Source: Anaeromyxobacteraceae bacterium (GTDB taxonomy: Bacteria; Myxococcota; Myxococcia; Myxococcales; Anaeromyxobacteraceae). Taken from it: a stretch of 64,000 nt of DNA. Every line of letters begins with the position of its first letter. The stretch's first letter is position 1. Positions 1-64,000 of this stretch are shown here, one piece after another. The translations under genes were made by a program, and so were the position numbers. Where the stretch lies: contig JASGHJ010000002.1 of assembly GCA_047602405.1 (NCBI GenBank), positions 2,464,001 through 2,528,000 on the forward strand, given 5' to 3'. A model generated the notes under the pieces. It was not told the DNA's origin and did not search any database. It saw only the letters and a program-made list of their open reading frames with translations.

Positions 1-1065
1 GCCCGCGAGCTTCACCGCGGCCTTCTCCTCCTGCTCCCGCCGCGCGGTGGCGTAGAAGCCCTCCACCTGAGCCTCGGTCAGCGTGAGCTTCTCGACCGGG
101 CGGCCCGCCTCCTCGTACGCCATCGCGAGGAGCTTCTCGACCGCCGCGCGCTTCGGGAGCGTCGCGAACATCCGGTCCAGCTCCGCCTTGCGCTTCCGCT
201 CCCACGCCTCGAACGCCGCCCCGGGGGCGCCGCCGCCCTTCGGGAGCACGTCGACGCCCTCCGCCTTGCCCGGGAACCCGGGGATCGGACGTGCGCGTGG
301 CGAGGGGACCGCTCCGGTCTCGAGCACGACGCGGAAGCCGGAGCGCTCGCCGACCGCCCGCGGGTCGATCCACATCCGGCTCGTCGCGAGGCCGTTGCCC
401 CGCGCCACGCGGCTGGGCTCCCTGTCCACGAGGACCGACCAGCTGTAGGCGGGTCCGACGGGGTTCTCCCTCGGGCTCACCCAGTAGAAGACCTCGCCGT
501 ACCAGTCCGACACGTACTCGTCGGCGTTCCCGCTCATGTCGTACAGGCCGAGCGCGTTCGGCTGCTTCCCGCCGACGGGGTGGAGCCCGCTCGCGTCCTC
601 GCGGGTCCAGCCCACCGCCCCGGGGTCGTCACCGCCGCAGTACCGCTCCCGCCTGCCGCCGCTCCGGCACGCGTACTCCCACTCGGCCTCGGTCGGGAGC
701 CGGTAGCGCCGGTGCGTGAGGCCCGAGAGCTTGCGGACGAACGCCTGCGCGAGCTCCCAGCTCACGGCGTCCACCGGGCACCTCGGGCCGGCGCAGGCGC
801 CGCCGGACGTCGTCACCTGCCGGGCGTCCTTGCCCATGACCTGCTCGAACTGCTCGAGCGTGACCTCGTACTTCCCGAGGGCGAAGTCGCCGACGCAGAC
901 CTCGTGGGCGGGCCGGGCGTCGAAGGCGCCGCCCTCGTCGCCCATCGTGAAGCAGCCCCCCTTCACCGGGACGACCTCGAGGTCTGGAGGGACGGGAGGC
1001 GGTGCGGCGAGGCCGCCGAACGGCGCGAGCGCGACGGAGGCGACGAGGAGCGAAGCCCGGGACAT
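1..1065 (-). CDS. Formylglycine-generating enzyme (SUMF1/FGE-sulfatase) domain protein, 3' end outside window
   Basis: Manual translation from ATG at 1065: MSRASLLVASVALAPFGGLAAPPP...VVPVKGGCFTMGDEGGAFDARPAHEVCVGDFALGKYEVT...RLPTEAEWEYACR...PNALGLYDMSGN, all typical FGE-family motifs. Open to position 1, so absent from the ORF track. Confidence 0.85.
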   Translation of the reverse strand, partial: MSRASLLVASVALAPFGGLAAPPPVPPDLEVVPVKGGCFTMGDEGGAFDARPAHEVCVGDFALGKYEVTLEQFEQVMGKDARQVTTSGGACAGPRCPVDAVSWELAQAFVRKLSGLTHRRYRLPTEAEWEYACRSGGRRERYCGGDDPGAVGWTREDASGLHPVGGKQPNALGLYDMSGNADEYVSDWYGEVFYWVSPRENPVGPAYSWSVLVDREPSRVARGNGLATSRMWIDPRAVGERSGFRVVLETGAVPSPRARPIPGFPGKAEGVDVLPKGGGAPGAAFEAWERKRKAELDRMFATLPKRAAVEKLLAMAYEEAGRPVEKLTLTEAQVEGFYATARREQEEKAAVKLAG

Positions 1066-1144
1066 GGAGGCCCCCTCTCAGGGTGAAGGCCGATCCAGGC
1101 CCCTCCCGCCACGGAGCGTCAACGCGTCGGAAGGTCGCACCCGC

Positions 1145-4100
1145 TCAAGGCTGGAACCGCGCGCGCACCTCGACCCAGTCGAGCACCACCTCCGCCATCG
1201 CCGCCGACTGGCCGTTCGGCCGCTTCGGGACGACCGCCACGACGAGCGAGGCCCCGGAGCCGAAGGAGAGCTGCTGGAGGACGACCGGATCGGTGATCGC
1301 GAAGGTCCTCGGCGTCGGCGACGCCGGCGGATCGGCGGCGCTCCCCAGCACCGCCCACCCGGCGGGCGTCCAGCCCCACACCTCGTAGCCGTCCACCGCC
1401 GTGCGCCCCTCGTAGCCGCGCCCGCCGGCGGACACCGCGACCTCGAGCGCCGAGGGCCCGGCGAGCGCGCTGAAGGCGACGGGGACCTCGTAGAGGAAGG
1501 CGGGCCGGGCCGCCGCGCCGTCGTCGTAGGTCCAGTGGCCGGAGGTGCTGTAGCCGTTGCCGAAGAACGCGGTGAGCTGCTTCGTCGTGCGGTCGTACCC
1601 GATGCCCTGGAACCAGTCCTCCTCGGGCTGGTCGCCGAGCGGGAGCCGGAACGTCCAGGCCTTGCCGGCGGGGTCCCACTCGCCGAGCTGCCAGTACGGC
1701 GCCCCCGAGAAGACCACCGCCACGTCGCGGCTCTCGTCGAAGGTCACGCTGTGACGGAAGCGGGAGGACGGGTTCTGGTCCTTGTCGTCCTGCGAGGTGA
1801 ACGTGCCCGCGGTCCCGTCCCAGGCCCACGTGTCGCTCGCGTAGCCGAGCCCGTACTCGTAGCCGCCGACGACGAGCGTCTGCTTGCGCACGGGGTCGTA
1901 GACGAGCCGGTGGTCGCGCCGGCCGATGGGCGGGCCGGTGGCCGCCGAGCGCAGCGTCCAGGCGCCGGTCGCCGGGCTCCACTCGCGCAGGTCGCGGTAG
2001 GTGCACTCGCACCCGCTCGTGCAGCCCGCCGGGACGGTCGGGCTCCCGTCCGCGCAGGAGGAGACGTTGTACTTCCAGCCGCCGTAGGCCACGAGCACGT
2101 TGCGCTGCGTGTCGAACGCGACCGCCGCGGCGTCGCGCGGCCAGGGCACCGCGCCCGTGCCCGTGCCGCGGTTCACCCAGGCGGAGCCCGCGACGTCGTA
2201 CTCCCAGATCTGCCCGGACTGCGTGAGGTGGACGATGCGGTCGCGGTTCGGATCGTAGGTCGAGTCGCCGTTGCACTTCGCGCAGCCCTGCGGGCTCGTC
2301 GGCGGGAAGCCCGCGCCGGTGCCGGCCGCCTCGAGCAGGCTCCAGTTCATGAGCTCGAGGTCGAGCCGCCAGACGTCGTTGTAGAGCCCGTTCGTCTGCA
2401 TGCCGCCGTACATGAGGACGCCGCCGCGCACGGCGTCGGTGAACATGCCCTCCGGCTCGCGGTAGACCGGGGTCGTGGCCGCGCGCGCGATCGGCTTCCA
2501 GCGGCCGGCCGCCGAGTCCAGCATCCACTTGTCGGTCGCGCCGCCGCCGGAGTAGCCCCCGAGCACGAGCAGCCGGCTCCGCGTCCAGTCGTACGCGACC
2601 GAGTGCATGAAGCGCGCGCCCGGCGGGTTCGCGAGCGTCCGGAGCGACCACGCGCCGTTCGCGTACTCCCAGAGCTCGTTCACGTACGCGTAGGACGTCC
2701 CGGTCGTGTTGGCGTAGCCGCCGAACATGGCGGCGCGCCCGCGGAGCCGGTCGTAGGCCATGGCGGCCTGGTAGCGCGCCGTCGGTGCCCCCGCGGCGCC
2801 GCCCGCGACCTTCAGCGTCCACTGCGCGGCCGCCGGGTCGTACTCCCAGGTGTCCCCGAAGGCGCAGATCCCGCCGGCCGCGACCGAGCCCGCCGGGCAG
2901 GGCTTCCCGCCGTCGTAGGCGTAGCCGCCGAACAGGACGAGCACCCCGCGCGCGTCGTCGAAGGTCATCACGTGCTGCTGGCGCGGCGCGGGCCACGCGC
3001 CCGCCTTCGGCACCTGGGTCCACGTCCCGTCGCCCGAGTCCCACTCCCAGAGGTCGTCGTGATCGCCGTAGTAGTAGCCGCCGAACATCAGCACCTTGCC
3101 CCGACGGCTGTCGAAGACCGCGACGCTGCCGTCGCGGGTGTCGGGCGCGGGCGGCCCGGCCGCGGGCGTGCGCTTCAGCCAGCGCCCCTCGAGGAGGTCC
3201 CACTCCCAGGTCTCCGGGTCGTAGCCGCCGCCCACGCGCCCGCCGAACAGCAGCGCGCGCGCGTGCTTCGTGTCCACCGCGAGCACCGCGCCCTGCTCCG
3301 AGCCGGGGCGGAGGCCGCCGGTGCCGAGCGCGGTCCACTGGTTGTCCGCGCCGTCGTGTGCCCAGAGCTGCTTCTTGTCCCCGTCGTAGACGAGGGTCCG
3401 GCCGAGCACCCCGTCGAAGGTGGACGGCCACAGGGGCTTCACGGCGAGGTCGGTGGGGGAGATGTCGAGCCGCCTCCACTTCCCCTGCCCCGGCTGCGAC
3501 GCCTTCGCGCCGCCGGCCGCGAGCACCGCCGAGAGCTCCGCGGCGGCGGGCTCCACGGTCCGCGAGTAGTCCTGCGCGTAGACCGCGCGGACGCTCTCGC
3601 TCCGCCAGAGCGTCGTCGGGTTCTCGAAGGTGCTGCCCGCGACCTTGCCGCCCAGCCCCGCGATCCACTCCACCCGCGGCACGGCCCGGCGCGCCGACTC
3701 GTTCCCGGCCGCGTCCACCACCGAGAGCCACATCCGCGGGGAGTCGTTGCCGAGGTTCTCGACCGTCCAGCCGCCGGCCCCCGGCTGCAGCGTCCCGAGG
3801 AGGAGGCCGCCGGCCTGGCGGGAGTGGACCCGGACCTGCACGATGGCCTCGCCGGCGGCGGCGAACGTCGAGGCGGGGAGCGGGACCGTCGTGGGATCGG
3901 CGCCCGCCGCGAGGCTCGCGAGCGTGAGGAACTGCCCCGGCGCGCCGCCCGTCTGCTGCGCGCCCCACGGCACCCGGAGCTGCTTCAGCGTGGCGAGCTG
4001 CATCGAGCCGTCGGCGTCGGGCGGGGTGCGGTCCACCACGAGCGCGACGCCCGGGAGCGTGACCTCGCCGCCCGGGTTGGCGGCGAGATCGACGAGCGAC

Positions 4101-4873
4101 ACGACGATCGGGCACGTCCCGTCGGCGGCCTGGACCGACGGATCGAGGGCGAGGCCGTAGGTGAAGAAGGTGGGGGCGGTCTGGCCGGGCTCGCGCACGA
4201 GCGGGACGTCGCCCCCCGCGCAGCGCGCCACCACCGAGGGCGCCTGCGCGAGCGCCTCGGTCGTGGAGAAGAAGACCGCGTACTCGCCGCCGTCGCGGAC
4301 GGCGTCCACGCGCGGGAGGAGGTTGGCGGCGTCCGGCGTCAGCTGCTCGCCGGGGGCGACGGCGGCCGGCGGCGCGTGATCGATCGTCACCGACGCGAGC
4401 GAGACGCCGGTCGCGGGGTTGCCGGTGGCGTCGACGAGGTCGACGATGATGGGCCAGTTGCCGGACGGCGCGGCGGCCTCGCTCTCGGGCGTGTAACCGA
4501 AGGTGTAGGTGAGCCCGCTCTGCGCGGTCAGGGCGAGCGCCGGCGGCGGGTCGGCCGGAGCGCTCACGCGCACCCTCGGCGCCACCGCGAGCGCCTCCGA
4601 GACCGTGAACGTCACCTCGACGGGCTGGTGGGGCCCGCAGCGCTCGTGCGCGAGGACCACCGAGCCCGCGACCACCGCCGGCGGCACCTCGTCGGCGCCC
4701 GAGGGCAGGCAGCGCCCGAGGCTCGCGCGGCAGGCCCAGCCCTGCGGACAGTCGGCGTCGCTCGCGCAGCTGAGCTGGGCGCCCCGAGGCGGGGCGACGT
4801 CGACCTTGCAGGCGGCGAGCGCGAGCACGGCCACGGCGGCGAGCGCGCGGCCCGGGTGGAGATCCGGCATCAC
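1145..4873 (-). CDS. Large kelch-repeat (beta-propeller) lipoprotein with N-terminal Cys-rich and Ig-like segments
   Basis: 1242 aa; lipobox LAAC; many 'LLFGG...DTWEWD...W' kelch repeats. Confidence 0.8.
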   Translation of the reverse strand: MMPDLHPGRALAAVAVLALAACKVDVAPPRGAQLSCASDADCPQGWACRASLGRCLPSGADEVPPAVVAGSVVLAHERCGPHQPVEVTFTVSEALAVAPRVRVSAPADPPPALALTAQSGLTYTFGYTPESEAAAPSGNWPIIVDLVDATGNPATGVSLASVTIDHAPPAAVAPGEQLTPDAANLLPRVDAVRDGGEYAVFFSTTEALAQAPSVVARCAGGDVPLVREPGQTAPTFFTYGLALDPSVQAADGTCPIVVSLVDLAANPGGEVTLPGVALVVDRTPPDADGSMQLATLKQLRVPWGAQQTGGAPGQFLTLASLAAGADPTTVPLPASTFAAAGEAIVQVRVHSRQAGGLLLGTLQPGAGGWTVENLGNDSPRMWLSVVDAAGNESARRAVPRVEWIAGLGGKVAGSTFENPTTLWRSESVRAVYAQDYSRTVEPAAAELSAVLAAGGAKASQPGQGKWRRLDISPTDLAVKPLWPSTFDGVLGRTLVYDGDKKQLWAHDGADNQWTALGTGGLRPGSEQGAVLAVDTKHARALLFGGRVGGGYDPETWEWDLLEGRWLKRTPAAGPPAPDTRDGSVAVFDSRRGKVLMFGGYYYGDHDDLWEWDSGDGTWTQVPKAGAWPAPRQQHVMTFDDARGVLVLFGGYAYDGGKPCPAGSVAAGGICAFGDTWEYDPAAAQWTLKVAGGAAGAPTARYQAAMAYDRLRGRAAMFGGYANTTGTSYAYVNELWEYANGAWSLRTLANPPGARFMHSVAYDWTRSRLLVLGGYSGGGATDKWMLDSAAGRWKPIARAATTPVYREPEGMFTDAVRGGVLMYGGMQTNGLYNDVWRLDLELMNWSLLEAAGTGAGFPPTSPQGCAKCNGDSTYDPNRDRIVHLTQSGQIWEYDVAGSAWVNRGTGTGAVPWPRDAAAVAFDTQRNVLVAYGGWKYNVSSCADGSPTVPAGCTSGCECTYRDLREWSPATGAWTLRSAATGPPIGRRDHRLVYDPVRKQTLVVGGYEYGLGYASDTWAWDGTAGTFTSQDDKDQNPSSRFRHSVTFDESRDVAVVFSGAPYWQLGEWDPAGKAWTFRLPLGDQPEEDWFQGIGYDRTTKQLTAFFGNGYSTSGHWTYDDGAAARPAFLYEVPVAFSALAGPSALEVAVSAGGRGYEGRTAVDGYEVWGWTPAGWAVLGSAADPPASPTPRTFAITDPVVLQQLSFGSGASLVVAVVPKRPNGQSAAMAEVVLDWVEVRARFQP

Positions 4874-4952
4874 GGAAGTATGACGCGGGACCGCGAAGTG
4901 CTTCGCCGCGAGCCCCGAGTGGGGCCCATTCAGTCCGGAAGCGGACGGAGGT

Positions 4953-5519
4953 TCAGCCGCCGCCCGCGGTCCGCCACGCCTCCGCGGTGACGGTGAAGAC
5001 GTGGAGCCGTCGCATCCGTCCGTGGAGCGCCTCGGGCTCGGTGGCGTGGAGCGTGAATCCGAGCCGCCGCGGCACCGCGATGCTCGTCGCGTTCTCGACG
5101 TCGACCTTCATCTCGACCCGCTGCAGCCCCGGCAGCCCGAAGGCCGCGTCGACCGCGGCGCGCGCGGCCTCGGTCGCGAAGCCCTTCCCCGTCGCGGAGT
5201 GCCGCAGCCAGTAGCCGGCCTCGATCGCGCCCGGCCCGACGCGCGGGTGCAGGCTCACGCCCCCGAGGTGCTCGCCGGTCGCGGCGTCGAGGATGGCCCA
5301 GCGGAAGGCCCTGCCGGCCTCCCAGTCGGCGACCGAGCCGGCGAGGTACTCGCGCACCTGCTCGAGCGCCATGGGGTGGTCGAAGGACCACGGGACCCAC
5401 GGCCGGACGTGGTCGAGGCTGGAGTCGATCGCGGCCTTCAGGTCCCCGGCGTCGGCGGGCTCGAGCCGGCGGAGGCGCAGGCGCGGGGTCGCGAGCGAGC
5501 GCGGGGGAGCGGCGGGCAC
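4953..5519 (-). CDS. GNAT family N-acetyltransferase (RimJ/RimL-like)
   Basis: TPRLRLRR, GYWL...TGKGFATEAA, N..S..V.RRLGF motifs. Confidence 0.9.
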   Translation of the reverse strand: MPAAPPRSLATPRLRLRRLEPADAGDLKAAIDSSLDHVRPWVPWSFDHPMALEQVREYLAGSVADWEAGRAFRWAILDAATGEHLGGVSLHPRVGPGAIEAGYWLRHSATGKGFATEAARAAVDAAFGLPGLQRVEMKVDVENATSIAVPRRLGFTLHATEPEALHGRMRRLHVFTVTAEAWRTAGGG

Positions 5520-5548
5520 GCGCCGAGGATAGCGCGCGGGCGGCGCTG

Positions 5549-6508
5549 GTGAAGGCGGGCCTCATCTGGTACGACCGCTGCCCCGTGGTCATCCTCGCCT
5601 ACGCCGTCTGCGCGATCGTCTGGGGCACCACCTGGTACGCGATCCGCGTCTGCATCGGACCGGGCGGCTACCCGACCTTCCTCTCCGCGGCGGTGCGCTT
5701 CACGATCGCGGCGCTGATCCTCGGCGTCGCGCTCGCGCTCGGCTTCGGGAAGCCTCGCCCCGACCGGCGGGCCGTCGCCTGGATCGGGCTCGCCGGCCTC
5801 CTGAACGGCCTCGGCTACGCGCTCGTCTACCGCGCCGAGGAGGAGATCGCCGGCGGCGTCGCGGCGGTCCTCTACGGCACGATGCCCCTCATGACCGCGG
5901 CCCTCGGCGCCTGGAGCGGCACCGAGCGCCTGCGCGCGAGCACGGTCGGCGGCGCGCTCGCGGGCCTCGCCGGCATCGCGGTCATCTTCTGGGACCGGAT
6001 GGCGGTGTCGAGCGAGCAGGCCGCGGGCGTCGTGCTGGTGCTCCTCTCGGTCGTGTGCTGCGCGGCGTACACGGTCGTCCTGAAGCGGCACACCGCGCGC
6101 TCGGACCCGTTCGCGAACACCGCGGTCTTCTTCCCGGTGACCGCGGCGGTGCTCTGGGCGATCGCGGGCGCCGTCGAGCGGCAGCCGCCGCCGAGCCCGC
6201 TCCCCCTCGAGCCCACCGCCGCGCTCCTGTACCTGGCGGTGATGGGGTCGGTCGTGACCTTCGGCGCCTACTTCTACCTGATGCGGCACGTGCGGCTCTC
6301 GACCGTCGCGACGCTCGTGCTGGTCGAGCCCGTGCTGGCGCTCCTCCTGGACGCGTTCCTCGAGCACCGCGCCGCGACGCAGCCGCTCACCTACCTCGGC
6401 GCGGCGATCACGCTCTCCGGCGTGCTCGTGACAATCTTCTTCGGGGAGCGCGAGGCGGCCGCGGAGCCGGCGCCCCGGCAGGGGCCCACGAGCCGTGCGG
6501 CGGGTTGA
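5549..6508 (+). CDS. EamA/DMT family transporter
   Basis: IVWGTTW, ~10 TM helices, LYLAVMGSVV; true start may be the GTG near 5585. Confidence 0.9.
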   Translation: MKAGLIWYDRCPVVILAYAVCAIVWGTTWYAIRVCIGPGGYPTFLSAAVRFTIAALILGVALALGFGKPRPDRRAVAWIGLAGLLNGLGYALVYRAEEEIAGGVAAVLYGTMPLMTAALGAWSGTERLRASTVGGALAGLAGIAVIFWDRMAVSSEQAAGVVLVLLSVVCCAAYTVVLKRHTARSDPFANTAVFFPVTAAVLWAIAGAVERQPPPSPLPLEPTAALLYLAVMGSVVTFGAYFYLMRHVRLSTVATLVLVEPVLALLLDAFLEHRAATQPLTYLGAAITLSGVLVTIFFGEREAAAEPAPRQGPTSRAAG

Positions 6509-6568
6509 AATGCCCGCCCCGCTCCCGCGTAGGGCCCCTCACCGCCATCCCGGCGAGGAGGTCCGCCC

Positions 6569-7558
6569 ATGCCCACCCTCCCCTCCCGCGCCGCGCCCGC
6601 CGCGCTCGCGCTCGCCGTCGCCCTGACCGGCCTCGCGCCGGCCCCCGCGGGCGCCCACGACCGGGAGCAGCGCCGCGCCGAGCGCGCGCACGCCCGGCTC
6701 GACGCGCTCCTCAAGGACCCGCCGCAGGGCCCGGACCGCTTCTACTCGGTCGGCAAGGAGCTCCTCTCCTCGGGCGACTACGGCGACGCCGCGGTCGCGT
6801 TCGAGGAGGCGGCGAAGCGCAGCCAGAAGCCGGGGAACTCGCACTACAACCGCGCCTGCGCGCTCGCGCTCGGCGGGTGGACCGACGCGGCGTTCGCCTC
6901 GCTGCGCGCCGCGCTCGACGCGGGCTACGACGACCCCGATCACATGGCCGAGGACGAGGACCTCGAGCGGCTGCACGGCGATCCGCGCTTCGCGGCCCTG
7001 CTCGCCGACGCGGAGCTGCTCGAGATGCCGCCCGTGAACCCGGGCCACCACGGCGGCGGGTGGTTCGGCTCATGGGGCCGCGGTCACGACCGCGGCGCCG
7101 TGCGGGAGTCCCGCGAGGCGGCCGAGCGCCTCCGCGCCTACCTCGCGCGCCACCCCGGATCCGGCCGGGCGGCCTACGGCCTCGGCATCGCCCAGCTCAA
7201 CCTCCGCGAGTACGAGGCCTCCGCGCGCGCCTTCGAGGCCGCGCTCTCGCTCGGCTACCGGCCCGCGGCGACGCTCTACAACCTCGCCTGCGTCGAGGCC
7301 CGCCGGGGGCGGCCCGAGCCCGCCCTGGCGTACCTCGACCGCGCGATCGAGGCCGGGTTCCACGAGCCCTGGCAGCTCAGGACCGACGACGACCTCGACG
7401 CCCTCCGGGGCGACGCACGCTTCCGCGCGGCCGTCGCGAAGGCGAAGGCGCTCGCGAAGGCCGACGATCACGGCCGGCACGGCGGCCTGAACTGGACGTG
7501 GGGTTCGGGCTTCACGTGGGACGACGACGAGGACGACGAGGACGTCGAGGAGGACTGA
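6569..7558 (+). CDS. Secreted TPR-repeat protein
   Basis: Signal peptide; two YN(R/L)AC...D.DL..L..DPRF TPR-end motifs; acidic tail. Confidence 0.75.
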   Translation: MPTLPSRAAPAALALAVALTGLAPAPAGAHDREQRRAERAHARLDALLKDPPQGPDRFYSVGKELLSSGDYGDAAVAFEEAAKRSQKPGNSHYNRACALALGGWTDAAFASLRAALDAGYDDPDHMAEDEDLERLHGDPRFAALLADAELLEMPPVNPGHHGGGWFGSWGRGHDRGAVRESREAAERLRAYLARHPGSGRAAYGLGIAQLNLREYEASARAFEAALSLGYRPAATLYNLACVEARRGRPEPALAYLDRAIEAGFHEPWQLRTDDDLDALRGDARFRAAVAKAKALAKADDHGRHGGLNWTWGSGFTWDDDEDDEDVEED

Positions 7559-7588
7559 CGGGCCGCCGCGGCCGCCTATACTCCGGTC

Positions 7589-8666
7589 GTGCCCCGCCTC
7601 GCGCCCGACGACCTCGACCGCTACCGCGCCGCCTGCACCCGCTTCCTCGGCGGCCATGGCCTGCGCTCGGCGGGCGCGCAGCTCGCCGCCCTCCCCGCCG
7701 AAACCGCGACCGATACCTACGGCGCGGGGGGCGTCGTGGCCGCGCTCGAGGCGGAGGTCGCGCGCCTGCTCGGGAAGCCCGCCGCGGTCTTCATGCCGAG
7801 CGGCACGATGGCGCAGCAGAATCGCGCTCCGCGTCCACTGCGACCGCCGCGGCTCCCGCGCCGTGGCCTGGCACCCGACCTGCCACCTCGAGCTCCACGA
7901 GGAGCGGGGCTTCGAGCGGCTCCACGCGCTCGAGGCCGTGAAGGTCGGCGATCCCCGCAAGCTCTTCACGCTCGCGGACCTGCGGCGCGTGGAGGCGCCG
8001 CTCGCCGCGGTGCTCTTCGAGCTCCCGCAGCGCGAGCTCGGCGGCGTCCTGCCGGCCTGGAGGGACCTCCGCGCCCAGGTCGCGTACGTGCGCCGGCGTG
8101 GGGCGGCCGTCCACCTCGACGGCGCGCGGCTCTGGGAGTCGACGCCGTTCTACCGGCGGACCCCGGCGGAGGTCGCCGCCCTCTTCGACACGGTCTACGT
8201 GTCCTTCTACAAGGGCCTCGGCGCGGTGGCGGGCGCGTGCCTCGCGGGCCCGAGGGACCTGATGGTGGAGGCGCGCGCCTGGCGGAAGCGCCACGGCGGC
8301 ACGCTGTACGGGATGTGGCCCTACGCGGCGCTCGCGCTCGAGGGCCTGCGGCTCCGGCTGCCGCGGATGCCCGCGTACCGCGCGCACGCGCGGGCGATCG
8401 CGAGGGCGCTGCGGGCGGTGCCGGGCGTCACGGTGCTGCCCGACCCGCCGCACACGAACATGATGCGGATGCTCCTCCCGGTGACCGAGCGGCGCCTGCG
8501 AAGGAACGCGTGCCGGCTCGCGCGCGAGCGAGGCGTGTACACGCTGCGCTGGAGCGGGCCCGGGGCCACGCGCGCCACGCGGCTGGTGGAGCTGAGCGTG
8601 GGGGACGCGACGCTCGGGTTCGAGCCCGGGGAGGTGGCGGAGCTCGTGCGGGAGCTCGTGAGGTAG
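7589..8666 (+). CDS. Low-specificity L-threonine aldolase family PLP enzyme (frameshift at ~7820, likely sequencing error)
   Basis: N-part ...AAVFMPSGTMAQQ (ORF 7589) continues as IALRVHCD...HLDGARLWE...SFYKGLG (ORF 7656 frame) after one extra A. Confidence 0.85.
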
Positions 8667-8685
8667 GCCTTGCCCGGGCCGGCCC

Positions 8686-9855
8686 TCACGCCGCCCGGGC
8701 GAGGTGCGGGAGCGCCCGGGCCACCATCGCGTCGGACGCCGTGAGGCTGATCCGGAAGTACCCCGGCGCCTTCATGAGGGCCCCCGGCATGACGAAGACG
8801 CCCCGCTCGGCGAGCGCCTCCCACTGCCGCACGGGGTCGCCCGCCCACCGGCCCCACAGGTAGAAGGTGCCCTCGGGCGGCAGGACGGAGTGTCCGGCCC
8901 GCGTCAGCGCCTCCATCAGCGCGTCGCGCCGGCGCGCGAGCGCGGCCACGTCGATCGACAGGCGCTCGAGGTGCGGCACGGCGTACTGCATGATCGCGTT
9001 CGGGAAGGACCAGCCGAGCGCCATCTGCGTCGCGAGCACGGCGCCGCGCAGCGCCTCGCGGTCCGCCTCGGGCATGAGCGGCGAGATGGCGAGGTAGCCG
9101 AGCCGCTGCCCCGGCGCGAGCAGCACCTTGCCGTAGCTGTACGTCACCACCGTCCAGGGATAGACGGCCGCGGGGCTCGTGAACGCACGGCCGTCGAAGC
9201 GGATCCGCCGGTACGGCTCGTCGGACAGGAGGAAGACGCGGTGGCCCACCCGGCGCGAAGCCCGCTCGAGGACCTCCGCGAGCGCCGCGAGCTCGCCCCG
9301 CCCGTAGATCCGGCCGGTCGGGTTGTGCGGCGTGTTCACGATGACGAGGCGGGTCCTCGGGCCGATCGCGCCGTCGATGGCCTCGAGATCGAGGTCGAAG
9401 CGCGGGGGCCGGAGCGCGACCGCCCGCGGCACCGCGTCCGCGGCGAGGAGCATGGGCTCGTAGCAGAACCAGCCGGGCTCGCCGAACACGGCCTCGTCTC
9501 CGGCGTCGAGCAGGAGGCGCAGGGCGACCGAGATGGCGCCGAATCCCCCGGCGGTGAGCGCGAGATCGGGCGGCTCGAGCGGCAGGTCCAGCTCCCGGCC
9601 GACCGCCTCGGCCAGGAACTTCTGCGGGACCTCCTCGCTCGTCTTGTAGGCGAACCAGTGCTCGTCGAGGGGGCGCGCCGCCTCCCGGAGCGCCGTGACG
9701 AGCCCGTCGAGCGGCATCTCGTGTGGGTTGCCGAACGTGAAGTCGGCGATCTCGGGATCTCCCCGCCGCTCGCCGTAGCGCGAGTCGAAGAGGAAGCGCT
9801 TGACGTCCTCGAAGCCCCGATCCGCCGCCGCCGCCCTGCGCGAGACGATCGCCAT
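8686..9855 (-). CDS. Aminotransferase class I/II (aspartate aminotransferase-like)
   Basis: MAIVSRRAAAA start; NTPHNPTG, SDEPY, SYGK...PGQRLGY motifs. Confidence 0.9.
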   Translation of the reverse strand: MAIVSRRAAAADRGFEDVKRFLFDSRYGERRGDPEIADFTFGNPHEMPLDGLVTALREAARPLDEHWFAYKTSEEVPQKFLAEAVGRELDLPLEPPDLALTAGGFGAISVALRLLLDAGDEAVFGEPGWFCYEPMLLAADAVPRAVALRPPRFDLDLEAIDGAIGPRTRLVIVNTPHNPTGRIYGRGELAALAEVLERASRRVGHRVFLLSDEPYRRIRFDGRAFTSPAAVYPWTVVTYSYGKVLLAPGQRLGYLAISPLMPEADREALRGAVLATQMALGWSFPNAIMQYAVPHLERLSIDVAALARRRDALMEALTRAGHSVLPPEGTFYLWGRWAGDPVRQWEALAERGVFVMPGALMKAPGYFRISLTASDAMVARALPHLARAA

Positions 9856-9866
9856 GGCTGCCCCCG

Positions 9867-10913
9867 TCAGGCCGTCGGCGCCGCGCCCGCCACGGACCGC
9901 GCGATGGCCTGCTCCTCCTCGGTCATCTCCGCCGGCACGTCCGCGAAGAGCGGCGTGGAGAGGTAGCGCTCCCCGGTGTCCGGCAGCATGCAGAGGACGT
10001 TGGCGCCCGGCGCGGACTGGCGCGCGACCTCGAGCGCGCCGGCGAAGGTGCCGCCCGAGGTGATGCCGACGAAGAGCCCCTCCCGCACGGCGAGCTCCTT
10101 CGCGCAGCGGAGCGCGTCCGGCCCCGGGATGGCGAGGACGCGATCGATGAGCTTCAGCTCGACCGCGTCGCCCGTCAGCTTGGGGATGAAGTCCGGCGTC
10201 CACCCCTGCATCGGGTGCGGCTTGAAGCTCGGGTGCGGCGCGGACGGGGTGCCGTCGGGCCGGCGCGCCTGGGCCGCGCCGCTGCCGAGGAGCGGCGCGT
10301 CGGCGGGCTCGCAGACGACGATCTTCGTCTCGGGCCGCTCCTTGCGGAGGACCCGGCCCACGCCCTTGAGCGTCCCGCCGGTCCCGTAGCCCGTCACCCA
10401 GGCGTCGAGGCGGATCCCGGCGAAGTCCGCCAGGATCTCCTGCGCCGTGGTGCGCGAGTGGTAGTCCGCGTTCGCCTCGTTCTCGAACTGCCGCGGCATG
10501 AACCAGCCGTTCGCGGCCGCGAGCGCCTCCATCTTCCGGATCATCCCGACCGCCCGCTCCGCCGCCGGGGTGAGCACGACCTTGGCCCCCAGGAACCGCA
10601 TCAGCCGGCGCCGCTCGACGCTGAAGGACTCGGCCATGACGATGACGAGGGGGTAGCCCTTGGCCGCGCAGACCATGGCGAGGCCGATGCCGGTGTTGCC
10701 GCTCGTCGCCTCGATGACGGTCTGGCCCGGCTTCAGCGCGCCCGAGCGCTCCGCGGCCTCGATGACGGCGAGCGCCAGGCGGTCCTTCACCGAGCCGAGC
10801 GGGTTGAAGGACTCGACCTTGACGAAGAGGTTCACGCCGGGTGGAGCGAGGCGGTTGATCCTGACCACGGGCGTCTTGCCGATCGTCTCGAGGATGCTCG
10901 CGTGACGTGCCAT
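9867..10913 (-). CDS. cysK: Cysteine synthase A (O-acetylserine sulfhydrylase)
   Basis: NPLGSVKDR, EATSGNTGIGLA, GTGGT, PDTGERYLST; AGGAGG RBS before ATG at 10913. Confidence 0.92.
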   Translation of the reverse strand: MARHASILETIGKTPVVRINRLAPPGVNLFVKVESFNPLGSVKDRLALAVIEAAERSGALKPGQTVIEATSGNTGIGLAMVCAAKGYPLVIVMAESFSVERRRLMRFLGAKVVLTPAAERAVGMIRKMEALAAANGWFMPRQFENEANADYHSRTTAQEILADFAGIRLDAWVTGYGTGGTLKGVGRVLRKERPETKIVVCEPADAPLLGSGAAQARRPDGTPSAPHPSFKPHPMQGWTPDFIPKLTGDAVELKLIDRVLAIPGPDALRCAKELAVREGLFVGITSGGTFAGALEVARQSAPGANVLCMLPDTGERYLSTPLFADVPAEMTEEEQAIARSVAGAAPTA

Positions 10914-11148
10914 GCCGCACCTCCTGGGCCGCGGCGAGGTCGCCGCGTGGGGCGGCTTCTGTAACGGACGCGGGCCGGGCGGCCAGTCCCCGTGCGGCGT
11001 CAGGTGGGGGGCACCCAACGGCGGCCCCGGCCGCGCCTTTCGGGTCGCCGCCGGGGTCGCGTTCCTCGCCGCGGGGCGCCGCTTCGAGGGCACGCGATCG
11101 GGCGGGCGGTCCTCGGGTGGAGCGTCCTCCCGCTTCCGGCCGGAGGGC

Positions 11149-11298
11149 TCACCCGCCGAACAGGTTCCGCACGAGCGCCTTGCGGCCGCCGGTGAGCTTC
11201 ATGCGCTCGTAGCGGCGGCGCTCGAGCACGTTCCAGGTCGCGACGCCGAGGGCGACCGTGGCGGCGAGTGCGGCGGGGATGGCGAGCTCGATGGGCAT
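11149..11298 (-). CDS. Small single-TM hypothetical protein (49 aa)
   Basis: Manual translation MPIELAIPAALAATVALGVATWNVLERRRYERMKLTGGRKALVRNLFGG; high GC3 codon usage. Confidence 0.6.
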   Translation of the reverse strand: MPIELAIPAALAATVALGVATWNVLERRRYERMKLTGGRKALVRNLFGG

Positions 11299-11310
11299 CG
11301 GTAGAAACGG

Positions 11311-11341
11311 CGACGCCCTCGGACGTGAGCCCGAGGGCGTC
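11311..11341 (-). terminator. Hairpin downstream of tRNA (probable terminator or processing stem)
   Basis: GACGCCCTCGG-N8-CCGAGGGCGTC perfect 11-bp stem followed by a short T run on the minus strand. Confidence 0.55.
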
Positions 11342-11345
11342 TGGT

Positions 11346-11422
<77 letters not shown>

Positions 11423-11572
11423 ATAAAGGTGGCCTCGGGAAGCGCCGAAGCGGAGCGCGGTTCTACTGGTAACCCCCGGGGTGGTCAAGGGGAAAAGCAG
11501 CGGGCTCCCGGCGCAGGCGAGCGCGCCGGTTCTGGGCTACAACATCGTATTCCGACACGAGGTTCCGACGAC

Positions 11573-11866
11573 ATGAAGACCCTCCTCGCAGCCGCCCTGC
11601 TCGTCCTCCCCCTCGCCGCCCTCGCGGGCGACGACAAGCCCGCGGCCCCCGAGAAGCCGGCCCCGGCGGCGCCGGCGAAGCCGGCCGAGGGCGCGTCGGC
11701 GCCCGTGAAGCCGGCGGGCGCGAAGGACGCCCGGGCGAAGCCCGCAGAGGCGAAGCAGGCGAAGCCCGCGGAGGCGAAGCAGACCGCCGACAAGAAGCCC
11801 GCGCCACCGCCGGCCAGGAAGGACGAGAAGCCCTGCGAGCCGGTGAAGCCTTGCTCGATCGACTAA
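11573..11866 (+). CDS. Small secreted Pro/Ala/Lys-rich protein
   Basis: MKTLLAAALLVLPLAALA signal peptide; AKPAEAKQ repeats; C-terminal CEPVKPCSID. Confidence 0.7.
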   Translation: MKTLLAAALLVLPLAALAGDDKPAAPEKPAPAAPAKPAEGASAPVKPAGAKDARAKPAEAKQAKPAEAKQTADKKPAPPPARKDEKPCEPVKPCSID

Positions 11867-12933
11867 ACGACCAATCGCGATCCGGAAACACCGGCCGCGA
11901 GCTTGAGTGAAGGGTTGAGCTTCTTCCGCTGGTTGTAGGCGCGCAGGAAGGCGATGACTTGGACCATCAGTTCCTCGATCGTCTTGCAGCGGTGATTGCG
12001 CGTCACGTTGGCGTGCAGGTCGAGCCACACGCGCTCAATGCGGTTGTCGTCGGGGCAGTACGGGGGCAGGAAGTGCAGCACGACGCGGTCGCCGAACTGG
12101 GCGAGGAAGCGCTTCGTCTTCTTGCTCGAGTGGATGATGTAGTTGTCGAGGATGAGGTGGATGCGCCGCGCGGCGCGGTACTCGCCAAGGAGCTTCCACA
12201 CGAGCTTGTGGAAGAGCTCGCTCGCCTTGGTCGGCGCCTCCACCCAGGTCATCCTGCGGGTCGTGGCGTTGAGCGCACCGGCGACGAACCGCTTCCTGTT
12301 CTGGCCGGGCGTGAGCACGTAGCGCCGGAGCCCTCTCGGCATCCAGTCGCGACCGATCTTCGGGTTGAGATGGACGTCCATCTCGTCCTCGTAGAAGACC
12401 GGCTCCTCCGGCGTGGCGTTCTTGGCGACGCGACGCAACCTCGCCAGCACGCGCTTCCTGCGACCTGTTTCCCAGGGGCAGGCGACCGTCGGCTTCGGCA
12501 TCCTGAGCCGCGCCCCGATCGCGGAGAGCGCCCGGCCCATCGTGCACGGAGCCACTCGCGGGAGCTGGCGCCGCTCCAACTCGCAGCCGAGCAGCTCGCG
12601 GGTCCAGGTCGTGCGCTGCCAGCCGAACTCGGTCGGGACCGAGTGCAGAACCCGCTCGAGCTCTTCCTTGAACCGGAGGTCCACCTTGCGGACGCCGTTG
12701 AAGGCGCGCTGGTCGAGCAGGCCCTCCTCCCCAGCGTCGGCGAACCGCTGCGCCGCCTTCACCACGGTGGACGGGACGCAGGCGAGGTCGCGGGCGACCT
12801 GCTGTCGAGAGAGTCCTTGTCCGAGCTTGGCGATCATGAGGAAGCGGAGGGCGGTGTGCGGGTCCTTGGTCTTCTTGGCGCGGCGGATCAGTCTGCGTCG
12901 CACGGCACGATCGAGCCGCGGTATGTTGTGCAC
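11863..12933 (-). CDS. IS630 family DDE transposase
   Basis: N-terminal HTH; FYEDE, LILDNYIIH, LPPYCPDDNRIERVW. Confidence 0.95.
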   Translation of the reverse strand: MHNIPRLDRAVRRRLIRRAKKTKDPHTALRFLMIAKLGQGLSRQQVARDLACVPSTVVKAAQRFADAGEEGLLDQRAFNGVRKVDLRFKEELERVLHSVPTEFGWQRTTWTRELLGCELERRQLPRVAPCTMGRALSAIGARLRMPKPTVACPWETGRRKRVLARLRRVAKNATPEEPVFYEDEMDVHLNPKIGRDWMPRGLRRYVLTPGQNRKRFVAGALNATTRRMTWVEAPTKASELFHKLVWKLLGEYRAARRIHLILDNYIIHSSKKTKRFLAQFGDRVVLHFLPPYCPDDNRIERVWLDLHANVTRNHRCKTIEELMVQVIAFLRAYNQRKKLNPSLKLAAGVSGSRLVV

Positions 12934-13061
12934 GGGAAGGTCTCCTCCGAGTTCGCTGCTGGTCTCGCAACCGCAACGATCGATGGGTTGACCTTCCCTT
13001 TCAACTTTCTCCCTGCGGTCCGCGGCCTTGCCGCTGATCGCGAATCACGAACGGTCGTTTA
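11864..13061 (-). mobile_element. IS630 family insertion sequence (coordinates include the duplicated TA)
   Basis: TA at 11864-11865 and 13060-13061; imperfect terminal IRs AACGACCAATCGCGATCCG / AACGACCGTTCGTGATTCG (revcomp); lower GC than flanks. Confidence 0.9.
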
Positions 13062-13082
13062 GCCCGGAGCCGCCGCCCGAAC

Positions 13083-14237
13083 ATGCCCCGCCGCGACACC
13101 GCCGCCCCGCCCAGCCCGCCCACCCCGCCCTCTCCCCGCCGCCTGTTCGCGGCGGCGCTCGCGCTGTCGCTCGGCGGCCTCGTCGTCGCCGGCATGCTCG
13201 TGCGCGTGCACGTCAACGCACACGCGGGCCTCACGAGCTTCTGCGACCTCGGCGAGCACTTCAGCTGCGACACCGTGGCGCTGTCGCCCTACTCCATCGT
13301 GCTCGGGCTGCCGATCGCGGTGTGGGGCGTCATCGGCTACCTCGCGTTCACCGCGCTCTCGGTGATGGGGCTCCTCTCGAGGAAGCCGCACCCGACCTGG
13401 CCGGCCGGGCTCCTCTTCCTCCTCTCCGCCGTGTCGCTCGCGGGCGCGCTCGTGCTCGCCTACGTCTCCGAGTTCGTCATCCGGAGCTTCTGCATCATGT
13501 GCGCGGCCTCCTGGACCCTCACCCTCGCGCTGCTCGTCGTCTCGGTGCTCGCGTGCCGCGGCGCCGGCCTCGCGGGCGCCGTCGCGAGCGACCTCGGCGT
13601 GCTCCGCGCGCGGCCGGCCTTCGCGGTCGGCGGCGTGGTGGCGCTGCTCGCGCTCGCGGGCGTCGCCCGCGCCGCCTATCCCCGCTACTGGGAGAAGCCG
13701 CCGAGGCCGGCCACCGCCGTCCGCCCCGCGCTGACGCCGGTCGTCGCCCCGGGGCAGAGGCCGCCCGCGCCCGGGGCGGAGACCGTCGTCGTCGAGTACA
13801 GCGACTTCGAGTGCCCGTTCTGCGCCGTCGCGCACGAGCAGATGAAGGGCGTCATGGCGCTGAAGCCCGGCCTGCGGGTCGTGCAGCGGCACTTCCCGCT
13901 CTCGTCGGAGTGCAACCCGGCGCTCAACCGCGTGATGCACGAGAAGGCCTGCGAGTACGCGCGGGCCGCCATCTGCGCCGAGTCGATGGGCAAGGGCGAC
14001 GAGATGGAGGACGCGCTCTTCGGGCTGCAGAAGCAGAAGGAGCCGCTCGAGGCGGTCGTGAAGCGGCTCGGGCTCGACCCGGCGCGGTTCGACGCGTGCC
14101 TCGCCTCGCCGCAGACGAAGGACCGGCTCGCGAGCGACGTCGCGGAGGGGCAGCGCGTCGGGATCCGGGCCACGCCGACCTTCTTCTTCAACGGGAAGGC
14201 GTACCCGGGGAAGATCCCGGACGAGCTGCTGCAGTAG
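13083..14237 (+). CDS. VKOR (vitamin K epoxide reductase) - DsbA-like thioredoxin fusion
   Basis: FCDLGEHFSCDTV and FCIMC in the TM part; YSDFECPFC and ATPTFF in the C-terminal domain. Confidence 0.9.
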   Translation: MPRRDTAAPPSPPTPPSPRRLFAAALALSLGGLVVAGMLVRVHVNAHAGLTSFCDLGEHFSCDTVALSPYSIVLGLPIAVWGVIGYLAFTALSVMGLLSRKPHPTWPAGLLFLLSAVSLAGALVLAYVSEFVIRSFCIMCAASWTLTLALLVVSVLACRGAGLAGAVASDLGVLRARPAFAVGGVVALLALAGVARAAYPRYWEKPPRPATAVRPALTPVVAPGQRPPAPGAETVVVEYSDFECPFCAVAHEQMKGVMALKPGLRVVQRHFPLSSECNPALNRVMHEKACEYARAAICAESMGKGDEMEDALFGLQKQKEPLEAVVKRLGLDPARFDACLASPQTKDRLASDVAEGQRVGIRATPTFFFNGKAYPGKIPDELLQ

Positions 14238-14243
14238 GCGCAG

Positions 14244-15582
14244 GTGACCGTCACCGCCGTCGTCCTCCTGCCGTTCCCGGCGCTCCTCGCCTGGCTGGCC
14301 TGGCGGCTGGTGCGCGGGCTCGAGCCCCACGAGCGGGCGGTGGTGCTCGCGGGCGCGGCGCTCGCGGCGGCCTCGGCGCTCCTCTCCCCGTCGCTCCCGC
14401 AGAACGACGCCTGGACGCACTACCTCCACCTGCGCGAGGGGCTCCTCGATCCGTCGGAGCTCCTCGAATCCCTGGGACCGGCCGGGCTTCACGCTCCTGT
14501 ACGCCTCGGCCTCCACCTTCGGCATCCACGCGGCGCGGCTCGTCTCGGTCGTGCTCGCCGCGATCGCGGCGGCCGGGACCCTCCGCGCGGCGCGCGGGCT
14601 CGGGCTGCCGCACGCGTGGCTCGCGGCGCCGTTCCTGCTCGTGCAGCACGACGTCTTCGGACAGGCGGGCTCCACGATGACCGAGCTGCCGTTCGCGGCG
14701 GCGTTCGCGGTGGCGGTCGTGGGCGTCGTCGAGCGGCGGCCGTGGGTGGCCGCGGCGGCGCTCTTCTGGTGCGGGCTCACGCGGCCGGAGGGGCCCGTGT
14801 ACGCCGCGCTCGGGGCGGCGTGGCTCCTGGTCGCGGAGCGGCGGCTCCTCCCGGCCGCGGTGGCGGTGCTCGGGTTCCCGCTGCACGCGGGCGTGGGCGC
14901 GGCGCTGCACGGGGACCTCCTCTGGATCGTGCACGCCAACCCGTACCGCGGCATGCTCGGCCACCGCTTCGAGGTCTCGCAGCTGTGGGAGAGCTGGTTC
15001 TTCGAGGCGATGCGGCTCGGGCAGCCGCCGGCGCTCCGGGCGCTCGAGGTCGCGGGCATGGTGGCGGGCCTCCGTGAGCTCGTCCGGACCCGGACCTCCC
15101 GCGTCGCCTTCCTGATCGTCCCGGTCGTCGCCGCCTACCTCCTCCTCACCTTCCTGCGCATCGGGCTCAACGACGCCTGGCGCGAGAGCCGGTACCTCGT
15201 CGCCATCGCGCCCGCGCTCGCGCTCCTCGCGCTCGCCGGGCTCGACGCGCTGCTCGCGGTCGCGCCCCGCCCCGTCTCGGCGGCGTTCCTGTACGTCGCG
15301 GGCTGGTCGGCGGTCTGGGAGATCGCGTGGCACTGGCGGCCGCTCGGGGCGGCGGCGCCGCCGGACGTGGCGCCGCTCGCCTACGCCGTCGCGATCGCGG
15401 GGGCGCTCGCCGGGCTCCTCACACCGCGGGTCCCTGTCCGGGCCGCCCTCGGGCTGCTCATGGCCCTGCCGGTCGCGCTCGCCCCGCCGGGTGCCTGGGC
15501 GAAGCACCGGCCGGGGCAGGTGCCCGACCACTTCGACCCGGGCGGCGCGGCGCCGCTCACCTCGCCGGCGCTCGGGCGCTGA
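14244..15582 (+). CDS. Multi-pass membrane protein, probable GT-C-fold glycosyltransferase (frameshift at ~14468)
   Basis: QNDAWTHY...LDPWDRPGFTLLY after removing one A; MTELPF, LTRPEG, RYLVAIAP motifs. Confidence 0.6.
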
Positions 15583-15595
15583 TACACTGTCCGGC

Positions 15596-16120
15596 ATGGC
15601 CGACCTCGTCCTCACCCTCATCGGACCCGACCGCCCGGGCATCGTGGAGTCCGTCGCCGGCCCCGTCGCCGCGCACGGCGGCAGCTGGCTCGAGAGCCGG
15701 ATGGCCCAGCTCGCCGGGCAGTTCGCGGGCATCCTGCGCGTCGAGGTCCCGGACGCGCGGGTGAGCGAGCTCATCCAGGCCCTGCGCGCGCTCGAGGCGA
15801 AGGGCCTGCGGCTCGTGGTGGAGTCGACGCCGCGGGCGCCCGAGCCGCGCGAGCGGCGGCCGCTCGAGCTCGACCTCGTCGGCCTCGACCGGCCCGGCAT
15901 CGTGCGGGAGATCGCCCGCGCCCTCGCCGATCACGGCGTGAACATCGAGGAGCTCGTCACCGACCGGGTCGACGCGCCGATGTCGGGCGAGAAGCTTTTC
16001 CGCACCCGCGCGCACCTCACGGTGCCGAAGGGCGCCGACGCGGCGAAGCTGCAGGCCACGCTCGAGAAGGTCGCGGCGGACCTGTCGGTCGAGCTGACGC
16101 TGGCGGAGCCGGGGAAGTAG
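15596..16120 (+). CDS. gcvR: Tandem ACT-domain protein, glycine cleavage repressor GcvR-like
   Basis: LTLIGPDRPGIV and VGLDRPGIVREI ACT repeats. Confidence 0.8.
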   Translation: MADLVLTLIGPDRPGIVESVAGPVAAHGGSWLESRMAQLAGQFAGILRVEVPDARVSELIQALRALEAKGLRLVVESTPRAPEPRERRPLELDLVGLDRPGIVREIARALADHGVNIEELVTDRVDAPMSGEKLFRTRAHLTVPKGADAAKLQATLEKVAADLSVELTLAEPGK

Positions 16121-16178
16121 CCGGGGCGTCCCTCGTCTTCGGCCCGCCGATGGCGGGCCTACGCTCGGGACGAACGGG

Positions 16179-17022
16179 CTATCTGGACATGAGCGACTTC
16201 AGGGCCGCCGGCAGCGCGAGCACGGCCGCGAGGGCGACCATGGTGGCGCCGGTCGGCAGCTCGAGCAGCCACGAGAGCACGTAGCCGCCCGCGGCGGAGG
16301 CGACCCCGAGGCCGGCGGCGGCCAGGAACGCGGTCCGGAACCGCAGCCCGAGCCCCAGCGCGGCGGTCGCGGGCAGCGTCAGGAACGCGAAGACCGGCAG
16401 CGCCCCCACCGACCGCGCCGTGGGCGGGATGGCGAGGCCGATGGTCAGGAACAGCACCGCGTCCCACCGGCGCACGTTCACGCCGACCGCCTGCGCGCTC
16501 TCGCCGTCGAACGACGCGAACGCGATCTCCTTCGCGAAGAGGCACGTGCAGGGCGAGGCACACCCCGGCGACCACGAGCGTGAAGACGAGGTCGCTCACC
16601 GGCACCGCGACCGCGTTGCCGAAGAGGATGCCGCCGAGATCGTGGGCGGCGTGCACGAGCTGGGAGATGCCGAGCACCACGAGGGCGGAGGCGACCACCC
16701 AGGCCGTGCCGACGGCCGCCTCGGCGGGCAGCCGGCGCGGGCGGAAGGCCCCCAGCACGAGCGCGCCCACGACGGCGAACACGAGCGCCACCACGAGCTG
16801 CTCGGTCGGGTGCTCGGTCTCGACGTGGAACCGCTCCTCGAGGAGCAGCGTCGCGACCAGGCCGAGCGTCGAGAGCTGGGTGAGCGCCGCCGACACGAAG
16901 ACCGTCCGGCGGAGCACGACGTAGACGCCGAGCGCCCCGAGGAGCGCGCCCGCCGCGATCGACGCCGCGAGCGGCACCTGCCACAGCTCGCGCGCCGCGA
17001 GGAAGTCCTGGAGGCCGTTCAC
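16179..17022 (-). CDS. Zn/Mn metal ABC transporter permease (frameshift at ~16541)
   Basis: GVYVVLRRTVFVSAAL, LFGN; C-terminal part VGALPVFAFLTLPA...PTGATMV in the adjacent frame. Confidence 0.85.
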
Positions 17023-17780
17023 GGGCGGGCCTCCGAGACCGGGTAGACGAACCGCTTGCCGTCCACCTCGCGCACCGCGACCGGGCGCCCGTAGAGCGCC
17101 CCGAGCGCCTCGGGGACGAGCATCTCGGCCGTCGCGCCGACGCGGAAGAGCGGCTTGTCCTTGTCCACGAAGGCGAGCCGCGCGGGCGCGGAGGCCACGG
17201 TGTCGAGCCGGTGCGAGACCATCACGATCGCGAGGCCCCCGCCCCCGTGGAGGTCCTTCAGGAAGTCGGTGAGGGCGAGCTCGGCGGCGGGGTCCATGCC
17301 GCTCGTGGGCTCGTCGAGCACGAGGAGCTCCGGCTCGGCCGCCAGCGCCCGCGCGATGAGCGTGCGCTGGCGCTGGCCGCCGGAGAGCTCGCCGAACTGC
17401 TTTTCGGCGACGTGCGAGAGCCCCACCCGCTCGAGCGCGTGGGCCGCGGCCGCCCGGTCCGCCGCGCCGAGCCGCCGGAGCGGCCCCGCGAGCGCGGTCC
17501 GCCCCTGGAGCACCACCTCGGCCGCGGTGAACGGCCAGGCGGTGTCGACGTGCTCGCGCTGCGGGACGTAGCCGACCCGCACCGGCCGCGGCCGGTCGAG
17601 CCGGCCATGGACGAGGGGGATGGCCCCGATGAGCGTGCGGACGAGGGTGGTCTTGCCGCCGCCGTTCGGGCCGACGACCGCGAGGAAGTCGCCCTCCGGG
17701 ATGGCGAGGTCGATCCCATCGAGGAGCGGGCGCCGGCCGTGGCCGATGGCCGCGCCGGCGAGCGAGACGAGGTGGCTCAC
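17019..17780 (-). CDS. Metal ABC transporter ATP-binding protein
   Basis: GPNGGGKTT, GYVPQ, LSGGQRQR, LDEPT. Confidence 0.92.
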   Translation of the reverse strand: MSHLVSLAGAAIGHGRRPLLDGIDLAIPEGDFLAVVGPNGGGKTTLVRTLIGAIPLVHGRLDRPRPVRVGYVPQREHVDTAWPFTAAEVVLQGRTALAGPLRRLGAADRAAAAHALERVGLSHVAEKQFGELSGGQRQRTLIARALAAEPELLVLDEPTSGMDPAAELALTDFLKDLHGGGGLAIVMVSHRLDTVASAPARLAFVDKDKPLFRVGATAEMLVPEALGALYGRPVAVREVDGKRFVYPVSEARP

Positions 17781-18682
17781 TTCAGCGCCTCCGCCACCCG
17801 CTTCACGATTGCGTCCAGGAAGGCCTCGTAGGTCTTCACGCCCGCCTCGCCCCCGACCTCGCCCGGGATCGCGACGACCTTCGCGCCGGAGTGGCTCGCG
17901 ACGACGTCGGCCGACTTCCGGTCGTAGAAGTTCTCGACCACGATGGCCTTCACGCCCTGGCGCTTCGCGATCTCGACGAGCTCGGCGAGGTGCCCGGGCG
18001 GCGGCGGCACGCCGGGCCTGGGCTCCAGCTCGCCGGCCGACACGAGCCCGGACCAGTCGAGGAAGTACGTGAAGGTCCGGTGCTGGGTGAAGATCGGCCT
18101 CCCCTTCACCGGCGCGAGCTCCGCCTTCCAGCGCGCGAGCGCCTGGTCCATGCGGCCGGAGAAGGCCTTCGCGCGCTCCTGGTAGGCCTGGGCCTTCCCC
18201 GGGTCGAGCTCGGCGAGCCTCGCGGCGATGGCGCTCGCGACCTGCGCGGCCCGGCGCGGGTCGGTGAGGAAGTGCGGGTTGCCGGCGGGGTGGAGGTCGC
18301 CCCGGCTGCGGTCGACGGGGCCGCTCGGCTGGTCGAGCACGCTCACGGCCGAGGCGGCGGTGAGCCGGCGCTTCCCGCCCGGGAGGATGTCGGCGTTGCG
18401 CGACTGCACGACGAGCGGCGGCAGCCAGCCGATCTCGAGGTCGAGGCCGACGTCGACGAGGAGGTCGGCGTTGCGCAGCTTCACGGTGAGGATGGGGTTC
18501 GCGTCGACGAAGTGCGGGTCCTGGATGCCCTTCGCGAGCGACTCGACCTTCGCGTCGGGGCCGGCGACCTCGGTCGCGAGCGCGGCGAGGGTCTCGGTGG
18601 TGGTGACGACCTTCGGGGCCGCCGCGGTGGCGAGCGGCAGCGCGAGCAGGGCGGCGAGGACGGCGAGCTTCCTGGGGTGCAT
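17777..18682 (-). CDS. Metal ABC transporter substrate-binding protein (ZnuA/TroA family)
   Basis: Signal peptide; DPHF, GDLHPAGNPHFLTDP, H..F.YF, E..PGVPP. Confidence 0.9.
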   Translation of the reverse strand: MHPRKLAVLAALLALPLATAAAPKVVTTTETLAALATEVAGPDAKVESLAKGIQDPHFVDANPILTVKLRNADLLVDVGLDLEIGWLPPLVVQSRNADILPGGKRRLTAASAVSVLDQPSGPVDRSRGDLHPAGNPHFLTDPRRAAQVASAIAARLAELDPGKAQAYQERAKAFSGRMDQALARWKAELAPVKGRPIFTQHRTFTYFLDWSGLVSAGELEPRPGVPPPPGHLAELVEIAKRQGVKAIVVENFYDRKSADVVASHSGAKVVAIPGEVGGEAGVKTYEAFLDAIVKRVAEALK

Positions 18683-18693
18683 GGCGTTGGCTC

Positions 18694-19731
18694 CTAGAAC
18701 GGGTGCGCGCCGTGCGCGCCGATGCCGAACTCGAGGTTGAGGAGGGCGGTGAGGGCGTGCGCGCCGCCCGGCAGGGCGTCGCGCGAGACCTCGAGGCGGA
18801 TCCGCTCGAACTCCGACGGCAGCCAGGCGAGCAGGCCGACCACGCGCTCGGCGTCGCCGCCCTCGGCCGGGGCGCGCTCGTACCGCGCGCCCGCGCCGTG
18901 GTACGGCCCGAACCGGTAGAAGGCCTGCGCCCACCAGCCCTGCTCGAAGGACTCCGACACCGCCGGGACGTTCACGAACCGCCGGGCGTAGAGCTCCGCC
19001 GAAACGGTCAGGTAGGAGCGCGAGTCGGGCGGGCGGACCTTGAGGAACAGATCGGCCCCCGCGAGGTCGCGGAACTGGCCGGGCGCCTCGTCGCGGCGCG
19101 CGGCCGAGAGGCCGAGCCCGAGCGTGGCGCCGTCGCCCACCTCGAAGAACTGGGCGAGCCGGGCGGTGCCGGTGAGGCGCGCGGCGTCGGCGGCGGTCGG
19201 GGCGGTGCTCTGGGCGGCGAGGTGCAGCTCCGCGAACCAGGGCGTCGGCACGAGCCAGGAGACGTCCACGCCGGCGCCCGACAGCGACTCCTCGGCGAGG
19301 AGGCCCACCGCGAGCGGCCCCTCGAGGAACTCCTGCACGTGCGGGTGGGTCTGGTTGAGGCGCCCGAAGGGCGTCTTGAACTTGCCGGCCTTGAGCTGCA
19401 GGCCGGCCGGGAGCGCGAGCGAGGTGACGTAGGCCTCCTCGACGGAGACCTCCCCGGACGAGAACGAGATGAACGCGTCGGCGCGGAGGTAGGGATTGAC
19501 CACGGCCTGCAGGCCGAGCTCGAGCTCCTCGAACCTGAACTCGGGCTTCTTCGTCCGGTCGTCCCAGGCGAGCGACACGTTGCCGATGGCGGAGATGTCC
19601 GGGAGCATCAGCACCCGGGCGAAGGGGTTGCCGCCCTGCGCGGGCGGGGTGGAGGAGGGATCCTGGGCGAGGACGCTGCCGGCTTGTGCGGCGAGCAGGG
19701 CCACGAGGGCCCCGCGGAGGAACGGGTGCAT
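18694..19731 (-). CDS. Zinc-regulated outer-membrane beta-barrel protein/receptor
   Basis: PDISAIG, FGRLNQTHPH, PSEF, C-terminal IGAHGAHPF; first gene of the metal ABC operon. Confidence 0.75.
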   Translation of the reverse strand: MHPFLRGALVALLAAQAGSVLAQDPSSTPPAQGGNPFARVLMLPDISAIGNVSLAWDDRTKKPEFRFEELELGLQAVVNPYLRADAFISFSSGEVSVEEAYVTSLALPAGLQLKAGKFKTPFGRLNQTHPHVQEFLEGPLAVGLLAEESLSGAGVDVSWLVPTPWFAELHLAAQSTAPTAADAARLTGTARLAQFFEVGDGATLGLGLSAARRDEAPGQFRDLAGADLFLKVRPPDSRSYLTVSAELYARRFVNVPAVSESFEQGWWAQAFYRFGPYHGAGARYERAPAEGGDAERVVGLLAWLPSEFERIRLEVSRDALPGGAHALTALLNLEFGIGAHGAHPF

Positions 19732-19790
19732 GGAGGTCTCCGGGCGCGCGCGGGCGCCGCGAACGTGGTCGGGATGGACGGAGGGCCCGA

Positions 19791-20048
19791 CTACGCCGGC
19801 GGAGACTGGCCCGGGATCGCGCCCAGGGGCGCGCCGGTCACGGGAGGGAGCCCGGGCGCCCGCGCGGCCTCGCCGGCCGGGACGTCGACGGGCTCGAGAT
19901 CCACGACCTCGGTCCCGACGGCGTCGGCGGCGCGGACGACGCACGCGGCGCACCGCTCCTCGGCGTGCGGCCGCCCGGCGTCCACGTGCGGCGTGAGCCC
20001 CGCGGCGAGGACGGTGACGGCGACGACGGCGGCGAGGAGGTGCTTCAC
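19791..20048 (-). CDS. Small DUF2946-like leader protein (signal/TM, CxxC, C-terminal Pro-Pro motif)
   Basis: VKHLLAAVVAVTVLAAGLTPHVDAGRPHAEERCAAC...GAIPGQSPPA*, directly upstream of the metal-uptake operon. Confidence 0.65.
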   Translation of the reverse strand: MKHLLAAVVAVTVLAAGLTPHVDAGRPHAEERCAACVVRAADAVGTEVVDLEPVDVPAGEAARAPGLPPVTGAPLGAIPGQSPPA

Positions 20049-20082
20049 CGGACGGATACTTGGTCGCGACCTCGACGCGCTG

Positions 20083-21265
20083 TCAAGGTGATGTGGGTCC
20101 CACGACCCCGGCGGAGCGCAGCGCGGCGATTCTCGTCGTCGCCGAGGCCGGCCTCGGAGAGGACGTCCCGCGAGTGCTCGCCGACCCGCGGTGCGGGCCG
20201 GCGAGGGGCCTGCGCCCCGGCGAGCCGGACGGGGCTCGCGACGCCCGGGAGCGCCCGCCCCTCCCACGGGGTCTCGATCTCGAGGAACGCCCCGCGGGCC
20301 GCGAGGTGGGGATCCCTCAGGACCTCGTCGCCCTCGCGCACCGGCGCGACGCAGGCGTCGTGCTCGGCCGCGAACGCCTCCCACTCCGCGTGCGTGCGCG
20401 CGAGGAAGATCGCCTCGAGCTCCGCGCGGGGCCCGCGGCCGTCCTCCTCGAACTGCCGCCCGGCGAGCTCCGGGCGCCCCACCGCCGCGCAGAACGCGGC
20501 GAAGAACTTCGGCTCGAGCGCGCCGAGCGCGACGTGCCGGCCGTCCCGGGTGCGGTACACGCCGTAGCAGGCCGTCCCGCCGGAGAGCAGCTCTCGCCCG
20601 CGCGCGAGCGGCGTGCCCCGCGCCTGCGCCATCGCGAGCGGGAGCGTCATCAGCGCGAGCGCGCCCTCGAGCATGGAGACGTCCACGTGGGTCCCCTGCC
20701 CGCTCCGCTCCCGCCCGAGGAGCGCCGCGAGGATGCCCGCGACCGCCGGCCACGAGCCGCCCGCGATGTCCGCGACCTGCACGCCCGGCGCGGCCGGCCG
20801 GTCCGGCGGCCCGCCGAGGCCGAGCACGCCCGAGAGCGCCACGTAGTCGAGGTCGTGCCCGGCGCGGGCGGCGTAGGGGCCGTCCTGCCCGTAGCCGGTG
20901 ATCGACGAGAGCACGAGGCGGGGGTTCTCGCGGTGGAGCACCTCCCAGCCGAGCCCCATGCGCGCGAGCACGCCGGGCCGGAACGACTCCACCACCACGT
21001 CGGCCCGGCGCGCGAGCCTGAGGAAGGTCGCGACGCCCTCCGGTCGGCGCAGGTCGAGCCCGAGCGAGCGCTTGTTGCGGTTGAGGGCGTGGAAGGCGCC
21101 GGACTGCTCGCCCGCGAGGGGTGGCACGTGGCGGAGCAGGTCGCCCAGGCCCGGGTCCTCGACCTTCACGACGTCGGCCCCGAGGTCGGCGAGCAGGAGC
21201 GTCGCGTACGGCCCGGGCAGGAGCCGCGAGAGGTCGAGGACGCGGACGCCGTCGAGGGGGAGCAT
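20083..21265 (-). CDS. CaiB/BaiF family CoA-transferase / alpha-methylacyl-CoA racemase-like (frameshift at ~20130)
   Basis: LDLSRLLPGPY, LNRNKRS, GYGQDGPY...GHD; the corrected frame ends GDDEIAALRSAGVVGPTSP*. Confidence 0.88.
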
Positions 21266-21282
21266 GGCCGCCCCCGTGCGCG

Positions 21283-21612
21283 CTACAGGATCGACACGAG
21301 CTTCAGCGCGAGCCCCATGTCGCCCTGGATCTTGAGCTTGCCGGACATGAACGCCATCTGCGGGTTCATCTTGCCGTTCACGATCGACAGGAAGTCGGCG
21401 TCGGTCGCCGTCACCGTGCACCTCGCGCCGGGTGCGCTGCCGGTGACGACCTTCCCGCCGGGGGCGGTGCAGTCGACCGCCCAGGAGCCGCCGCCGGGGC
21501 CGGTGATGACGAACTGGTAGATGGCGTTGATCTTCGCCGCGACGTCCGGCTTCGCCTGGAGCTTCGCAGGGATGTGGACGTCGAAGACTTCGCTCACGCT
21601 CGCGACGGGCAT
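21283..21612 (-). CDS. SCP2 sterol/lipid-binding domain protein
   Basis: NPQMAFMSGKLKIQGDMGLALKL. Confidence 0.9.
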   Translation of the reverse strand: MPVASVSEVFDVHIPAKLQAKPDVAAKINAIYQFVITGPGGGSWAVDCTAPGGKVVTGSAPGARCTVTATDADFLSIVNGKMNPQMAFMSGKLKIQGDMGLALKLVSIL

Positions 21613-21653
21613 GGTCCACCCCCGGCCTGACCGGCAAATCGGGATGGAACCTA

Positions 21654-22034
21654 CTACGTCCGCGGCCGCGCCGCGAGGTCGCCGACCGTGCCGAGGAGCG
21701 CCTCGGGGTCGACCGGCTTCACGAGCACGGCGTCGACCTCGTGCCCCCGCGCCCGCGCGATGTCGTCGCGGTCCGCCCAGCCGGTCACCACCACCACCGG
21801 CACGCTCGGCGCGATGGCCTTCGCCGCGCGGGCCACCTCGAGGCCGCCCATGCCCGGCATGCCGACGTCGGTGAGGACCACCGCCACGGCCTGCTCCGAG
21901 AGCACCTTGAGGCCCTCCTGCCCCGTGGCGGCGGACACGACCTCCCAGCCGGAGGTCTCGAGGACCTCGGCCATGAGCTCGCGGTTGTCGTCGTCGTCCT
22001 CGACCAGCAGGATGCGCAGGGGTGCGGGGGCCAT
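21654..22034 (-). CDS. Single-domain response regulator (receiver)
   Basis: ILLVEDD, TDVGMPGMGG, VTG, KPVD. Confidence 0.9.
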   Translation of the reverse strand: MAPAPLRILLVEDDDDNRELMAEVLETSGWEVVSAATGQEGLKVLSEQAVAVVLTDVGMPGMGGLEVARAAKAIAPSVPVVVVTGWADRDDIARARGHEVDAVLVKPVDPEALLGTVGDLAARPRT

Positions 22035-22135
22035 GTTGAGCCCATGAGTTGAGCACGGCGCCCGGCCCGCGGCGGCGTCTCGCTCGGGGCCCGCCCCTTC
22101 GTCGCACCCGCGCGCGGAGGCCGGTCGTCGCCCCG

Positions 22136-23968
22136 CTACGCCTCGCCGCCCTTCCCGTCCGCGTAGAAGGCGTCGAGCACGGCCCTGTACTGCTGCGTGA
22201 CGAGCTTTCGCTTCACCTTGAGCGTCGGGGTGAGCTCCCCGCCCTCGACCGTGAAGTCCTTGGGGATGATCGCGAACTTCTTGATGGTCGAGTAGCTCGC
22301 CTGCTTGGCGTTGAGCGCGTCGACCGACCGCTGGATGCGTGCGATCACGCGGGGGTCCTGGTGGAGCGCCGCGCCGGGCGGGACGCCGTTCTCGGCGGCC
22401 CACTTCTTCGCGTTCTCCTCGTTGAGGGTGACGAGCGCCGAGAGGAACTTGCGCTTGTCGCCGTGGACCATGACCTGCGAGACGAGGTTGTCGGTCTTGA
22501 GGTCGTTCTCGAGGTTCTGGGGCGCGACGTTCTTGCCGCCCGCGGTGACGATGATGTCCTTCTTGCGATCGGTGATCTTGAGGCGGCCCTGCGCGTCGAG
22601 CTGGCCGATGTCCCCCGTGTAGAACCAGCCGCCCTTGATCGCCTCGGCGGTCGCCTCGGGGCTCCGGTAGTACTCCTTCATCACGCCCGGCCCCCTGATG
22701 AGGATCTCGCCGTCCTCGGCGATCTTCACCTCGGTGCCCGGGATGGCCGGGCCGACCGTGCCGATCTTCACCTGGCCCGGGCGGTTCACGAAGCTCGCCG
22801 CGGAGGTCTCGGTGAGCCCGTAGCCCTCGAGGATCACGAAGCCCAGCTGCTCGAAGAAGTAGGCGATCTTGGTCGAGAGCGGCGCGCCGCCCGAGACGAA
22901 GAGGCGCATGCGCCCCCCGAAGCGCTCGGCGAGCGCCGCCTTCAGCTTCGGGAAGATGAGCTTCCGCGCGATGACCATCTTCAGCCCGGTGTACTCCTTC
23001 CCGGCGTCGCGGGCGTTCGCGTACGCCTCGAAGCCCTCCATCGCGAGCTGGAAGAGCTTGCCCTTCAGGCCCGGGGTGGCGAGGCCCTTCGAGACCACGG
23101 TGTTGAACGCCTTCTCGAAGATGCGGGGCACCGCCGGCATGATTGTCGGCCGCACCTCCGAGGCGTTGTCCATGATCTTCTCGAGCGACTCGACGAACGC
23201 GCCCTCGGCGCCGGTCCGGAACCAGACCGCCTGGATCACCTTCGCGAACGAGTGCGCGAAGGGCAGGAACTGGAGGAGCACGTCGTCGGGCCGGACGATT
23301 TGCATCCCGGCCACCGCGTCGGCCTCGTAGACCCAGTTGGCGTGCGTGAGCACGACGCCCTTCGGGTTGCCGGTCGTGCCCGAGGTGTAGATGAAGCTCG
23401 CGGGCGCGTCGGCGCCGACCGCGGCGGTCCGCGCCTCGTGGGCCTGGGGGTTCGCCTTCCTCCACTCGACGCCGGCCTTCTCGAGATTGGCGAGGGAGCG
23501 CTCGAACGCGTCGGCCGGGCGGCCCTCCGCGCGGATGAGGCCCTTGAGGCTCGGGCACTCGCCCTTGATCTCGCGGATCTTCGCGACCTGGGCGGCGGTG
23601 TCGCAGAAGATCCAGCTCGCCCCGGAGTCCTGCAGGATGTACTGGACCTCGTGCGGCTTGTTGGACTGGTAGATCGTGACGGTGATCGCCGCCGCGCCGA
23701 GCACGCCGAGGTCGGCGAGCACCCACTCGAGCTGCGTCTCGCCGATGACCGCCACACGGTCGCCCGGCTTCACGCCCAGCGAGGCGAGGCCGTCGGCGAC
23801 GTCGCGCGCGCGCCGCGCCATCTCGGCCCAGGACACGGTCGCCCACCTGCCGTCCCGCTTGTGGTGGACGGCGGTGGCCTGCCCGCGCGCCCGCGCGGTC
23901 GCCTCGAACATCCGGACGATGTTGGCGCCTCCGGCTGCCCCCGCGCTCATCTCGGCCTCGGCCCTCAT
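22136..23968 (-). CDS. Long-chain fatty acid-CoA ligase (AMP-binding)
   Basis: YTSGTTGNPKG, EGYGLTET, TGDIG, TDRKKDII, LTPTLKVKR. Confidence 0.92.
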   Translation of the reverse strand: MRAEAEMSAGAAGGANIVRMFEATARARGQATAVHHKRDGRWATVSWAEMARRARDVADGLASLGVKPGDRVAVIGETQLEWVLADLGVLGAAAITVTIYQSNKPHEVQYILQDSGASWIFCDTAAQVAKIREIKGECPSLKGLIRAEGRPADAFERSLANLEKAGVEWRKANPQAHEARTAAVGADAPASFIYTSGTTGNPKGVVLTHANWVYEADAVAGMQIVRPDDVLLQFLPFAHSFAKVIQAVWFRTGAEGAFVESLEKIMDNASEVRPTIMPAVPRIFEKAFNTVVSKGLATPGLKGKLFQLAMEGFEAYANARDAGKEYTGLKMVIARKLIFPKLKAALAERFGGRMRLFVSGGAPLSTKIAYFFEQLGFVILEGYGLTETSAASFVNRPGQVKIGTVGPAIPGTEVKIAEDGEILIRGPGVMKEYYRSPEATAEAIKGGWFYTGDIGQLDAQGRLKITDRKKDIIVTAGGKNVAPQNLENDLKTDNLVSQVMVHGDKRKFLSALVTLNEENAKKWAAENGVPPGAALHQDPRVIARIQRSVDALNAKQASYSTIKKFAIIPKDFTVEGGELTPTLKVKRKLVTQQYRAVLDAFYADGKGGEA

Positions 23969-23973
23969 GGTCG

Positions 23974-24750
23974 TCACCTCTTCTCCGTTCGCGCGAGCTT
24001 CTGCCGCGCCATCGCCTGGAACCTTCGCTCCTCGGGCGCGTCGTAGCGGCCGGGCTCCCCGGCCGCCGCGCGCTCGAGCTCGGCCCGCGCCTTCGCGGGC
24101 TCGTCTTCCTTCTCGTAGAGGTCGGCGAGGTACACCCTCGCCCGCACGTTGTCCGGGTTGAGCTTCAGGGCCGCCTGGAGCGCCCGCTCGGACTTCTTCC
24201 CGTCGTACTTCGGCCACGGCAGCTTGAACCAGAAGCGGCCCCACGCCGTCGGGATCGCGCCGCCGGAGTAGCCGGGGTCGATCTTCTCCGCGTGGGAGAG
24301 CCGGTCCTTGAACTTGCCCTCGATGCCCTGCGAGAGCGCCTTCAGGATCCCGATGCCGAGCGAGTACTGCCCCATGTCCACGGCGGCGAAGTGCCAGCCC
24401 TCGACGCGCGACGGATCGAGCGCGATGGCCTTCTCGGCGTGCTCCCAGCCGATCTTGCCGAGCTTCGACTTCTCGTCGTCGGAGATCGCCGGATCGTCCG
24501 AGAGCCACGAGTAGAGCCGGGCGAGGCGCCACTCGAGCTCGTAGTCGGCCGGGCCCTCCTGCTCCGCGGCGGCGAGGCCGGCCTTCAGCTTCTCGAGCTC
24601 GCCGGGCTCGTCGCGTCGGTCGTACGCGCGGTCAACCTCGGCGAAGCGGACGTCGGCGGGGGCGGCGGCCGGGGCGGCCTCCCGGGCGGGGGCCTCCTCG
24701 GCGAGGTTCACGGTCGCCCAGAGGGCGAGCACTGCCAGAGGAGTGGGCAT
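23974..24750 (-). CDS. Exported TPR protein (TRAP T-component-like)
   Basis: Signal-like N-terminus, helical TPR repeats, GRFWFKLPWP. Confidence 0.65.
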   Translation of the reverse strand: MPTPLAVLALWATVNLAEEAPAREAAPAAAPADVRFAEVDRAYDRRDEPGELEKLKAGLAAAEQEGPADYELEWRLARLYSWLSDDPAISDDEKSKLGKIGWEHAEKAIALDPSRVEGWHFAAVDMGQYSLGIGILKALSQGIEGKFKDRLSHAEKIDPGYSGGAIPTAWGRFWFKLPWPKYDGKKSERALQAALKLNPDNVRARVYLADLYEKEDEPAKARAELERAAAGEPGRYDAPEERRFQAMARQKLARTEKR

Positions 24751-24926
24751 CCGAAGCTTGCTTTATGCAGCTTTTTCGTCCCGTGGGCAGGCTCCGTTCG
24801 GAGCGTCCGTTCACCGTGCGTGATCTGGTGTCCTGGCGCCGCAGGCCCGACAGGGTCTCATGCGCTGCGTCATGCCTGCGAAGCGCAGCGGAGCAGATCC
24901 GGGGAGGCCCGTCCGTCCCTCGAAAC

Positions 24927-26159
24927 TCAGCCCGCGCAGACGATCCGGACGTCGACCTGATCGCTCGAGCCGAGGACGCACGCGTTCTGGAAGGACAGCG
25001 TGGCGGGCGCGTCCGCGGTGGGCGGGGCGTAGACGGCCCCGGCCGAGGCCGCGTCGGCCGAGCCCTTCGCGGCGACCGGGCAGCCGACCACCGCGCCGCT
25101 CGCCTTCCGGAGCGAGACCGCGAGCATCCGGGGGTCCGGGAGCGCGCCCTGGAGCGGTACCGTCTGCGGCACGAGCAGGTCGGCGATCGACATCAACGAG
25201 TCGTGGAAGGTCGCCCGGCAGATGCTGTCCTTGAAGGCGTTCGTGCCGAGCGCGGTCACGAGCGCGTCGAGGCGGGCGGGCGCGTCGAACGAGGTGGAGC
25301 AGCGCGGCGTGGCCGCGCCGGAGGTCATGTTGAACCCGGCGATCACCGCGAGGACCGGGTCGCGCGCCTCGCCCTCGATCGGCCCGGTGAGGAACGCCAC
25401 GAAGTCGTCGATGGAGTCCATCTGGCCGGCCTGGAACTTCCGGGCGGGGTCGTGGCACGCATCCTGCCCGGCGGAGGCGCTCGTCGGGAGGTGGTGGCTC
25501 GAGTCGGAGCAGTCGTCCTCGTCGGTGAGGATGACGACCGCGAGCCTCGCCCCCGGCCGGAGGAACCCGGCGTTCGTGCCGTCCGCGATGCGCTCGGAGA
25601 GCGCGAGCCGGGCGGCGCGCAGCGGCTCCTCCTTGCCGGTCCCGTTCGTGCCGAGGAGCACGTTCGCCTCGAAGTCGGGGATGAGGGTGGCCGTGCCGCT
25701 GTCGAGGATCCGCGGCCCGAGCCAGGCGCCCGCGGAGTACCACAGCTTGTTCGGCACCACCGCCCCGCTCGCCCGCTCGATCGCGACGAGCGCGCCCTGC
25801 GGGTACGGCGCGCAGCCGGCGCAGGCGTTCGGCCCCGACCCGTAGGTCGCGGAGGTCGCGGGGTCGAAGTTCTCGACCGAGGTCGTGGTCACCCCCACCC
25901 GGAAGTCGTTCTTCACCGGCGACCGCGCGAGCGCGGTCACGAAGTCGCCGAGGTTGTCGTGGAGGTTCTGCTGCTCCTCGAGCATCGAGCCCGACTCGTC
26001 GATGACGAACAGGATGTCCGTCGCCGCGCTGCCGATGCTGATCCGCGCCTCGCACCTCGTGACCGCCTCGGGCGGCACGGTGTCGCAGCCGCAGCCCGGC
26101 AGGAGCGTGACGAGGCAGCTCCAGAGACCCACGGCGAGGGTGGCGGTCGGGCGGCGCAT
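24927..26159 (-). CDS. Cys-rich vWA-domain lipoprotein (CglB-like paralog)
   Basis: DILFVIDESGSM MIDAS motif; GKEEPL, TDEDDCS; lipobox-like GCGC. Confidence 0.75.
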   Translation of the reverse strand: MRRPTATLAVGLWSCLVTLLPGCGCDTVPPEAVTRCEARISIGSAATDILFVIDESGSMLEEQQNLHDNLGDFVTALARSPVKNDFRVGVTTTSVENFDPATSATYGSGPNACAGCAPYPQGALVAIERASGAVVPNKLWYSAGAWLGPRILDSGTATLIPDFEANVLLGTNGTGKEEPLRAARLALSERIADGTNAGFLRPGARLAVVILTDEDDCSDSSHHLPTSASAGQDACHDPARKFQAGQMDSIDDFVAFLTGPIEGEARDPVLAVIAGFNMTSGAATPRCSTSFDAPARLDALVTALGTNAFKDSICRATFHDSLMSIADLLVPQTVPLQGALPDPRMLAVSLRKASGAVVGCPVAAKGSADAASAGAVYAPPTADAPATLSFQNACVLGSSDQVDVRIVCAG

Positions 26160-26162
26160 GGG

Positions 26163-28049
26163 TCAGGGCTTGCAGCCGCTCGCGGCGTCACCGCCGTTGC
26201 AGCACGGGTCGGTCGAGCCCGCCGCGCAGCAGATGCAGGTGCCGGCGGTGGCCGGGACCTGCGCCGCGGGGACGCCCGCGGCCACGCAGGCCCAGTCGCT
26301 GGCCTGGCCGCCGAGCGCCGAGGCGCAGGACGCCTTCGACTGACAGCCGTCGGCGGGGAGCCGGCCGATGTAGTCGGCCGAGTAGGTCTCGCCGGGGTTC
26401 GCGCGGCAGTTGCCGGTCTCGTTGTTGATGAAGACGTAGCGTGAGACCCCGGTGGCGTCGCCGCCGTCGCGGGTCGCCGTGAACCACCAGTCCCAGCCGC
26501 CCGCCTTCGCGGCGGCGGCGGTGGTGCCGGCGGGCGCCGGCCCCTTGCAGATCTTCCGGGTCTGGCCGTCCGTCGCGGCGATGCGGAGCAGCGTCACGAC
26601 GCTCTCGGCAGGCGTCGTGGGCAGCACGAGCCCCGCCGGCGGCCGGACGATGTTCGCGATCTCGTCGAGCACGAGGCTGAAGTTGCCGTCGCAGATGGAG
26701 CCGGTGAAGACGTCGGCCCCCTGCCCGCGCAGCGCCTGGGCCGTCTCGTAGAAGCGGAAGCCCGCGGCCTGGCCGCCGCAGGTGGCGGTGCACGCGTTCT
26801 GCGGGCACGCGCCGCAGCAGACGCCCGGGGTGCAGGCGCCGGTGCCCGCGCGGCCGCACTGGTCCTGCGCCATCGAGACGACGAACGCGGCGCCGATGGG
26901 CCGGCCGAGCCCCATGAAGTAGTTCACGAAGTCGCCGGTCGGATACTGGCGGCGGCTCCCGGCCGGCTTGAGCGCGTCGGCCACGCAGGCGTCCGCGCCG
27001 GGGTTCCCTCCGTCCCACACCACGCCCGCCGTCGCGTCCACCGGCGACGAGCAGTCGTCCTCGTCGCCCACGAAGACCAGCACGAGCTTCGAGCCCGGCC
27101 GCGGCCACTCCGCGTTCGCGCTCGCGACGAGGGTCGTGGGGTTCCAGGCGTGCGCGCCGGAGAGGTCGTAGGTGTCCTTCTGCTGGCCCGCGAGCGCCTT
27201 CTCGACGGCCATCTTCCCGGCGAGCAGGCCCGTCTCCTCGCCCGACCCGCAGATCCCGACCTTCGCGCTGTTCTTGAAGAAGTCGATGAGCTGCGCCGAG
27301 GTGAAGCCCTGGCGGTTCTTGCCGGTGCCGCCCTGGTAGAGCGACTTGTCGAAGTGCAGCACCCGGGGCTGGCCGTCGAGGCTCACGAAGTCGCCCTGCG
27401 GGTAGCGCGTGCCGCCGACCGCGACGCCCCGCGTCCCGGCGGTGCAGGCGGCGGTATCGTAGTGCGTGAGCATCCGGCCGCAGGTGGCGCCCGCGGTGAC
27501 GCAGGGCTCGGAGCCCTTCTCGGCGGTGCCGCTCGCGTCGCAGCAGTACTTCTCGCCGAGCAGGTTCGTGCAGTCGGTCCGGCAGGTGAAGCCGGTGCCG
27601 CAGGCCTCGCCCTTCGCGCAGGACTTGCCCGCCTCCACGGGGCTGCCGCTCGAGTCGCAGCACACGAGGCTGCCCGGGTGGCCGCTGCAGTCCGACCGGC
27701 AGGTCGCGCCGAGGCCGCTGCCGTTGTTGAACATCACGGACGTGGTGGTGACTGCGAGGTGGTAGTCGAACGGCTGGAGCCCGCTCGACACGAGCGACTG
27801 GTTGTAGGCGTCGAGGTTCGTGACGAAGCTCGAGAACGCGGCCGAGAGCGCGGCCTGCTCGCCCTCCATCGAGCCCGAGTCGTCGATGACGAAGAGGACG
27901 TCGGCCGAGGAGACGTCGGACAGCTTCACCCGCTCGGTGGCGGGCTGGATGAGGCACTTGCCGACCGGGTTGAAGTTGTAGTCCTGGCACCCGGCGGCGC
28001 CGAGGGCGAGGCCGACCGACAGGAACGCGCCGAGCGCGGGTCTACGCAT
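26163..28049 (-). CDS. Cys-rich vWA-domain lipoprotein, CglB-like gliding adhesin homolog
   Basis: Lipobox AAGC followed by [32 protein letters not shown]; numerous Cys. Confidence 0.7.
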
Positions 28050-28148
28050 CGAGAACCTCCCTACGGAAGCACGATGATAGCCCCGATCCCGGGGGCGGCA
28101 AACCTGCGGGAGGGGGCCCGAACAGCGGGCCCCGAGTGGCGCTCCCAC

Positions 28149-29705
28149 CTACTCCCACTCGATCGTGGCCGGCGGCTTCGACGAGACGTCGTAGACGACC
28201 CGGTTGATGCCCCGCACCTCGTTGGTGACCCGCGACGAGATCCGTCCGAGCAGGTCGTACGGGAGCCGGGCCCAGTCGCCGGTCATCCCGTCCGTGGACT
28301 CCACCGCGCGCAGCACGCAGGTGCTCTCGTAGGTGCGCTCGTCGCCCATCACGCCGACCGAGCGCACCGGGAGGAGCACCGCGAAGGCCTGCCAGAGCTT
28401 CTCGTAGAGCCCGGCCTTCTTGATCTCCTCCTGCACGATCACGTCGGCCCTGCGGACGAGGTCGAGCCGCTCCTTCGTGACCTCGCCGAGCACGCGGATG
28501 GCGAGCCCGGGGCCCGGGAAGGGTTGCCGCTGCACGATGTGCTGGGGCAGGCCGAGCTCGACGCCGAGGCGGCGGACCTCGTCCTTGAAGAGCTCGCGCA
28601 GCGGCTCCACGAGGGCGAGCTTCATCACCTCCGGCAGGCCGCCCACGTTGTGGTGGCTCTTGATGGTGGCGGAGGGGCCGCGGAACGACACCGACTCGAT
28701 GACGTCGGGGTAGAGCGTGCCCTGCACGAGGAACTGGGCGCGCTCGCCGTGGGCGGCGAGCTGCTCCACCTGCTCCTCGAAGACCGCGATGAACTCGCGG
28801 CCGATGATCTTGCGCTTCGCCTCCGGGTCGGTGACCCCGGCGAGCCGCTCGAGGAAGCGGTTCGAGGCGTCGACGGTGACGAGCGGGAGGTGGAACATCC
28901 CGCCGAACACCTCCTCCACCTGCTGGCGCTCGCCGTGCCGGAGCACGCCGTTGTCGACGAAGATGCAGCGGAGCCGGTTGCCGATGGCGCGGTGGACGAG
29001 GAGCGCCGCCACCGCGGAGTCCACGCCGCCCGAGAGGGCGCAGATGACGTGGCCGTCCTTCACCTGGGCCCGGATCTGCTCGACCGCCACGTCGACGTAG
29101 GCCCGCATCGACCAGGAGCCGGAGCAGCCGCAGATCTTCTTCGCGAAGTTCGCGAGGAGGTCCTTGCCGCGCGGCGTGTGGGCGACCTCGGGGTGGAACT
29201 GCACGGCGTAGATCCGCCGCGCGCGGTTCACCATGGCGGCGAACGGCGCCGAGGGGGTCGAGGCGATGGCCTCGAAGCCGGGCGGGATCGCCTCGACGCG
29301 GTCGCCGTGGCTCATCCAGACGTCGAGGCGGGCCGGCAGGCCGTCGAAGAGGCTCGTTGCCGGGCTTCGCCTCGATGGTGGCCGGGCCGTACTCGCGGTG
29401 GGCCGCCTTGTCGACGCGCCCGCCGAGCTCCTGCGAGAGGAGCTGGTGCCCGTAGCAGATGCCGAGCACCGGCACGCCGAGCTCGAGCGCGACCGCGTCG
29501 AAGCGCGGGCTCCCCTCCTGCCACGCCGAGTACGGCGAGCCGGAGAGCACGACGCCCTTCGGGGCGAAGGCGCGGATGGCCTCGCCCTTCATGGTGCACG
29601 GGTGGATCTCGCAGTAGACGCCGAGCTCGCGCAACCGCCGGGCGATGAGCTGCGTGTACTGCGACCCGAAGTCGAGGATGAGGATCTTCTCTGCGTGGAT
29701 GTCCA

Positions 29706-29706
<1 letters not shown>
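28149..29706 (-). CDS. guaA: GMP synthase (glutamine-hydrolysing), frameshift at ~29351
   Basis: [48 protein letters not shown]. Confidence 0.95.
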
Positions 29707-31304
<1,598 letters not shown>

Positions 31305-31385
31305 TCACCGCGCCCTGGTGATCGGCGGTGTCCCGTCGGCCGGTCCCTTGCTGGCCTCCTCGCTTCGCACGGATAATCCGCCCGA

Positions 31386-33644
31386 GTGGCGCCCCCCCAC
31401 GACACCTCGCCGCGAGAGCCACGCCGCCCCATCGGACTCGCGGTCCGGCTCACCTACGGGACCGTCGACGAGTTCGCGGAGCGGTTCGCGGTCAACCTCT
31501 CGCGCGGCGGCGTCTTCATCCGCTCCTCCGATCCGAAGCCGCCCGGCACGCACCTGAAGTTCGAGCTGCGGCTCTCCACCGGCGAGGCGGCAATCCGCGG
31601 CGAGGGCGTCGTGCGCTGGGCGCAGCCCGCCGACCCGCACGCGCGCCCGCCGAAGGCCCCGGGCATGGGCGTGCAGTTCACCTCCCTCGACGAGCCCTCG
31701 CGCGCGCTCGTCGAGCGGATGGTGGCGCTCAAGGAGCAGCGCGGGCTGGCGCCCGGCGTCGCCGCGCCCGCCCCGGTCGCCGAGCGGCCCCTCGCCACCC
31801 CGCCCCCCACCCGCGCGCGCGAGCCCATCCTCACGCCGGCGCCGCTGCCGGCGCAGGCCGACCTCTCGGCCCCGCACCGGGTCGAGCAGCTCCAGGCCGG
31901 ACCGGCCCGGGTCGAGCTCGGGCTGCCGGCGAAGCCCGGCCCGCAGGGGAAGCCCTCCGCGTTCGTGATCGGCATCGACCTCGGCACGAGCAACTCGTGC
32001 GCCGCGGTCGTGAAGGACGGCCGCCCGTACGTCATCCCCTCGCGCGAGGGCTACAACGTCGTCCCCTCGGTGGTCGCGCTCAACGCGCGCAACCGCGTGG
32101 TGGTGGGGCAGCAGGCGCGGGCGCAGCTCCTCACGAACCCGCGCCACACCGTGTTCGGCGCGAAGCGGCTCCTCGGGCGCCCCTTCGACTCCGACGCGGT
32201 CGAGGAGATCCGCAGCCGGTTCCCCTACGAGATCGTGGCGGACCCCGACGGCTTCGCCGGCGTGCAGCTCGGCCCGGAGCGGCTGACCCTCGAGCAGGTG
32301 GCCGCGCTCATCCTCCGCGAGGTCAAGGAGATCGCGCAGAACCACCTCGGCGAGGAGGTCAACCGCGCCGTCATCACGGTCCCCGCCTACTACAACGAGC
32401 GGCAGCGCGCGGCGGTGCGCAAGGCCGGGGCGCTCGCCGGCCTCGCGGTGGAGCGCATCGTCAACGAGCCCACCGCCGCGGCCCTCGCCTACGGCTACGG
32501 GCGCCACGTCACGCAGCGGGTGCTCGTCTACGACCTCGGCGGCGGCACCTTCGACGCCTCGGTGCTCGAGCTCGCCGAGAACGTGTACGAGGTGGTCTCG
32601 ACCGGCGGCGACACCTTCCTCGGCGGCGTCGACTTCGACGCGCACATCGTGGAGCGGCTGCTCGCCGACTGGAAGAAGCAGACCGGCTCGGACTTCGACG
32701 GCGACCGGGTCGCGCTCTCCCGCCTCGTCGACGCCGCCGAGCGTGCGAAGTGCGCCCTCTCCGAGCGGACCGAGTTCCCGATCCAGCTGCCGTTCCTGGC
32801 GATGAAGGACGGCAAGCCCGTCTCGCTCGAGACGAAGCTCACCCGCGAGGACGTGGTGCAGCTCGTGAGCCCGCTCGTCGAGCGGACCATCGACGTCTGC
32901 CGCGAGGTGCTCCTCGGCCGGGGGCTCACGACGAAGGACATCGACGAGGTCCTGCTCGTGGGCGGCCAGTCGCGCATGCCGCTCGTGCAGGAGCAGGTGA
33001 GCGCGTTCTTCGGCAAGGCGCCGTCGAAGTCCGTCCACCCCGACGAGGCCGTCGCGGTCGGCGCCGCCCTCCTCGCCCACTCGCTCTCCTCCGCCGAGGG
33101 CATCGTCCTCATCGACGTGCTCCCCATGTCGATCGGCATCGGCCTGCCCGGCGGGCGGATGAAGACGATCCTGGAGCGCAACACGCCGCTCCCGACCCGC
33201 AAGCAGTACGGGCTCGTCACCACCCGCGACGGCCAGACCGAGTTCGAGCTCGTCGTGATGCAGGGGGAGCCGGGGGCCGAGGTCGAGTACCTCGGCACGC
33301 TCAAGCTCAGCGGCCTGCCGCCCGGCCCCCGCGGCATGGTGAAGATCTCGGTCACCTTCGAGCTCGGCGTCGAGTGCCTCCTCACGGTCACCGCCCGCGA
33401 GCAGAACAGCGGCCGCGAGGTTAAGACGGTCCTCTCGGCCCGCGAGGGCGTGAACGCGGCGCGCCGGAGGCTCCAGGCCGAGGCCGAGCACCGCCCGCCC
33501 GGCGCCACGCCGGCGCCCATCCCGCCCCGCCCCGAGGCGCCGCCCGCCCCGCTCGCCGCCGCGCCGCGCACGAAGGCCGCGCAGGGTGCGCTCGGGTCGC
33601 TGCTCAGGAAGCTGTTCCGGCGGGAGCGCGACGAGGCGCGGTAG
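31386..33644 (+). CDS. TIGR02266 (PilZ-like) domain fused to an Hsp70/DnaK-like chaperone
   Basis: N-terminal REPRRP...NLSRGGVFI...[48 protein letters not shown]. Confidence 0.88.
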
Positions 33645-33835
33645 GTCGGACGAGGCGTCCTCTCGAGGGTGGCCGGGGGCGGCCTCGTCCTGACGCGGTC
33701 GTCGCATCCGGTCCGATGATCGGGCGGGCCAGCCGAGGGCCCTGCGGTGCGGAGAGGCCCGGCGTTCCGGCCGCCCACGATCGGGGTTGATGGGGCGAGG
33801 AGGGATGGCGGGGCCTCGTAGAGGAGCTCGTCTGT

Positions 33836-33886
33836 CGTCCCTCGTCTCCGCGGCCGCGTTGCGGCCGCTGCGCTCGGGACGAACGG
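33836..33886 (-). repeat. REP-like palindromic element
   Basis: Minus strand CCGTTCGTCCCGAGCGCAGCGGCCGC-AAC-GCGGCCGCGGAGACGAGGGACG forms a hairpin; located between convergent genes. Confidence 0.5.
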
Positions 33887-33973
33887 GGAGAACGTCAGCT
33901 CTCGAGACCCCCTGCCTCACCCCATCTGAAACGTTCCCCAGGCCACCTCGCGGGAACGTCACCAGGAGATGGA

Positions 33974-34645
33974 TCAGCCGCGGGGTTCGGGCGGCGGCGA
34001 CTCGCGCCGGCGGCCGCGCCACCAGCGGACCACCACCACGAGGAGCGCGATCGCGACCGCCGCGAGGATCCAGTTGCCGAACTGCCCGGCCATCCGCGCC
34101 GCCGCGTGCAGGTCGTCGCCGAACCAGAAGCCGAGGCAGACCCAGACCGGCGCGGAGACGAGCGCCGCCGAGCCGTCGAAGGCGACGAACTCCCAGTAGG
34201 GCATGCGGGCGTGCCCGACCGTGAAGAAGGTCGGCGCGCGCAGGCCGGGCAGGAAGCGGGCGAACAGCACGACGACGTTCCCGCGCTTGCGGATGAGCCG
34301 CTCGACCTGCTCGAGCTTGTCGGGCGTGATCATGCGCCGCAGCGGGGCGAGGTCGGCCACGCGGGAGCCGTAGCGGCGGCCGGCGAGGAAGATGATCGAG
34401 TCGCCCGCGAGGATGCCCGCGAGGCCCACCGCCACCATCGCGAGGAGCCCCTCGTCCCGGATCATCGCCGAGAAGGTGACCCGGTCGACGTCGGAGGAGA
34501 GCCAGGCGAGGACGCCGCCCGTCACGAGCACCACGTCCTCGGGCATCGGCAGGCCGAAGCCGCAGAGGAGCAGCACCACGAACACGAAGCCGTAGCCGAT
34601 GTTCAGCGACTGTCCGGCGACGAGATCGACGAGGCGCTCGAGCAT
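33974..34645 (-). CDS. DedA family membrane protein
   Basis: CGFGLPMPED, GD...F..GR.YG, ARFLPGLR. Confidence 0.9.
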   Translation of the reverse strand: MLERLVDLVAGQSLNIGYGFVFVVLLLCGFGLPMPEDVVLVTGGVLAWLSSDVDRVTFSAMIRDEGLLAMVAVGLAGILAGDSIIFLAGRRYGSRVADLAPLRRMITPDKLEQVERLIRKRGNVVVLFARFLPGLRAPTFFTVGHARMPYWEFVAFDGSAALVSAPVWVCLGFWFGDDLHAAARMAGQFGNWILAAVAIALLVVVVRWWRGRRRESPPPEPRG

Positions 34646-34735
34646 TGGGGGCGGGACGTCTCGTCCTCGGCACCGGGGATAGCCGAAATCGAGCCCCGGG
34701 TCGAGCCGCACGAGCAGGCGGCGGCGGACCCCGGG

Positions 34736-35188
34736 TCAACGCCCGGGCAGGTCCCGGAGGGCCTCGCGCAGCTCTGAGACCCGGCCGGCGGAATCGGCCC
34801 CGATGGCCACCGCGAGCTTCAGGCAGGCCTGGGGCTTCTGCGGCTGGAGCCGGAGGAAGTCACGGTGGGTGATCTCGAGGAGCTCGACGGGGGTGGCGGC
34901 GGTCGCGGTGACCTGCCGGACGCTCTTGCCGAGCAGGGCCATGCCGCCGAGGTGGTCCCCCGCCCCGAGCGCGCCGAGCTCCTTCGGCTGCCCCTCGGGG
35001 CCGCGCTGGGTGATGCGGACGGTCCCGCTCTTCACGATGAAGAGCGACTCCCCCACCATGTTCTCGGCGAACAGCGGCGCCCCCGCCGGGAGCGCCTTCT
35101 CCTGGGCGATCGAGGCGAAGATCTTGAGCCCGGTCTCGGTGAAGTCCCGGAAGAGCGCGGAGCGCTGGAGGGCCTCGATCGCGGTCAT
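34736..35188 (-). CDS. Cyclic-nucleotide-binding domain protein
   Basis: LF..F, SLFIVKSGTVRI, G.HLG.MALL...R..TATA. Confidence 0.85.
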   Translation of the reverse strand: MTAIEALQRSALFRDFTETGLKIFASIAQEKALPAGAPLFAENMVGESLFIVKSGTVRITQRGPEGQPKELGALGAGDHLGGMALLGKSVRQVTATAATPVELLEITHRDFLRLQPQKPQACLKLAVAIGADSAGRVSELREALRDLPGR

Positions 35189-35727
35189 CGGTGCTCCGGG
35201 GCGCGGGGCCCCGCCTCGGCGCGGTGGCGCGCCGCGTACTCGACGTAGTGCGCGGCGGACCGCGGGAGCCCCGCCAGCTCCTCGGGCGTGAGCGCCCGCT
35301 TCGGCCTCGCCGGGGCGCCGAGCACGAGCGTGCGGGGCGGGACGATCATGCCCGGGGGGACGAGCGCGCCCGCCCCCACCATCGCCTCCTCGCCGACGAC
35401 CGCGCCGTCGAGCACGATGGCGCCGATGCCGACGAGCGCGCGGTCGTGGACCGTGCAGCCGTGGAGCACCACCCGGTGACCGACCGTGACCTCCTCGCCG
35501 AGCACGGTCGGGTGGGTCCCCGAGCTCACGTGGATGACGGTGAGGTCCTGCACGTTGGTGCGGGCGCCGATGCGGACGAAGTTCACGTCCCCGCGCACGA
35601 CCACGCCGTACCAGAGCGACGCCTCGCGGCCGAGCTCGACGTCGCCGACGACGACGGCGTCGTCCGCGAGCCACACGCCCTCTGCCAGCCGGGGCGCCTT
35701 ACCTCCGTAGGGTCGTACCACGGGCAT
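35185..35727 (-). CDS. Gamma-carbonic anhydrase / hexapeptide-repeat protein
   Basis: VRGDVN.VRIG..TNVQD..VIH, TVGH..VLHGC. Confidence 0.92.
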   Translation of the reverse strand: MPVVRPYGGKAPRLAEGVWLADDAVVVGDVELGREASLWYGVVVRGDVNFVRIGARTNVQDLTVIHVSSGTHPTVLGEEVTVGHRVVLHGCTVHDRALVGIGAIVLDGAVVGEEAMVGAGALVPPGMIVPPRTLVLGAPARPKRALTPEELAGLPRSAAHYVEYAARHRAEAGPRAPEHR

Positions 35728-36161
35728 CAGCGGCCGATGCTAGCCTCGGACTTGACCCTCCGCAACCAGGCACCGGCGAGCCCTGCCCCGAGGGCCGCGC
35801 CGAGGGCGTCGGCGAGCGCGTCCCGGACGTCCGAGTCCCGCCCCGGGATGAACGACTGGTGAACCTCGTCGAGGAAGCCCCAGGCGACCGCCAGCCCCCA
35901 CGCCACGAGCCAGGCCCGGCGCGCGCTCCGGGCGCGGGCCGCGACGGCGAGGCGGAGCAGGAGCCCGAGCAGCCCGAAGACGCCGGCGTGGATGACCTTG
36001 TCGTGCGCGAGGAGCCAGTCCGGGAACGACGGGACCGGGTTCGCGCGGTGCGAGGCCCACGCGATGGTGGCCGCCCAGGCGAGCGCGGCCGCGGCGGCGA
36101 GGCGCGTCGCCGCGGGGCCGGGCACCGCCGGCCCCGGCCCCGGCGGCGCGGCGGCGGTCAC
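35727..36161 (-). CDS. VanZ family membrane protein
   Basis: DKVIHAGVFG, DEVHQSFIPGR..DVRD..AD. Confidence 0.85.
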   Translation of the reverse strand: MTAAAPPGPGPAVPGPAATRLAAAAALAWAATIAWASHRANPVPSFPDWLLAHDKVIHAGVFGLLGLLLRLAVAARARSARRAWLVAWGLAVAWGFLDEVHQSFIPGRDSDVRDALADALGAALGAGLAGAWLRRVKSEASIGR

Positions 36162-37543
36162 GCGAGCGTTCCGGAGAGCGAGCTCGTCCCGGCGCGGGTC
36201 ACCCGGGCCCGGACCACCGCGCCCGCGGGCGCGTCGGCCTCGGCCGCGGCGAGGTGCAGCACGCGGTTCTCCGGCGTCCGCCCGAGCCGCTCGCCCTCGG
36301 CCTCGCCGGGCCCCTCGACGAGGACCTCCACCACCTTCCCCTTCTCGGCGGCGAGGATCTCGGCGGCGATGCGGCGCTGGACCGCGAGGAGGCGCTCGAG
36401 GCGGGCCATGGCGACCTCGCGCGGCACCTCGGCCCAGTCCGGCGTCGAGCCGCTCCTGAGCAAGGAGAGCGTCTTCGGCCGCGGGCTGTACGCGAAGCTG
36501 AAGCTCTGGTCGTAGCGGACGCGCTCGAGGAGCGCGAGGGAGGCCTCGAAGTCGGCGTCGGTCTCGCCGGGGAAGCCCACGATGAAGTCGGTCGTGACCG
36601 CGACGCCGGGGCGCGCCGCGCGCAGCTTCGCGAGCCGCTCGAGGTAGGCCTCGACGGTGTAGTCGCGGCGCATCCGGACGAGCACCGGGTCCGAGCCGGA
36701 CTGCACCGGCAGGTGGAAGTGCGGCATCACCTTCGGCTCGTCGCGGAACACCTCGACGAGCGCCTCGGAGAGGTCGTGCGGGTGGCTCGTCGTGAAGCGG
36801 ACGCGGGCGAGGCCCGGGATGGCGGCGACCCGGCGGAGCAGCTCGGCGAAGGTGGCGCCGCCCCGGTACGAGTTCACGTTCTGGCCGATGAGGGTGACCT
36901 CGCGCACGCCCACCTCGGCGAGCGCGGCGCACTCGGCCACCACCTCGGTGAAGTGGCGCGAGACCTCGCGGCCGCGCGTGTGCGGCACCACGCAGAAGGC
37001 GCAGACGTTGTCGCAGCCCTTCATCGCCGTCACGAAGGCGGTGACCTTGCCGCGGGCCGCCTCGGGATCGGCGGTCGGGAAGACGTACTCCTCCGAGTCC
37101 ATCCACCCGGTCTCGGCGAAGCGCTCCCGCTCCGCGCGGGCGACGAGCTCCGGCAGGCGGCCCACGTGATCCGGGCCGAACACGAAGTCCACGTACGGGA
37201 CCTTCTTGAGGAGCCGCTCCTTCTCCTGCTGCGCGACGCAGCCCGAGACGGCGATGAGCGCGCCGCGGCGGGCCTTCACCTCGCGGTAGCGCCCGAGCGC
37301 GGAGAGGAGCTTCTGCTCGGCCTTCTCCCGCACCGAGCAGGTGTTGAGCACGATCAGGTCCGCCTCGTCGGCGGTCGCCGCGCGCGCGTAGTCGCCGCGG
37401 GAGAGCGCCTCGACCATGCGGGCCGAGTCCGCCTCGTTCATCTGGCAGCCGAAGGTGTGGACGAAGACCTTCCGCGAGGGCGCCGGCCGGGGCGCCGCGG
37501 GGGTGGGGTCGAGGGGCTTTCCGAGGCCGACGAGGTCCGACAC
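36158..37543 (-). CDS. miaB: tRNA-2-methylthio-N6-dimethylallyladenosine synthase
   Basis: TFGCQMN, NTCSVREKAE, GCDNVCAFCVVP, HLPVQSGS, C-terminal TRAM domain. Confidence 0.95.
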   Translation of the reverse strand: MSDLVGLGKPLDPTPAAPRPAPSRKVFVHTFGCQMNEADSARMVEALSRGDYARAATADEADLIVLNTCSVREKAEQKLLSALGRYREVKARRGALIAVSGCVAQQEKERLLKKVPYVDFVFGPDHVGRLPELVARAERERFAETGWMDSEEYVFPTADPEAARGKVTAFVTAMKGCDNVCAFCVVPHTRGREVSRHFTEVVAECAALAEVGVREVTLIGQNVNSYRGGATFAELLRRVAAIPGLARVRFTTSHPHDLSEALVEVFRDEPKVMPHFHLPVQSGSDPVLVRMRRDYTVEAYLERLAKLRAARPGVAVTTDFIVGFPGETDADFEASLALLERVRYDQSFSFAYSPRPKTLSLLRSGSTPDWAEVPREVAMARLERLLAVQRRIAAEILAAEKGKVVEVLVEGPGEAEGERLGRTPENRVLHLAAAEADAPAGAVVRARVTRAGTSSLSGTLA

Positions 37544-37600
37544 GGGGCGGGAACCCTAAGGAAAAGGGGGGGCCCGAGTCAACCCGCGCGGCCGCCCCGC

Positions 37601-38737
37601 TCAACCGGCGGTCCGGCGGACCGCCCGGAGCTCGACGCGGGTGCGGACGAGCTTCTGGAACGGGTACGCGACGTCGGCCGACTTCAGGGTCGCGTCGAAC
37701 CGCACCGCCGCGCCGGCGTTCGGCGGGCGCATCCGCACCTCGGTCACGAAGGCCCACTCGGTCTCGGTCGAGGCGAGGCGGCGCGAGAGCTCCCGGCCGC
37801 CCAGCCGCCGGGCCTGCTCGAGCGCGGCGCGGTCGTACTCGGCGTTGCCGCTCGCGGCCACGAGGCGGGAGGCGGCGACGGCGCCCCGCGCGTCGAGGCG
37901 CACCGCGACCACGGCCACGAGCCCGCCGAAGCGCACCGTCGGGACCGAGGGCCCCTGCGCGTCGAGGCCGTCGATGGCGGTCGCGAGCGCGGCCCGCTCC
38001 GGGCTGCCGGCGGCGCCGGCCGCGGCCACCTGCCGCTCGAACGCGCGCGGGCTGTCGTGGTCGCCGGGCGCCTCGACGTCGCGCGGGAGCGTGGTGCCGG
38101 TGCGGCCGTACTGGCCGAGCATGTCGCCGTAGGCCTGCGCGAAGCGGCCGAGGCCGTTCGGGCCGCCCCCCCCGGTGCCGGTCGCCTTCTCCGCCATCTC
38201 GAGCGCGCGCTCCGGCGCGAGGAAGCCCGCGGCGAGCGCGTCGCGCAGCCCGGTCCAGGAGGCGTCGGGGTAGCGGGCGAGGTCCTCCGCGCGCAGGCCG
38301 TCCATCACGGTCGAGACCTCGCGGTCCAGCGCCTGCTGCGGCGTCGGGCCGGGCGCGCCGAACCACCCGGGCGCGCCGCCCGGCAGCCTCGGGCGGAGAT
38401 CCCAGCTGCCGGCGCCAACCCCGCCGGCGCCCACGGCGCCGGCGGAATCCGGCACGCCCGGAACGAACGAGAGCGAACCCGGCCGCATGGGCCCACCGGA
38501 CTCCGCCCGCGCGGCACCGGGAACCCGACGTGGCGCCGGCTGGGCCGTCGCCTGGCCGGGAGGCACCGCTGCACGCGGCTCCCGCGGCTGCAGCTCCACC
38601 TCCATCGGCGCCGCGCCCCCGGCCGGTCCGGGCGACGGCGGCACGATCCAGCGGAGGAGCAGCCCGACGAGCGCGAGGTGCAGCGCGACCGACGCCGCGA
38701 GGGCGAGTCCCGAGCGGGCGGTGCGGCGGCGGCTCAC
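37601..38737 (-). CDS. Membrane-anchored protein with TonB/TolA C-terminal-like domain
   Basis: S..LH N-terminal TM, Pro-rich linker, SGNAEYDRAAL. Confidence 0.55.
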   Translation of the reverse strand: MSRRRTARSGLALAASVALHLALVGLLLRWIVPPSPGPAGGAAPMEVELQPREPRAAVPPGQATAQPAPRRVPGAARAESGGPMRPGSLSFVPGVPDSAGAVGAGGVGAGSWDLRPRLPGGAPGWFGAPGPTPQQALDREVSTVMDGLRAEDLARYPDASWTGLRDALAAGFLAPERALEMAEKATGTGGGGPNGLGRFAQAYGDMLGQYGRTGTTLPRDVEAPGDHDSPRAFERQVAAAGAAGSPERAALATAIDGLDAQGPSVPTVRFGGLVAVVAVRLDARGAVAASRLVAASGNAEYDRAALEQARRLGGRELSRRLASTETEWAFVTEVRMRPPNAGAAVRFDATLKSADVAYPFQKLVRTRVELRAVRRTAG

Positions 38738-38754
38738 GCCTCCATTTTACCCCC

Positions 38755-40167
38755 CTACCGCCCGACGGGCACGAGCGCGTCGGCGAGCCCCTCGAGCTCC
38801 TCGAGGGAGGTCGCGGTCGCCACCCGGTCGCACCTGGACGCGTAGAGCGGCATCTCGCTGTCGCCGCCGCCCCAGGCGGCACGCGGCTCGGTGCAGACCC
38901 ACAGGAGCCGGCGCGCCTTCCGCCGCAGCTCGTCGAGGACCCAGGCCTCCGGCGGCCCGTAGTTCGTGCGCCCGTCGCCGACGACGATGACGGTCGTGCG
39001 CCGCCCGACCGCGCCGAGGTGATCGCGGTGGAAGAGCCGCAGCGCGCGGCCGTAGTTCGAGTTCGCGGCGAGGTTCACGGCGCGGGCGGCGACCGCGAGG
39101 TCGGCGGCGCGGGCGGGGTCGCGCTCCGCCTTCAGGTCGGCGGTCACCTCGGCGAGCCCGGAGACGAAGACGAACGTGCGCACCCGCCCGAAGAGCGACT
39201 GGAGCGCGTAGAGGAACAGCAGCATGAGGCGCGTCGACGCCCGCACCGACTCCGAGACGTCGCACAGCACGACGAGGTCCGGCCGCTCCGGCCGGCGCTG
39301 GCGGAAGACGAGCCGCGCCGGCGTGCCGCCGAGGGCCATGTTCTTCCGGAGCGTGCGCCGCGCCGCGAGCGCGCCCCTCCGCCGCGAGCGCTCCCGCCGA
39401 ACGAGCCGCGCCTTGAGGCGCCGCGCGAGGCGCCGCACGGCCGCGTCGGTCCGCTCGAGCTCCTCGCGCGTGGGCGCCACGCCCGCCTCGCCCGGCAGGG
39501 CCTCCACCCGGCGCCGCACCCGGCGCGCATCGCCCTCGAGGTCGGCGAACCGCCGCGCGGCGTCCTCGACCTTGCGGAGCGCGCCGTCGAGCCGGTCGGC
39601 GACGAGCTGGAGCGCGCCCGGTCGCAGGCCCTTCGCGGCGAGGGCGCGCTCGAGCGCGTCGAGGTCGGCCTCCACCGCGCCGCCGCCCGCGGCCGCGAGG
39701 AGCCGCCGCCCGTGCCAGCGCGCCTCGGCCTCGCTCGGGCCGGCGCCGGGGGGCGCGACCTGCAGGCTCGCGCCGCGGAACAGCCGCGCGAGCAGGGCCG
39801 GGTCGCCCGCGAGGGCCGCCCGCGCGACCGGGCTCATCGAGCCCACGAGCGCGTCGAGCGTCTGCGCGATCATCTCGAGCTCGTCGCCCTCGAGGAGCCC
39901 CTGCGCCTCGAGCTCGGACACGAGCCCCTTCTCGAGGCCCTCGAGGAGCCGCCCCAGCCCCGAGAACCACACCGCGAAGAGCGCCTCGAACACCGGGACG
40001 TCCCTCGCGCGCTTCACGAGCGTGGCCCGGAGCGCCGCGCGGAACGGCTCGCGCTCGTCGGTGCCCGCGAGCGCCGCCGCGCGCACCGCGTCGGTCACCT
40101 CGGCGGGCGAGACGCGGACGCCGTTGGCGCGGAGCAGCCCGGCGAGCTCGGTGAGACGGTGTTCCAC
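38755..40167 (-). CDS. CoxE-like vWA domain protein
   Basis: LRANGVRVSPAE, LCDVSESV, SNYG.AL, GDGRTNY, W.GGDSEM. Confidence 0.88.
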   Translation of the reverse strand: MEHRLTELAGLLRANGVRVSPAEVTDAVRAAALAGTDEREPFRAALRATLVKRARDVPVFEALFAVWFSGLGRLLEGLEKGLVSELEAQGLLEGDELEMIAQTLDALVGSMSPVARAALAGDPALLARLFRGASLQVAPPGAGPSEAEARWHGRRLLAAAGGGAVEADLDALERALAAKGLRPGALQLVADRLDGALRKVEDAARRFADLEGDARRVRRRVEALPGEAGVAPTREELERTDAAVRRLARRLKARLVRRERSRRRGALAARRTLRKNMALGGTPARLVFRQRRPERPDLVVLCDVSESVRASTRLMLLFLYALQSLFGRVRTFVFVSGLAEVTADLKAERDPARAADLAVAARAVNLAANSNYGRALRLFHRDHLGAVGRRTTVIVVGDGRTNYGPPEAWVLDELRRKARRLLWVCTEPRAAWGGGDSEMPLYASRCDRVATATSLEELEGLADALVPVGR

Positions 40168-40260
40168 GGACCGGAGTGTAGCGCGCGCCGACGCGCAGCG
40201 CAGTCGCACCCGACGGAGCGTGGGTGTGCGCGGGCCACCCCGGGCGCGCATGATGGGGCC

Positions 40261-41526
40261 ATGGGCGCCTGGGTCGTCCCGGTCTTCCTCGTCGCGTACG
40301 CGCTGCAGGTCGGCGTGGAGACCCTGCTGCTCGGCCTCAACCTCCGGAGGGCCTCGCGCACGCAGGGCGTCCCGCCCGCGCTCGAGGGCCACGTCGACGA
40401 GGACACCGCCACGCTCTCGCGCGCGTACGTCGTCGCGCACGGCCTCGCGTCCGCGGCGGAGGGGCTGCTCCGGGCCGGCGTCACCCTCGCGGTGCTCCTC
40501 CTCGGCGTGCTGCCATGGCTCGACCAGGCCCTCGGCCGCGCCGGGTTCGAGGGCTCGCACCGGTTCGCCGGGTTCCTCGTGATGCTCGCGGTGGGCTCGG
40601 GCGCGATCGGGGTCCCGTTCTCGCTCTTCCGGACCTTCTCGGTCGAGGAGCGGTTCGGCTTCAACGAGACGACCCCGCGGCTGTGGCTGCTCGACGGGCT
40701 GAAGGCGCTCCTCGTCGAGGCGGCCCTCGGCGTCCCCGTCCTCTACGCGGTCTACGGCTTCATGCGCTGGAGCAAGGGCACCTGGTGGCTGTGGGTCTTC
40801 GCGCTGCTCGTCGGGGTCCAGCTCTTCCTGCTCTCGATCTACCCCTCGGTGCTCGCCCCGCTCTTCAACCGGTTCTCGCCGCTCCCGGAGGGCGCGCTCC
40901 GGACCCGGCTCGAGGCGCTGGCGCGCGCGGCGGGCTTCCGCAACCGCGGTCTGTACGTGATGGACGCCTCGCGGCGCTCCCGCCACTCGAACGCGTTCTT
41001 CGTCGGGCTCATCCGCCCCCGCATCGTGCTCCACGACACGCTCGTCGCGACCCTCGACGAGGACGAGGCCGCGAGCGTGCTCGCCCACGAGATCGGCCAC
41101 TTCCGCCGGCACCACGTCCAGCGCCGCATGGCGGCCTCGCTCCTCGGCCTGCTCCTCGCGCTGTGGGGGGCCTCGCTGCTGCTCCGCTGGACGCCCCTCT
41201 ACGCCGCCTTCGGCTTCGACGGCCCGTCGCTGCACGCCGGCGTCGCGCTCCTCGTCCTCTGCGGCGGGGCGTTCCTGTTCTGGGTCACGCCGCTCTCCGC
41301 GCGCGTGTCGCGCCGCCAGGAGTTCGAGGCCGATCGGTTCGCGGTGGAGCTCGCCCGCGCGCCCGGCGCGCTGAAGCGCGCGCTCGTGCGGCTCGCGGGG
41401 GACAACCTCGCGAACCCGACGCCGCACCCCTGGTACGCGGCGTGGCACTACAGCCACCCGACCCTCGCGGAGCGGCTCGCCCGCATCGACGACGTCGCGC
41501 TCGCGCGGAGGCCCGCGGCCCGGTAG
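40261..41526 (+). CDS. M48 family (Ste24-like) membrane metallopeptidase
   Basis: IEERFGFN-like segment, HSNAFF, AHEIGH, EFEAD, YSHP. Confidence 0.92.
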   Translation: MGAWVVPVFLVAYALQVGVETLLLGLNLRRASRTQGVPPALEGHVDEDTATLSRAYVVAHGLASAAEGLLRAGVTLAVLLLGVLPWLDQALGRAGFEGSHRFAGFLVMLAVGSGAIGVPFSLFRTFSVEERFGFNETTPRLWLLDGLKALLVEAALGVPVLYAVYGFMRWSKGTWWLWVFALLVGVQLFLLSIYPSVLAPLFNRFSPLPEGALRTRLEALARAAGFRNRGLYVMDASRRSRHSNAFFVGLIRPRIVLHDTLVATLDEDEAASVLAHEIGHFRRHHVQRRMAASLLGLLLALWGASLLLRWTPLYAAFGFDGPSLHAGVALLVLCGGAFLFWVTPLSARVSRRQEFEADRFAVELARAPGALKRALVRLAGDNLANPTPHPWYAAWHYSHPTLAERLARIDDVALARRPAAR

Positions 41527-41535
41527 GAGAGGGCC

Positions 41536-42522
41536 ATGCTCGCGACGCGGAAGCTGGGGAGGCAGGGGCTCGTGGTGTCGGAGCTCGGCCTCGGGTGCAT
41601 GGGCATGAGCCAGTCGTACGGCGAGGCCGACGAGGCCGAGGCCGTCGCGACCCTCCACCGGGCCCTCGAGCTCGGCGTCACCTTCCTCGACACCGCCGAG
41701 GTGTACGGGCCCTTCCGGAACGAGGAGCTCCTCGGGCGCACGCTCGCCGGCAAGCGCGACCGGGTCGTGCTCGCGACGAAGTTCGGCTTCCGGATCGTGA
41801 ACGGGGCCATGGCCGGCCTCGACAGCCGCCCCGGGCACGTGCGCGAGGCGCTCGAGGGATCGCTCCGGCGCCTCGGCACCGACCACGTCGACCTCCTGTA
41901 CCAGCACCGGGTCGACCCGGCGGTGCCCATCGAGGACGTGGTCGGCGCCATGGCGGAGCTCGTGCGCGAGGGCAAGGTGCGGTACCTCGGCCTCTCCGAG
42001 GCGAGCGCGCGCACGGTGCGGCGCGCCCACGCCGTCCACCCGATCTCGGCCCTGCAGAGCGAGTACTCGCTCTGGGAGCGGGGGCTCGAGGCGGAGGTGC
42101 TGCCCACCCTGCGCGAGCTCGGGGTGGGGCTCGTGCCGTTCGCCCCGCTCGGGCGCGGCTTCCTCACCGGCGACGCGCGCCGGGCCGAGGAGCTGCCCGA
42201 CGCCGACTTCCGCAAGCGCGACCCGCGCTTCCAGGGCGCGAACTTCGACGCCAACATGAAGGCCGCCGCGGTCGTGCGCGGGGTGGCGGCGCGCCACGGC
42301 GCGAAGCCCGGCCAGGTCGCGCTCGCGTGGCTCCTCTCGCGCGGCGCCGACGTCGCGCCCATCCCCGGGACGAAGCGCCGCCGCTACCTCGAGGAGAACG
42401 TCGCCGCGGCCGCGCTCCGGCTCTCCGCCGCCGACCTCGCGGAGCTCGAGGCGGCGCTCCCGCCCGGCGCGGCCTCCGGCGCGCGCTACGACGAGGAGCG
42501 GATGAAGACGGTGGACCGGTGA
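41536..42522 (+). CDS. Aldo/keto reductase
   Basis: [34 protein letters not shown]. Confidence 0.95.
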
Positions 42523-43269
42523 CGCCGGTCCTCGCGGTCGACGCGCTCCGGAAGGTCTACGCCGGCGCGCCCGCGGTGGACGGCGTGTCGTTCGAGGTCC
42601 GCCCCGGCGAGAATCGTGGGCCTGCTCGGGCCGAACGGCGCCGGGAAGACCACCACCCTCTCGATCATCCTCGGCGTGCTCTCGCCCACCGCGGGCACGA
42701 TCCACGTCGACGGCATCGACCTCGCCGCGCGGCGGGCCGAGGCGCTCGAGCGCACGGGCTTCGCCGCCGTCTACGCCGCGCTGCCCGGCAACCTCACGGT
42801 CGTCCAGAACCTCAGGGTCTCCGGGATGCTCTACGGCGTCGGCGACCTCGAGGCGCGCATCGAGGCCACGCTCGAGGCGCTCGACCTCGTCCGCTTCCGT
42901 AACGCGAAGACCGGGGTGCTGTCCTCCGGCGAGCAGACGCGCGTCTCGCTCGCGAAGGCGCTCCTCAACCGGCCGCGGCTGCTCCTCCTGGACGAGCCGA
43001 CGGCCTCGCTCGACCCCTCCACCGCCCGCGACCTGCGCGCCCGGATCAAGGCGTCGGCGGCCTCCGGCGAGATCGCCGGGGTCCTCTGGACCTCGCACAA
43101 CATGCTCGAGGTCGAGGCGGTCTGCGATCGCGTGCTGTTCCTCTCGAAGGGCAAGATCCTCCTCGAGGGCGACCCCCGGCGGCTGCCCGGCGAGCACGGC
43201 AAGGCCACGCTCGAGGATCTCTTCGTCGCGGTCGCGCGCGAGCCGCTCTCGCTGGAGGGCGCCGCGTGA
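42519..43269 (+). CDS. ABC transporter ATP-binding protein (frameshift at ~42612)
   Basis: [14 protein letters not shown]...[27 protein letters not shown]. Confidence 0.88.
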
Positions 43270-44072
43270 TCCGCCCCCGCCGCGTCTGGGCGCTCGTGCT
43301 GCGCCAGCTCTACCTGCTCCGCGGGAGCCCCGCCCGCGTGCTGCCGCTGTTCGCCTGGGTGGCGATCGACGTCGTCCTGTGGGGCTTCATCTCCCGCTAC
43401 CTCGACCAGGTCTCCGCCGCGCGCTTCGACTTCGTCCCGGTGCTCCTCGGCGCGGTGCTGCTCTGGGACTTCTTCGGCCGGGTCCTGCACGGCGTGGCCA
43501 TGGCGTTCTTCGAGGACGTGTGGTCGCGGAACTTCCTCAACGTCTTCGCCGCGCCCATCACCACGGTCGAGTACGTCGCGGGGCTCGTCTGCTCCTCGAT
43601 CCTCACGAGCAGCGTCGGCCTCGCGGTGATGCTGGCGCTCGCCTTCCTCGGCTTCGGCCTCTCGTACCTGGGCGCCGCCGCCGCGGTGGTCCCGGCGCTC
43701 CTCGTCCTCTTCCTCTTCGGCATCGCCCTCGGCATCGTGGGCTGCGCCGTGGTCCTGCGCCTTGGCCCCGCCGCCGAGTGGCTGATCTGGCCGGTCCCGG
43801 CCATGATCTCGCCCTTCGCGGGCGTCTTCTATCCCGTCTCCACCCTGCCGCCCTGGATGCAGGCGGTGTCCTGGCTGCTCCCGCCCTCCTACGTCTTCGA
43901 GACCCTCCGGGCGGTCCTCGGCGGGGCCCCGGTCGCGTGGGGCGCCCTCGCCATCGCGGCGGCCCTCGCCGTGCTCGACGTCGTCCTCGCGGGCTGGCTG
44001 TTCGTGGCCGTTCACCGCCACGCCGTTCGCACGGGGCTCCTCGCCAGGTACTCCGCGGAGACCGTCTCGTAG
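43266..44072 (+). CDS. ABC-2 type transporter permease
   Basis: Six TM helices; GVFYPVSTLPPWMQ...LPPSYVFE. Confidence 0.9.
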   Translation: MIRPRRVWALVLRQLYLLRGSPARVLPLFAWVAIDVVLWGFISRYLDQVSAARFDFVPVLLGAVLLWDFFGRVLHGVAMAFFEDVWSRNFLNVFAAPITTVEYVAGLVCSSILTSSVGLAVMLALAFLGFGLSYLGAAAAVVPALLVLFLFGIALGIVGCAVVLRLGPAAEWLIWPVPAMISPFAGVFYPVSTLPPWMQAVSWLLPPSYVFETLRAVLGGAPVAWGALAIAAALAVLDVVLAGWLFVAVHRHAVRTGLLARYSAETVS

Positions 44073-44088
44073 CGGCGGTCCGTTGGAG

Positions 44089-44394
44089 GTGCGTGTTCGT
44101 GGGGGCGAAACGCGCCTCCGCGACGCCGGCCGGCTTCGTCGGTCTGTGTATGGAACCGATGCCCGGAACCGGGTGTGCTGCGATCGTGGAGGCCGCGGCA
44201 GGCCTGCACGCGAGTTGCGTGTGACGGCACAGCGCGCTGCGCGCGCCATGCCGTCACACGCCCTCGTCGCTTGGCCTGCAATCGCTAGGCTACTGGGAAC
44301 GTGGAGAGCCCGACCTCCGCCGGCCGTCGCTGCGGAGGTGCGTTTCGCCCTCGGGCGTAGTGAACGGTGATCGGCCGATACTGCTGGGTGGTGA
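44089..44394. repeat. Structured non-coding element, copy A (inverted homolog of 45976-46282)
   Basis: Outer stem 44103-44121/44332-44350; inner stems 44198-44204/44273-44279 and 44217-44229/44249-44261; 31-bp exact match (44250-44280) to the revcomp of 46090-46120. Confidence 0.75.
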
Positions 44395-44422
44395 GTATTG
44401 AACTGATATGGTTGGACCCGTC

Positions 44423-44461
44423 AACGAAGCCGGCCCGGTCGCAGGGTCGGCTTTTTCGTTT
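44423..44461 (+). terminator. Intrinsic terminator-like hairpin inside the IS end
   Basis: AAGCCGGCCC-GGTCGCA-GGGTCGGCTT followed by TTTCGTTT. Confidence 0.55.
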
Positions 44462-44499
44462 CTGCGTTCGGGCGGCCAAGGCGGTGGTCGACCTGAACT

Positions 44500-44632
44500 A
44501 GAGCGACGGCGGATCAGACTGATATTCGCGGGTTGGGTACCGCATGACCTGAATCCGTCGGGGGCTGCCTCGGTCTAACAGCGGGCATCAGGCTTCACGG
44601 CCCTGCCCATAGTTCATACGAGGATTCCCCTT
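44500..44632 (-). ncRNA. Putative bridge/seek RNA of the IS110 element (target- and donor-binding loops)
   Basis: Two stem/internal-loop modules. Loop sequences TGAACT and GTTAGAC match the insertion-site flanks; ATATCAG and ATTC match the IS circle junction. Exact RNA ends uncertain. Confidence 0.7.
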
Positions 44633-44681
44633 TGGGCCGGACCAAGTCGTCCACCGCCCTCGCCGCCCGAACGCGTCACAG

Positions 44682-45776
44682 CTACGCCTTTAGGAGTTGT
44701 GGCTGGCGCCCGATGGCCCAGACGAATCCCGCCAACTCGCGCGCGATGGCAACGACGACGCGGTTCTTGTTCATCCCGCGTCCCGTGAGCTTCCGATAGC
44801 GACCGCAGAGCCGCTCCTGGGCACGCCAGGCGATTCGCAAGACCTCCTCCGACAAGCCTCGACTTCTCTTCCTGAGGGCAGGGCTGTTCGCTGCTCGGTA
44901 CCGGTAAGCCCAGGCGGCCTCGACGAGAATGCGCCGAGCGTGGCCGTTCCCGGCGCGTGTGATTCTCCCTTGCTGCCGAGTTTCTCCGCTCGAGTGTTCC
45001 GAGGGGACGAGGCCGAGGTAGCCCATCAGCTCGGGGGCAGTGGCGAACCGGTCCAGGTCGCCGAGCTCCGCTGCGAGCACCGTGGCCGTGATGAGGTTGA
45101 CGCCGCGTAGCGACTGTAGCGCCTTCACCAGGGGCATCCGGCTCCAGCTCTCCACGAGCTCCTCGATGCTGCGGGTATGCCGGCGAACCCTCTCCCCCAC
45201 GTCTTCCACCGTCTTCAGGTAGTCCTCGAGGACCCGTTGCTGCGCCTCGTGCTCGAAATGCTGGACCCGAACCCACGCCAGGTGGTCGCGAGTCCACCGT
45301 GTCTTCCCTGTCCAGCGCCGCCCATGACGGAGAAGGAACTTCCCGAGCTGGTGACGGGCTACGCGCTCAGCCTTCTTCGCGGCATCTCGCGCGCGCTCGA
45401 GATCGCGCATGGCCTCGGTGGCTTCGTCGGGCACGTGGACTTCGGTCAGGTCTCCAGACCTCAGAAACCGGGCGAGCTTCACGGCATCCCGCCGGTCGGT
45501 CTTGACGCGATTGCCGGCCTTCATAGGCACCAACGAAGGCGCGACCACGACGCATTCGACGCCGCCGGCGTTGAGCGCTCGGTAGAGCCCGAACCCTGTT
45601 GGACCAGCCTCGTAGCAGCATTTGATGGTACCGAGCCGTCGCAGGCGCTTCAGCAGTGCCGCGGTGTCGTTGGCGACGACCGCCAAAGCGCTCGGCTCTC
45701 CCCGGCCGGGCTCAGCGACCGCGATGGCGATGCTGTCTGCGTGGACGTCGAGACCGACGAATCGTACGCTCTCCAT
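44682..45776 (-). CDS. IS110 family transposase (DEDD RuvC-like + Tnp20 domain)
   Basis: VGLDVH, CYEAGPTG, KTDRRDA, GLVPSEHSSG, GRITRAGN, VAIAREL; GGAGG RBS. Confidence 0.96.
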   Translation of the reverse strand: MESVRFVGLDVHADSIAIAVAEPGRGEPSALAVVANDTAALLKRLRRLGTIKCCYEAGPTGFGLYRALNAGGVECVVVAPSLVPMKAGNRVKTDRRDAVKLARFLRSGDLTEVHVPDEATEAMRDLERARDAAKKAERVARHQLGKFLLRHGRRWTGKTRWTRDHLAWVRVQHFEHEAQQRVLEDYLKTVEDVGERVRRHTRSIEELVESWSRMPLVKALQSLRGVNLITATVLAAELGDLDRFATAPELMGYLGLVPSEHSSGETRQQGRITRAGNGHARRILVEAAWAYRYRAANSPALRKRSRGLSEEVLRIAWRAQERLCGRYRKLTGRGMNKNRVVVAIARELAGFVWAIGRQPQLLKA

Positions 45777-45975
45777 GGTTGGACCCGCCTCCCGCTGTGG
45801 CTCTGCGCCGTGGGGTTTCGCAGCTTCGCGGAGTAACCCACGTTCGCGTGACAGCGGGTCCAACCATTCTGTCTAACGGTAAATACGATGAGGCTGCGAC
45901 GGGAGCCGTTGGCCTGAACCTGCGGATGAACGATCAGCGCGTCGCCCACCGCCGATGCCAGCCCGTTGGTCGTTC

Positions 45976-46282
45976 ATCAGCACCCGGCATCCACGGCCGA
46001 CGTTAGTTCTCCACGCCCGAGAGCCAAACGGGCCTCCGCAGCAGCGCGCAGCGAGCGACGGGCGAGGCTCCGTCTCCACATCGGGGCAATGCAGGCCAAG
46101 CGACGAGGGCGTGTGACGGCGACGTGCGCGAAGCGCACGGCGTCGTCACGCGCAACTCGCGTGCAGGCCTGCTGCCACGATCACCGCCATGGAACGGCAA
46201 CGGTTCCGGCGATCGCTTCCGTCTCAAACCCGTCCGAGCAAGCGCTGTCGCGGAGGCCCGTTTGGCTCCCACGGCACCGCAT
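45976..46282. repeat. Structured non-coding element, copy B (inverted homolog of 44089-44394)
   Basis: Perfect 19-bp outer stem 46021-46039/46250-46268; inner rod 46091-46172 with apical CGTGCGC-GAA-GCGCACG. Confidence 0.75.
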
Positions 46283-46305
46283 GCCGACAAACGGGAGGGA
46301 GGGAG

Positions 46306-48117
46306 TCACGTGGTTCCGTAGAGCTCGCCGACGGACTTCCCGAGCCACGCCATGAGCGCGTCCCGCTTCACCTTGAGGGTGGGCGTGAGGAGCTGCGGAT
46401 GCTCGGCGAGCTCTCCCGCGATGACGAGGAGCTTCTTCGGCTTCTCGTAGTCGCTGAAGGAGGCGAGGACGGCGCGGGCGTGCGGGAGGAGCGTGGCGGC
46501 CGCGTCCTGGCCGGCTGCGGCGAGGCGGGAGAGCTCGTCGCGGGAGACGAAGACGACGGCGGCGACGAAGGGCCGGCCCTCGCCGAGGAGCACCGCGCCC
46601 TGGAACGGGTGGGCGGCGCCCAGGGCCTGCTCGATGGGCTCGGGGGAGAGCTTCTTCCCGGTCGAGAGGACGAGGACGTGCTTCTTGCGGCCCTCGACGC
46701 GGAGCGCGCCGTCGGCCTCGAACTTCACGAGGTCGCCGGTGTGGAAGAAGCCCTCCTCGTCGAAGGCGGCGCGGTCGTCCTCCGCCTCGAGGTGGCCGGT
46801 GAGCATGAGCGGCCCCTTCAGCATGAGCTCGCCGTCGGCGCCGACGCGGACCACGTGGTCCGGGGAGACGTAGCCCACCACGCCCGGGCGGCGCGGGCCT
46901 GCGCGCAGGTTCGAGCTGATCATGCCCGCGGTCTCGCTCATCCCGTAAAGCTCCACGAGCGGGAGGCCGAGCGACTCGAAGAAGCGGAAGAGCGCCGGGG
47001 AGGCCGGGGCGCCGCCCGCGTAGAGGCCGCGCACCCGGCCGCCGAGCTTCGCCCGGACGGCCTTCCCGACCAGGCGGTCGGCGAGCGCGGTCCAGACGTG
47101 ATCCGAGAGGCGCGCGGAGCCGTCGACGCGCGTCCGCGCGGCGCCCTGGAGCGCCGCGTTCGCGAGGGCCCGCACCGGCGCGGGCAGCTTCGCGACCTTC
47201 GCGAGGACCGCGTCGCGGATGCGCTCGTACACGAGCGGCACCGAGAAGAGGTAGGTCGGCCCGAGCGCGAGCGCGCGCTCCATCTCCTCGCGCCCGGAGA
47301 TCATGAGGAGCCGGTGCGCCTGCGCGACCGCGAGGAAGAACTGGTCGTGCCCGGCGACGTGCGCGAAGGGCAGGAAGTGCAGGCCGAGGTCGTCGGGCGA
47401 GACGCCGGTCGCCGGCCCGCCCGCGTCCACCGCGGTGACGATGGCGCGCTGCGAGAGGCGCACGCCCTTCGGCCGGCCGGTGGTGCCGCTCGTGAAGAGG
47501 AGCAGGAAGGGGTCGTCCTCGCCGGCCTGCGCGGCGAGCGCCTCGAGGTGCTCGAGGCCCGGGCCGCCGGCCTCGAGCGCCGCGCGCGCCTCGACCACCT
47601 CGACGCCGGCGGGGACCCTGGCCGGCGGGAGCGGCTCCAGGGTGACGACGCCGCGGAGGCCCGCCTCGACGAGCTCCCCGCCGATGGGCGCGAGCTTCTC
47701 CCACTGGGCGGGCCCCGTGACGAAGGCCACCCGCGGGCGGACCCGCCGGGCGATGCCCTGCGCGGTCTCCGCCGAGAGGCTCGCGAAGAGCGCCGCCGGC
47801 TCGGCGCGGACGGCCTGGGCGCCGAGCGCGAGCTCCTGCCACTCCGGCGCGTTCTCGGCGAGGAAGAGCACCCGGTCCCCGGCGCCGACGCCGAGCCGCG
47901 TGAGGAGCGCGGCCGCCCGGGCGATCGCCTCCGCGAAGCCGCGGAACGTGACCGACCGCTCCGTGCCGCCCTTCTCGAGGAACCGGATGAAGACCTCGTC
48001 GCCCTTCTTCCGCGCGGCGGTGAGGACCTGGCGCGGCAGCGTCCGGTCCGGATGGCGGGCGACCTCGAGGCGGCGGAGCTGGGGCTCGGTGCGGGCGTCC
48101 ATGACGCACCGGACCAT
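46306..48117 (-). CDS. AMP-dependent synthetase / long-chain acyl-CoA ligase
   Basis: FTSGTTGRPKG, ELYGMSET, TGDL, LTPTLKVKR. Confidence 0.9.
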   Translation of the reverse strand: MVRCVMDARTEPQLRRLEVARHPDRTLPRQVLTAARKKGDEVFIRFLEKGGTERSVTFRGFAEAIARAAALLTRLGVGAGDRVLFLAENAPEWQELALGAQAVRAEPAALFASLSAETAQGIARRVRPRVAFVTGPAQWEKLAPIGGELVEAGLRGVVTLEPLPPARVPAGVEVVEARAALEAGGPGLEHLEALAAQAGEDDPFLLLFTSGTTGRPKGVRLSQRAIVTAVDAGGPATGVSPDDLGLHFLPFAHVAGHDQFFLAVAQAHRLLMISGREEMERALALGPTYLFSVPLVYERIRDAVLAKVAKLPAPVRALANAALQGAARTRVDGSARLSDHVWTALADRLVGKAVRAKLGGRVRGLYAGGAPASPALFRFFESLGLPLVELYGMSETAGMISSNLRAGPRRPGVVGYVSPDHVVRVGADGELMLKGPLMLTGHLEAEDDRAAFDEEGFFHTGDLVKFEADGALRVEGRKKHVLVLSTGKKLSPEPIEQALGAAHPFQGAVLLGEGRPFVAAVVFVSRDELSRLAAAGQDAAATLLPHARAVLASFSDYEKPKKLLVIAGELAEHPQLLTPTLKVKRDALMAWLGKSVGELYGTT

Positions 48118-48191
48118 GTGCTCCCACTGTCACCGGCCGGTCACCACGGCTGCGGCGTTGCGCCGCGCCCGTGCCCGTGAGGCGCCACGGG

Positions 48192-49568
48192 TCAGCCGCG
48201 CACCAGGAGCGCCACGGCCTCCACGTGGTGCGTCTGCGGGAACATGTCGACGGCGCGCACGGAGGCCACCCGGAAGCCGGCCCTGGTGCACGCGTTGAGG
48301 TCGCGCGCGAGCGTGGCGGGGTCGCAGGACACGTAGACGGCCCGCTCCACGGCGAGGTCGCGCAGGAGCGGCCCCACGCCCTTCGCGCCCTCCCGGGGCG
48401 GGTCGAGGAGCGCCAGGCGGAACCGCGGCGCGTCCGGGCCGCGCTCCCGGCCGAGCGCGGCGCCGAGCTTGAGCGCGTCGCCGGCGAAGAACCGGACGTT
48501 GCCCGCGGCCGGCCCGCCGCCCGCGCCCGCCGGGCCGAGATCGGCGCGCGCGAGCTCGAGCGAGGGGCCGGCGACCTCGATCGCCGAGACGGAGCGCGCC
48601 CGCGCCGCGAGCGGCGACGTGAAGTTGCCCGCCCCGCAGAAGAGCTCGAGGACGGCGTCCTGGGGCCCGGGCGCCAGCATCGCGAGCGCCTCCGCCACGA
48701 GGAGCGCGTTCGCGCCCCGGTTCGCCTGCAGGAAGACGTCGGGCCGCGACCGCTGCAGCCCGGCGGCGGGATGGCCGGGGTCGCGGGGATGCCGGAGCAC
48801 CGGGTCGCCCACCACCGCGGGCGGCTGCCCCTCCGCCGTGAGCACCACCCCCGAGAGCGCGGGGACGAGCGCGAGCAGCGCCTCGGCGCGCTTCCTGGCC
48901 GAGGCGCCCGTGTCGGCCACCTTCGCGTGGGCGGCCCCCCTGCCCTCCTGCTCCGACCACTCGAGCGAGACCTCGGTCGCGGCGAGCCCTGCCTCGACGA
49001 GCGCCGGACCGACGCCGGCGCGGAGCGCGTCGAGGCCCGGCACGAGCAGGTGGCACTCCTCGAGGCGCACCGGCGCGTGCGAGCGCCGCTGGAAGAAGAC
49101 GAGCCGGCGGCTCGGACGATTGAGGTGGAACTTCGCCCGGACCCGGTAGCGGAGCGGCGCCGGCGAGCCGAGGATGGGCCGCTCCTCGTAGGTGCCCGGC
49201 TCGAGGCGGCCGATGCGCCGGAGCGCCTCGCGCACGGTGCGGGCCTTCACCCGGAGCTGCTCCTCGTAGCGGACGTGCAGCCACTCGCAGCCGCCGCAGA
49301 GCGCGTCGCGCCCCGGGAGCGGGGGCGGCGGCGTGCCGGGGGCGCGCACGCCGAAGTGCGAGCAGGGCGGCGGGACGCGGGCCGCGCCGGGCGCGGCGAG
49401 CTCCACGAGCGTCGCGTGGAGGGCGCCCTCCGACGGCGCGGCCTCCACGACGGCGCGGTCGCCGGGCGCGGTGAAGGGGACGTAGGCGACCTGCCCCTCC
49501 GGCCCCTCCGGACGGCCCATGCCCTCCCCGCCCGCGGCGAGGTCGGTGATGTCGAGCGTGAGCTTCAG
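48192..49568 (-). CDS. rlmD: 23S rRNA m5U methyltransferase (RlmD/TrmA family, with TRAM domain)
   Basis: C..FG...CGGC.W.H, F.QAN, LFCGAGNF, DPPREG, YVSCDPATLARD, DMFPQTHHVE; TRAM-like sequence extends upstream of the first ATG (49520) to a CTG at 49568. Confidence 0.85.
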   Translation of the reverse strand: MKLTLDITDLAAGGEGMGRPEGPEGQVAYVPFTAPGDRAVVEAAPSEGALHATLVELAAPGAARVPPPCSHFGVRAPGTPPPPLPGRDALCGGCEWLHVRYEEQLRVKARTVREALRRIGRLEPGTYEERPILGSPAPLRYRVRAKFHLNRPSRRLVFFQRRSHAPVRLEECHLLVPGLDALRAGVGPALVEAGLAATEVSLEWSEQEGRGAAHAKVADTGASARKRAEALLALVPALSGVVLTAEGQPPAVVGDPVLRHPRDPGHPAAGLQRSRPDVFLQANRGANALLVAEALAMLAPGPQDAVLELFCGAGNFTSPLAARARSVSAIEVAGPSLELARADLGPAGAGGGPAAGNVRFFAGDALKLGAALGRERGPDAPRFRLALLDPPREGAKGVGPLLRDLAVERAVYVSCDPATLARDLNACTRAGFRVASVRAVDMFPQTHHVEAVALLVRG

Positions 49569-49589
49569 GGTGAGACCTCGAGGGAGAGG

Positions 49590-49976
49590 TTAAGCCTCGA
49601 GCCCCTTCTTGAGCCGGTCGACGAACGCCTCGATCTCGGCCTTCTGCGCGTCGCCGAGGCGGGTGAACTCGATCGCCATGCCGGGGACCAGGTTCGCGTG
49701 GTTGTCGAACTCGGTGATCCGCCGGACCCGCCCCTCGAGCTCGTGGGGGAACTTCGCGCCGGGGAGCTGGATGAGGATCTTCACCTCGGTGCCGACCGGC
49801 AGCGGGTTGCGGGTGTTGATGAACACGCCGCCCTGGCTGATGTTGGTCGCCCAGTCGGTGAGGAAGCTCCCGACGCTCCGGTACGCGACCGGGATCTCGT
49901 GGTGCAGCCGCTCCGCCCGCCGCTTGTTGTCGCCCGGCTTCGTGTCGCCCGGCTTGTTGTCGGAGGTGTGCGCCAC
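49590..49976 (-). CDS. TIGR02266 family (PilZ-like) protein
   Basis: RRAER, NISQGGVFI, GMAIEF. Confidence 0.85.
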   Translation of the reverse strand: MAHTSDNKPGDTKPGDNKRRAERLHHEIPVAYRSVGSFLTDWATNISQGGVFINTRNPLPVGTEVKILIQLPGAKFPHELEGRVRRITEFDNHANLVPGMAIEFTRLGDAQKAEIEAFVDRLKKGLEA

Positions 49977-50028
49977 GGGAAAACTCTAGCAGTCGCACCT
50001 CCCCAGGCCAAGCGGCGATCGCGAAACG

Positions 50029-50805
50029 CTACCGTGCGAGCACCACGCGCACCTCGTGACCCCTCGCGCCACCCAGGGCGGTCGCGGCGCTCCCCTCCCG
50101 CTCGGCGACCTCCACGCGCCCGCCGCTCCCCAGGTAGGCCACGAGCTCACCCCGCTCGGCCTCACCGAAGGTGCGGACCCAGCGGACCGGCCGGCCGTCG
50201 AGGGCCGCCTGGACCACCTCCTGCCCGCCGAGGTCCGCCGCGGTGACCGAGGTGAGGAGGTTCCCGAAGGAATCCGCGGCCAGGGTGATCCCGGCGAGCT
50301 CGCGGCCGCGCCGCCGCGCGACAGGCCACTCGAGCCGCACCGGGTCGGCCATCGCGGGGCCGAGCGCCGAGGGATTGGTGCCGGAGGCCAGGAGGGCGGC
50401 GGCCGGGGCGAAGAGGTCCCGGCCGTGGAACGTCGCCGAGGCGGGGGACGGCACCGCCTCACCCGGGACGATTTGGCGCACCCGGGCGCCCGGACCCAGG
50501 AACGGGGTGAAGAGGCCGTTGTCCGGGCCGACGAGCCGGCGGCCCTCCGGGTCGACGACGGCGAGGGCCCGGCGGGCCGTGCCCACGCCGGGGTCGACGA
50601 CCGCGAGGTGGACCGCCTGGGGCGGGAACCACCGCACGCAGGCCTCGAGCTGGAGCGCCCCCGCGAGCACGTCGTACGCCGGGACCTCGTGCGAGAGGTC
50701 GACGAGGCGCACGTCGGGCACGAGGCGCAGGAGCACGCCCTTCACCTGGGCCGGGTAGCCGGACCCCGCCCCGAAGTCGGTGAGGAGCGTGACGATCGGG
50801 CTCAT
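50029..50805 (-). CDS. SAM hydroxide adenosyltransferase / chlorinase-fluorinase family (DUF62)
   Basis: TLLTDFG, VVDPGVGT.RR, GPDNG, STFHGRD-like SATFHGRDLFAP, D.FGN. Confidence 0.9.
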   Translation of the reverse strand: MSPIVTLLTDFGAGSGYPAQVKGVLLRLVPDVRLVDLSHEVPAYDVLAGALQLEACVRWFPPQAVHLAVVDPGVGTARRALAVVDPEGRRLVGPDNGLFTPFLGPGARVRQIVPGEAVPSPASATFHGRDLFAPAAALLASGTNPSALGPAMADPVRLEWPVARRRGRELAGITLAADSFGNLLTSVTAADLGGQEVVQAALDGRPVRWVRTFGEAERGELVAYLGSGGRVEVAEREGSAATALGGARGHEVRVVLAR

Positions 50806-50825
50806 GCCCCGGGCCTGCGGTGCGC

Positions 50826-51482
50826 CTAGACGGCCATCGCCTTCACGCCGGGATCGACGATCAGCTTCGGCTCGGTGAGCTTCTGGACCGACTCGACCGT
50901 CTCGCCGGGCGCGAGCTCGCGCAGGACGAGGCCGTCCTTCGTGACGTCGATCCAGGCGCGGTCGGTGCAGATCGCCGAGACGCAGCGCCGCCCGGTGATG
51001 GGGAGCGTGCACTCCTTCAGGATCTTCGGCTTCCCGTCCTTCGTGGCGTGCTCCATCGTCACGACGACGCGCTTCGCGCCGACGACGAGGTCCATGCCGC
51101 CGCCCATGCCCTTCACCATCTTGCCGGGCACGAGCCAGTTCGCGAGGTCGCCGCGCTCGGAGACCTCGAGCGCGCCGAGGATGGCGAGGTCGATGTGGCC
51201 GCCGCGGATCATCGCGAAGGAGTCGGCCGAAGAGAAGAAGGCCGCGCCGGGGAGGACCGTGACGGTCTCCTTGCCGGCGTTGATGAGGTCGGCGTCCTCC
51301 TCGCCCTCGACCGGGTACGGGCCGACGCCGAGGATGCCGTTCTCCGACTGGAGGACGACCTCGATGCCCGCCGGCACGTAGTTCGAGACGAGGGTCGGCA
51401 TGCCGATGCCGAGGTTCACGTAGAAGCCGTCCCGGAGCTCCCGGGCGACGCGCTGGGCGATCTGCTCTCGCTGGAGGGGCAT
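50826..51482 (-). CDS. scoB: 3-oxoacid CoA-transferase subunit B
   Basis: [27 protein letters not shown]. Confidence 0.92.
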
Positions 51483-51494
51483 GGTGGAGGTTCC

Positions 51495-52193
51495 TCAGGC
51501 GCGCGGCCGCACCGTGCGGCGCTCGATCCACTTCTGGTACCCGGTGCCCTTCACGAGCCGCTTCACGTAGATGCCCGGCGCGTGGACCTGGTCGGGGTCG
51601 AGCCCACCGACCGGGACGAGCTCCTGGGCCTCGACGATGGTCACCTTCGCCGCCGCGCACATCATCGGCGCGAACTGGCGGGTGGTCTTGCGCCACTGGA
51701 GGTTGCCCCAGGGGTCAGCGCGGTGGGCGTACACGAGCGCGAAGTCGGCCTTGAGCGGCAGCTCGAGGAGGTACTCCCGGCCCGCGATGACGCGGGTCTC
51801 CTTGCCCTCGGCCACCTTCGTGCCGACGCCGGTCGCGGTGTAGAAGCCGCCGATGCCGGCCCCGCCGGCGCGGATGCGCTCGGCGAGCGTGCCCTGCGGC
51901 ACGAGGTCGACCTCGAGCTCGCCGGAGAGGTACTGCCGCTCGAACTCCTTGTTCTCGCCGACGTAGCTCGCGACGATCTTGCGGATCTGCTTCGCCTTCA
52001 GGAGGACCCCCAGGCCGAGATTGGTCGTGCCGCAGTTGTTCGAGATGAGCGTGAGGTCCTTCACGCCCTTGCGGTGCAGCGCCTGGATGAGGTTCTCCGG
52101 GTTCCCGCACAGGCCGAACCCGCCCACCATGATGGTCGCGCCGTCGGGGATGTCCGCGACGGCCGCATCGGCCGACTCGACGAGCTTGTTCAC
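51495..52193 (-). CDS. scoA: 3-oxoacid CoA-transferase subunit A
   Basis: [31 protein letters not shown]. Confidence 0.92.
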
Positions 52194-52235
52194 GAGGCCT
52201 CCTCTTCCCTGATGCCTTGAGGGTCCGGGCTGCGG

Positions 52236-53417
52236 CTACCGCTCCACCACGAGCGCGACGGCCTCGCCGCCCCCGATGCAGAGCGAGGCGAGCCCGCGCC
52301 GGGCGTTCTGGTCCTTCATCGCGTGGAGGAGCGTCACGAGGATGCGCGCGCCGGAGGCGCCGATGGGGTGGCCGAGCGCCACCGCGCCGCCCCGCACGTT
52401 CACCTTCTTCGGGTCGAGCCCGAGGAGCTGGTTGTTCGCGATCGACACCACCGCGAACGCCTCGTTGATCTCCCAGAGGTCGACGTCCTTCACCTCGAGC
52501 CTCGCCTTCGCGAGCGTCTTCTTGATGGCGTCGGCCGGGGCGATGGTGAACTCGACCGGCGCGCGCGCGGCGCCGCCGTACGCGATGATGCGCCCGAGAA
52601 CGGTGCGCCCCTCGGCCTTCGCCCGCTCGGCGGTCATGAGCACCACCGCGGCCGCGCCGTCGTTAATGGAGGAGGCGTTCGCGGCGGTGACGGTGCCGTC
52701 CTTCTTGAAGACCGGCTTCAGACCCGGGATCTTCTCGGGCTTCGCGCCCTTCGGGCCGTCGTCCTCGGAGACGACGTTCTTCTCGCCCTTGCGCCCCTCG
52801 ATCTCCACCGGGACGATCTCCGCCTTGAAGGCGCCGGACCTCCACGCCTCGATGGAGCGGCGGGTGGACTCCACCGCGTACTCGTCCTGCGCCGAGCGCG
52901 GGATGCCCTGGGTCGTCGCGCAGTGCTCGGCGCAGACGCCCATGTGCTGCTGGTTGTACACGTCCCACAGGCCGTCGTGGATCATGCCGTCGACGAGCTC
53001 GACGTTGCCCATCCGAGCGCCGGTGCGGGCGATGCGGTCGTAGTACGGCACGTTCGACATGGACTCCATGCCGCCCGCGACCGCGACCTCGGCGTCGCCG
53101 AGCGCGATGGCCTGCGCGGCGGAGATGACGGCCTTCAGGCCCGAGCCGCAGACCTTGTTGAGCGTCCAGGCGGGCGTCGTCTCCGGGATGCCGGCGTGGA
53201 TGGAGGCCTGGCGGGCGGGGGCCTGGCCGACGCCCGCCTGCAGGACGTTCCCCATGACCACCTCGTCGACGGCCGACGGGGCGACCCCGGCGCGCTCGAG
53301 CGCGGCCCGGATGGCGATGGCCCCGAGCCTGGGCGCGGTGAGCGCCGCGAGGGAGCCGAGGAAGCTGCCGATGGGCGTACGGGCTGCCCCCACGATGACG
53401 ACGTCGCGTCCGGTCAT
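52236..53417 (-). CDS. Acetyl-CoA C-acetyltransferase (thiolase)
   Basis: NKVCGSG, NEAFA, GHPIGASG, CIGGG. Confidence 0.95.
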   Translation of the reverse strand: MTGRDVVIVGAARTPIGSFLGSLAALTAPRLGAIAIRAALERAGVAPSAVDEVVMGNVLQAGVGQAPARQASIHAGIPETTPAWTLNKVCGSGLKAVISAAQAIALGDAEVAVAGGMESMSNVPYYDRIARTGARMGNVELVDGMIHDGLWDVYNQQHMGVCAEHCATTQGIPRSAQDEYAVESTRRSIEAWRSGAFKAEIVPVEIEGRKGEKNVVSEDDGPKGAKPEKIPGLKPVFKKDGTVTAANASSINDGAAAVVLMTAERAKAEGRTVLGRIIAYGGAARAPVEFTIAPADAIKKTLAKARLEVKDVDLWEINEAFAVVSIANNQLLGLDPKKVNVRGGAVALGHPIGASGARILVTLLHAMKDQNARRGLASLCIGGGEAVALVVER

Positions 53418-53559
53418 GGCCTACTCCTCGAGATGAGATCGGTGGTCCGGGAGGTCCCGGCGCGGCGGAACATAGGGAAGGTCGTCCGCGCGCGTCAACC
53501 CGTCGTGCGGGGTGCGGGGGGTTGCGACAGCTGGCCCGGCCGCCTAGCCTCGGTTCCCC

Positions 53560-54483
53560 GTGAAGTCCATCCCTTGCATCGCCGTCCACGGCGGCGCCGG
53601 GAACCTCGGCCCCGACGATCCGGCCTCCTCCGGGGCCGTCGACGCACCGCGGCTCGAGGGCGCCCGGCGCGCCTGCGCCGCAGGCTGGGCGGTCCTCGCC
53701 CGCGGCGGCCGCGCGCTCGACGCCGTCGAGGCGGCCGTCCGGGCGCTCGAGGACGACCCGACCTTCAACGCCGGCCGGGGCGCCGTGCTGGGCGCGGACG
53801 GCGCGGCCGAGCTCGATGCGTCCATCATGGACGGGGCCACCCTCGCCTGCGGCGCCGTCGCGCTCGTGCGCGACGTCGCGAACCCGGTGTCGCTCGCCCG
53901 GGCGGTGATGGAGCGCTCGCCGCACGCGTTCCTCGCCGGGCCGGGCGCCTCGAGCTTCGCCCGCGAGGCCGGGATCCCGGCGGTCGAGAACGCGGCGCTC
54001 GTGACCGAGGCGCAGCGCGCGCGGTGGGAGCGGGCCCGGGCGCGCGCGGCCGGGGCCGAGCACCGCGGCGGCACCGTCGGCGCGGTCGCACGCGACGCCG
54101 CCGGACACCTCGCCGCCGCGACGTCCACGGGCGGGATGCTCATGAAGCGCGCCGGGCGGATCGGCGACACGCCCATCGTCGGCGCCGGCACCTACGCCGA
54201 CGACCGGCTCGCCGCGGTCTCCTGCACGGGCTGGGGAGAGCGGGTCATCCGGCTCGCGCTCGCGCGGCACGCGGCGGACCTCGCCGCCGCGCCCGGCGCG
54301 ACCGGCCAGGGTGCGGCGGCCCGCGCGATCGCGGAGTACGTCGAGCGCACCGGCGGCGACGGCGGGCTGATCCTGATGCCACCCGCGGGCGAGCCGGGCT
54401 TCGCGCACGACACCGAGCTCATGACGCACGCGTGGACCGCGCCGGACGGCACGATCCACGCGAGGTTGCGGGTCGATCCCTGA
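53560..54483 (+). CDS. Isoaspartyl peptidase / L-asparaginase (Ntn hydrolase)
   Basis: HGGAG, FNAG.G, GTVGAVA, TSTGG, GRIGDTP, CTG.GE. Confidence 0.92.
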   Translation: MKSIPCIAVHGGAGNLGPDDPASSGAVDAPRLEGARRACAAGWAVLARGGRALDAVEAAVRALEDDPTFNAGRGAVLGADGAAELDASIMDGATLACGAVALVRDVANPVSLARAVMERSPHAFLAGPGASSFAREAGIPAVENAALVTEAQRARWERARARAAGAEHRGGTVGAVARDAAGHLAAATSTGGMLMKRAGRIGDTPIVGAGTYADDRLAAVSCTGWGERVIRLALARHAADLAAAPGATGQGAAARAIAEYVERTGGDGGLILMPPAGEPGFAHDTELMTHAWTAPDGTIHARLRVDP

Positions 54484-54579
54484 GCCGTGCGCCGGCGCCC
54501 CGGGCGTTGCCGCGGAGGCCGTGTGCCCCGGGCGTGGCCGCGAAGCGGCGGAGACGGGGGCGCGGTCGAGGCGCGGCGA

Positions 54580-55302
54580 CTACCGCCGGCGGACCTCGCC
54601 CGAGCCGCTCGTGCGGGCGTCCACGTTCTTCGCGTCGCCGAGGTAGACGACGTCACCCGACCCGCTCGTGCGGGCCTTGAGCGCGCCGCCGGTCATGCGG
54701 ATCTCGACGTCGCCCGAGCCGGAGGTCGCGACGGCCACGTCCCCGGCGATGGTGAGCTCGGCGCCCTTCACGTCGCCGGAGCCGGAGGTGTGGGCGTCGA
54801 GGCTGTCGGCCTTGCCCGCGAGCACGGCGTCGCCGGAGCCGGAGGTGGACACCTCGAGGTGCTTCGCGGTCCCCTTCCAGCGGAGATCGCCGGAGCCCGA
54901 GGTCTTGAGCGAGAGGTCGCCGCCCGAGCTGCCCTCGATGGTGGCGTCGCCCGAGCCGGAGGTCGCGGCGCCCTTGAGCACCGGCAGCGTGATGGTGACG
55001 TAGGCGTCGCCGCGGTAGCTCATGTTGCCCTCCTGCTCGATGACGAGCGTGGAGCCGCGGACCTCGAGCTTCACCTGCGGCTGGAGGTTCTCGTCGATGG
55101 TGACGGAGATCGAGGGCGCGGGCCCGACGGTGATGCGGGCGTCGATCGAGCCGGAGGTCTGCACGGCGTCGAACGCGCCGGGGACCGCCCGCTGCTGGGT
55201 GACCTTCTTGCCGTCGCCCTGCGTGCCGGGGCCCCAGCTCCAGGCCTGGGCGCTCGTGGCGGCGAGGGTGAAGAGAGCGAACGCGATCGCGAAGCGGCGC
55301 AT
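54580..55302 (-). CDS. DUF2807 / head GIN domain protein (beta-helix adhesin-like)
   Basis: Signal peptide; repeated TSGSGD motif. Confidence 0.85.
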   Translation of the reverse strand: MRRFAIAFALFTLAATSAQAWSWGPGTQGDGKKVTQQRAVPGAFDAVQTSGSIDARITVGPAPSISVTIDENLQPQVKLEVRGSTLVIEQEGNMSYRGDAYVTITLPVLKGAATSGSGDATIEGSSGGDLSLKTSGSGDLRWKGTAKHLEVSTSGSGDAVLAGKADSLDAHTSGSGDVKGAELTIAGDVAVATSGSGDVEIRMTGGALKARTSGSGDVVYLGDAKNVDARTSGSGEVRRR

Positions 55303-55535
55303 GCGGGGTCCTCCAGGGCGGACCGGCCGGGAGGAAGCTGCGCGGCGGGGGCAGCCACGGGCCTATCCCGCGACCACCCCCGCCAGGACCTCTCTCCCGG
55401 AGGCTGAAGGGACCTACGGGAGCGGGCCCCGGCTATTTCAGCGGGCGCGGCTTCACGGCCCACGCGGGGCGTGCGCGCCGGCGGTCTGGCGAACGCGCCG
55501 TGCGGTCGAGCCCCTGCTCCGGCCCGGCGCCGCGC

Positions 55536-56321
55536 CTACTTCTGCGGAGCCGAGCCCGTGAGCTGCGGGAGCTTGCCCGCGAGGTCCATGAACGGCTTCA
55601 CGAGATCGATCGGCAGCGGGAAGATGATCGTGGAGTTCTTCTCCGCGGAGATCTCGACGAGCGTCTGCAGGTAGCGCAGCTGCAGGGCGCCGGGCGAGCG
55701 GGCGATGACGTCCGCCGCCGCGCCGAGCTTCTCCGAGGCCTGGAGCTCGCCCTCGGCCGCGATGATCTTCGAACGGCGCTCGCGCTCCGCCTCGGCCTGC
55801 TTCGCCATCGCGCGGCGCATCTCGTCGGGGAGGTCGACCTGCTTCACCTCCACCGCGGTCACCTTCACGCCCCACGGCTCGGTGTGGCGGTCGATGATCT
55901 CCTGGAGCTGGCGGTTGATCTTGTCGCGCTGGGAGAGGAGGTCGTCGAGCTCCACCTGGCCGAGCACGCTGCGGAGCGTGGTCTGGGCGAACTGGCTCGT
56001 CGCGAAGAGGAAGTCGGTCACCTGCAGGAACGCCCGGTCCGCCTGGAGCACGCGGAAGTAGATGACCGCGTTCACCTTCACGGAGACGTTGTCGCGGGTG
56101 ATCACGTCCTGCGGCGGGACCTGCTCCGCGGTGACGCGCATGTCGATGACGATGAGCCGGTCGACGAACGGGACGATGAGGTTGAGCCCCGCGGTGCGGA
56201 CGCCCGCGAACCGCCCGAGCCGGAGCACGACGCCCTGCTCGTACTCGTTCACGATCCGGACGCCGGAGAGGATGAGGAGGACGAGGAGGACGACGGGGAC
56301 GAGGATGCCGATCGAGAGCAT
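55536..56321 (-). CDS. SPFH/stomatin (slipin) family protein
   Basis: [39 protein letters not shown]. Confidence 0.93.
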
Positions 56322-56369
56322 GTCGGGTGCCTCCAGTGGACCTGCCTTCTGCCTTCGAGTCCGACCGTT

Positions 56370-57752
56370 CTACCCGCTGGGCCGCTCTTCGGCCACCACG
56401 TTCACGACGAGGCCGTCGACCGACTCGACGCGCACGCGGGTCCCCTTCGGGAGCGGCGCCGCGCTGCGGGCCCGCCAGTACTCGCCGTGCAGGAAGACCT
56501 CGCCCCCGCCCGGGCCGACCTCCGAGAGCGCCTCGGCGGACGCGCCGACGAGCGCCGGGGCGCCGAGCGCGAGCGGCTGGCGCCGGACCGCCGCGACCTT
56601 CCAGCCCAGGAAGAGCAGCACGGCCGCCATCGCGATGGGCGTCGGCCAGACCACCCAGGGCGAGACCTCGAGCGCGCCGGGATCGAAGTGGTAGTCGGGC
56701 GAGGCCTTGTCGATGAAGAACAGCATGCCGAGGACGACGCAGACCGCGCCGCCCAGGCCGGCGATGCCGTGCGTCGTGAGGTAGGCCTCGGCGACGAGCA
56801 GGCCGACGCCGATGATCACGAGGAGCACGGCGCCCACGTTCACCGGGATGAGCCGCGAGCCGAGGAACGCGAGGAAGAGCGCGAGGGCGCCCGCGGCGCC
56901 CGGGAAGATGAGGCCCGGGTGGTAGAACTCGATCGCGATCCCGAGCGTGCCGATCATCATCAGGAGGCCGACGACGTTCGGGTCGGCGAGGAACGAGAGC
57001 AGGCGCTGGCGGATGGTCTGCTCGAAGGGGATGACGAGCGCGCCCTTCAGGGCGAGGGTGCGCTTCCCGGTGCCGGAGGCGCGGAGGGTGCGGCCGTCGG
57101 CCTTCGCGAGCGCGTCGTCGAGGCTGTCGGCGACGAGGTCGACGACCTTGAGCTTCAGGGCCTCGGTGGAGGTCACCGACACGCTCTCGCGGACCGCCTT
57201 CTCGGCCCAGTCCTGCGAGCGCCCGCGGGCCTCGGCGATGGAGCGGGCGAAGGCGGCGGTGTCGTTCTCGACCTTCTTCGCCATGTCCTTCCCGGCCGAC
57301 TGCTCGATGTCCTGCCCGCCGCCGAGCACCGGGTGGGCCGCGCCGATGTTGGAGGTCGGGTGCATCGCCGCGACGTCGGCGGCCAGGGTGAGGAACACGC
57401 CCGCCGAGCCGGCCCGCGCGCCCGCGGGGCCGACCCAGACCAGGACCGGCACCGGGCTCTCGAGCATCGCCTGCACGATCTCGCGGGTCGCGTCGAGCGC
57501 GCCGCCCGGGGTGTCGAGCGAGATGGCGACCGCCGCGAACCGCTCGTTCCTCGCCTTCTCGAACGCCGCCTTCAGGAACTCGGCCGTGCCGCCGGTGATC
57601 GCGTCGTGGACGGTGACCGAGAGGACCCGGGGCGGCCCGTCGGGAGCGGGCGCCGGATCGCCGGCGAGGGCGCCGAGGGCGAGCGCGACGGCCGGGAGGG
57701 CCGCGAGCAGGCGGCCGGCGCGCCTCGGGTACGCGAGCGTGAGCGTGCTCAT
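56370..57752 (-). CDS. NfeD family membrane-bound serine protease (long form)
   Basis: LDTPGG, AGSAG, IGAAHPV, C-terminal OB fold GEYWRARS; adjacent to SPFH gene. Confidence 0.9.
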
Positions 57753-58627
57753 TCGGGCCTCCGCGGGGACTTGCCGAGCTCCCTCATGACGAGCTGCAGA
57801 TCTTCCCAGGCCTTCTTCTTCTCCTCCGGGCTGCGCAGGAGGTAGGCGGGGTGGAAGGTCGGCATGAGCTTCACGCCCTCGTAGCTCGACCAGCGGCCGC
57901 GGAGCTTCGTGATGGGCGTCGTGTCGCGCAGGAGCGTCTGCGCCGCGAACTTGCCGAGCGCGACGATGATCTTCGGGCGGATGGCGTCGATCTGCGCGCG
58001 CAGGTAGCGCTCGCAGGCCTCGATCTCGTCCGGCTCCGGGTTGCGGTTGCCGGGCGGGCGGCACTTCACGACGTTCGCGATGTAGACGTCGCCGCGCGCG
58101 TAGCCCATCGCCTCGATCATCTTCGTGAGGAGCTGGCCGGCCTTGCCGACGAACGGCTCGCCCTGCGCGTCCTCGTCGGCGCCGGGGCCCTCGCCCACGA
58201 ACATGAGCTCGGCCTGCGGGTTACCGGTGCCGAAGACGAGCTTCGTGCGCGTCGCGCCGAGCTTGCAGCGCTGGCACTCGCCGAGGCCGGCGCGGAGCTC
58301 GAGCAGCGCGGGGCTGCCGCAGCCCTTGTCGGTGAGCGCGGAGGCGCCGGCGGCCGCGGGGGTCGTCGCAGCCGGGTGGGTCGCCCCGGGGACAGCCCGC
58401 GTTGGAGGCGGACGGACCGGGTCGGTGCGCGGCGCTCCGACCGGCTGCGCGGAGGTGGGCGAAGGCTCGGCGGGCGGCGGCGCGGGCGGGGGCGGCGCAG
58501 GTACCTGGACGGACGAGGGGTCCGGGATCTCCGCCACACCCGCGGACGCCAGCCAGCCGAGGTGGCGCGCGGCCTCCGCGGCCACGGCCGCGAGCTCGGG
58601 CGTGAGGCGCTGTGTCCCCTTGCTCAC
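57749..58627 (-). CDS. Uracil-DNA glycosylase family 4 (Fe-S)
   Basis: CQRCKL, GEGPG, PFVG.AG, KCRPP.NR, HPAYLLR; Pro-rich N-terminal extension. Confidence 0.92.
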
Positions 58628-58711
58628 ATCCCCCCCGAGGGCAGGACAGGCCCTGCTGGCATGGAGGTTTGCAGAGGGGTGGATGCGGAAACTAGAATCC
58701 GGATGCCTCCG

Positions 58712-59653
58712 ATGACCCGACGCCTGCTCGTGACCGTGCCGCTCGCAGCCCTCGCGCTGCTCGTCCTCCTCGTGCCGACGGAGGCCCACGCGTGGGGGCC
58801 GCTCGCGCACCTCTCCTTCTCGGCGCAGACGCTCGCCAACCTCGGCGCGGCGACGCCGTCGATGCGGAGCGTGCTCCAGGACTTCGGCAACGAGTTCCTG
58901 TACGGCTCGCTCGCGGCGGACATCGTCGTCGGGAAGAACATGGCGCGGTACCTGTACCACTGTCACAACTGGAAGGTCGGCTTCAACGTGTTCCGCCAGG
59001 CGCGCCCGGGAGCGGAGCAGGCCTTCGCGCTCGGGTTCCTCGCGCACCTCTCCGCGGACACGGTCGCGCACAACTACTACGTGCCTTTCAAGACGGTGGC
59101 GTCGTTCCACAAGTCCAACACGCGCCACGCCTACTGGGAGCTCCGCTACGACCAGCGGATGGACCGCGACCTCTCGCGGCTCGCCCGGCAGGTGTCCACG
59201 CGGGCGATCCGCGGGCATGACGACTTCCTCGCGCGGACGCTGGCCGGCTCGTCGGTGATCCCGTTCGGCGTGTCGCGGCAGCTGTTCCGGGGGCTGGTCG
59301 CGAGCGCGCGGATGTCTCGGTTCCACCACGTGTCGCGCTCGGTGCTCGCGCCGGAGCGGAACCTGCCGCTCGAGCAGGACCTCGTGGACGAGACGAACGC
59401 GATGGTCGTGGAGGCGATCGCCGGGATGCTGAACGAGGGCGAGCGCTCGCCCGCCGCGCGGGCCGACGCGACCGGCGGGCGCAACATCAAGCTCGCCGGG
59501 GACCTGAGGAAGCAGCTCGCGGAGCGCCTGGCGCGCCGGCTGATCGCGCCGGGGGACGCGCACGAGATCGCCGCGGAGACCCGCGAGAGCTTCCGGCGGG
59601 CGATCCAGGGGAAGCTCGTGCTCCCGCCGTCGCTGGCGAAGCTCGCGGCGTAG
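58712..59653 (+). CDS. Zinc-dependent phospholipase C family protein
   Basis: Signal peptide then [33 protein letters not shown]. Confidence 0.8.
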
Positions 59654-59679
59654 CGGGCTGGCGTTCGCGCCCCCTTCGG

Positions 59680-60935
59680 CCCCCTGACCTCCCCCCCAAC
59701 CCCAGAGGCTCCCCCGTTTCCAGGGTTAGGGCGGGGCCGGCAGGGGTCCCGGAGCCCGTGTAAGCGCCGGTTCTTGGCCGTCGTGCTCGCGCAGTTTCGA
59801 CGAGCCGGCTTGCGCCGCCGCTTTCGACACTGCTTCGCGGTGAAACGGAGGCAGACCACTCCGGCGCCGCCGGAGCAGTCGGTGAGTTTCGGAGGTCGGG
59901 ACGGCCCGCGCTAGACAGGCGGGGCGCAGGCGGCGCCGAGCACGGCGCCCATGGCCCAGGTGCCGGGCGGGAACACGACGTTCCACATGCCCTTGCGGAA
60001 CAGCTCGAAGGCCTTGCGGTACGCGTCCTGGAACGCCTTCAGCTGCTGCTGCGCCTCGATCCGCTTCCACCGGTCGGACGCCGCGATCTTCGGGTTGAGC
60101 TTGCTCGGCGGTTCCTTCCCGGCCGGATGCTGCCACCACCGCTGCCGGAGCACCCGCCGCAGCCCCGCGAACTTGCGCCGCTCGCCATCCTCGGTCCGCG
60201 CCGCCTGCTTCTCGAGCGCCGCGAGCGCGCCCTTCACCGACTCGCGGTACCGCGCCGCCGAGAAGCCCTTCGGCGGCACGAGCGCGAGCACGGCGCTGTC
60301 GGGCATGTTCCCGTCCTTCGAGAAGAACATCTCCGGCCGCTCGTACTCGCGCCCCGTGCCGAGCTCCTCGAGCGAGGACCAGAGCCCGGGCCAGTGGCTG
60401 CCGTGCTCGACGAGGCCGGCCGCGACCGGGTTCGCGAGCGTGTAGGCCGCCTTCGCGATGACGGAGCCCTCGTCCTCGAGCGAGACCGCGCTGTAGCTGC
60501 CGGGCGCCCAGGCCGACTCGAAGCGTTCGTGGAGGGTGTTGAGGAAGAGCGCGAGGTTCATGTTCAGCTCCTGGGCGAAGCGCGGGAGCTGAGCGAAGGG
60601 GTCGGAGAGGATCAGGTGGTAGTGGTTGGAGACGACGCACCAGGCGTGAAGCTCGATCTTGTGTCGCCGGGCGGCGACGGCGAGGAGGTAGCCGAAGGCG
60701 TTGTTGAGCCGCACGGAGGGCACGAGGAGGAAGAGGCGGTGCAGGCAACGGCGGGTGAACAGGTAGGTCTTGCCCGGAAGGATTCTGGCGGGGAGCGGTC
60801 ATGGCCTCCCCCGCATTCCACGCACCGTGCCGCTCCCAACTCCCTGGATTCCCAGGTCCCCGCCACCCGCACGCCGGCCGTTCCGCGGACCACCGTCCAA
60901 TCGGCGGACCTCTGGGGCAGGGGGGGATCAGGGGG
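59680..60935 (-). mobile_element. RAYT-like (Y1 HUH) element bounded by imperfect G/C-rich inverted repeats
   Basis: CCCCCTGACCTCCCCCCCAACCCCAGAGG (59680-59708) vs revcomp of 60909-60935, CCCCCTGATCCCCCCCTGCCCCAGAGG. Confidence 0.55.
59911..60802 (-). CDS. REP-associated tyrosine transposase-like (IS200/Y1 HUH) protein, frameshift at ~60783
   Basis: MTAPRQ|ILPGKTYLFTRRC..., HUH motif SNHYHL, Y...NPVAAGLV, W.G.WSS. Confidence 0.85.
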
Positions 60936-62505
60936 AAGACAGCGCGGGCTCCAGGGTCTCCGCGAGGGGCGAGCGGAGCGCCCGGAGCCGCTGGAGCGCC
61001 GCCTGGGCCTCCTTCGGAGCCCCGGACAGCGCGGCGGTCAGGCCGAGGTTGAACCAGATGGCGTCGTCGCCGGGGCGGAGCGCGGCGGCGCGGCGCAGCG
61101 AGGCGAGGCCCTCGCCCGGCTTGCCGAGCATCGCCTGGCACAGGCCGAGGTTCATCCACGCGTGCGCGTCGCTCGGCATGAGCGCCACGGCCTGCTCGAG
61201 CAGCGGCAACGCCGCCTCGGGGCGCCGCGCCTCGCCGTGGGCGGCGCCGAGCGCCTTCAGCGCCAGGTAGTTGTCGTCGGTGACGCGCAGCGCGTGGCCG
61301 TACACCGTGAAGCTGTCCTCCCAGGTCGAGACCTGGCGCACGGTGAGCGTGGCGAGGACGAGGAGGCACCCGACGGCGGCGGCCACCACCCCGCGCCGCC
61401 ACGCCTGCGACCGCGCCGCGAGCTCCCCGGCGCTCCACGCGATCGCCACGGCGGGGCCGACGAGCGGCACGTACGTGTACCGGTCCGCCATCCCCTGCAG
61501 CCCGACCTGGATCAGGCCCGCGACCGGGAGCAGCGTCACGAGGAACCACGCGTACCCGAACGCGAGCCAGGGGCGCCGCGCGCGCTGCCACCACCCGAGC
61601 GCCCCGAGGCCCACCAGCACCGCGAGGGCGAGCCCGACCTTCCAGGCGACGAGCCCCCCCGGCGCGAGCGCGGGGTGCGGGTACGCCGCCGCGAGCCCGA
61701 CCGGCCAGACGAGCTTCCCGAGGTACGCCGCCGCCCCCAGCGCGGCGCCGCCGAGGCGCGCGGCCGGCCCGAACACCACGAGGTCGTTCACCGCCCCGCC
61801 CGCGGCCTGCGCCTGGAACGCGATCCAGGCCCCCGCGGCCGCGAGCAGCCACAGGGCCCACTTCTCGGCGACCCGCGCCACGATCCCGCCCGGCCCGATC
61901 CTCCCGAGCGGCCACGCGTCCACCAGCAGGAGCGCCGCGGGCAGCGTCACGAGCATCGCCTTCGCCATGAGCCCGAGCGCGAACGCCAGCGCCGCGAGCG
62001 CGTAGCGCCACCAGGACGGCCGCCGCGTCCACGCCACCCACGCGAGCGCGGTCGTCCACCAGAGCGCGCCCGCGAGCACGTCCTTGCGCTCCGACACCCA
62101 CGCGACCGACTCGACGCGCAGGGGGTGCAGCGCGAAGAGCGCCGCGGCGAGCAGGCTCCGCCACGTGCTCCCGGTGGCCGCGCGCAGGAGCGCGAACAGG
62201 AGCGCCGCGTTCGCCGCGTGCAGCGCGACGTTCTCGAGCTTCTGCGCGCCCGCGTCGAGGCCGAAGAGCTCGGCGTCGGCGAGGTACGACAGCCAGGTGA
62301 GCGGGTGCCAGTTGCCGAGGTAGAACGTCCCGAACGCCCACCGCACGTTCGCGCCGCCGAGCCCCTCGAGCACCCGCGCGTTCCGGGCGTAGTACGTGAG
62401 GTCGTCGACCACCACGTACGCCTGCCCGCGGACGCCGGCGTAGAGCGCGGCCGTCGCGACGAGGAGCCCGGCCGCGAGCGCCCAGGCCGGCGGCGGCGAC
62501 CTCAA
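60928..62505 (-). CDS. TMTC-like membrane glycosyltransferase with C-terminal TPRs
   Basis: DD..Y, NWHPLTWLS, HPLRVESVAWVSERKD, ADRYTY, TPR tail; TTG start overlapping the coaBC stop. Confidence 0.85.
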   Translation of the reverse strand: MRSPPPAWALAAGLLVATAALYAGVRGQAYVVVDDLTYYARNARVLEGLGGANVRWAFGTFYLGNWHPLTWLSYLADAELFGLDAGAQKLENVALHAANAALLFALLRAATGSTWRSLLAAALFALHPLRVESVAWVSERKDVLAGALWWTTALAWVAWTRRPSWWRYALAALAFALGLMAKAMLVTLPAALLLVDAWPLGRIGPGGIVARVAEKWALWLLAAAGAWIAFQAQAAGGAVNDLVVFGPAARLGGAALGAAAYLGKLVWPVGLAAAYPHPALAPGGLVAWKVGLALAVLVGLGALGWWQRARRPWLAFGYAWFLVTLLPVAGLIQVGLQGMADRYTYVPLVGPAVAIAWSAGELAARSQAWRRGVVAAAVGCLLVLATLTVRQVSTWEDSFTVYGHALRVTDDNYLALKALGAAHGEARRPEAALPLLEQAVALMPSDAHAWMNLGLCQAMLGKPGEGLASLRRAAALRPGDDAIWFNLGLTAALSGAPKEAQAALQRLRALRSPLAETLEPALSSP

Positions 62506-63719
62506 GCCTTCGGCCTCCGCGCGTCGAGCACGGGCAGGATCCAGTCCAGGATCGACTCCGCCACGCGCTCCTTCGGGCCCTCGATCTCGGCGAGCTCGCT
62601 CGCGGACACGAGCGCCACCCGGTTCGTGTCGGCGCCGAACCCGGCGCCGGGCTGGCCGACCTTGTTCGCGACCACGAGGTCGCAGCGCTTGCGCTTCAGC
62701 TTCTCGCGCGCGTTCGCGATCACGTCGGTCGTCTCCGCGGCGAAGCCGACGATGACGGGGGCGTCGGGCGTCCCGGCGTGGCGCTCCCCGAGCCGCGCGA
62801 GGATGTCCGGCGTGCGCGCGAGGACGAGGGTCTCCTCCCCCTCCCCCTTCTTGATCTTCTGCGCCGCCACCACCCGCGGGCGGTAATCCGACACCGCCGC
62901 GGCCGCGACGAAGAGATCCACGCCCTCCGACGCTGCCTCGACCGCGTTCGACATCTGCTCGGCGGTCTCGACCCGCACGAGCTTCACGCCGCCGGGCGGC
63001 TCGAGGGCGGTCGGCCCGGTCACGAGCACGACCTCCGCCCCGCGCCGCGCGGCCACCCGCGCGACGGCGTAGCCCATCTTGCCGGACGACGGGTTCGTGA
63101 CGAACCGCACGGGATCGATCGGCTCGCGCGTCGGCCCGGCCGTCACGAGCACCTTCCGACCGGAGAGGTCGAGGTTGCCGAGCAGCCGCGAGGCCGCGAG
63201 CGCGATGTCGGTGGGCTCCGCGAGCCGCCCCTCCCCCACGTCGCCGTCCGCGAGCTCGCCCGCCCCGGGCCCGACCACGTGGTACCCGCGTTCCTTCAGC
63301 GCGAGCAGGTTCTCCTGCACCGCCGCGTTCTGCCACATCCGCGTGTTCATCGCCGGCGCGAGCAGGACCGGGCAGCGCACCGCGAGGAGCGTGGTCGTGA
63401 CCGCGTCGTCGCCCATGCCGGCGCGCGCCCGCGCGATGAGGTCGGCGGTGGCCGGCGCGACCACGACGAGGTCGGCCGCCCGCGCGTAGGCGAGGTGCCC
63501 GTACGTGAGGTCGAACGCCGGGTCGAAGAGGTCGGTGAGCACCGGGCCGCCGGAGAGCGCCTGGAACGTCAGGGGCTGGACGAACCGCGTGGCCGCCGGG
63601 GTCATCACCACGCGCGCGGTGCCGCCCCCCTTCACGACCAGTCGCACGACCTCGCAGGCCTTGTAGGCGGCGATCCCGCCGCCCACGGCCACGATCACGG
63701 TCCGGTTCTGGAAGCGCAT
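62502..63719 (-). CDS. coaBC: Bifunctional phosphopantothenoylcysteine decarboxylase/ligase
   Basis: GGIAAYKA, PAMNTRM, TAGPTREPIDPVRF.TN.SSGKMG, AAVSDY, GFAAET. Confidence 0.95.
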   Translation of the reverse strand: MRFQNRTVIVAVGGGIAAYKACEVVRLVVKGGGTARVVMTPAATRFVQPLTFQALSGGPVLTDLFDPAFDLTYGHLAYARAADLVVVAPATADLIARARAGMGDDAVTTTLLAVRCPVLLAPAMNTRMWQNAAVQENLLALKERGYHVVGPGAGELADGDVGEGRLAEPTDIALAASRLLGNLDLSGRKVLVTAGPTREPIDPVRFVTNPSSGKMGYAVARVAARRGAEVVLVTGPTALEPPGGVKLVRVETAEQMSNAVEAASEGVDLFVAAAAVSDYRPRVVAAQKIKKGEGEETLVLARTPDILARLGERHAGTPDAPVIVGFAAETTDVIANAREKLKRKRCDLVVANKVGQPGAGFGADTNRVALVSASELAEIEGPKERVAESILDWILPVLDARRPKA

Positions 63720-63792
63720 GGCGCGCATCTTACCCGTTTGCCCGCCGCGTGCCCTTTCCAGGCCGGGGTGGCCGGTGTCATGCTGCCGCGCC

Positions 63793-64000
63793 GTGGACGG
63801 TCCCGAGCCCGAGACGCCCGCGCCGCCCGGGCCCACCGAGACGCCGGGTGCCACCGCCTCACCCCCCGCCCCCGCGCCGTCGCCCGCCGCCCCTCCCGCC
63901 GGCCCGCCGCGGAAGAGCGCCTCGCTCTTCTTCCTGACCGTGTTCCTGCTCATGCCGCTCGCGGGCCTCGCCCAGGGCTCGAGCATGCTCGGCGGCCTCC
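63793..64000 (+). CDS. Partial membrane protein (Pro-rich N-terminus then TM), continues beyond the window
   Basis: VDGPEPETPAPPGP...SASLFFLTVFLLMPLAGLAQGSSMLGGL; open to the window end. Confidence 0.5.
   Translation, partial: MDGPEPETPAPPGPTETPGATASPPAPAPSPAAPPAGPPRKSASLFFLTVFLLMPLAGLAQGSSMLGGL

What the first reader, a model, noticed from the sequence alone, without database searches (positions are those of the whole stretch)
44089..46282. Pair of diverged, inverted ~300-bp non-coding elements, each a 248-nt rod-like hairpin with compensatory changes
Seen: copy A (~44089-44394) and copy B (~45976-46282) are homologous and inverted, filling the space between two convergent genes. The outer stems span exactly 248 nt in both (A 44103-44350; B 46021-46268). 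A arms are GGGCGAAACGCGCCTCCGC / GCGGAGGTGCGTTTCGCCC; B arms are GAGCCAAACGGGCCTCCGC / GCGGAGGCCCGTTTGGCTC. That is three fully compensatory base-pair swaps plus one G-T/G-C change. An 83-nt inner rod (44198-44280 vs 46090-46172) keeps its first 22 and last 31 nt identical, including unpaired bulge bases, while the apical stem and linkers have diverged. Inference: selection acts on structure, length and specific bulges, not on protein. Candidates are an undescribed ncRNA family, or ssDNA hairpin substrates (REPIN/MITE-like or attC-like) for a HUH or tyrosine recombinase. G-T wobbles do not favour one strand consistently and copy B has a GCGAAGC mini-hairpin, which leans toward a DNA-level function. 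I do not recognise the family.
Basis: partly seen in the sequence, partly recalled or inferred. Interest (0 to 1): 0.85.

Follow-up and report, generated by a model that had tools for sequence, protein, structure and literature searches.

The report
Giant facing DNA hairpins, transposon-targeted
The two hairpins belong to an apparently undescribed 31-copy repeat family that nearly always sits as two facing copies just after the stop codons of converging genes, here split by an RNA-guided IS110 transposon that inserts at their tails; the repeat likely spreads as folded single-stranded DNA, like an oversized REPIN, and the enzyme that would move it was not found.

Summary
Its predicted bridge RNA carries guides matching the tail of copy A, and all 4 genome copies sit at that site. 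A and B are 2 of 31 copies of a ~320-nt unit: 15 tail-to-tail pairs, all between convergent genes (16.6% of gaps), plus one solo. Every unit lies sense to the upstream gene. Stems covary, length is nearly fixed, no frame is conserved and nothing in Rfam matches. The apex reads as a GCGNAGC DNA mini-hairpin on the antisense strand in 26 of 32 copies. Linkage follows folded, not linear, distance. Sites are often empty in the sister genome. Two more families share the layout: one in this genome (this scan reported it before, e1-9979641) and one in 5 other genomes of the genus, found through the transposon's relatives. Best reading: a giant REPIN/BIME-like non-autonomous element acting as ssDNA, probably moved in trans by a HUH nuclease (0.55). 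No cognate enzyme gene was found, so it fails strict REPIN membership. A new variant of a known kind; interest 0.58.

The parts
43266..44072 (+). ABC-2 permease gene; its stop codon lies ~10-20 nt before unit A
   Evidence: PF01061
44082..44404 (+). Unit A (family I, A-type body, A-type tail): variable leader, GTGG foot, outer arms 44103-44134 / 44319-44350, side branch, inner rod, G-rich tail ending in GAAC-T
44198..44280 (+). Inner rod of unit A
44236..44242 (-). Apical GCGCAGC (GNA-type DNA mini-hairpin) of unit A, read on the strand antisense to the upstream gene
   Evidence: sequence; PMC13037366 passages
44403..44404 (+). CT core of the IS target (target ATGAA/TTGAA-CT-AACGG); second CT at 45873-45874
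   Evidence: four identical junctions
44405..45874 (-). IS1111-group IS110 element, 1,470 bp, 4 copies 99.7-100% identical, all at this position of a unit tail; 13-bp sub-terminal inverted repeats at 44408-44420 and 45855-45867
44464..44674 (-). Predicted bridge RNA in the IS right end: target-binding loop guides at 44610-44618 and 44575-44581, donor guide at 44519-44525
   Evidence: fold; guide/target covariation in related IS copies
44682..45776 (-). IS110 DEDD recombinase, 364 aa, intact
   Evidence: PF01548 E 2.9e-13, PF02371 E 8.2e-22
45875..45966 (.). Native spacer of the pair; related spacers at two other loci
45967..46289 (-). Unit B (family I, B-type body, B-type tail): outer arms 46242-46268 / 46021-46047, inner rod 46090-46172
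46128..46134 (+). Apical GCGAAGC mini-hairpin of unit B, on the strand antisense to its upstream gene
   Evidence: sequence
46306..48117 (-). AMP-binding enzyme gene; its stop codon lies ~20-26 nt before unit B
   Evidence: PF00501

Best explanation
A and B are the two facing halves of one copy of a giant palindromic repeat that is present 31 times in this genome, and it likely spreads as a non-autonomous element handled in folded single-stranded DNA form, like an oversized REPIN/BIME; the IS1111 transposon between them arrived later and inserts at the unit's tail. Shown: copy number, pairing, placement after stop codons, covarying stems, patchy occupancy in the sister genome, the four IS junctions. 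Inferred: a HUH (Y1/RAYT-type) nuclease encoded elsewhere cuts and rejoins the folded strand near the GTGG foot; copies exchange nested helix segments while folded or by gene conversion filtered for pairing; pairs survive best at convergent gene ends because they are polar elsewhere; the IS bridge RNA was reprogrammed to this safe, multi-copy landing site.
For: 31 units: 15 inward-facing pairs and 1 solo. 15 of 15 pairs are between convergent genes, against 845 of 5,081 gaps genome-wide (crude gene caller). Of 8 sites picked by flank in sister genome G010, 5 lack any unit, 2 keep only fused outer ends and 1 was unresolved; G010 has 3 intact rods. 93.7% of cells paired over 61 pairs, covariation score 0.207 vs 0.092 in shuffles and at most 0.075 when slid. 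Arm-to-arm length 252-257 nt in 30 of 32; REPIN spacers are likewise constrained in length and hairpin capacity with compensatory changes (PMC3116915 passages). Apex is GNA on the antisense strand in 26 of 32 (GCA 14, GAA 11, GTA 1) and 26 of 37 family III units; only GNA forms the stable DNA mini-hairpin and the RNA version is far weaker (PMC13037366 passages). Inner-rod mismatches are 51 A-C vs 14 G-T cells, i.e. G-T on the antisense strand. Each arm holds a small imperfect palindrome with GTGG at its foot in 20 of 32. 11 of 14 intact pairs are tail heterodimers, as is common for REP dimers (PMC3733652 section 14). Linkage decays with folded distance (rho -0.38, 0 of 2,000 permutations) and not linear distance (rho 0.01). 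IS guides match their own targets in 8 of the 11 related IS copies printed (read by eye).
Against: No Y1 gene is flanked by any unit: 0 of 35 Y1 loci from 7 genomes, and none of 81 genes beside family III units is a nuclease or transposase other than IS110. No target-site duplication or clean empty/filled junction could be read. The GTGG tag is only 63% conserved and is on one arm. Strand signals are mixed: the outer stem has 92 G-T vs 17 A-C cells on the sense strand, RNA energies favour the sense strand in 28 of 32, DNA energies are near a tie (20 of 32). GCGCGNAGCGC is common in this genome's intergenic DNA (105, against 11-176 for five control loops). The number of pairs with two-sided change (17) is reached by 62 of 500 shuffles, and copies are related, so events are few. 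No excised or circular form was observed.
Confidence: 0.55

Rival explanations
1. A structured RNA element: a 3'-UTR stabiliser, bidirectional terminator or ncRNA transcribed with the upstream gene and spread by gene conversion or an RNA route.
For: 31 of 31 units are sense to the upstream gene, mostly 6-170 nt after the stop. RNA folding favours the sense strand in 28 of 32 and 20 of 20 family II units. G-T pairs at the base of the outer stem. The second half of every spacer is C-rich on the read-through strand (14 of 14), which would suit Rho (recalled property).
Against: No Rfam family (4 weak miRNA-type hits, all far below gathering score). The apical GNA loop and rod wobbles favour the opposite strand as DNA. 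Occupancy is patchy in the sister species. No promoter-like site, and the only terminator-like site is inside the IS.
Confidence: 0.16
2. A host-maintained single-strand priming or fork-rescue signal (ssi-like) placed on both strands at convergent gene ends.
For: Each strand of a pair ends in one GNA-capped rod; mini-hairpins occur in G4 and ssiA priming signals (PMC13037366 passages). The layout recurs in three sequence-distinct families.
Against: Absent from most sites in the sister genome and decaying by internal deletion. Families I and II were found in only 2 of 92 family genomes. No primase gene is linked.
Confidence: 0.08
3. A MITE or composite transposon: the two units are very long terminal inverted repeats moved, with any cargo between them, by a DDE transposase or by the IS110 itself.
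For: The pair, spacer included, is copied as a unit (related spacers at three groups of loci). Small foreign genes lie between facing units in families II and III.
Against: Outer ends are the most variable part (leader entropy 1.06 vs 0.34 in the arm), the opposite of a TIR. No target-site duplication. Units lack the IS sub-terminal repeats and donor site, and G010 has units but no match to the IS (only 2 candidates scored per genome).
Confidence: 0.1
4. attC-like single-strand recombination sites of an integron-type cassette system that captures small genes.
For: Folded-strand signature with conserved bulges, nested exchange, cassette-like cargo such as DUF7832, DUF4276 and SMI1/KNR4, IS1111 targeting; B tails contain RAYYAAC.
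Against: No RYYYAAC...GTTRRRY pair at unit ends (consensus recalled). Units face each other instead of forming direct arrays. No integrase among the 81 neighbours scanned.
Confidence: 0.06
5. Retro-copies of a retron msr-msd RNA or another reverse-transcribed RNA.
For: Outer stem, side branch and long inner rod resemble the a2-msr-msd-a1 layout (recalled). msDNA-like dispersed repeats are reported in the myxobacterium Nannocystis (titles only, reference list of PMC6868368). Tandem stutter of the 5' end at 4 of 31 units.
Against: The 8 RT matches in the genome are all one group II intron (7 intact, 1 deleted), none near a unit. Obligate inverted pairing is not explained.
Confidence: 0.04

Closest known systems
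REPINs (Bertels and Rainey 2011, PMC3116915; passages read)
   Same: Extragenic, multi-copy, two inverted palindromic arms with a spacer constrained in length and hairpin capacity, compensatory changes, presence/absence between relatives.
   Different: Arms are ~250 nt apart (71 bp in the GI example), the interior is a conserved multi-branch fold, units occur as facing pairs of ~700 nt, placement is strictly convergent, and no linked RAYT was found.
REP dimers / BIMEs, GTAG-tagged repeats and TIRtrons (Di Nocera 2013, PMC3733652, sections 14 and 16 and passages; Corneloup 2021, PMC8266576, passages)
   Same: Downstream of stop codons, convergent bias, heterodimers preferred, a GTGG variant of the tag at the hairpin foot, IS110 targets.
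   Different: REPs are 20-50 nt; the tag is >90% conserved in most families but 63% here; no REPtron; no solo REP-sized copies elsewhere in the genome.
IS1111 group of IS110 with right-end bridge RNA (Durrant 2024, PMC11208160, passages); ISPpu10 targeting a repeated intergenic stem-loop (bioRxiv 10.64898/2026.03.19.712850, abstract only)
   Same: The passenger IS is an ordinary member: DEDD recombinase, 13-bp sub-terminal repeats, CT core, two-loop RNA in the long right end, guides matching a repeated intergenic target.
   Different: Its target is the tail of an undescribed giant repeat; close relatives are programmed for other targets, including a GTAG REP and family III rods.
Family II paired hairpins of the same genome (earlier scan finding e1-9979641)
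   Same: Same size, facing layout, convergent context, CCGTGGG-like foot, decay by internal deletion; colinear short motifs.
   Different: No profile cross-match; family II has a variable apex and no IS1111 of this type was found in it (all 4 copies are in family I).

Membership tests
REPIN / BIME | Multi-copy and extragenic | tested here: met
   31 copies, none overlapping a called gene
REPIN / BIME | Two inverted palindromic arms forming one hairpin, length-constrained spacer | tested here: met
REPIN / BIME | GTAG-type tetranucleotide at the foot of each REP | tested here: inconclusive
   GTGG in 20 of 32 at the 5' arm, absent at the 3' arm
REPIN / BIME | Cognate RAYT gene flanked by the same repeat (REPtron) | tested here: not met
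   0 of 35 Y1 loci in 7 genomes; genomes 70-99% complete
REPIN / BIME | REP-sized (20-50 nt) repeat occurring also as singlets | tested here: not met
   arm model finds only units and their adjacent stutter copies
REPIN / BIME | Cleavage and strand transfer by TnpA-REP on ssDNA | not testable with these tools
   needs an in vitro assay
MITE (DDE-type) | Conserved terminal inverted repeats and target-site duplication | tested here: not met
   outer ends most variable; no duplication at 5 empty sites, though these gaps are diverged
Known structured RNA family | Rfam match at gathering score | tested here: not met
Known structured RNA family | Transcript of defined ends | not testable with these tools
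   no RNA holder listed
attC site | R''/R' boxes (RYYYAAC...GTTRRRY) and direct-repeat cassette array with an integrase | tested here: not met
   consensus recalled
Retron ncRNA | Adjacent retron reverse transcriptase | tested here: not met
   only group II intron RTs in the genome
IS1111 group (passenger IS) | DEDD recombinase with Tnp20 domain | tested here: met
IS1111 group (passenger IS) | Sub-terminal inverted repeats of 7-17 bp, long right end | tested here: met
   13 bp, 7 and 3 nt from the ends; right end ~280 nt
IS1111 group (passenger IS) | Right-end bridge RNA whose loops match target and donor | tested here: met
   predicted fold; guide/target covariation; expression untested

The most novel reading that the evidence does not exclude
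A new class of single-strand-DNA mobile element in Anaeromyxobacter: ~300-nt GNA-capped multi-branch rods that dock behind stop codons, pair up across convergent gene ends, recombine with each other as folded hairpins (so that both strands of a helix are swapped in one crossover), capture small cargo genes between them, and are moved by an enzyme unrelated to RAYTs.
Probability: 0.2. Interest if true: 0.85.

Novelty: new variant of a known kind. Interest (0 to 1): 0.58.

Why it matters
How REP-type repeats spread is still open. Here are three sequence-distinct families with one large, information-rich architecture, in 7 genomes of one genus, without a linked RAYT. Their size gives many covarying helices, a strand-specific DNA loop and nested allele swaps, which make the folded-ssDNA model testable and give defined substrates for finding the enzyme. 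The locus is also a clean natural case of a bridge RNA retargeted to a lineage-specific repeat; following such IS1111 elements proved a practical way to find further unknown repeat families.

Tried and rejected
Rfam: 4 weak hits, none at gathering score. Conserved ORF: rejected; no frame is stop-free in all 32 copies (best 23 of 32, antisense) and lengths differ by 1-nt steps. Cognate RAYT: none flanked. IS91/Y2: no match, but the controls did not ring either, so uninformative. Retron: rejected. Wider homologues of family I: full-length copies in 2 of 61 and 2 of 92 genomes, other hits short; the 35-nt hits in G006 and G011 were dropped as chance (the G006 one lies in coding sequence). No RNA holder listed. 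Homology between families: I-II weakly supported (mean local score 47.1 vs 41.1 antisense and 40.2 shuffled), I-III and II-III barely above controls, no profile cross-hits. Replication polarity of A/B tails: 7 of 9 heterodimers on contig C2 follow the skew, too few to call. Y1 end-stutter lead from earlier findings: those repeats do not match the unit ends. Literature: 'Anaeromyxobacter + REPIN' 0 papers; 'palindromic, repeats, Anaeromyxobacter, REP, transposase' 7 papers, 6 listed, none on this by title or abstract; 'Anaeromyxobacter, MITE, inverted repeat' 2 papers, listing only; 'REPIN, convergent, RAYT, doublets, cargo' 0; a 2026 noncoding-space preprint has no mention of the genus in its main text, and its supplements could not be seen and may hold this family.

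Full report
OBSERVATION. The two elements are present as described. The arms, the 248-nt span, the three two-sided swaps and the 83-nt rod all check, and both fold better than all 100 shuffles. The statement that they fill the intergenic gap is wrong: between them lies an intact 364-aa IS110 recombinase gene within a 1,470-bp element (44405-45874). The flanking genes, an ABC-2 permease and an AMP-binding enzyme, are convergent.

A REPEAT FAMILY. BLAST and a profile search of the whole genome (6.16 Mb, 98% complete) give 31 copies: 15 pairs with their 3' tails facing and 1 solo. One pair is fused by an internal deletion. With a crude gene caller, 15 of 15 pairs lie between convergent genes, which make up 845 of 5,081 gaps, and all 31 units are sense to the upstream gene. 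The solo copy lies between co-directional genes and has lost its partner. Spacers are 59-264 nt, related between loci, G-rich next to each tail and prone to short tandem repeats. Four of 31 units carry tandem partial copies of the leader and first arm just upstream. No piece of the unit occurs elsewhere on its own.

DISTRIBUTION AND MOBILITY. Full-length copies were found only in this genome and G010 among 92 genomes of the family (few candidates are scored per genome). Two titled records that hold the unit are Anaeromyxobacter sp., so the window is inferred to come from that genus. G010 has 3 intact rods at three orthologous sites, with different alleles or internal deletions. Of 8 further sites picked by their flanks, 5 have no unit (including this window's site), 2 keep only the fused outer ends and 1 lost synteny. 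So the element is gained and lost between sister species, but the gaps are too diverged to read an insertion signature. Short contigs from wastewater and sludge runs of more than one study carry further variants (low depth).

STRUCTURE. On 32 copies, 61 named pairs are 93.7% paired, with covariation score 0.207 against 0.092 in shuffles (0 of 500) and at most 0.075 when slid; the count of pairs with two-sided change (17) is not beyond shuffles (62 of 500). The copies are related and the structure came from them, so this shows a maintained fold, not many independent events. Arm-to-arm length is 252-257 nt in 30 of 32. No frame is conserved and Rfam has no match. Left and right alleles of each helix stay matched while helices assort against each other (all four body-by-loop combinations occur); r-squared between 104 informative columns falls with folded distance (rho -0.38, 0 of 2,000 permutations) and not with linear distance. 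This fits exchange between folded hairpins, or ordinary conversion filtered for pairing; the two-type body structure contributes to the signal.

DNA OR RNA. The apex reads T-N-C on the sense strand in 26 of 32 copies, that is GCA, GAA or GTA in a GCGNAGC context on the antisense strand. Only GNA loops form the very stable DNA mini-hairpin, and RNA counterparts are much weaker (PMC13037366, passages). Rod mismatches are mostly A-C on the sense strand (51 vs 14 G-T cells), which pair on the antisense strand. Against this, the outer stem has sense-strand G-T, RNA energies favour the sense strand in 28 of 32, DNA energies are near a tie, and the loop motif is common in this GC-rich genome. The balance favours ssDNA, not decisively.

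THE TRANSPOSON. All 4 copies (99.7-100% identical) are inserted at the same CT core at the end of an A-type tail, in the same orientation. It has 13-bp sub-terminal repeats and a long right end, the marks of the IS1111 group (PMC11208160, passages). The right end folds into a two-loop RNA whose first loop holds ATGAACT and GTTAG, matching the two sides of the target, and whose second holds ATATCAG, matching the donor junction. Related elements occur in 10 of 300 other genomes of the order; in 8 of the 11 related copies printed the left guide matches that copy's own, different target by 5-7 nt, 1 is a near match, 1 mismatches and 1 is not legible (read by eye, part of the output cut). The IS is therefore an ordinary bridge recombinase element programmed for this repeat; repeated intergenic stem-loops are known IS110 targets (ISPpu10, abstract only).

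MORE FAMILIES. An earlier scan note (e1-9979641) led to a second family in this genome: 22 hits, same facing layout, no profile cross-match, weak colinear similarity. Two IS relatives are inserted in a third family, multi-copy in 5 of 36 other genomes of the genus: 37 distinct ~300-nt units, a GTTGCCGTGGG-like foot, a GNA apex in 26 of 37, and usually the same gene-unit-unit-gene layout in the 60 partly redundant loci listed (not counted per site). Small foreign genes lie between facing units in families II and III. Common descent of the three is plausible but not shown.

ENZYME. Not found. None of 35 Y1 loci in 7 carrier genomes is flanked by a unit; none of 81 of the 105 neighbouring ORFs scanned is a candidate; the only RTs are a group II intron. 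All 7 carriers do encode Y1-type proteins, so action in trans remains possible.

MECHANISM AND VERDICT. Most likely (0.55) this is a non-autonomous REPIN/BIME-like element: exposed as ssDNA, it folds, is cut and rejoined by a HUH nuclease acting in trans (inferred), exchanges nested segments with other copies, and persists mainly at convergent gene ends, where an IS1111 element uses it as a landing site. It works like a REPIN (PMC3116915, passages; PMC3733652, sections 14 and 16; PMC8266576, passages) but is not filed as one: no REPtron, no REP-sized singlets, a weak tag. My searches found no description in print. Class: new variant of a known kind. Interest 0.58; 0.85 if a new enzyme and folded-form recombination are confirmed (probability 0.2).

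Noticed in passing
window 33656-33774 (+): Partial copy of the family II giant hairpin, behind the stop codon of a DnaK-like gene (name from sequence resemblance, recalled).
   Followed up: partly
window 59914-60798 (-): Y1/RAYT-like gene (PF01797, weak) with three ~98% identical copies elsewhere, one frameshifted, bounded by its own short terminal repeats unrelated to the units.
   Followed up: partly
L183-L190 (G000): One group II intron in 8 copies (7 intact, 1 internally deleted); the copies printed are inserted directly after an ATG, apparently at start codons.
   Followed up: no
L031:870-1117: The long spacer of this pair holds what looks like the end of another IS (IS21-like, recalled).
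   Followed up: no
L203 (G000:C2:278089-279621): Family II pair enclosing a lower-GC lipoprotein/TPR-like ORF and a partial third unit.
   Followed up: partly
L244:1973-2338, L246:1883-2143, L261:2312-2833, L293:1125-1403: Small cargo genes between facing family III units (no family, DUF7832, DUF4276, no family).
   Followed up: partly
L030, L043, L044, L028, L175, L178: A short CGTC-type REP-like palindrome (family name recalled) often abuts the outer end of units, and occupies this window's empty site in G010.
   Followed up: no
G000:C1:1972120-1973240; C2:199460-199870; C2:235920-236290: Facing simple-sequence repeat arrays, with or without a small four-helix-bundle-like gene between them: another symmetric element type in this genome.
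   Followed up: no
G000:C2:3400780-3404620: Two facing Rhs-core fragments (319 bp, 91% identical) with different C-terminal domains and small downstream genes, likely polymorphic toxin-immunity cassettes.
   Followed up: no
L210: A related IS1111 element is inserted in a classic GTAG REP cluster, with a guide that nearly matches it.
   Followed up: partly

Follow-up and report, generated by a model that had tools for sequence, protein, structure and literature searches.

RNA-guided recombinases of the IS110 and IS1111 type are already described, and thousands of relatives exist. In the excerpts available to us, IS621 and ISCro4 (PMC11208158, PMC11208160) combine a DEDD-plus-serine active site with a two-loop RNA that carries handshake bases and take palindromic repeats as targets, and the seekRNA systems of ISEc11, ISKpn4, ISPst6 and ISPa11 (PMC11187229) have sub-terminal repeats of 11–13 bp, terminal extensions of 7 and 3 bp, a 3′ RNA in which a complement of the top target strand precedes a match to the bottom strand, a junction promoter and no target duplication. 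In the excerpts reached by a non-exhaustive literature search, only IS621 and IS622 are said to have handshake bases. Closest to the element reported here are ISSfr2, ISSso6 and ISEc45 (ISfinder names taken from plasmid record annotation), for which our literature search returned surveys and Durrant et al. only, and no experimental study. ISCARN28, listed beside ISEc45 and ISSfr2, belongs to a set of six elements whose bridge RNA and guides have been predicted, according to the excerpt of Durrant et al. 2024 (PMC11208160), and the published predicted RNAs of ISSfr2, ISEc45 and ISCARN28 may already show the layout set out below.

We compared with these systems a locus in an Anaeromyxobacteraceae bacterium (assembly GCA_047602405.1, contig JASGHJ010000002.1, positions 2,464,001 to 2,528,000; this whole stretch of 64,000 nt is the window), for which a sequence-only reading had proposed an IS1111-type IS110 element with a bispecific RNA. 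The locus very probably holds a complete 1,470-bp IS1111-type insertion sequence of the ISSfr2/ISSso6/ISEc45 branch, which occurs four times at one 9-bp site in a repeat family and for which conservative, RNA-guided recombination at an AG core is the likely mode of movement (Table 1). The proposed type stands: the open reading frame is intact, with matches to PF01548 (50.3 bits), PF02371 (77.8 bits) and NF033542 (254.8 bits, cut-off 140), and the motifs GLD, YEAG, KTDRRD and PSEHSSG give D10, E56, D94, D97 and S263 (SG motif), which align with the catalytic positions of IS621 and ISCro4; a DEDD RuvC domain (PF01548) is joined, as in the IS110 family, to PF02371 with the SG serine. The parts follow one another as the 7-bp left extension, left sub-terminal inverted repeat (sTIR-L), transposase, 3′ non-coding region, right repeat (sTIR-R) and 3-bp right extension. 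The repeats are perfect (13 of 13 bp, within the 11–13 bp of the IS1111 group), and both the 7 + 3 extensions and the non-coding DNA, ~280 bp downstream of the transposase versus ~100 bp upstream, are as in that group. Comparison of sequences establishes the ends, the catalytic residues, the copy pattern, the two-loop fold with its compensatory pairs and the covariation of guides with flanks; the element has four of five IS1111-group hallmarks and, by analogy, would work like a bridge recombinase.

Table 1. Features of the element, its RNA and its surroundings (positions in the window)
Feature	Position	Strand	Evidence
Whole IS element, 1,470 bp	44405..45874	-	Four near-identical copies; IS-free paralogs; homolog conservation
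Left terminal extension, 7 bp, AG core first	45868..45874	-	Homolog ends; 7 + 3 rule (available excerpt of PMC11187229)
Left sub-terminal inverted repeat (sTIR-L), 13 bp	45855..45867	-	
Right sub-terminal inverted repeat (sTIR-R), 13 bp	44408..44420	-	
Right half of target (core AG + TTCA), host DNA	44399..44404	-	
Left half of target (ACCGTT), host DNA; guides read GTT only	45875..45880	-	
IS110-family recombinase gene, 364 aa, intact ORF	44682..45776	-	Profile matches; catalytic residues
Internal inverted copy of sub-terminal repeat, across start codon	45775..45786	-	
-35 hexamer TTGACG of predicted junction promoter	44419..44424	-	TTGAC at this offset in 44 of 45 elements
Terminator-like hairpin facing transcription from host ABC genes	44426..44454	+	Weak: three overlapping sites, 1.2 expected
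Predicted long RNA; outer helix 44643-44674 with 44464-44495 around both loops	44464..44674	-	
Target-binding loop; stem CCTCG (44619-44623) / CGAGG (44568-44572), inner hairpin 44583-44608	44568..44623	-	Compensatory changes, 40 homologous RNAs
Guide complementary to core + right flank (+1 to +4, weakly +5)	44611..44617	-	Covariation
Guide GTTAG = left flank -3 to -1 plus core	44575..44579	-	Covariation
Handshake-type bases AC, matching first two element bases past core	44573..44574	-	
Donor-binding loop; stem CGACGG (44555-44560) / CCGTCG (44504-44509)	44504..44560	-	
Donor-loop short guide GTC	44546-44548	-	
Donor-loop guide ATATCAG	44519-44525	-	
Donor-loop handshake-type T	44518	-	
ATTCAG, more likely a stem with CTGAT (44513-44517) than a donor guide	44549..44554	-	
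Right arm of host repeat, ~320 bp, ~230-nt hairpin; IS at inner end	44080..44404	-	
Left arm of host repeat, ~350 bp, long hairpin, inverted relative to right arm	45940..46290	+	

By protein identity the closest named elements are ISSfr2 (53%), ISSso6 (47%) and ISEc45 (43%), and an 11-row tree places the element with them in the starred clade (98/99); the join of this clade to that of ISKpn4 and IS5708 has 88/88 in the same tree, which includes two long-branch outgroups. All three named elements share with the present one the AG core, sub-terminal repeats extended by 7 and 3 bp and a non-coding region on the 3′ side, and ISSfr2 and ISSso6 also, by eye, the same loop motifs, but they carry another guide and target, and at below 55% identity the present element is a separate one. 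YEAG, KTDRRD and PSEHSSG can be found by eye in the ISCARN28 protein too (excerpt of PMC11208160). Identity to ISKpn4, IS5708, ISShdy1 and ISPsy16 is 27–31%, over partial alignments only, and the protein is longer than the 330–350 aa of the core IS1111 clade, relative to which the recombinase is, on sequence, a divergent branch. The traits listed above for the seekRNA systems recur here, the junction promoter as a prediction; unlike in those systems, a donor loop and handshake bases are evident. With IS621 and ISCro4 the element shares the traits listed for them and, on the opposite strand, a CT core, but in the available excerpts their RNA lies in the left end and reads 11–14 target nt, whereas here it lies in the right end and reads ~9–10; the long sub-terminal repeats set the element apart as well, and the protein similarity is remote (E ~1e-8). 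Many IS1111 RNAs are multi-loop in the excerpt of PMC11208160, whereas the donor loop of the present element has the form of a simple internal loop. The genome also carries a second, distant IS110 element (~27% identity) in four copies (G000:C1:1256789, C1:1073760, C1:164922 and C2:3207121).

The 3′ region folds as the sequence-only reading had supposed, with two stems that bear a target loop and a donor loop. Its 284 nt reach -136.8 kcal/mol (z -4.5), better than 200 of 200 shuffles; over 40 RNAs the named helices contain 104 cells changed on both sides against 39.5 in shuffled alignments (0 of 500), and pairing drops to 31–47% when the register is slid. Rfam returned only four sub-threshold matches to miRNA-type hairpins, all in the repeat arm. 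All six motifs quoted in that reading are present where it had placed them. Short motifs are common by chance in this genome (TGAACT occurs 1,261 times, ATTC 3,235 times), and the agreement between guide and flank is not chance because it covaries across homologs.

For that comparison both ends were parsed in 48 of 80 genome loci (32 stayed unparsed), from which one element whose donor loop is deleted and two records that were duplicates were dropped to leave 45; 38 of 80 metagenome loci (42 unparsed) gave 31 guide sets, which may partly overlap the genome set. As the null, guides were paired with the flanks of other elements of the same core clade. Counted from the core, the 5′ strand of the target loop tracks the right flank at +1 to +4 in 38, 40, 36 and 31 of the 45 elements (nulls 26.3, 26.7, 16.5 and 17.4), and its 3′ strand the left flank at -1 to -3 in 43, 44 and 31 (nulls 35.7, 26.6 and 16.1), a set that includes three copies from the present genome and four of one other element, and in which, as in all these sets, the homologs are kin, so that every covariation P value is overstated. 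Agreement at +5 is borderline, and at +6 and from -4 to -6 it does not exceed chance. When each guide family of the AG clade is represented by a single element (n = 21), the matches are 14, 16, 16 and 17 on the right (nulls 5.1–8.1) and 20, 21 and 15 on the left (nulls 13.1, 6.9 and 4.9); the 31 metagenome sets give 25, 20, 18 and 24, and 31, 30 and 19. The co-variation of loops and flanks that the sequence-only reading had set as a check is thus found in both collections, and its assignment of TGAACT to the right flank is confirmed.

The same reading had matched GTTAGAC to the left flank. Its GTTAG does read the target, but the last two nucleotides match the element's own end; the identity with the left junction arises from 5 nt of target guide plus these 2 nt. 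The base after GTTAG tracks the first element base past the core without exception, in all 45 genome elements and all 31 metagenome sets (nulls 29.5 and 18.9), which by analogy matches the IS621 handshake guide in the excerpt of PMC11208158; the second such base showed no covariation in either set. The complement of the top strand precedes the match to the bottom strand in the RNA, the order of the IS1111 group. An extension of the left-flank guide to 8 nt through G-U wobble was rejected, -4 to -6 being without covariation. In three homologs (L044, L200 and L203) the guides read a GGGATTA tandem array; that is, they are programmed to a simple repeat.

On the donor side, ATATCAG reads the right donor end, as proposed, and follows its changes in the AG clade at 21, 20 and 21 of 21 (nulls 17.1, 14.5 and 15.4). 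On the left, the covarying donor guide is the GT within GTC, with agreement at 41 of 42 positions in the AG clade (null 29.0) and no covariation in the AA clade (34 of 38, null 32.2). The loops thus covary with target and donor, as in the IS110 family, the donor side in part. ATTC (44551-44554), which had been named as a donor guide, failed over 40 RNAs: it equals donor positions 1–4 in two of them, and its covariation with the donor is 78 against a null of 77.8. The stem of ATTCAG with CTGAT has 61% of cells paired over the 40 RNAs, a weak value, with 93 against 81.8 in the AG clade, and is absent in the AA clade. The donor-loop handshake base tracks target position +1 in 35 of 45 elements (null 27.1), in 22 of 31 metagenome sets (null 8.6) and in 11 of 21.

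These counts bear on the alternative that survives best, a possible but less favoured reading in which only the target loop guides, the protein recognizes the donor through the sub-terminal repeats, and the donor loop is an accessory or part of a precursor. A left donor guide of just 2–3 nt, the long sub-terminal repeats and a target module of ~75 nt fit this view, as does ISEc11, where an RNA of 70–100 nt with target matches only sufficed in the excerpt of Siddiquee et al. (PMC11187229); by analogy with that short RNA, the donor loop may be dispensable. It is, however, the donor loop whose helices are conserved, whose right guide follows the right end and whose handshake base follows the target above chance in the metagenome sets, all of which speaks against this alternative.

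The genome (6.16 Mb, 74% G+C) has four copies of the element, 99.8–99.9% identical, each of the others differing from the window's copy at 1–3 of 1,469 positions. All four have the same six left-flank bases and TTCA on the right, and the question raised by the sequence-only reading, whether other copies sit at unrelated sites, is answered in its favour. All lie inside diverged members of one repeat family, one of them in the other arm type, with flanks that are 66–90% alike over the right 300 bp and 50–81% over the left 100 bp. We infer from a near-identical element in diverged flanks at one site that the insertions were recent and independent. Near-identical left ends were also found on four metagenome contigs from four runs and three studies, with the same 6-bp flank kept; two diverge directly past these six bases and two past 20.

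The repeat family that carries the site has 16 loci in the genome, mostly an inverted pair of 300–350-bp arms around a variable spacer with a total length of ~700–870 bp, the exceptions being one single arm and one fused remnant. The arms all fold into long hairpins, and by a crude screen of open reading frames 12 of the 16 loci lie between convergent genes, at the present locus those of an ABC-2 permease and an AMP-binding enzyme. Most second-type arms (for example, 45940-45990 in the window) have three extra bases within the target position, and the target site is therefore lost. Repeats of the REP, BIME and REPIN kinds are known targets of IS110 elements. The present family resembles them in being multi-copy and intergenic, with inverted palindromic arms, a variable spacer and a position mostly between convergent genes, but its arms are ~10 times as long as a REP (20–40 bp in the excerpt of PMC3733652) and, unlike for REPINs, no Y1/RAYT locus matched them. 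Strong matches to the repeat occur in one of 36 same-genus genomes (G010), with only short, weak matches in a few others, and none was found in other families among 300 genomes of the order. A literature search returned no publication on it, and this paired-hairpin repeat of ~700–870 bp is apparently undescribed.

The repeat itself is probably mobile. A RAYT was considered as its mobiliser and rejected: of six weak Y1_Tnp matches, none carries the arms within 1.5 kb, and the REPIN/RAYT arrangement, short REP arms with a RAYT gene flanked by the same repeats, is not what is seen here. Y1/HUH transposase genes are nevertheless present in the window at ~60,000–60,900 (G000:C2:2524469-2524702, L115) and at L113, L116 and L117, three copies being 97–99% identical over ~1.24 kb and one at 71%, with no link to the arms; beside one such gene (L114, positions 2312-3258) lies a 150-bp tandem repeat in degenerate form. 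Another family of giant paired hairpins, of similar plan, occurs at G000:C2:3323061-3323727 and at least ten other loci; it has no BLAST match to the present arms, a short motif near the outer foot is common to both, and a common mobiliser is possible. In G010 (L128 on C2 and L129 on C9), the outer 40 bp of an arm stand in several tandem repeats and one locus has one arm largely deleted, both of which we regard as traces of processing directed at the repeat's ends. One repeat has in its spacer (G000:C1:2051560-2051620) a stretch that starts with TG and holds a repeated CTGACCCCC motif, single-copy in the genome, which we take to resemble an IS21-type end.

Occupancy follows the 9-mer closely. 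Among 29 arms with an inner end, the perfect 9-mer occurs in four, all filled, and none of the other 25 is filled, five of these being one base off (one each at -3, -2, -1, the core and +4). A less probable reading than the donor-loop alternative, and on balance an unlikely one, holds that the 9-bp guide match is insufficient and that the repeat hairpin ~55 bp away is a second, structural determinant, as for ISPpu10, for which a target stem-loop gate is reported in the excerpt of a preprint (bioRxiv 10.64898/2026.03.19.712850). All four copies do adjoin a hairpin arm, but the genome has no perfect 9-bp site outside the host repeats and no empty one at all (0, with 0.74 expected), so sequence alone can explain the pattern, and the flanks of homologs show no match to the present repeat. 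It is far less probable still that a repeat already bearing the element was duplicated, or spread by gene conversion, to give the four copies, which would make the shared site uninformative on targeting. The repeat's 16 loci and probable mobility would allow this, yet the element is nearly invariant in flanks that differ as described, one copy is in the other arm type, and the covariation of guides and flanks extends to homologs flanked by sequence that does not match the repeat.

The placement of the ends rests on IS-free paralogous repeats, which are 4 bases shorter than the occupied site at the insertion point, and on the 45 homologs, which occupy unrelated sites and vary freely left of -3, whereas past the left AG they keep five bases conserved (A/T 33/12, C 43/45, A 44/45). 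The parser demanded AG 7 bp before a repeat starting with ATG, so those letters are conserved by construction; the bases between AG and ATG were not fixed by it, and an unconstrained repeat search gave the same ends. Because the paralogs are shorter and the homologs conserved, AG is the core, 45874 the first position of the element and 10 bp, not 6, the distance between the repeats in the circle junction. On these comparisons the target is GTT-AG-TTCA, and ACAGA is part of the element rather than of the host. In 19 of 45 homologs the left junction is AG and the right junction AA, which places the crossover just before the core; these homologs and the IS-free paralogs show short-core recombination with no target-site duplication, as in the IS110 family.

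The left end given by the sequence-only reading is off by 4 bp, an outcome that this reading had itself listed as refuting it (ends of the element that map elsewhere), and four bases within the left extension are those that it had assigned to the host target, an error comparable to that in ISEc11, where a claimed 4-bp duplication was reassigned to the left end according to the excerpt of PMC11187229. Its register, with a CAG core, a 13-bp target GTTAGACAGTTCA, 6 bp between the repeats and ATTC as left donor guide, is natural from one locus, where CAG stands at both junctions, GTTAGAC lies in the loop and ATTC matches its own donor (with borderline agreement in the AG clade alone, 51 versus 46.8, P 0.054), but is hardly credible given that the target has no match at up to one mismatch in the 6.16-Mb genome (three unrelated ones at two), that the disputed bases are absent from IS-free paralogs and conserved in homologs at unrelated sites, and that a 6-bp junction breaks the 7 + 3 rule stated for IS1111 elements in the same excerpt and leaves a -10 of at best 3/6 (hand-counted).

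Joining the corrected ends would create a promoter. The circle would place TTGACG 17 bp from CAGAAT (45866-45871), a predicted -10 with 4/6 of the consensus, and in 44 of the 45 elements TTGAC precedes a -10-like hexamer, at 17 bp in 35 and 18 bp in nine. In the integrated element a promoter scan detected nothing, which fits a promoter that comes into being only on circularization. The internal inverted repeat pairs with sTIR-L in a transcript from outside (z -3.8), a pairing not seen in the transcript from the predicted junction promoter (z -1.2); it is kept at 11–12 of 12 positions in six of the closest relatives and at no fewer than 9 of 12 in 16 of 40, and the modelled folds suggest that it silences read-through by hiding the start codon. 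No circle junction, the right end joined to the left, was found in the sequencing runs searched or among the fetched loci; 26 viral-contig matches to the junction pattern were set aside as chance, with repeats of only 4–9 of 13 and no -35. The runs that carry the stretch were five DNA runs with a small share of it, and no RNA run.

By analogy with IS621- and ISEc11-type systems (excerpts of PMC11208158, PMC11208160, PMC11187229 and PMC13626964), a mechanism can be proposed. Excision as a circle would join the right-end -35 to the left-end -10 and switch on recombinase and RNA, as in IS621 and ISEc11. The target loop would pair with both strands of GTT-AG-TTCA and the donor loop with 7 nt of the right end and 2–3 nt of the left, the sub-terminal repeats supplying the remaining donor recognition; on the opposite strand, this reads as a CT core with the guides in the order of IS621. 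The DEDD and serine active sites would then exchange strands beside the core via a serine intermediate, with no target duplication, and the handshake bases would bias the reaction towards insertion. Once integrated, the element would be kept quiet by the internal repeat hiding the start codon in read-through RNA, and the repeat family would give it multiple places to land between genes, the part that REP sequences play for IS621. Activity and reprogrammability of the present element would follow from the same analogy.

The least ordinary part is the target repeat, and the work exposes a large family of such repeats serving as a landing site. More tentatively, the IS1111-type branch might work as a pared-down counterpart of the IS621 bridge system, keeping handshake bases and a reduced donor loop of ~2 + 7 nt, and the present member might be programmed to a giant paired-hairpin repeat whose copies act as a natural mismatch scan; a structural gate may be contributed by the hairpin, and the repeat itself may be diverging from the guide. 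A recombination assay would have to be built on the corrected target, core and donor; the design of the sequence-only reading would have supplied the wrong substrate. For the family at large, the covariation suggests that the IS621 type of handshake pairing also holds in the IS1111-type branch and that the donor loop is under selection there, which bears on the question of bridge RNA versus seekRNA.
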